From an uncultured virus (IMG/VR IMGVR_UViG_3300002030_000016) (Duplodnaviria; Heunggongvirae; Uroviricota; Caudoviricetes), in IMG/VR virus record IMGVR_UViG_3300002030_000016: DNA of 20,000 nucleotides, one strand, 5' to 3'. Positions within the stretch are counted from its first letter, which is position 1. Each line of letters begins with the position of its first letter. Of the stretch, positions 1 to 20,000 are shown one piece after another. The position numbers were made by a program, and so were the translations under genes. The notes beneath the pieces are model-generated. The model worked only from the letters and a program-made list of their open reading frames with translations. It searched no databases and was not told where the DNA came from.

Positions 1-1
1 G

Positions 2-130
2 GACAATCTCACCAACGCCGGTCCAGACGCGGGTGGTCCCGCTATCGAAGTAGCCGGTCATCATCAAAAGGGGGTGGACAGTCTGGCTTTTCGCCGCTTC
101 GTCCATCGCTGCTGTCAATCCACGGGTCAT
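2..130 (-). CDS. Putative tail hub/baseplate-type protein, N-terminal fragment running off the left edge
   Basis: Not in the ORF track. ATG at 130 overlaps the upstream stop (ATGA). Translates as MTRGLTAAMDEAAKSQTVHPLLMMTGYFDSGTTRVWTGVGEIV, resembling N-termini of proteins that follow the distal tail gene in proteobacterial siphoviruses. Confidence 0.6.
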   Translation of the reverse strand, partial: MTRGLTAAMDEAAKSQTVHPLLMMTGYFDSGTTRVWTGVGEIV

Positions 131-732
131 AGTGGGCGCAAATCCTCTTCCAAGGCCAAGACGTTCAAGTCGTTGGCCCGTTCAAATCTCACTTCAGCAG
201 CCACCTTGTCCTGCTGCAGCCGCCACAATCCTTTAGGGTCATCAAGAATCACCACCGCGCCGGATGCCGATGTGGTGAAGATCGCAGGGCGAATGTTCAG
301 GGTGGTGGCGGTTCCATCGCCGGTCGCATCATCCACAATGCTGTGAAGCCGCGTGCCTATCTGGATGATCGAACCTGCCTTAAATTCTTGGCCTGCCTCA
401 GATGTCACGCTGACCGATTGGCTGCCAGCCGTCGCTTCAGCCGTCAACGTGGGGTTCGCGCCAGACACGCGAAGACCAAACCCCGGCATCCCGTACCAGA
501 ACCGGCCATACCGGCCTTCCAGCTTGAATAGCATCGCGTACCAAGGCGCGGCTGTCGCAGTCGTCATCGCCTGAAACCGCAGTTCCGACATCCACTTCGT
601 CCGGGGCCATTTGTAGATTTTTGGCGTTCCGCTGTAGGGCGATTCAGAAATGGCTGTGGTGTTGGTCAGCGACGGGCGGCACAAAATCGGAAGTGGGCAA
701 TGTGGCGCGGTCAGTGGGGTGGGGTTTGTCAT
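127..732 (-). CDS. Putative distal tail (Dit-like) protein, 201 aa
   Basis: Directly follows the tape measure gene. Motif pattern SESPYSG..IYKWP..KW..ELRF...AMLFKLEGRYGRF, then a beta-rich insertion. Confidence 0.6.
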   Translation of the reverse strand: MTNPTPLTAPHCPLPILCRPSLTNTTAISESPYSGTPKIYKWPRTKWMSELRFQAMTTATAAPWYAMLFKLEGRYGRFWYGMPGFGLRVSGANPTLTAEATAGSQSVSVTSEAGQEFKAGSIIQIGTRLHSIVDDATGDGTATTLNIRPAIFTTSASGAVVILDDPKGLWRLQQDKVAAEVRFERANDLNVLALEEDLRPL

Positions 733-735
733 CGA

Positions 736-3700
736 TCAGTTCCCTGCCAGTTGGCGACGATAACCACCGCCGTCTTGCGACCTGCTGGCCACTTGGGTCA
801 CAGCCATTTCGACGGATTTTTCACCCATCTGTTTGATTGCGGCATACATGCCGGGTTCGGTCACACCGGCATCCACGTTGTTCGTCACATAGACGTTTTG
901 CTGTGGAGCGCCGCCGCCGCCGGGTACTTTGGGGATGATCGTTCCGCTTGTATCTGGGACGAACAGTTCCGGGCGTCGTTCACCCACGATGTACGGGGTG
1001 CCCTTCCTGACGGAACCACCGTGTTCCCTGCCAAAGATACTGCTTAGACCGCCGCCCAGCAGAGCGCCAAGCCCACCCAGCGCACCGCCGGATTGACCTG
1101 CACCATCGACACCCAGCAACTTTTCGAAGAACCCGGTTGCGATGATCTTCAGGATTTGGATGCCCAGCTTTTTCAAGCCATCTTCCACGTTGTCCAGATC
1201 GTCCAGCAGACCGGCGAACCCTTGGGCAAGCTGTTCATTCGCCTGCTGTTGGGCCTTTTCACCCTCTTCGATCTTGTCCCTGCGTTCTTCGATCTTTTCG
1301 TTGGTCGTCTCTACCGAGTTTCGATAGTCGATTTCCGCGCCCTTCAGATCACGCATCCGCTGGATTTGATCTTCCGTGGCGCTTTCACCCAGTTCACGGA
1401 TGGCCTGTTGGATTTCGAATTCGCGTTCCAACGACAGGATAAGCCGGTCGCGTTCATCAATGATTGCGGTGATTTCTTCCAGCGTCGTTGCTTCACCGGC
1501 CTGTTCGTAGGCATCGTTGATCACGTTCAGCCGATCATCACGGCTACCACCGCCGCTGGCGATTTCTTCAAGGCGTTCCTTGATGCGAAGCTGGTCCTTC
1601 AGCCGCTCTGTCAGCCGCTCTGTCTCTGCAGTCTCTTCGCCCAGCTTGACGATCTGCTGGCGAATGGCAGCTTCATCGACTTCAACGCCACCTTCACGCG
1701 CCGCATCTGCAATGGCGCGGGCCTTATCGCGGGCCGCAATCGCTCTGGTTTCTGCCTCATAGGCTTCCGTGCCTTGGGCAGTTGCCGCCTGCAACCTGAT
1801 CTGATCAGCGAGGTTCTGGCGAAGACCCGCCATGCTTTCGTTCAGCTTCTTGCGTGCATCAGCGGCCTTTTTCGCTGAAGCTGTGGTCAGGGCTTCCTTT
1901 TCAGACAGCAGCCGGTTCGCATTTCCGAGTTCAAGCGCCAAACGGGTGCCTTCGGCAACAGCTTCAGCATAGGCCACATCCCCACCAGACCGCTTCAGCG
2001 CGTCTTCCCTCGCACGGGTGACGGAAAGCCGGTCCTGCTCTAATTTCAAAGCATCCTTGACGGTCTGGGCGCGCTGGGTTTCGAACCCACCAAGCTGTTC
2101 TTGGACAGCGGCAAGGTCTTCCTGCAGACGCTTCTGTCGCTTCTGGGCGTCTTCACGCTTTTTGGTCGCAGCCTCTGCCTTCTTGGCAGCGTCGTCATCC
2201 GCCTTGGCCTTATCCGTGGCCAGCTTCTCACTTTCGGTCAGAAGGGTGTTGGCCTTCCTGATCTGGATGTTCAGTTCTTCAGCGGCCTTGGCTGATTTCG
2301 CGTAGGTTTCATCCCCGTCCGATTCCCTCAAGGCGTCTTCGTAAGCGCGGGCGATTTGCAGCTTGGCCTGTTCCGTTTCCAGCGCATCCCGTGCGGTCTT
2401 GGCCCGTTCACCTTCAAACCCACCAAGGGCTTCTTCGATAGACGCCAAATCTTCACGAAGACGGGCTTCATTGCGGGCTGCATCCAACCGGCGTTCACTG
2501 GCCACATCCCGCTTCAGACTGGCTTCCTCTTCAGCCCGCGCGGCCTCTTCAGAAGCAGTCCGTTCATCACGGGCTTGTTCCACTCGCTGACGACCGTATT
2601 CGTTCAGAAGCGCGAAGGATGCTTCCCGGCGCTGCTGCAGCCGGACCACTTCCGCGATTTCGTCAGCTTCGCTTTCGGTTTTCCCTTTGGTCAGCGCATC
2701 TTCACGGGCGCGTTCGATGGCAAGGCGCTTTTCCTCAGTATCGATTCTGCGTTCAGCCGTGTTGGCCAACTCAACATCAACGCCCATGATTTCGCGCTGG
2801 ATGACCGCGATGTCTTCCTTCAAGCGCCTGATCTTGGTCAGGTTGCTGATGGTCTTCTTCTCTTCGGTGTCAGCACCGCCACCGCCACCCGAAGCATCTT
2901 CGTTGTCTCCGGTTCCGGTTGTGGGGACGAAAGACGACTTTTTCGGGTCAAAATTCAAAGCATCGTCAATGGCTTTGCCGGTCTTCTTGGCTTCGGCTTC
3001 AAGACGAAGAAGGGCATCGAATTCCTGAATGAACAGGTTGTCCGCTTCGGTATTCTCGCCTGCAAAGATGCGCGCCCGGACCTGTTCAGCCTTCTTTTCC
3101 AGAGCAGCCAAGGCTGCTTCTTCGGAAACCTGATCAACCAACGGAACCCGCGCCCCGCCGCGCCCCGGCCTAACACCCCTTGGCGCAATCTCACGAAGGA
3201 TTGGTTTTTGGAGGGCTTCGCGTGCAACGCTTGCGGCAATCTGCAGTTCTTGTTGCTTCACCTTCAGGACAGCCGCGATGGTTTTGGCTTCTTCCTGACG
3301 TTCTTCGATACGCGCCCGGATGGCTGAAATCTCAAGGGCAGCCGCGTTCTGGGCGGTTTCACCCTCTTTTTCGACCGCTTGTTTGTACCTGTCAGACGCC
3401 TGCTTCAGATCGTTCTTCGACTGCTCAAGATCACGATTGACCGATTCCAGACGACTTGCAGCTTCACCGGCTTCAGTGATTTTGGTCTGAAGGTCTTCGA
3501 ACTTCTCAGAAGTCGATTTGGTTTGATTGGAAAGGTAGTACATCGCACCGGCAATGGCTGTGATCGCAAGACCGATTGGGCCACCAAAGAAGGCCAGAGC
3601 CGCCTGCAGACCACGCACAGCGACCGCTGATGCTGCTGCGCGGGATGTCAGGGCAGCCATACCCCCAGACAGCAGACGCCCTGTCCTGTCGGCTTGGATC

Positions 3701-4560
3701 ATCGCTGCCCCGAACCGTCCAACCAAGATGGCCGCGATGACCAGAAGCGCATCGCCCAACGTGTCCAGATTTTCGGCAAGCATATCGATGCCGCTGGCAA
3801 GCGCCGTCGTGATGCCCAGAGACTGATCAGCAGAACCGATGTAACGGGTAAAGGCGTTGTTCAGCTTGGTCAGTGCGCGGGGGATGTTGCTTTGCATCCG
3901 CTCCGCGATGGCATCGGACTGGGCCGCGTAGCCGTCCAGAGCATTCAGGACCACATCGGTTGTGACCTTGCCTTCAGATGCGAGGACGCGAAGCTGGCCA
4001 ACCGTGACCCCCATGCTGGCAGCGATGGCGCGGGCGATTGCTGGGGCACCTTCCAAGACGCTGACCAGTTCATCCCCGCGAAGCGACCCACTCGCGAGTG
4101 CCTGACCCAGTTGCCGGATGGCAGCCGTCGCACCCGGCGCGGCCTTGGCGATGGTTTCCGTCAGGCGAAGAAGTTTGGCCTGCGACAGACCCAGACCGTC
4201 TGTCGCAACGATCAGGTTTGCGTATGTCTGGGTGACTGCAGTGATTTCAGAGTTTGAACGCTGGGCCACTTCATAAAGACGCTGCTGCGCTTCAGCGATG
4301 GCGTTTTCATCATCGATCACCCGGCGAAGGGTGTTGCCCAATTCAGACCATGCGTTGGCGTACTTCGTGACCAGATTCGCGGTCAGCCCAACGCCAATCA
4401 GCCTGATGGCAGTCTGCACCTTACGCGCCATGTCCTGAAACTGCTGACCAACATGGCGGGTGTCATTATCGACACCTTGGCGAAACCGTCTGCTGTTGTT
4501 TTGGTAGCCCCGGAAGTCGGCATCATAGACCGCGTTTAGGCGTTCAATTGTAGTTGGCAA
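736..4560 (-). CDS. Tail tape measure protein, 1274 aa
   Basis: TTG start with strong RBS (TAGGAGG). N-terminal tape-measure domain (AIRQLGQALASGSLRGDELVSVLEGAP), hydrophobic segment, long Ala/Glu/Arg coiled coil, and C-terminal GGSVRKGTPYIVGERRPELFVP motif. Follows the chaperone genes. Confidence 0.95.
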   Translation of the reverse strand: MPTTIERLNAVYDADFRGYQNNSRRFRQGVDNDTRHVGQQFQDMARKVQTAIRLIGVGLTANLVTKYANAWSELGNTLRRVIDDENAIAEAQQRLYEVAQRSNSEITAVTQTYANLIVATDGLGLSQAKLLRLTETIAKAAPGATAAIRQLGQALASGSLRGDELVSVLEGAPAIARAIAASMGVTVGQLRVLASEGKVTTDVVLNALDGYAAQSDAIAERMQSNIPRALTKLNNAFTRYIGSADQSLGITTALASGIDMLAENLDTLGDALLVIAAILVGRFGAAMIQADRTGRLLSGGMAALTSRAAASAVAVRGLQAALAFFGGPIGLAITAIAGAMYYLSNQTKSTSEKFEDLQTKITEAGEAASRLESVNRDLEQSKNDLKQASDRYKQAVEKEGETAQNAAALEISAIRARIEERQEEAKTIAAVLKVKQQELQIAASVAREALQKPILREIAPRGVRPGRGGARVPLVDQVSEEAALAALEKKAEQVRARIFAGENTEADNLFIQEFDALLRLEAEAKKTGKAIDDALNFDPKKSSFVPTTGTGDNEDASGGGGGADTEEKKTISNLTKIRRLKEDIAVIQREIMGVDVELANTAERRIDTEEKRLAIERAREDALTKGKTESEADEIAEVVRLQQRREASFALLNEYGRQRVEQARDERTASEEAARAEEEASLKRDVASERRLDAARNEARLREDLASIEEALGGFEGERAKTARDALETEQAKLQIARAYEDALRESDGDETYAKSAKAAEELNIQIRKANTLLTESEKLATDKAKADDDAAKKAEAATKKREDAQKRQKRLQEDLAAVQEQLGGFETQRAQTVKDALKLEQDRLSVTRAREDALKRSGGDVAYAEAVAEGTRLALELGNANRLLSEKEALTTASAKKAADARKKLNESMAGLRQNLADQIRLQAATAQGTEAYEAETRAIAARDKARAIADAAREGGVEVDEAAIRQQIVKLGEETAETERLTERLKDQLRIKERLEEIASGGGSRDDRLNVINDAYEQAGEATTLEEITAIIDERDRLILSLEREFEIQQAIRELGESATEDQIQRMRDLKGAEIDYRNSVETTNEKIEERRDKIEEGEKAQQQANEQLAQGFAGLLDDLDNVEDGLKKLGIQILKIIATGFFEKLLGVDGAGQSGGALGGLGALLGGGLSSIFGREHGGSVRKGTPYIVGERRPELFVPDTSGTIIPKVPGGGGAPQQNVYVTNNVDAGVTEPGMYAAIKQMGEKSVEMAVTQVASRSQDGGGYRRQLAGN

Positions 4561-4572
4561 TGGGTCAGCCTC

Positions 4573-4794
4573 CTAAACGGGGTGTTCGCCCCGTCTGATC
4601 AAATCAGCAGCGCGTCGATATTCTTCGTCTGTCATGGGCTTCCCTTTGGTCGTGCCGTTCTGCCCCCGTCGTCTGGCGTTGACGCCTTGGGTCAGTTCGA
4701 TGAATTCGGGAAGTGTCAAATCGCCCAATGCGCTTGGGCCGATTCCTAGTTCTGCGAGCGCCGCGAGCGCCTGCGATTTCGAGAGCGGTTCCGC
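4573..4794 (-). CDS. gpT-like extension of the tail chaperone reached by -1 frameshift (fusion 5213..4573, about 213 aa)
   Basis: The -1 frame after GAA AAA AAA AAG reads AEPLSKSQALAALAELGIGPSALGDLTLPEFIELTQGVNARRRGQNGTTKGKPMTDEEYRRAADLIRRGEHPV*. It has no obvious start or RBS of its own, and its TAG overlaps the tape measure RBS. Confidence 0.8.
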   Translation of the reverse strand, partial: AEPLSKSQALAALAELGIGPSALGDLTLPEFIELTQGVNARRRGQNGTTKGKPMTDEEYRRAADLIRRGEHPV

Positions 4795-5213
4795 TTTTTT
4801 TTTTCGAAGCGGGGGCTGTCTTCTTCCAAGACTTGGGCACCCATCATAGCAACGCCGATGATGGCCTGTGCGACCTTGGCCGCTTCCAAAAGGCCCATCC
4901 CGTCATCAGAGCAAATACGGTCCACGACGCCACGGGCTTCACCCGGCTGTGCGCCACCACCGATCAGGGCATGGCGGATAACTTCCGTCACGTCCTTTCC
5001 AGAGAAAGAACCGTCAGCCAAGTCCTTCCAAATCTGCCCAATGGGCTTGGGCCTCTTCCCGTCATCCCCGAAATATCCACAGACATCTTCAACTTCGAAG
5101 ATGTGTTCCATGCGAAGACGGAATTGACGTTCAGCGCCCAAGATATTGAGGGTAGTCCCGCCGCGATAAGCATTGCGACGGGCTTCCTTCTCGTGGTCGT
5201 TATCCCAGATCAT
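4746..5213 (-). CDS. Tail assembly chaperone (gpG equivalent, GTA-gp10-like), 155 aa
   Basis: Lies between the tail tube and tape measure genes. DVTEVIRHALIGGG motif; ends across an A10 run. Confidence 0.8.
   Translation of the reverse strand: MIWDNDHEKEARRNAYRGGTTLNILGAERQFRLRMEHIFEVEDVCGYFGDDGKRPKPIGQIWKDLADGSFSGKDVTEVIRHALIGGGAQPGEARGVVDRICSDDGMGLLEAAKVAQAIIGVAMMGAQVLEEDSPRFEKKKRNRSRNRRRSRRSQN
4794..4804 (-). promoter_or_regulatory. Programmed -1 frameshift slippery site (A10G, containing A AAA AAG)
   Basis: Canonical bacterial slippery heptamer in the correct frame at the conserved G/GT position. Confidence 0.8.
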
Positions 5214-5659
5214 GCAGCATCAGTCCAAGGGAACGCACCGTCGTTGCCGATGGTCAGCGAGACGGTCGCAACATTGGTCCGGTTGCCTTTGACTTCGAAG
5301 GTTTCGAGCAACCAGCTTCCAGCCCAGTGACCGCCGCCCTGTGCGCCAGTACCGCCAACAATCAGGCGACCAGCAGCAGATGCTTTCTGGGCGTGAAGCG
5401 TGCGGTAGAGCGACAAGGATTCGCGTGCCAGCTTGCCGGTCGCTTGGACGTTGCAAGACGTGGACAGCTTATGGCGAAGGATCACAGCCAAGTTGTCAGC
5501 GATTGGGTCGCAGTCGTAGACTGTATCGTTCGAAATTTCCGACTGGAAGTTTGCGGTCCACTCTTCAAGACCACATGGGTCCAGATAAGTCCCCGCGTTG
5601 TCCGGGTCTTCAAAAGCGAAGTATAGCTGCCCCGGTGCAAGGGTTGCAGGTGTGGTCAT
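5210..5659 (-). CDS. Tail tube (major tail) protein, 149aa
   Basis: PCGLEEWTANF...YDCDP...GSWLLETFEVKG...SLTIGNDGAFPW pattern; lies between terminator and chaperone genes. Confidence 0.85.
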   Translation of the reverse strand: MTTPATLAPGQLYFAFEDPDNAGTYLDPCGLEEWTANFQSEISNDTVYDCDPIADNLAVILRHKLSTSCNVQATGKLARESLSLYRTLHAQKASAAGRLIVGGTGAQGGGHWAGSWLLETFEVKGNRTNVATVSLTIGNDGAFPWTDAA

Positions 5660-6105
5660 GGTCGTTCCTCTTCGATGCTTGCGCCGAATGTGACGCGGAT
5701 TCGTTCAATGCCGGATAGGCGCTCCGGTAGTGATAGGGTTGTCGTGTGGACCAGCCGTGCCAGCGTGAAGCCGGTCAGCCGGAAAAGGTCGTTGCAGTGC
5801 GCGAAGTGAAGAAGTTTCTTCACCGTCCGCCCCTTCTCACGGACGAAGACATTTGCCGCTTCGCCATTCAGGCTGGTGTCATCAAGACGCGCCCAGATGT
5901 CGATGTGCAGTTCAAAATCATCCATGTCCAAGCCGTTTGCCCCGTCCTCGTTTACAGGCCCGGTGCCAACGGTGATGGCTGGATAGTCAGTCCCTTTGGG
6001 CAGCCAATCCATGTAGATCGATGCCCCAAACGACGGGTAGATGTCCGGGTTTCTCTTAAATTCAGCATGGACTGCTGCAATCAGTTCAAGGTCTGGCGTG
6101 GTCAT
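5656..6105 (-). CDS. Tail terminator/completion protein (DUF3168-like), 149 aa
   Basis: YPAITVG...ELHIDIWAR motif and synteny; ATGA overlaps at both ends. Confidence 0.8.
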   Translation of the reverse strand: MTTPDLELIAAVHAEFKRNPDIYPSFGASIYMDWLPKGTDYPAITVGTGPVNEDGANGLDMDDFELHIDIWARLDDTSLNGEAANVFVREKGRTVKKLLHFAHCNDLFRLTGFTLARLVHTTTLSLPERLSGIERIRVTFGASIEEERP

Positions 6106-6503
6106 GACGTTGACCTTCTGAAAGCAAGACGAAGGTTCTGCAGTGTTTCAGGCAGTTCCGTCTTGAACGATGGGGAAAGGTGCGGGCGCGGTTCCATGTT
6201 CGAGTGGCCCAACTCAAGGTTTTCCGAGTAAGGCACCGTGGACCCAACGCGGATGGGGAATTTGTTGGGTTCGAAGAAGGTCTTGTACGACTGGTGCAGT
6301 TCGCCGGTGTCCGCGTTCGGATATTCACCGGCAAGGGATGCGATGTGACCGGCACCAAGGATGGCACCTTCCAAGATGCCTTCAACCGTGGTGTCCTTTG
6401 TTCGCTCTGCTGCATCCAGCAGGATTCTGAACGCGCCTGCCCTGACCCTGCGTTCCATTTCTTTCTCTGAAATGAGGGTCTGGCGGACGACTTTGAAGGT
6501 CAT
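6102..6503 (-). CDS. HK97 gp10-like neck/tail component, 133 aa
   Basis: HIASLAGEYPNADTGELHQS...YSENLELGHSNMEPRPHL motif. Confidence 0.85.
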   Translation of the reverse strand: MTFKVVRQTLISEKEMERRVRAGAFRILLDAAERTKDTTVEGILEGAILGAGHIASLAGEYPNADTGELHQSYKTFFEPNKFPIRVGSTVPYSENLELGHSNMEPRPHLSPSFKTELPETLQNLRLAFRRSTS

Positions 6504-6796
6504 ACAGCGAAGGTTTCAGCCACTCGCCTAGCCCCATCGTCCAGCGCCTTCACCCGGTCTTTCGGGCCGGTGATTGGTCCGAACAGATACCGGCGGACTT
6601 TCCCCTTCGCAGGACAATCAGCAAAGAAGTACAGCGCATCCGCTGTCGAATCCCCACTTAGGCTGATCACTTCAGGGCGCTTCTTCTTCAGACGACCGGC
6701 AATCAGCGCCATCGTCTGGTTTGCGAAGTCAGCCATGTCTGGGCCAATCTTCTTGATTGCGCCGGGTGTGTCTTTCGGGGTCACTTTGAAAATCAT
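6500..6796 (-). CDS. Hypothetical protein in neck cluster, 98 aa
   Basis: ATGA-coupled to both neighbours; no family recognised. Confidence 0.7.
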   Translation of the reverse strand: MIFKVTPKDTPGAIKKIGPDMADFANQTMALIAGRLKKKRPEVISLSGDSTADALYFFADCPAKGKVRRYLFGPITGPKDRVKALDDGARRVAETFAV

Positions 6797-7191
6797 TTGG
6801 TGGGCCTCGCATGGACGGTGGCACCAGCCCGCGCAGGGTCGATGTCCATCACGCCAACAATTCGATAGACGATTCCCTGACCGCGCGGACCTTCCAACGA
6901 AACGTGGTCCCCGGTTTCAGGGTCGATAGGAACGCCGTGAAGCAGGAAATAGATGCCAACATCTTCGTCTTCACGGGACGCTTCAGAGCCTTGCCGCGTC
7001 ACCCTGATGCGGGATGCAGCAGCTTCGTAGCTTTCGACAATCCCGATGATGGGATGGTCAACAGGCAGTCCCCTGATGGGGTTGCCGTAGCGGTCTTGGG
7101 TGTCCCGCGCAGCACGGGTCAGTTTGCCCGGTAGCAGATCATCCTTGAACGCTTCGTTCATAATCTCTGGGATGTCGTCCAAGAAACTCAT
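6793..7191 (-). CDS. Putative head closure (stopper) protein, 132 aa
   Basis: Likely start MSFLDD at 7191 (AAGGTG upstream). C-terminal GDHV...YRIVGVMDIDPARA pattern and synteny. Confidence 0.7.
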   Translation of the reverse strand: MSFLDDIPEIMNEAFKDDLLPGKLTRAARDTQDRYGNPIRGLPVDHPIIGIVESYEAAASRIRVTRQGSEASREDEDVGIYFLLHGVPIDPETGDHVSLEGPRGQGIVYRIVGVMDIDPARAGATVHARPTK

Positions 7192-7211
7192 TTGGCACCT
7201 TCTGAATGATG

Positions 7212-7338
7212 ATGCGCGTTCCCTGATTAGCACCCCCCTCTATCCGCGACGGGTGGTTTGCCGGGTGCTGAGACACCCAGATCAGGACATTGGCTATACC
7301 GCAACGCGCGCAAACGCCACGGGCGACAGTCGCGGATT
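7212..7338 (-). ncRNA. Candidate structured RNA with a 9-bp pseudoknot, unassigned
   Basis: Fills a 148-bp gap. Pairings: ATCCGCGAC/GTCGCGGAT, GCGCGTT/AACGCGC, TCCTGAT/ATCAGGG, CTGGGTG/CACCCGG, CCACCC/GGGGGG. Confidence 0.5.
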
Positions 7339-7339
7339 T

Positions 7340-7879
7340 CTAGCGTCGTCTCTTCGCGGTCAGGATTGGAATGTCAGCAGATGACGAATCCGAAACATCC
7401 CCACCGTATTCGAGATACGCCGTTAATGCAGATTTGAGCCAAAGATAATCGGTGGCCACAGCAGCAGCCACATTCGCACCTTTGACTTCGAAATTCTCAA
7501 CTTCAACCGAACCGGCCTTGACCCTTTTTCGCCCACCAAGTTCGATTGGTGATCTGTAGAGGGAAACCCCGTCCGATTGCATCCCGACAAGCTGGCAGAC
7601 AGCGAGCATGACGGGTCTGGGCACCGCATCCATCCCAGTTCTTGGAAACGCCAGTGCTTGTGTTGCTTGAAGTGGTTCATCCCGCCACTGGGCATCGACA
7701 GTCGCTGGCCAGCCGGTCAGCCACTCTGAAGCGACAATCGCCCGCGATTGCAGTTCAGCATTGTCTGATGCTGTGACAGCCGCGTTGGGACGATCAGCGA
7801 AGTAGTCTTGGATGAAGGCCAACGAGACGAAGCTGTTGGCGTTAGCCAGCCCCGTCCCGTCTTCTGGTGTGAACGCCAC
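7340..7879 (-). CDS. Head-tail adaptor (often annotated DnaT-like ssDNA-binding family), 179 aa
   Basis: GTG start. MAFTPEDGTGLANANSFVS...QALAFPR...KRVKAGSVEVE motifs; two genes after the capsid gene. Confidence 0.8.
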   Translation of the reverse strand: MAFTPEDGTGLANANSFVSLAFIQDYFADRPNAAVTASDNAELQSRAIVASEWLTGWPATVDAQWRDEPLQATQALAFPRTGMDAVPRPVMLAVCQLVGMQSDGVSLYRSPIELGGRKRVKAGSVEVENFEVKGANVAAAVATDYLWLKSALTAYLEYGGDVSDSSSADIPILTAKRRR

Positions 7880-8398
7880 TTACTTCTTCTTCGCAGCTTT
7901 GTTCAGTTCAGCCACCTGCTTTGTCAGGTCGCCGTTTTCCTTCGTCAGCTTTTCCAAGTCGGCTGCCTTGGGGGCTTCGGAAAGTTGCTTCGTCAGATCA
8001 GCTACCTGATCAGTCAGGTCTTTGATCTTGGCGGCATCCTCTTCAGATGCGTTGCTGTCGAGTGCAGCAGCATCTGCAGCGGCCTGCGCTTTTTCGGTCA
8101 TGTCCTCCACCGTTTGGGTGAGGGTCGCGACCTTGGCCTGTGCTTCGTCACGGTCAGCTTCCGCTTGGGTCTTGTCGGCTTGCGCCTTCTCAAGTTCCAC
8201 GCGCAGGTCGTCCGATTCAAAATCACCATCTTCGTCGTCCGAAACGGTGAGATTGCGTTCATTAACGTGGCCTTTCAGCACATCGTTGGGCACCGGCTTT
8301 TCGATGTTCTTCGATGCGCCGGGGGCGATTAACTCAACCCCCCCGGCCTCAGTCAGAACTTCGATGGCAAACGTCGCATTGTTGGTAAACTTAGGCAT
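7880..8398 (-). CDS. Hypothetical acidic coiled-coil protein after the capsid gene, 172 aa
   Basis: RBS TAAGGA; small N-terminal beta domain followed by a heptad-rich helix. Confidence 0.8.
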   Translation of the reverse strand: MPKFTNNATFAIEVLTEAGGVELIAPGASKNIEKPVPNDVLKGHVNERNLTVSDDEDGDFESDDLRVELEKAQADKTQAEADRDEAQAKVATLTQTVEDMTEKAQAAADAAALDSNASEEDAAKIKDLTDQVADLTKQLSEAPKAADLEKLTKENGDLTKQVAELNKAAKKK

Positions 8399-8407
8399 GG
8401 TCTTTCC

Positions 8408-9337
8408 TTACACTCCATCCACGTACCGCATCGACGCTTCCCGGCGCAGGTCGAAGCCACCTACGCGGAAGATGCCGGGGCGGTGATAGGTCAGCGGGCC
8501 GGTACGCATCGGCACGACGAAACGGTGTTCCATCGGGATGTGCATCTTCGCCTTCCGGGGGTCTTTGGAGTAGATCACCATCCGGTCAGTGGACCCGGCA
8601 CCTTTGCCCTGCAACTGCGAAATCGCCATGATTTCGATGTTGCGACCCGTGCGGGTCGTGGTGGCGTTGGTGCGCTTCACGAAGTCCAGCACAGTTTCAG
8701 TCGTGTACTGGTTGAACTGCGTTTCAGCCAACTTATCAAACTGTGCCGTAGGCAGCAGGATGTAGTTTGGCAGTTCACGTTCCTTCGTCGCATCAACGAT
8801 GGCAGCGATTGGCGTTTGAACCAATGCGACCATCTGTTCAGCAGTCGAAGAAGCGATGGTCTGGGTCGCGGTGCTGCGCGTGACGTTCGGGTGGTCCAGA
8901 AGACCGTGGAAGCCCTTGGTCGCATCACCTTCGTAGCAGACCTTTTGCATGAACCGTTCGGATTCTTCGATAGCGCCGTTGATCCCTTCGTTCATGATGT
9001 TGACGCCAAGACGTGCGCCGTTGTGCGTCGTCTCGATGTCGTAGTTGTAGCCAATGGCCGCCATGTGGATTGGCTGCGTGTGACGGTCCATTTCCATCGA
9101 CACGACCGGCACTTCGTTCGCTTGGGCGTTATACCATTCGGCATTGCCTGCGCGTGCGATTGACCGATATTCGACCGTGCGTGCCCAATCGTCGGCGCTG
9201 TTGTCAACGTCAACAAGTTGGCGGAAACGGATGTCTTCCAGCAACGTCTGCTCATACACTTCACGTTCGAAGTGCGTGAGTTCCGGCACTGAGAATTCCA
9301 GCGCCTGCTGGTCCGTCAGCGTTTCGATATTGTACAT
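8408..9337 (-). CDS. Major capsid protein (DUF2184 family, HK97 fold), 309 aa
   Basis: YEGDATKGFHGLLDHPNV, TVLDFVKRTN, GAGSTDRMVIYSKDP and terminal MRYVDGV motifs; follows the DUF2213 and decoration genes. Confidence 0.92.
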   Translation of the reverse strand: MYNIETLTDQQALEFSVPELTHFEREVYEQTLLEDIRFRQLVDVDNSADDWARTVEYRSIARAGNAEWYNAQANEVPVVSMEMDRHTQPIHMAAIGYNYDIETTHNGARLGVNIMNEGINGAIEESERFMQKVCYEGDATKGFHGLLDHPNVTRSTATQTIASSTAEQMVALVQTPIAAIVDATKERELPNYILLPTAQFDKLAETQFNQYTTETVLDFVKRTNATTTRTGRNIEIMAISQLQGKGAGSTDRMVIYSKDPRKAKMHIPMEHRFVVPMRTGPLTYHRPGIFRVGGFDLRREASMRYVDGV

Positions 9338-9355
9338 CTGGGGTTCTTCCCTTCC

Positions 9356-9814
9356 TTACTTGAGACGCAGCTTGGCGACTTGGCCAGACGCTGCACTCGA
9401 TTCCCAGACGCCATTGGCGACCAGATCAGTTGTGGCGTCATCGGTCGTACCGAAAGCGCCGGTGGTGAAGTTGAACGCAACCGGGTCGCGGTAGGCCACA
9501 GCCTCCGAAACCGTCACGTAGACGCAGCCCCGATACAGGACCAGCGCGTTATCGCCTGCGACATACTGGTCTTCACCGTTGCCAACAGGGATGTTCTTGT
9601 CCACGCAGGCAACGCCCACGAAGTCTTGGCCCGTAGCCGTGGGCAGCTTGGCGGTTTGGTCCGCCGTGCCAGCGACCACTGCAACGCCAAACGCCACCGC
9701 ACCAGAGCCGGTTTCGATGACGCGCGTTGAACGGTCGTTGGGTTCGCCAGTGGCGATGTTGCCGGGAAGCCCAATTGGGGTTTCATCGGTGTAGGTTGTT
9801 GGAACGCCGCCCAT
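9356..9814 (-). CDS. Capsid decoration/cement protein, 152 aa
   Basis: AVAFGVAVVAG...DFVGVA...YVAGD..VLYRGCVYV pattern; lies between the protease and capsid genes. Confidence 0.8.
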   Translation of the reverse strand: MGGVPTTYTDETPIGLPGNIATGEPNDRSTRVIETGSGAVAFGVAVVAGTADQTAKLPTATGQDFVGVACVDKNIPVGNGEDQYVAGDNALVLYRGCVYVTVSEAVAYRDPVAFNFTTGAFGTTDDATTDLVANGVWESSAASGQVAKLRLK

Positions 9815-10399
9815 TTATTGAGCCTCCTTCTGACCAGCCTGACGGGCGCGGAAACCTGCAGCAGCATCAGCCACCGTGGTTTTCTTCACACCATCGCCGG
9901 TGGCGATTGCGGAACGGATAGGATCGCCAGACGCGGCACCGCCACCAACGTCTGCAGTGTCGAAGGTCGCTTCATAAGCGCCCCGGATGAAGGCCGCATC
10001 GCGGTCTTTCACGAAGTCTTCGCCGCGCTTGTCGGACAGCGCCTTTGACATACCGGCAAGGATTTCCTTGTCGATGGTTTCGGTGTCTTTGCCGGTCCAT
10101 TCGTAGGAATCGCCAAGGACAGAACGGGCTTCATCCGCTTTGGCCAGCTTCGCCGTGACGGCATCGTCCAGCTTTGCAGCATCAGCAGCATCAGCTTTCA
10201 GGACTTCGATTTCGCCGTCTTTCTTCGAAATCTCCTCCTTCAGCTTCTCTTCGTCTTCGCCAGCCTTTTTCTTGGCATCGACCAATGCTTGGTCAGCCGC
10301 TGCCAGTTGGGCTTTCAGGTCTTCAATGACAGGTGCGGCTGCATCATTCGCAGCAACAACCTTATCGCCAACGACCACGTTGGTCAGTGATCCACTCAT
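9815..10399 (-). CDS. Putative nested in-frame scaffolding protein, 194 aa
   Basis: Internal ATG at 10399 preceded by GAGGA, just after the protease domain. Confidence 0.55.
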   Translation of the reverse strand: MSGSLTNVVVGDKVVAANDAAAPVIEDLKAQLAAADQALVDAKKKAGEDEEKLKEEISKKDGEIEVLKADAADAAKLDDAVTAKLAKADEARSVLGDSYEWTGKDTETIDKEILAGMSKALSDKRGEDFVKDRDAAFIRGAYEATFDTADVGGGAASGDPIRSAIATGDGVKKTTVADAAAGFRARQAGQKEAQ

Positions 10400-11653
10400 A
10401 GTGTCGTCCTCTTGGTTTGAAGTGTCGATAATGGGGGTTGCGCCCCAAGGTGCAGGACTGACGGAATCGCCAATCTTGCACAGGTGCCCAGCGCGTCCAC
10501 GCTCGACAATGGCGATGTGGTTGACGCGAATATCGCGCTGCACCGCATCGTAAGTTTCACCATCAGCGGTAGTGCCGGGGGTGAAATCCAGCTTGCAGTC
10601 GTATCCGACTGAAAGTTCTCTTGTTCCCGCTTGTACCAGTTCGATTGCGGCACGATCTTTCAAGATCAGCGGGATGTTGATGACATCCAGAACGCCGTTC
10701 GTCTTCTTCGTGACGGCTGTGGATGCTTCACCAACGGAAAGGTCTTTGTAGTTGTCAGGCGTCACACCCAGCGGGGGATGATCGATGGTGACAGTCGCGT
10801 GGCTGTAGGTCCGCAAGGAATCGGTCGCGAAGACTTCATCAGCAGGCCGGTAGACCTTGACCGTCTTTTCGCTGCCATCAGCGTTCTTGTGGTCCTTGAT
10901 CCCCACTTCCTTCGCCAGATAGATTTGGATTCCCGTGCGGGCCACATTGGCTTCAGCAACCATCGACCCATCGCCAATGATCTTGGTTCCGGCAAGGTCT
11001 GACAGGAACCGAGCGCGGTCTTCGTGAAGGCTTTCACGGTAGTCATCGTCCAGTTCTTCGAACTTCTCTGGACCCAGCTTGATTTCGCCTTGGAAGGGTT
11101 CGATCTTGTCCAGATCAACATCGCCCAGATCATAGGTGATCGTGACGTGGGGCGTGTAAGGCGTGTGCGAGTGCTTGGCCCCATTCCAGACCATATCTTC
11201 ATTGCGCCACTGCAGATCGTGGTTCGTGAACAGCAGGACCACTGCTTCCCCGAATTTTTCCATCAGGCGGGGACCGCCTTTGGGGATGTCCAGTTCGCTT
11301 TGCCACGGGGCACCCATCTTCATCCAATCCACAGCCTTCTGCGAATACATGATGGTGACGTGCATGTCGTCCGGCTGCAGGGTGGTCTTGAAGCCCTGTT
11401 CCTTGGCCCATGCTTGGATTTCAGCACCGTTCAGGACCGGGCGATGGACGTACAAAGTGCGGGGCGCTGCGTCCGTCGCTCTGGCATCCCGTGCGCTTTG
11501 GCTAATCTTCTCCGCTTCAGCGCGGAAGGCATCGCGACCGGCGCTGTCTTTATCCAGCATCCTTCCGTAGAAAACAGCGCCGCCGTTCTTGTCAATCGAC
11601 CAGCCCTTGCCGGTCACTGGGTCGAAATCACCAGACTGAATGGTTCCGGTCAT
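9815..11653 (-). CDS. Multidomain head protein: Acb1-like 2H phosphodiesterase + DUF2213 prohead protease + scaffold-like tail, about 612 aa
   Basis: Preferred start 11653 (AAAGGA, 7 nt, ATG). DUF2213 motifs VARTGIQIY, VYRPADEVF, TIDHP, RELSVGY, NHIAIVERGRAG at about 10463-10984. Two HVT motifs upstream; acidic coiled-coil C-terminus. Confidence 0.9.
   Translation of the reverse strand: MTGTIQSGDFDPVTGKGWSIDKNGGAVFYGRMLDKDSAGRDAFRAEAEKISQSARDARATDAAPRTLYVHRPVLNGAEIQAWAKEQGFKTTLQPDDMHVTIMYSQKAVDWMKMGAPWQSELDIPKGGPRLMEKFGEAVVLLFTNHDLQWRNEDMVWNGAKHSHTPYTPHVTITYDLGDVDLDKIEPFQGEIKLGPEKFEELDDDYRESLHEDRARFLSDLAGTKIIGDGSMVAEANVARTGIQIYLAKEVGIKDHKNADGSEKTVKVYRPADEVFATDSLRTYSHATVTIDHPPLGVTPDNYKDLSVGEASTAVTKKTNGVLDVINIPLILKDRAAIELVQAGTRELSVGYDCKLDFTPGTTADGETYDAVQRDIRVNHIAIVERGRAGHLCKIGDSVSPAPWGATPIIDTSNQEDDTMSGSLTNVVVGDKVVAANDAAAPVIEDLKAQLAAADQALVDAKKKAGEDEEKLKEEISKKDGEIEVLKADAADAAKLDDAVTAKLAKADEARSVLGDSYEWTGKDTETIDKEILAGMSKALSDKRGEDFVKDRDAAFIRGAYEATFDTADVGGGAASGDPIRSAIATGDGVKKTTVADAAAGFRARQAGQKEAQ
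11039..11467 (-). other. acb1: Acb1-like (T4 57B-type) 2H phosphoesterase domain within the protease ORF
   Basis: DDMHVTIMYS (HVT at 11354-11362) and GAKHSHTPYTPHVTITY (HVT at 11141-11149), 71 residues apart, matching the Acb1 pattern HxTxxYS ... GAxHxxxxYTPHxTxxY. Confidence 0.8.
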
Positions 11654-11671
11654 GTTGGGTTCCTTTCCCAT

Positions 11672-11881
11672 CGAAGGGGGTCATGTTTTTTGCCCCCTGA
11701 CATTTCAGGTGACAGTCAAATCAAGTTTTCAGGGACATCCCCGGCGAAAACTAAAGTTTTGGCTTCCACTCTTGGTGGTCCGCTGGGCTGGGACACCCAC
11801 CGCCTGTGCGCCACTTCAGGTTTTGAGTGACCATGTTCATTTTTTCGACCAACTTAGCGGTCAAGAAAATGAAGTGGGTCA
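11672..11881 (-). promoter_or_regulatory. Structured intergenic leader of the head genes
   Basis: Inverted repeats at about 11828-11881, 11724-11752 and 11675-11698. Confidence 0.4.
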
Positions 11882-12178
11882 GGTCTGCTTCCATTCGTTG
11901 AAGACCGGCAACGGCTGATCTTCGGTTCCTTTGGTCAAGACCACGCGCCAGTATCTGGTGCCGGTCCAGTCCGCATCGATGATGGGGAAATAGGCCGCTG
12001 GGTCGAAGCCCCGCCGTTCCCCCGTCAATGTTTCAACCAGCGTTTCCCCTTGAGGGTCGCTGTAGATGGCAATCGACGCTGCAGTGACGTTCGCCAAATC
12101 GCGGGCATTGTTCGAATTGATGACCAGCCGGATAGCTGTTTCATCACCGGACGCCCGACTGATCTTGATTGGTCGCAT
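11879..12178 (-). CDS. Small beta-sandwich protein, possibly a BppU-N-like adaptor, 99 aa
   Basis: GDETAIRLVI...DLANVTAASIAIY...DADWTGTRYWRVVLTKG strand pattern; starts 2 nt after the upstream stop. Confidence 0.55.
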   Translation of the reverse strand: MRPIKISRASGDETAIRLVINSNNARDLANVTAASIAIYSDPQGETLVETLTGERRGFDPAAYFPIIDADWTGTRYWRVVLTKGTEDQPLPVFNEWKQT

Positions 12179-12180
12179 GG

Positions 12181-12882
12181 TCAGTCCGCCCTTATAATGA
12201 TTGGGGTTTCGTCAAACGAAACCGTTGGATCACCAAGCAACGCGATGGCGAAATCAGTGTCCTGCACCGTTGTCTGGATGGTGGGTGGTTCTTCAAAGAA
12301 CACCCGGATTTCAGCGGGTTCTTCCATGACAAGTTCGATGTCCTGTGCATGGAAGCACCCGTCGCCACCTTCAGCCGCCTGACGAAGCAGTTCTTCCTGT
12401 TCGTCAGACAGCCCCCCACCGCCGCCCCCGGCGTCGTCTTGCCTCAGAACCTGCAGGCTATCGGCAAACTGGATACGTGGCGAAACGCCTTGCGACGTGA
12501 CGCGGCTGGTATCGAAATCCACACCATCTTCGTTGGGATAGATGTTCCCGATGATGACAGTCCGGTGTGGATAGTTTGCTGGGACGAAAGACCACTGGTT
12601 CGTCCAGCGAAGATCGAACGTCGCGTAAACTTCATCCCCGTTCTGGTCCAGCCCGCGAAAGGCACCGCCGGACTTTGACATGGCCAGCGTGGCCCACTTG
12701 TTGGTGGCGTGCCAGTCCACCCACCGTGACCACAGTTCAGTGGTCGAAAAAGACGTGTCCGCTTCAGGCGATGGACCCGGTGTGTAAATCCGGTATCCAT
12801 CGCCATCCGTGGTGAACGATCCACCGTCCGGCACTTCGTAAACGCGCCGCCGGTCCCCGTCGAAGTGAAGGCTTGCCGCCAT
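12181..12882 (-). CDS. Putative virion structural protein, 233 aa
   Basis: FDGDRR..., ELWSRWVDW...GG...TNQWSFVP...IIGNIY domain, Gly linker, acidic strand-like tail. Confidence 0.65.
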   Translation of the reverse strand: MAASLHFDGDRRRVYEVPDGGSFTTDGDGYRIYTPGPSPEADTSFSTTELWSRWVDWHATNKWATLAMSKSGGAFRGLDQNGDEVYATFDLRWTNQWSFVPANYPHRTVIIGNIYPNEDGVDFDTSRVTSQGVSPRIQFADSLQVLRQDDAGGGGGGLSDEQEELLRQAAEGGDGCFHAQDIELVMEEPAEIRVFFEEPPTIQTTVQDTDFAIALLGDPTVSFDETPIIIRAD

Positions 12883-12885
12883 CTG

Positions 12886-14490
12886 CTAGGACGCAGAATA
12901 GGACGGGTCAGCCTGTGCAGCGATGACTTGGGTTTGGTTCGCTGCAGCCATCGTGAACGCCGCGTTGTCCGGTTCAATCGCACCGGGCTTGTTCCACGTC
13001 AGGCGAAGCGGAAGTGGCGTGTTGGGCGTGTGGCTATCCACGTTGTAGGTGGAATAGGCGATGACGATGCTGTTGGTCGCTGCCACCGCGATGTCCTGCT
13101 GATCAGAACCCGATTCATCCTGCAGATACGTTGGCGCTGATGCGCCGAAAGTGTCTTCGTGGATAATCGAGAACGTCCCGCCTTGCGCCAGTGTTGGTGC
13201 CGTAACGGTCAGCGTAAAGATAGCAGGCCAACTTTGGACCGCGCCACTCAGATCAGCCAAGTTCAAGTTGTTCCGCTGGGCGCTGTCGTAGTTCTCAAGG
13301 TAGTAGCCGTCCAGCGTCAGAAGGTCGCCAGAGAACGCGGAAATTGGCGGGGTCTTGTCACCCCTGATCTGTGGACCAGTGCCATCATCGTTGATGTTTA
13401 CCGGCTGGCGAAGCTGATAGTGCAGCTTGGTGTGAACATCATCGTTGGTCTGGGTGTCAGCATCCACAAAACCCGTGAAGCTGTAGAGCGTGCCATTCAC
13501 ATCGCCATCAAACAGGGAATCGGCATCCACGTTGATGTCGATGCCAGCATAGATGCCGCCTGCTGCGACCGTGGCGTCAGACACAAGCTGCGCGCCAGTA
13601 CCCGGATCAGCCAACTTCGGATCAATCGCGTTGTTCGATGCGACTGGGTAAATCTCAGCATATTCGACCGAAACAGTTTCCTGCAGGTGCGTCTTGCCGG
13701 GTTCAAGGCAACGGAACGTCCAGTCACCCACGTTGTTGACCGCGTTGTCCGTATCGACCAGCAGAACCAACTGATTGATAAAGCCTTGGGTCACAGCCGC
13801 CGTGGGGGCGTCCATAGCCGCGTCCGTTGATGGCCAGAAGTAGAATTGGTCAGTTGCCGCGTTCAGCGGGTTAGAGCGAGCGCAGAAGTAGACCCGGCGG
13901 GCCGCTGACGTGGCGCTGTCCCTGATTTCCATCGCCATGTCGCGAAGGGCGTTCAGGGTGTCCGTGTCGTGCGGTTCCCAGCCGTTCAGGCAGGCGAGCG
14001 ACTTAGCCCGTGGTTCAATCGACGTGAACATCTTGTCGTAGATGTCCAGATCACCAGTATCCCACTGGTCAACGACTGCAGAAGCCCATGTGATCGCGCC
14101 AACACCGTCGATGAACGACAGGGCACCGGCTTCAAGAAACTGGAAGGTCTTTTTGAACGCCGTGATGTTGATGTCCGCCCCAGCCGCTTCAGTGACTGGC
14201 GAACCGGTCAGGGTCGTGAACGTGACTGCGTTGGCTGTGACCGCTGTGACCGTGACCGTGACGCCTTCATTCGCGCCGTTGGCCGCGTTCGAAATCTTGA
14301 TCACATCGTCAACTTCGATGGGACGCTTCACGATACCGCTGACTTCGGAACTGGCAGTGAAATCCGTGGTCGTTGACGTGATCTGGGTTCCTGCTGCATC
14401 GACAGCGATGTCTGTTCCTTGGAAGTCAACCACATGGAATTTGTAGTTGGTGCCAAGGGTTAGGTCTGCTTTTGCTGTAATTTTTGGCAT
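12886..14490 (-). CDS. Putative virion appendage/structural protein, 534 aa
   Basis: Thr/Ala/Asp-rich beta protein in the structural operon; ends AQADPSYSAS. Confidence 0.7.
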   Translation of the reverse strand: MPKITAKADLTLGTNYKFHVVDFQGTDIAVDAAGTQITSTTTDFTASSEVSGIVKRPIEVDDVIKISNAANGANEGVTVTVTAVTANAVTFTTLTGSPVTEAAGADINITAFKKTFQFLEAGALSFIDGVGAITWASAVVDQWDTGDLDIYDKMFTSIEPRAKSLACLNGWEPHDTDTLNALRDMAMEIRDSATSAARRVYFCARSNPLNAATDQFYFWPSTDAAMDAPTAAVTQGFINQLVLLVDTDNAVNNVGDWTFRCLEPGKTHLQETVSVEYAEIYPVASNNAIDPKLADPGTGAQLVSDATVAAGGIYAGIDINVDADSLFDGDVNGTLYSFTGFVDADTQTNDDVHTKLHYQLRQPVNINDDGTGPQIRGDKTPPISAFSGDLLTLDGYYLENYDSAQRNNLNLADLSGAVQSWPAIFTLTVTAPTLAQGGTFSIIHEDTFGASAPTYLQDESGSDQQDIAVAATNSIVIAYSTYNVDSHTPNTPLPLRLTWNKPGAIEPDNAAFTMAAANQTQVIAAQADPSYSAS

Positions 14491-14496
14491 GTCTCG

Positions 14497-14658
14497 TTAT
14501 CCCTTCACGCGCTTCAGCGCGCCGCCTTCGCCGGTTTCAAACGCAGCGGAAGTCCGCTTCCCGTCTTCGGTGTAGAGACAGCCACCTTTCAGGGTGAACG
14601 TCCCTTTGCTGTTCTTGTATTTGACGCCCTTGACGCCCTTCTTTTCATCCTTCGGCAT
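14497..14658 (-). CDS. Small basic protein, 53 aa (absent from ORF track)
   Basis: RBS TAGGAGG. MPKDEKKGVKGVKYKNSKGTFTLKGGCLYTEDGKRTSAAFETGEGGALKRVKG* exactly fills the gap between two large genes. Confidence 0.8.
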   Translation of the reverse strand: MPKDEKKGVKGVKYKNSKGTFTLKGGCLYTEDGKRTSAAFETGEGGALKRVKG

Positions 14659-14669
14659 GTGCCAACCTC

Positions 14670-16955
14670 CTAGTTTGCGTATGATGGGTCCGGCTCAAAG
14701 ACCAATGGAATTGTCTGATCTGTCGCTTCAAGGAATATCGGTAGTTCTTGCCGGACCCATCCAGCGCCACCGATTGTGATCTTCACAGGAATCCTGTTCG
14801 CAAAGTCGTATTCGTAGACGAACGAACCACCGGAAACGGATGGTTCGTAGGCCACGGTTTGCCGTCCCCGGCGGATACGAACTTCAATCCCGTCAGGAAG
14901 CCCGTTCAGCGTGATTGCCACCGGGCGCGCGATGAACGGGAAGCTATATCCAGCCGTGACCGCTGTGTTGGCGTAGCTGGTGTACAGGTATTGCGACAGC
15001 CCAGCCGTGATTTTCGTGATCCTGACCCGCACTTGCAGCAGTTCCCCTGCTGGCAGACCTGCCAACTGGGAAGACATCGTACTGGGTGCGCCCCATGCGG
15101 TCCAAGCCCCACCCGGACGCCGCATCGATCCTTCTACATCGAAGGCACTTGTCGTCACGCCGGTCTTGGACAGTGACCCGGTGAAGTTCGTGATGCCGCC
15201 GTGGATGCGACCCGTCAAAACGACCTGATCACCTACGTTTTCGATGTAGAGACGGTTATTTTGGTTGAAGACGATCTTGCCGGTTTCGACCGTCTTTTCC
15301 AGATAGTCTTCATCCAACTCTGGCGACATCCTGAATTCGACACGACCAGCAGTTTCATCTTCATTCAGGAAGATGTGGTTCGATGTGCAGTCAGTCCCCG
15401 TTCCAACTGCAGTGGTCAGGCTGCCCTTGACCATCGTGTTTTGGTAGACCGAACCAAAGCCGAATTCACAGGATGTGCCGTTGCTCTGGGTCTGATCGAA
15501 CTTCACGTTGGTCATTTCCAGATTTCTTGAAGTGGTGGACAATTCTGCCACCCTGTTCAGAAGCTGGCCTTCGATCAGGAAGTTGCCCAACCTAGTCCCC
15601 GAACCTTGGTTGTTGGTGATGTGGTCCATTTCACCATTGGCGTTGTAGATCACGTCAGAAACAGTGACGCCCTGCGACCCGGACGTGACATAGGCGATGC
15701 ACTCACGGTGCGCCGCGTAGCCTTCAGTCACAGTCATCCCTGATCGAAGGTGGCTGATCGAAATATTGCTGGCGTTGGATGCCCGGAAGCACGAAGTCTT
15801 CGCGCTGGATTGGGTCTGCGCGCGTGACCCTCTAGCGCAGGTGTGCAGGCCATCGACGGTGCATTCACCGGCACCCCCAGCGAAATACATCGCCGTATTA
15901 TAACCAGCCAAATACAGATCGAAGAAATCGACATTCTGGGAAGAAAGGCCAATGGTGCCACGTCCAGTGTTGCCATTCGACATATTCGGCATCATCGCCA
16001 GAACTTTTTCGAAATACCCCCCGGTATTGTTGAAGCACTCGATACCGTAGTCAGTGGACCCCGTGTATCGGTTGATGATCGCCAGATTTTTCACTTCAGG
16101 CGGCACTGTGGCAGATGACATGATCAGTTCCCGCGCTGAACTGAGGATCACGTCATGAAGCGTCACCTTGCCCGCGTTGACGTTGAAGTTGATTGGGCTG
16201 TTCTGGCCCCCGGTTTCCACAACAACCTGCTTCCAAATTTGGCCTGCCCCGTTGTCGAAATCGCAGTTGAACGACTGGCCAGCAGCAGAACCGGCGCTGC
16301 CAATAGAAACGCACTCGAAATCCATCCGACCTGACAACGCCAAATCGAAGTAAGGCACCGTGGTTGTGCTGTTGGCGACCTGAATTTGAATGCTGGGGAC
16401 GAAGATTTCCGTCCCAGATGGGGGAATCCACCCGCCGGTCCCGTCACCAAAGACAATCCGGTTATTCGCCAGATCATGTTCGAACGTGCATCCGAAGATT
16501 TCATGACCAAAGGAATCGGCCAGATTGTCCACCCGGACTGCCAGCCGGTGGATTGGGGTTCCATCCCGCAAGGTATCTGGGGTGGGCAGGTCCAAGAACA
16601 CGCCGCCCAGCGACTGATACTGCGACCCGCCGTCAGTGGGCAACGTGAAGGTCTGGTTCGCGTTGCCGTTGGATGTCCCAATCGAAATCAGCTTTCCGCG
16701 TAGCTTCATCCGACCACCAGCTTCCAAACGGATGCGAGGAAGCGATGTCCCAGTGGAACCTACCCGGATGAACCGGGGTGTGTTGGTCAGGTTTTCACAG
16801 AAGAATTCGCCGTCTGTGATGCAGTCCCACCGGCGGATGTCATCCGTCGATTCATCGATTGTGATGCGTGCTGATTGGGTCAGCGAAATGATGTCATTAT
16901 TGGCCGCGCCAAGGGCGCTATAGTTGCTGTCTGAAGTGACAGTGATCGTGGCCAT
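14670..16955 (-). CDS. Putative fibre/spike protein with a predicted parallel beta-helix, 761 aa
   Basis: Asn/Ser/Thr/Gly-rich repeating strands (e.g. KVTLHDVIL, CTVDGLHT, ISISHLRS, VTVSDVIY, LEMTNVKF), an FGDG-containing insert, and a C-terminal Ig-like domain ending EPDPSYAN. Confidence 0.65.
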   Translation of the reverse strand: MATITVTSDSNYSALGAANNDIISLTQSARITIDESTDDIRRWDCITDGEFFCENLTNTPRFIRVGSTGTSLPRIRLEAGGRMKLRGKLISIGTSNGNANQTFTLPTDGGSQYQSLGGVFLDLPTPDTLRDGTPIHRLAVRVDNLADSFGHEIFGCTFEHDLANNRIVFGDGTGGWIPPSGTEIFVPSIQIQVANSTTTVPYFDLALSGRMDFECVSIGSAGSAAGQSFNCDFDNGAGQIWKQVVVETGGQNSPINFNVNAGKVTLHDVILSSARELIMSSATVPPEVKNLAIINRYTGSTDYGIECFNNTGGYFEKVLAMMPNMSNGNTGRGTIGLSSQNVDFFDLYLAGYNTAMYFAGGAGECTVDGLHTCARGSRAQTQSSAKTSCFRASNASNISISHLRSGMTVTEGYAAHRECIAYVTSGSQGVTVSDVIYNANGEMDHITNNQGSGTRLGNFLIEGQLLNRVAELSTTSRNLEMTNVKFDQTQSNGTSCEFGFGSVYQNTMVKGSLTTAVGTGTDCTSNHIFLNEDETAGRVEFRMSPELDEDYLEKTVETGKIVFNQNNRLYIENVGDQVVLTGRIHGGITNFTGSLSKTGVTTSAFDVEGSMRRPGGAWTAWGAPSTMSSQLAGLPAGELLQVRVRITKITAGLSQYLYTSYANTAVTAGYSFPFIARPVAITLNGLPDGIEVRIRRGRQTVAYEPSVSGGSFVYEYDFANRIPVKITIGGAGWVRQELPIFLEATDQTIPLVFEPDPSYAN

Positions 16956-16980
16956 TCATCTTCCCTAAGTGGCACCGGCG

Positions 16981-17235
16981 CTACGCCGATATTTTACCAA
17001 GCGATAGCGCCGCCCCTGCGTCTAGCAGAGCCGCCGCCACCACTCTTGATCTGGTGGTGGTGTGGTAGGTCGCATACGCGACTTCCAGCATTGTCTTGAA
17101 CTGACCTTCCGTCAGTGTGGCGATGTCCGGCGTGTTGTGGGAACCTGCCAGCCAAGCTGCCATGATTTCCGTCGCCATTTCGGTTTCGCCTAGCCGTGAC
17201 ATGCGGTTCACCACCTGCTGTCGCAGGGTGTCCAT
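16981..17235 (-). CDS. Hypothetical protein, 84 aa
   Basis: GGAG RBS; helical; co-oriented with the structural genes. Confidence 0.65.
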   Translation of the reverse strand: MDTLRQQVVNRMSRLGETEMATEIMAAWLAGSHNTPDIATLTEGQFKTMLEVAYATYHTTTRSRVVAAALLDAGAALSLGKISA

Positions 17236-17247
17236 GTCTCACGCTCC

Positions 17248-17390
17248 GGGTGAAAGTGTTTGGGGGGGGATTCGAACCCACGGCCACCTGCCTATTGGCT
17301 ATCCATCGCCAGACAAATGAACTAGATGGTCAAGTCCCCGTTCAAGGGCTTCAGCCTTAGACCGTACTCAGCAACCCAGCACTTCCACCC
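17248..17390 (-). ncRNA. Aberrant tRNA-like element (Ser-like arms, UGA in anticodon-like loop), either a pseudo-tRNA or a tRNA mimic
   Basis: D-arm GCTGAGTACGGTCTAAGGC (17372-17354); loop CTTGAAC (17346-17340); T-arm GTGGGTTCGAATCCCCC (17281-17265); ends pair over about 15 bp; no CCA; oversized variable region. Confidence 0.6.
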
Positions 17391-17505
17391 TTCAGCGCGC
17401 CGTCAAGTGGATTGCCAACCTTCCGGCACCGCGTTCCAGCCTAGCGACGAAACGCATCCAAGGAAGTGCCCTCAACAACTCGACTATTTTGCAATAGCTG
17501 GGGGT

Positions 17506-17718
17506 CTAAACAGTATCAAGATGTTTTTTGGGATGGCTCAACTTGCAGCGGGCCTTTTGACCCGGAAGCCGAACGATCAGGACGATGGCAACGATGATGC
17601 CAAGAAACAACGCCAGACCACCCAAACTGTAGGGGCTGCCACCGTTGATCTGGGTCGCACCCCCCAGAAGCAATGTCGCACCAACCGCTGCTAGAATTCT
17701 GTCATTCCGCTTGCTCAT
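17506..17718 (-). CDS. Small membrane protein with two hydrophobic segments, about 70 aa
   Basis: ILAAVGATLLLGGA and LGGLALFLGIIVAIVLIV flanked by basic termini; start at 17718 or 17724. Confidence 0.6.
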   Translation of the reverse strand: MSKRNDRILAAVGATLLLGGATQINGGSPYSLGGLALFLGIIVAIVLIVRLPGQKARCKLSHPKKHLDTV

Positions 17719-17798
17719 TTTCACGCCCTATCAGAAATATGATGACACTGAAATTCGAACCGAACACGTAGGCAATATCACACATCCCCACGGTTGCG

Positions 17799-18059
17799 CT
17801 ATAAATCACCCAACTCTTCTTCCGATAGCGCACCGAAGTTGGGGAAAACTTGGTCTGCAGTTGTCCTGCAGTCCACTGCATCAACATAAAAGTGATAGAA
17901 CACAGCCCAGCAATCGACCTTCATTGCTTCGTTCAGAACACGCTGGATGTCGCCTTCTGCCTCGCTTTTGGACTGGTATGGCCCCGATACCGCCTTGTCA
18001 GTAACAACACCGTCAATGCGGCACCGGAACCGGATGTAGTGCAAGCTGATCGTCTTCAA
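17799..18059 (-). CDS. Hypothetical protein, 86 aa
   Basis: TTG start overlapping the upstream TGA (TTGA coupling). Confidence 0.55.
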   Translation of the reverse strand: MKTISLHYIRFRCRIDGVVTDKAVSGPYQSKSEAEGDIQRVLNEAMKVDCWAVFYHFYVDAVDCRTTADQVFPNFGALSEEELGDL

Positions 18060-18304
18060 GACGGGTTTTCATCCAGATAGTCATTCGCCGCTTCGTTGCC
18101 TATCGTGATGTTGTGAAGGATCAAGTCCATCGCGATTTCCGGGGTGATCACATCCGGGTCTTGAACCGCGATAAGCTGCCCCACCATCTGCGACACGATG
18201 GCGAGCATTTCAGGGGGCTTGATGTCCCCGTCAAATGGCTGCATCGCATCAGCGAGCGCATCGCGACACGCCCGGTGCTTTTCGCTTATTGGAACCGTTC
18301 CCAT
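18056..18304 (-). CDS. Hypothetical helical protein, 82 aa
   Basis: TGATG coupling to the upstream gene, with GAGGA upstream. Confidence 0.7.
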   Translation of the reverse strand: MGTVPISEKHRACRDALADAMQPFDGDIKPPEMLAIVSQMVGQLIAVQDPDVITPEIAMDLILHNITIGNEAANDYLDENPS

Positions 18305-19455
18305 CAGGCGTCGTCCTCTTCTACGGGTTCGAATCTTATCGGCACGATGCGGCTGCCTCTGGGCTTCGATCTGATGAACATGAATTCGATCTGTTCGTCA
18401 GTATGGAAGCTGTAGACGGACACATTGCATCCAGTCTCCAAAGCATTGACCATCGCCCCGCGCCGCGTCTCCGATACGGTCAGCGCAAGGATTTTGCCGG
18501 TTTGATCCATCAGGCCAAACCCAGACCCACGGTCGATTTTCTCAAACCCAGACACCTGCCCCCTGAAGAACTGGACCCGATAGTCGCCTTCTTCGGTTCG
18601 GACTATCCAGCTTCCGGGGCCATTCTGTAGCAACATCCGGCTGGAAAAGACGCCTTCTTCTATGTTGGAAACCTTGGCTACAGCACCGGGGATGGTCGCG
18701 CCGGGGGTAACGGTGATGTCCTCTGATACGGCTGTGATCCCCGCATCCATTGACCGCAACGGCTCTGGTTCCACCGGGTCTTTTGCCTTCCCAGCTTCCA
18801 ATCTCACTGTCGAATACGAGAATGCAGGGTCATCCGACTTCTGGGCGGCACGCCGGTCTTGCTGCTCACGTTGCCGCCGCCACTGCTCTTGGACGCTGGG
18901 CATGTTGCGTTCGTGTTCAAGGTCTTCTGAGGAAATCCCCCAGTCATCATCCGTGAAAACCACGGATTCGTCCCCACCGGGTTTCGCGGCATCCACGCCA
19001 ACCGTGATGGGTTCATCTTCTGGGACTTCGAAGGGGTTTGGTTCCTGATCAAGTTGCCTCGCCAGATTTTGCTGGGCAATCTGCTGGGCCTTCTTCGCTG
19101 AAGTAACTACTGGCGATTCTACCACGACACCCTGCTGGGCGGCATGTTCGGAAATTTTTTCGCCTAGTTCCGCAATGCCTTCTTTCGCAGCATCCAATTC
19201 ATCCGGGGATGGGGTCTTGATCTTCAGTGCCCCGCGTTTCCTAACCGGGACATCGTGTCGCGGCCCGGTGCATTTTTTACCCCGATCAGTGAACGTACCC
19301 ACCGGCGAACCGGACTTGACCTTCCACTTCACCTTCGCGCCACAGGCACAGACGGTGGTTTTCACCAACCCGGCTTGGACCTCTGCATCTTCAGAGAGTT
19401 CAGTAATCGTGTCCGGCTGCGCTATGCAGGTTCCGGCTTCGGTCATCGCTTCCAT
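18304..19455 (-). CDS. Hypothetical protein, about 383 aa (Cys-containing N-terminus, acidic low-complexity middle, beta-rich C-terminus)
   Basis: Start trimmed from 19773 to MEAMTEA (19455 or 19446) to avoid overlapping the lipoprotein gene. Confidence 0.7.
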   Translation of the reverse strand: MEAMTEAGTCIAQPDTITELSEDAEVQAGLVKTTVCACGAKVKWKVKSGSPVGTFTDRGKKCTGPRHDVPVRKRGALKIKTPSPDELDAAKEGIAELGEKISEHAAQQGVVVESPVVTSAKKAQQIAQQNLARQLDQEPNPFEVPEDEPITVGVDAAKPGGDESVVFTDDDWGISSEDLEHERNMPSVQEQWRRQREQQDRRAAQKSDDPAFSYSTVRLEAGKAKDPVEPEPLRSMDAGITAVSEDITVTPGATIPGAVAKVSNIEEGVFSSRMLLQNGPGSWIVRTEEGDYRVQFFRGQVSGFEKIDRGSGFGLMDQTGKILALTVSETRRGAMVNALETGCNVSVYSFHTDEQIEFMFIRSKPRGSRIVPIRFEPVEEDDA

Positions 19456-19465
19456 AGCCCTGCCC

Positions 19466-19792
19466 CTATGCCTTGGGCGCTTGCTGTGATGGTGCGCCGG
19501 TGCATTGGAATTCGAACGTGAAATCCCAGAGGAAGCACCCATAGTCGCTTGGCGCAACGCAGTTTCGCTTGAACCCACCGAATGGCTCGGCGCTTTCATA
19601 GCCCCAGACGCCGCATTTCTGTTCAGCGATGGATTGCATCCCGCTGACCACTGAAGCTGCTGGGGGTTGCTCTGCTGGGCCATGCTGGACGCCCACCGTC
19701 GCATCCGCACGGGAACCGCCGGTTGCGAACGTCTGGGTCTTAGGGGCGCACGACAAGAGCGCCACAGCGCCAAGAACGATTATCTTTTTCAT
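19466..19792 (-). CDS. YecR-family lipoprotein, 108 aa
   Basis: RBS AAAGGA. Signal peptide MKKIIVLGAVALLSC with lipobox Cys; ATGGSRADATV...KCGVWGYESAEPFGG..C..C..EFQC motifs. Confidence 0.8.
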   Translation of the reverse strand: MKKIIVLGAVALLSCAPKTQTFATGGSRADATVGVQHGPAEQPPAASVVSGMQSIAEQKCGVWGYESAEPFGGFKRNCVAPSDYGCFLWDFTFEFQCTGAPSQQAPKA

Positions 19793-19980
19793 GGGAAGGT
19801 GTCCTTTCAGGTTGAACGGGTTCATTGATGGGCAGTTTTGTGTACGAGACATACCCAAGGTCACGCTTTGATTACGCAGTATGTCTGCGCCGGTTTGGTA
19901 GACATTTATGGGGACCGTCTTGAAACGCGGAAACAGCCATCCAGTCCCAATTTAAGGGTTACATCCCTTTTTGGGGACAA

Positions 19981-20000
19981 ACAACAAAAAACCCCCCCCC
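19981..20000 (-). terminator. Possible 3' half of an intrinsic terminator (G run then T tract)
   Basis: Minus strand reads G9 TTTTTTGTTGT; the 5' stem arm would lie outside the window. Confidence 0.3.

Follow-up and report, generated by a model that had tools for sequence, protein, structure and literature searches.

A putative anti-CBASS phosphodiesterase domain joined to the prohead protease-scaffold protein of an uncultured phage of marine type

Why would a phage carry a probable enzyme of the Acb1 type, a type that erases CBASS signals, at the front of the protein that is predicted to build and mature its head? The question is raised by P0001, an ORF on the minus strand of a 20,000-nucleotide stretch of DNA (the window; IMG/VR record IMGVR_UViG_3300002030_000016) that derives from an uncultured phage of marine type. 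The initial annotation, made from the letters of the window, described one uninterrupted ORF in which a domain of ~143 residues precedes DUF2213, and proposed that the phage thereby tethers an antidote to a likely CBASS trigger. The open frame and the Pfam matches bear out this domain order: P0001 is a single frame of 618 aa without interruption. It lies in a head-gene block, with the cement gene and then the major capsid gene downstream (Table 1), and no separate scaffold gene is present between P0001 and these genes. Between positions 9300 and 12300 no promoter-like sites were detected; four terminator-like sites were found, all on the plus strand and in a number within shuffled expectation.

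Table 1. Coordinates of P0001, its parts and the neighboring head genes in the window.
Feature	Position	Strand	Remarks
Whole fused ORF P0001	9815..11671	minus	618 aa counted from ATG 11671; stop codon 9815-9817
N-terminal extension	11477..11671	minus	residues 1-65; fast-evolving
Acb1-type 2H phosphodiesterase domain (putative)	11033..11461	minus	residues 71-213; Pfam PF23474
First HxT motif, H104-V-T106	11354..11362	minus	aligns with H-T-T of the FBB1 Acb1 chain
Second HxT motif, H175-V-T177	11141..11149	minus	aligns with H-I-T of the FBB1 Acb1 chain
Linker SLHEDRARFLSDLAGTKII	10976..11032	minus	residues 214-232
DUF2213 domain	10463..10975	minus	residues 233-403; prohead serine protease, T4 gp21/herpesvirus assemblin fold
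Candidate catalytic H298	10778-10780	minus	
Candidate catalytic S354	10610-10612	minus	
Candidate catalytic H385	10517-10519	minus	
Scaffold-like tail	9818..10462	minus	residues 404-618; 20% Ala, 13% Asp, 10% Lys
Cement protein gene	9356..9814	minus	Pfam Phage_cement E 1.4e-29; directly downstream of P0001
Major capsid protein gene	8408..9337	minus	Pfam Major_capside E 1.8e-61; PHROG 264

That an error of assembly or sequencing has merged two distinct genes is extremely improbable. No point in support of this reading was found, and several observations speak against it. The identical ORF is found in two further IMG/VR contigs; G001, the nearest viral record and the one used in the analysis, carries it. 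A 72-kb contig (L004) likewise carries a fused ORF, with 72% identity. A contig of 15,252 nt that comes from an independent study covers positions 9700-11833 with 89 substitutions, and no indel breaks the frame between 9815 and 11568. The junction is intact in these further contigs, free of the stop or frameshift that the initial annotation had named as the finding that would separate the domains. Neither misassembly nor a frameshift error accounts for the fusion. The contig from the independent study lacks 24 nt including ATG 11671, and the sequence AAGGA lies 5' of ATG 11653. On these two grounds ATG 11653, given by the initial annotation as the end of the feature, is probably the true start, resulting in a protein of 612 aa.

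The N-terminal part of P0001 matched the Pfam Acb1 family with an E-value of 2.2e-38 (131.7 bits; cut-off 27), covering positions 1-143 of the 144-position profile. The domain span proposed earlier (11039-11467, residues 69-211) is consistent with these limits. Both catalytic HxT motifs read at that time, contained in MHVTIMYS (residues 103-110) and YTPHVTITY (residues 172-180), are present in P0001 and are unchanged across 22 aligned relatives and 12 fused proteins. The domain shares the 2H fold, the two HxT motifs and the compact size of T4 Acb1 (gene 57B), FBB1 Acb1 (7t26/7t27) and the BCSR5 phosphodiesterase (9q2g/9q2y). Each of these enzymes stands alone, with a length of about 140-165 aa, whereas the P0001 domain lies N-terminally in a head protein of 618 aa. 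Its nearest neighbors in both structure and sequence are two solved phage cyclic-nucleotide phosphodiesterases, which score ~6 and ~3 Z units higher than the LigT-type rows. The fold is thus nearer to solved Acb1 than to LigT/RNA-repair 2H enzymes in the structure comparison that had been suggested as a check. Acb1 was also the sole Pfam 2H family to match at E <= 0.01. Sequence identity to assayed Acb1 enzymes is about 20-24%, and a direct phmmer search against 7t26 gave an E-value of only 0.003. Acb1 enzymes have a flexible C-terminal lid whose aromatic residue stacks on the substrate, and further base-stacking aromatics of Acb1 are named in PMC13577500. In the alignment to the FBB1 chain, its final Trp falls on Y211, a position at which the consensus of portal-fused relatives has Trp; the model is of low confidence from residue 156 of 166 onward. 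Neither P0001 nor the uncharacterized ORFs upstream of it were matched by NCBIfam or PADLOC, and in the ESM Atlas the upstream ORFs of 761 aa and 534 aa reached top scores of 0.77-0.80 with no named family. Judging from its sequence, the N-terminal part of P0001 is probably an Acb1-like enzyme with a putative anti-CBASS function.

With about 24% identity to an assayed Acb1, the domain could instead act on another 2H substrate, such as RNA 2',3'-cyclic ends, 2'-5' oligoadenylate or the cyclic oligoadenylates of type III CRISPR systems, or could be a Usb1-like RNase, in which case 'anti-CBASS' would mislabel the clade. RNase-like or 2'-5' phosphodiesterase roles were proposed for portal- and MuF-fused 2H domains in PMC5512222, and viral 2H phosphodiesterases are described as diverse and structurally heterogeneous (10.1101/2025.08.21.671373). 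According to an editorial (PMC13728456), the latter study assayed cleavage specificities and the Acb1 pattern was the broadest. The structural distance from the LigT-type rows and the single Pfam 2H family argue against a different substrate. In addition, no other family of nucleotide or RNA metabolism, such as an RNA ligase, was detected with Pfam and PHROG among the 19 scanned ORFs of the window. We consider this alternative distinctly unlikely.

Behind the Acb1 domain, Pfam identified DUF2213 (PF09979) with an E-value of 1.3e-49 (168.9 bits; cut-off 22), and PHROG 530, 'head maturation protease', matched residues 227-577 with an E-value of 2.8e-71. Since the PHROG match extends to residue 577, the tail belongs to the protease-scaffold family. 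Together, the two matches support the protease-like domain and scaffold tail that had been annotated. The domain is homologous to the prohead protease of phage T1 (E 2e-11) and to the 'prohead protease' of the BASEL phage JulesPiccard (E 2e-21), and by this homology belongs to the protease-scaffold family of phage T1 and the Drexlerviridae. As in the T1/Drexlerviridae scaffolding prohead protease, the protease is followed by a C-terminal scaffold. In the T1-type records compared, the match starts at about residue 216-226 of P0001, and no attached Acb1 was seen. A Foldseek search with the DUF2213 model returned no matches at E <= 0.001, and VIA-align recovered the gp21/herpesvirus protease fold for the model. 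The candidate catalytic residues H298, S354 and N384-H385 are invariant among 30 aligned sequences and occur in the order His-Ser-His. In T4 gp21, H85A/S140A is reported to abolish activity (PMC12991175).

Compared with the L004 gene, dN/dS is 0.19 for the Acb1 domain, 0.16 for DUF2213 and 0.23 for the tail; all three parts are under purifying selection. The N-terminal extension was seen solely in the P0001 phage and L004, the Oceanicaulis-type fusions being without it, and its identity to L004 is 40% at the amino acid level versus 78-81% for the Acb1 and DUF2213 domains. A portal-linker remnant was considered as its source and rejected: residues 35-72 match weakly (E ~0.01 in a 265-protein database), and this match includes the first residues of the domain. 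For the linker between the domains, dN/dS is 0.51 (17 codons), and pLDDT is low at the model end. When the sequences of relatives were compared with P0001 by eye, the linker read as the ordinary end of a portal-type Acb1 that may have been joined straight to the N-terminus of a stand-alone DUF2213 protein. A cleavage site in the linker was also considered and is no more than a lead. The linker contains one [LIV]xE motif (L215-H216-E217), yet there are 7 such motifs across the 618 aa, so that the one in the linker carries little weight.

We next turn to the distribution of the architecture. The survey comprised 160 loci, the best 80 of 94 from genomes and the best 80 of 502 from viral records, found through Acb1 peptide patterns characteristic of the P0001 clade; because of this patterned search and the choice of the best loci, the proportions are no census. 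In 147 of the 160 best loci a PF06381-type portal carries the Acb1 domain as its C-terminal end, in agreement with the earlier statement that related domains occur on portals. The domain ends some other long N-terminal protein in 6 of these best loci and has a short, stand-alone-like form in 3. Fusion to the DUF2213 protease, for which a survey had been suggested, recurs in 4 of the 160 best loci, 3 of them belonging to the P0001 phage lineage, and a triple fusion of portal, Acb1 and DUF2213 was found in none. The fused form is present in 13 of the best 150 cluster representatives, with identities of the fused relatives ranging from 72% to about 30-40%. The Acb1-protease architecture is rare. 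The portal genes of L004 and of the Oceanicaulis locus L016 are without an Acb1 domain. Three proteins have Acb1 on the N-terminal side of a protease from a second prohead-protease family, XkdF/S78_2. Some portal-Acb1 proteins carry extra effector-like domains (Zeta toxin, ADP-ribosyltransferase, PBECR3 nuclease) and some protease fusions an added NUDIX domain (P0157, P0193); P0001 itself has one effector-like domain only.

The portal fusions (PF06381/DUF1073 with PF23474) contain an Acb1 domain of the same clade, with 50-60% domain identity to that of P0001, in the same head module and usually with an adjoining DUF2213 gene. Portal protein is present in 12 copies per virion. Residues 446-619 of the Pam3 portal gp3 (PDB 8hds), for example, match the P0001 Acb1 domain with an E-value of 5e-35; the deposited model may lack this 2H domain. 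The portal fusions carry Acb1 at the end of the portal, whereas P0001 carries it at the start of the protease-scaffold. The portal C-terminus is the usual place of the module in related phages, and its position on the protease-scaffold appears to be a rare rearrangement. A literature search did not find the exact Acb1-DUF2213 architecture, which Supplementary Table 2 of 10.1101/2025.08.21.671373 may list. The sole printed hint, in the available text of that study, is the mention of extra domains 'including ... proteases' on 13 of 75 viral 2H phosphodiesterases.

Among the best 160 loci, 141 portal-Acb1 loci also have a DUF2213 gene, and in 77 of these the DUF2213 domain lies <150 nt past the Acb1 domain, with a typical gap between the two genes of about 30 nt. 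The genes of 44 of the 77 adjacent pairs share one reading frame with a stop between them (11/28 in genomes and 33/49 in viral contigs, again among the best loci). The idea that this in-frame stop is a programmed read-through was dropped, as many of the viral contigs are near-copies and the counts ignore kinship. The Acb1 module, normally at the portal C-terminus just upstream of the DUF2213 gene, may have moved across the gene boundary onto the protease. In a quick maximum-likelihood tree of 88 Acb1 domains (12 fused, 67 of 133 portal rows taken alternately, and 9 further ones, leaving aside the 4 proteins whose 2H match was weak), 4 label changes are needed. An AU test did not reject a single clade of fusions (p 0.289), and we therefore make no claim about how many times the fusion arose.

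The short gaps and the frequent in-frame pairs would also fit a linkage that is functionless, namely a tolerated drift of the gene boundary with loss of a stop and gain of a new start, where a free enzyme would do as well; the 3 short, stand-alone-like forms among the best loci point in the same direction. We regard this as highly unlikely. The fusion has been kept over the whole identity range and in the cluster representatives given above, and every part is under purifying selection. Moreover, the triple fusion is absent from the 160 best loci although often a single stop intervenes, suggesting that the boundaries do not drift freely.

In the reading to which we give an even chance, P0001 is a three-part head-assembly protein, combining an Acb1-type 2H phosphodiesterase, a T1/gp21-type protease and an Ala/Asp/Lys-rich scaffold, that is loaded into the capsid and releases its enzyme. 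The fused protein would be synthesized late, alongside the capsid genes, and its protease-scaffold part would bring the whole protein into the forming procapsid. Maturation proteolysis is predicted to cleave between the domains and to release the folded 16-kDa phosphodiesterase, which would then degrade CBASS-type cyclic oligonucleotide signals. The predicted site of action is the producing cell late in infection or, if the enzyme is kept in the head, the next cell, into which it would be ejected with the DNA. A similar route was predicted in PMC5512222 (2017) for 2H domains on MuF or portal proteins, which would be packaged in the virion, injected and degrade defence nucleotides. Note that a free late protein could degrade a diffusible signal equally well, so that the fusion might serve co-expression only. 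CBASS is moreover reported to fire late (PMC12991175), which would make delivery of the enzyme at the very start of infection less necessary.

Instead of being capsid cargo, the phosphodiesterase might be an antidote linked to its trigger, as the initial annotation proposed. CBASS would sense the DUF2213 protease-scaffold, and a fused phosphodiesterase, made with each trigger molecule, would act in the cytoplasm, with loading being incidental. The part of this proposal that concerns the trigger is partly supported, in that the DUF2213 family, to which the T1/Drexlerviridae prohead proteases belong, is already tied to CBASS activation. Every CBASS-resistant Drexlerviridae isolate described had a substitution in the scaffolding prohead protease, and expression of the scaffold domain was reported to be toxic in a CBASS-dependent manner (10.1101/2023.05.21.541620). 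The protease activity of T4 gp21 reportedly cuts a loop of the CD-NTase, thereby activating CBASS (PMC12991175). The position of Acb1 ahead of the XkdF/S78_2 protease would fit as well. The trigger as the cause of the fusion fared less well, since the domain is on the portal rather than the protease in 147 of the 160 best loci and the few protease fusions come mostly from the P0001 lineage. A covalent tether offers no obvious gain for a freely diffusing second messenger, and the CBASS-trigger literature examined does not mention such a fusion; the T1-type protease and T4 gp21 are implicated in CBASS sensing, not evasion. We consider this reading possible but unlikely. The same degree of doubt applies to its adaptive form, in which the P0001 lineage, and independently the XkdF-type phages, would have built a signal-degrading enzyme into the protease protein that sets the alarm. 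If true, alarm and antidote would be fixed at a 1:1 ratio, simultaneous and inseparable by recombination.

Loading into the capsid interior appears to fit the wider pattern (portal, MuF context, protease) better than trigger tethering does. With Acb1 on the portal in most of the best loci, and with portals carrying other effectors as well, a logic of attachment to a capsid-interior protein covers more cases. T4 IPI* and the P1 Dar proteins are capsid-delivered anti-defence proteins. T4 Alt is described as another (PMC5512222), and the ICP3 ejectosome protein Gp15 is reported to inhibit the CBASS effector CapV (10.1101/2025.07.23.666291). P0001 would share with the capsid-delivered proteins the principle of virion-borne counter-defence. 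Gp15 blocks an effector, whereas the P0001 domain is predicted to degrade the signal. P0001 likewise resembles the 2H domains of polyvalent proteins, which have 2 to 15 domains per polypeptide, in that the effector is covalently attached to a head-internal protein; the carriers named in PMC5512222 are MuF and portal, and the accessible part of its text contains no fusion to a prohead, protease or scaffold protein.

In P0001, work on Acb1 as an eraser of CBASS signals meets the 2023-2026 reports of prohead protease and scaffold sensing. The protein would provide a direct test system in which a T1-type protease that may activate CD-NTases is set against a cis-linked phosphodiesterase that may cancel this activation. 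The module occurs on portals and on proteases of two families and has MuF and Acb2/Tad1-like genes as neighbors, suggesting that the portal-capsid stretch is a hotspot of anti-signalling cargo associated with the virion. More generally, this comparison offers a lead to the way in which enzymes of counter-defence are delivered by phages. If the domain turns out not to act on cyclic oligonucleotides, the annotation 'Acb1 family', now in wide use and given to hundreds of portal proteins, would have to be revised. At NCBI, some portal-Acb1 fusions bear the name 'anti-CBASS protein Acb1 family protein'.

The Acb1-like and DUF2213 domains of P0001, the fused Acb1-DUF2213-scaffold-tail protein of the window, are encoded in a single open frame. 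The initial annotation had described this ORF as uninterrupted, and comparison with further sequences bore this out. An identical ORF was present in two further IMG/VR contigs. The 72-kb viral contig L004 shows the same gene order and carries a fused ORF with 72% identity. Another, independent study yielded a 15,252-nt contig covering positions 9700-11833, which differs from the window by 89 substitutions and has no frame-breaking indels across 9815-11568. The fusion is thus real. Comparison of P0001 with its L004 homolog gave dN/dS values of 0.19, 0.16 and 0.23 for Acb1, DUF2213 and the tail, respectively; identity over the 65-residue N-terminal extension is only 40%. The same-strand genes downstream encode a cement protein, major capsid protein, adaptor, tail proteins and tape measure (Pfam, PHROG), a neighborhood that is a head-tail block of a tailed phage.

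Features of the fused gene, its surroundings and related loci
Feature	Location	Strand	Details
P0001 ORF	window 9815-11671	minus	single open frame, 618 aa
Acb1 domain PF23474	P0001 residues 71-213	minus	Pfam E 2.2e-38, 131.7 bits (cut-off 27), whole profile
DUF2213 domain PF09979	P0001 residues 233-403	minus	Pfam E 1.3e-49
PHROG 530 'head maturation protease'	P0001 residues 227-577	minus	PHROG match
Four consecutive ORFs (99, 233, 534, 761 aa)	window 11879-16955	minus	directly upstream of the Acb1-protease gene
MuF-like protein, 645 aa	L004 3798-5735		directly after portal
257-aa protein, Acb2/Tad1 hairpin domain	L004 6325-7098		Pfam E 2.4e-12
Example adjacent portal-Acb1 / DUF2213 pair	L007 4633-6441 and 6445-7575		

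The true start of P0001 is probably the ATG at 11653, as originally annotated, rather than that at 11671: AAGGA precedes the former, and a 24-nt deletion removes the latter in a variant contig from another study. In this ~96%-identical variant the 24 nt are missing within 11651-11691, the first ATG of the 618-aa ORF being lost with them, and a compensated 1-nt deletion/insertion pair is found at 11569/11573. No other part of P0001 is as poorly conserved as the N-terminal extension.

To analyze the fold of the Acb1-like domain, residues 60-225 were modeled from a 22-row alignment (pLDDT 84.8). In Foldseek the model matched FBB1 Acb1 (7t26/7t27; E 3.4e-8, TM 0.73 on target) and the BCSR5 phage phosphodiesterase (9q2y/9q2g; E 1e-6) ahead of E. 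coli LigT (E 1.1e-5, TM 0.50). Because both are favored over LigT, the predicted fold is closer to Acb1 than to LigT, the relative that the initial annotation had named as the alternative. Translation located the two HxT-bearing motifs noted there at residues 103-110 and 172-180. Neither HxT motif varies across the 22-sequence alignment or among 12 protease-fused proteins, and both align with those of 7t26. Identity to assayed enzymes is ~20-24%, and plain phmmer matched 7t26 with E 0.003. We infer both the phosphodiesterase activity and the substrate range of the P0001 domain.

The candidate catalytic residues of the protease, H298, S354 and H385, are invariant in 30 of 30 aligned sequences, as is N384 next to H385. 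A tblastn search with the DUF2213 domain against 50,697 phage records gave matches in 1,526, among them phage T1 (E 2e-11) and, with the annotation 'prohead protease', the BASEL Drexlerviridae phages JulesPiccard and KarlJaspers. By sequence, these matches place DUF2213 in the T1-type protease-scaffold family. The P0001 tail is composed of 20% Ala, 13% Asp and 10% Lys, and no separate scaffold gene lies between the P0001 ORF and the capsid gene. This layout matches that given for T1-like phages in 10.1101/2023.05.21.541620, in which the protease is N-terminal and the helical scaffold C-terminal.

How widespread is this architecture? In a word-indexed search, 4 of the 120 clusters listed contained both Pfam domains (P0001-P0004), and one of these is an NCBI Oceanicaulis entry whose sole name is 'DUF2213 domain-containing protein'; most others combined a PF06381 portal with Acb1 or had DUF2213 alone. 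An exhaustive search of 1.84 billion representatives returned 12,752 proteins at E <= 0.001, and local HMMs detected both domains in 13 of the best 150. When 40 selected proteins were scanned with Pfam, the presence of both domains was confirmed in 13 (E <= 0.001); Acb1 exceeded its cut-off in nine, and the match was weaker and 2H-like in four, three of which keep two H-x-[TS] motifs. Among all 265 gathered proteins, Acb1-DUF2213 is outnumbered by portal+Acb1, 16 to 133 (DUF2213 only, 107; Acb1 with neither, 9).

Loci were also surveyed independently of gene calls and protein length and classed with purpose-built HMMs. They were retrieved by Acb1 peptide patterns of P0001's clade, and the counts are therefore within-clade proportions rather than a census: portal+Acb1 accounted for 71 of the best 80 of 94 confirmed loci in genome contigs (other long N-terminus+Acb1, 6; short, 2; Acb1+DUF2213, 1, the Oceanicaulis locus) and for 76 of the best 80 of 502 in viral contigs (0, 1 and 3, respectively). 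Two of these last three are the window's own sequence and one is L004.

In 77 of 141 portal-Acb1 loci holding a DUF2213 gene, the DUF2213 domain begins <150 nt after the Acb1 domain. The P0001 linker (SLHED-RARFLSD...) reads as though a portal-type Acb1 domain ended in its usual way and ran straight into the usual start of a free-standing DUF2213 protein without the initial Met. The simplest history suggested by these sequences is that the module moved across the gene boundary, from portal-gene end to protease-gene start. The tree of Acb1 domains needs four changes for the protease fusion; an AU test did not reject a single clade of such fusions (p 0.289). The portal-Acb1 and DUF2213 ORFs share a reading frame in 44 of the 77 adjacent pairs (genomes 11/28; viral contigs 33/49), near-identical prophages being counted separately. 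A single stop codon separates many same-frame pairs, yet none of the 160 loci surveyed (best 80 of 94 genome, best 80 of 502 viral) carries a portal-Acb1-DUF2213 triple fusion.

With respect to function, the covalent link is best explained as mattering mainly because a protein that becomes part of the procapsid would take the enzyme in with it. The portal C-terminus faces the capsid interior, and as a carrier it would follow the same loading logic as P0001. Domain combinations suggest that it serves as a general attachment point for effectors: portal and Acb1 occur with Zeta toxin kinase (P0228), ADP-ribosyltransferase (P0229) or PBECR3 nuclease (P0264, P0181), and PF04860 and Mu-type portals are further carriers. 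PMC5512222 predicted such loading where MuF or portal proteins carry 2H domains, and the available text of the Pam3 virion-structure paper gives portal barrel and crown as inner parts. The Pam3 portal gene (L165, ON014755.1, 1588-3453) encodes an Acb1-like domain at residues 446-619 that this available text does not mention; the solved portal chain was absent among structural matches to our model, and mature virions may have this domain in a disordered state or may have had it removed. A virion ejection protein blocking CBASS has been reported.

Alternatively, as the initial annotation proposed, the antidote may be tethered to a protease that itself triggers CBASS. Recent work gives this possibility a real basis, T4 gp21 activity turning on CD-NTases by cutting their activation loop (PMC12991175), and the Acb1 domain is also joined to a second, XkdF-type protease family, Peptidase_S78_2 (P0261, P0265 and P0086, the last with ChaB and ADP-ribosyltransferase in addition). 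However, sensing of the protease leaves the large portal-fused majority unexplained. Capsid loading and a link to the trigger are compatible. P0001 is valuable chiefly because it offers a ready-made case in which to test how protease and CBASS are connected. Its component parts (Acb1, portal-2H fusions and T1-type protease) are already known, the text of the Acb1 paper (PMC9117128) containing neither 'portal' nor 'fused'. The Acb1-DUF2213 architecture is present in public protein sets, and no description was found in the literature searched, with one possible exception: a statement in preprint 10.1101/2025.08.21.671373 that some viral 2H phosphodiesterases carry extra domains 'including ... 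proteases'.

Pfam also identified NUDIX+Acb1+DUF2213 proteins (P0157, P0193). P0238 (551 aa) has an HK97-type prohead protease, Peptidase_S78 (E 3.2e-29), fused N-terminal to DUF2213, and thus two prohead-protease-like domains in one protein.

The L004 portal (480 aa) is without an Acb1 domain and is followed by the MuF-like protein, the hairpin protein and then the Acb1-protease gene. The MuF-like protein weakly matches the polyvalent-type zincin metallopeptidase MPTase-PolyVal (E 0.0013; 19.2 bits, under the 27.5-bit cut-off) and could be a polyvalent head protein. The hairpin protein, between portal and protease, is a second candidate anti-signaling gene product; over its first 160 residues it shares 45% identity with a segment of the 489-aa ORF at window positions 18304-19773, in which no hairpin match was found. 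The four ORFs upstream of the P0001 gene had no match in Pfam, PHROG, NCBIfam or PADLOC, and the two largest returned nothing from ESM Atlas. This entire ~5 kb block is missing from the otherwise syntenic L004 and may be a variable accessory insertion.
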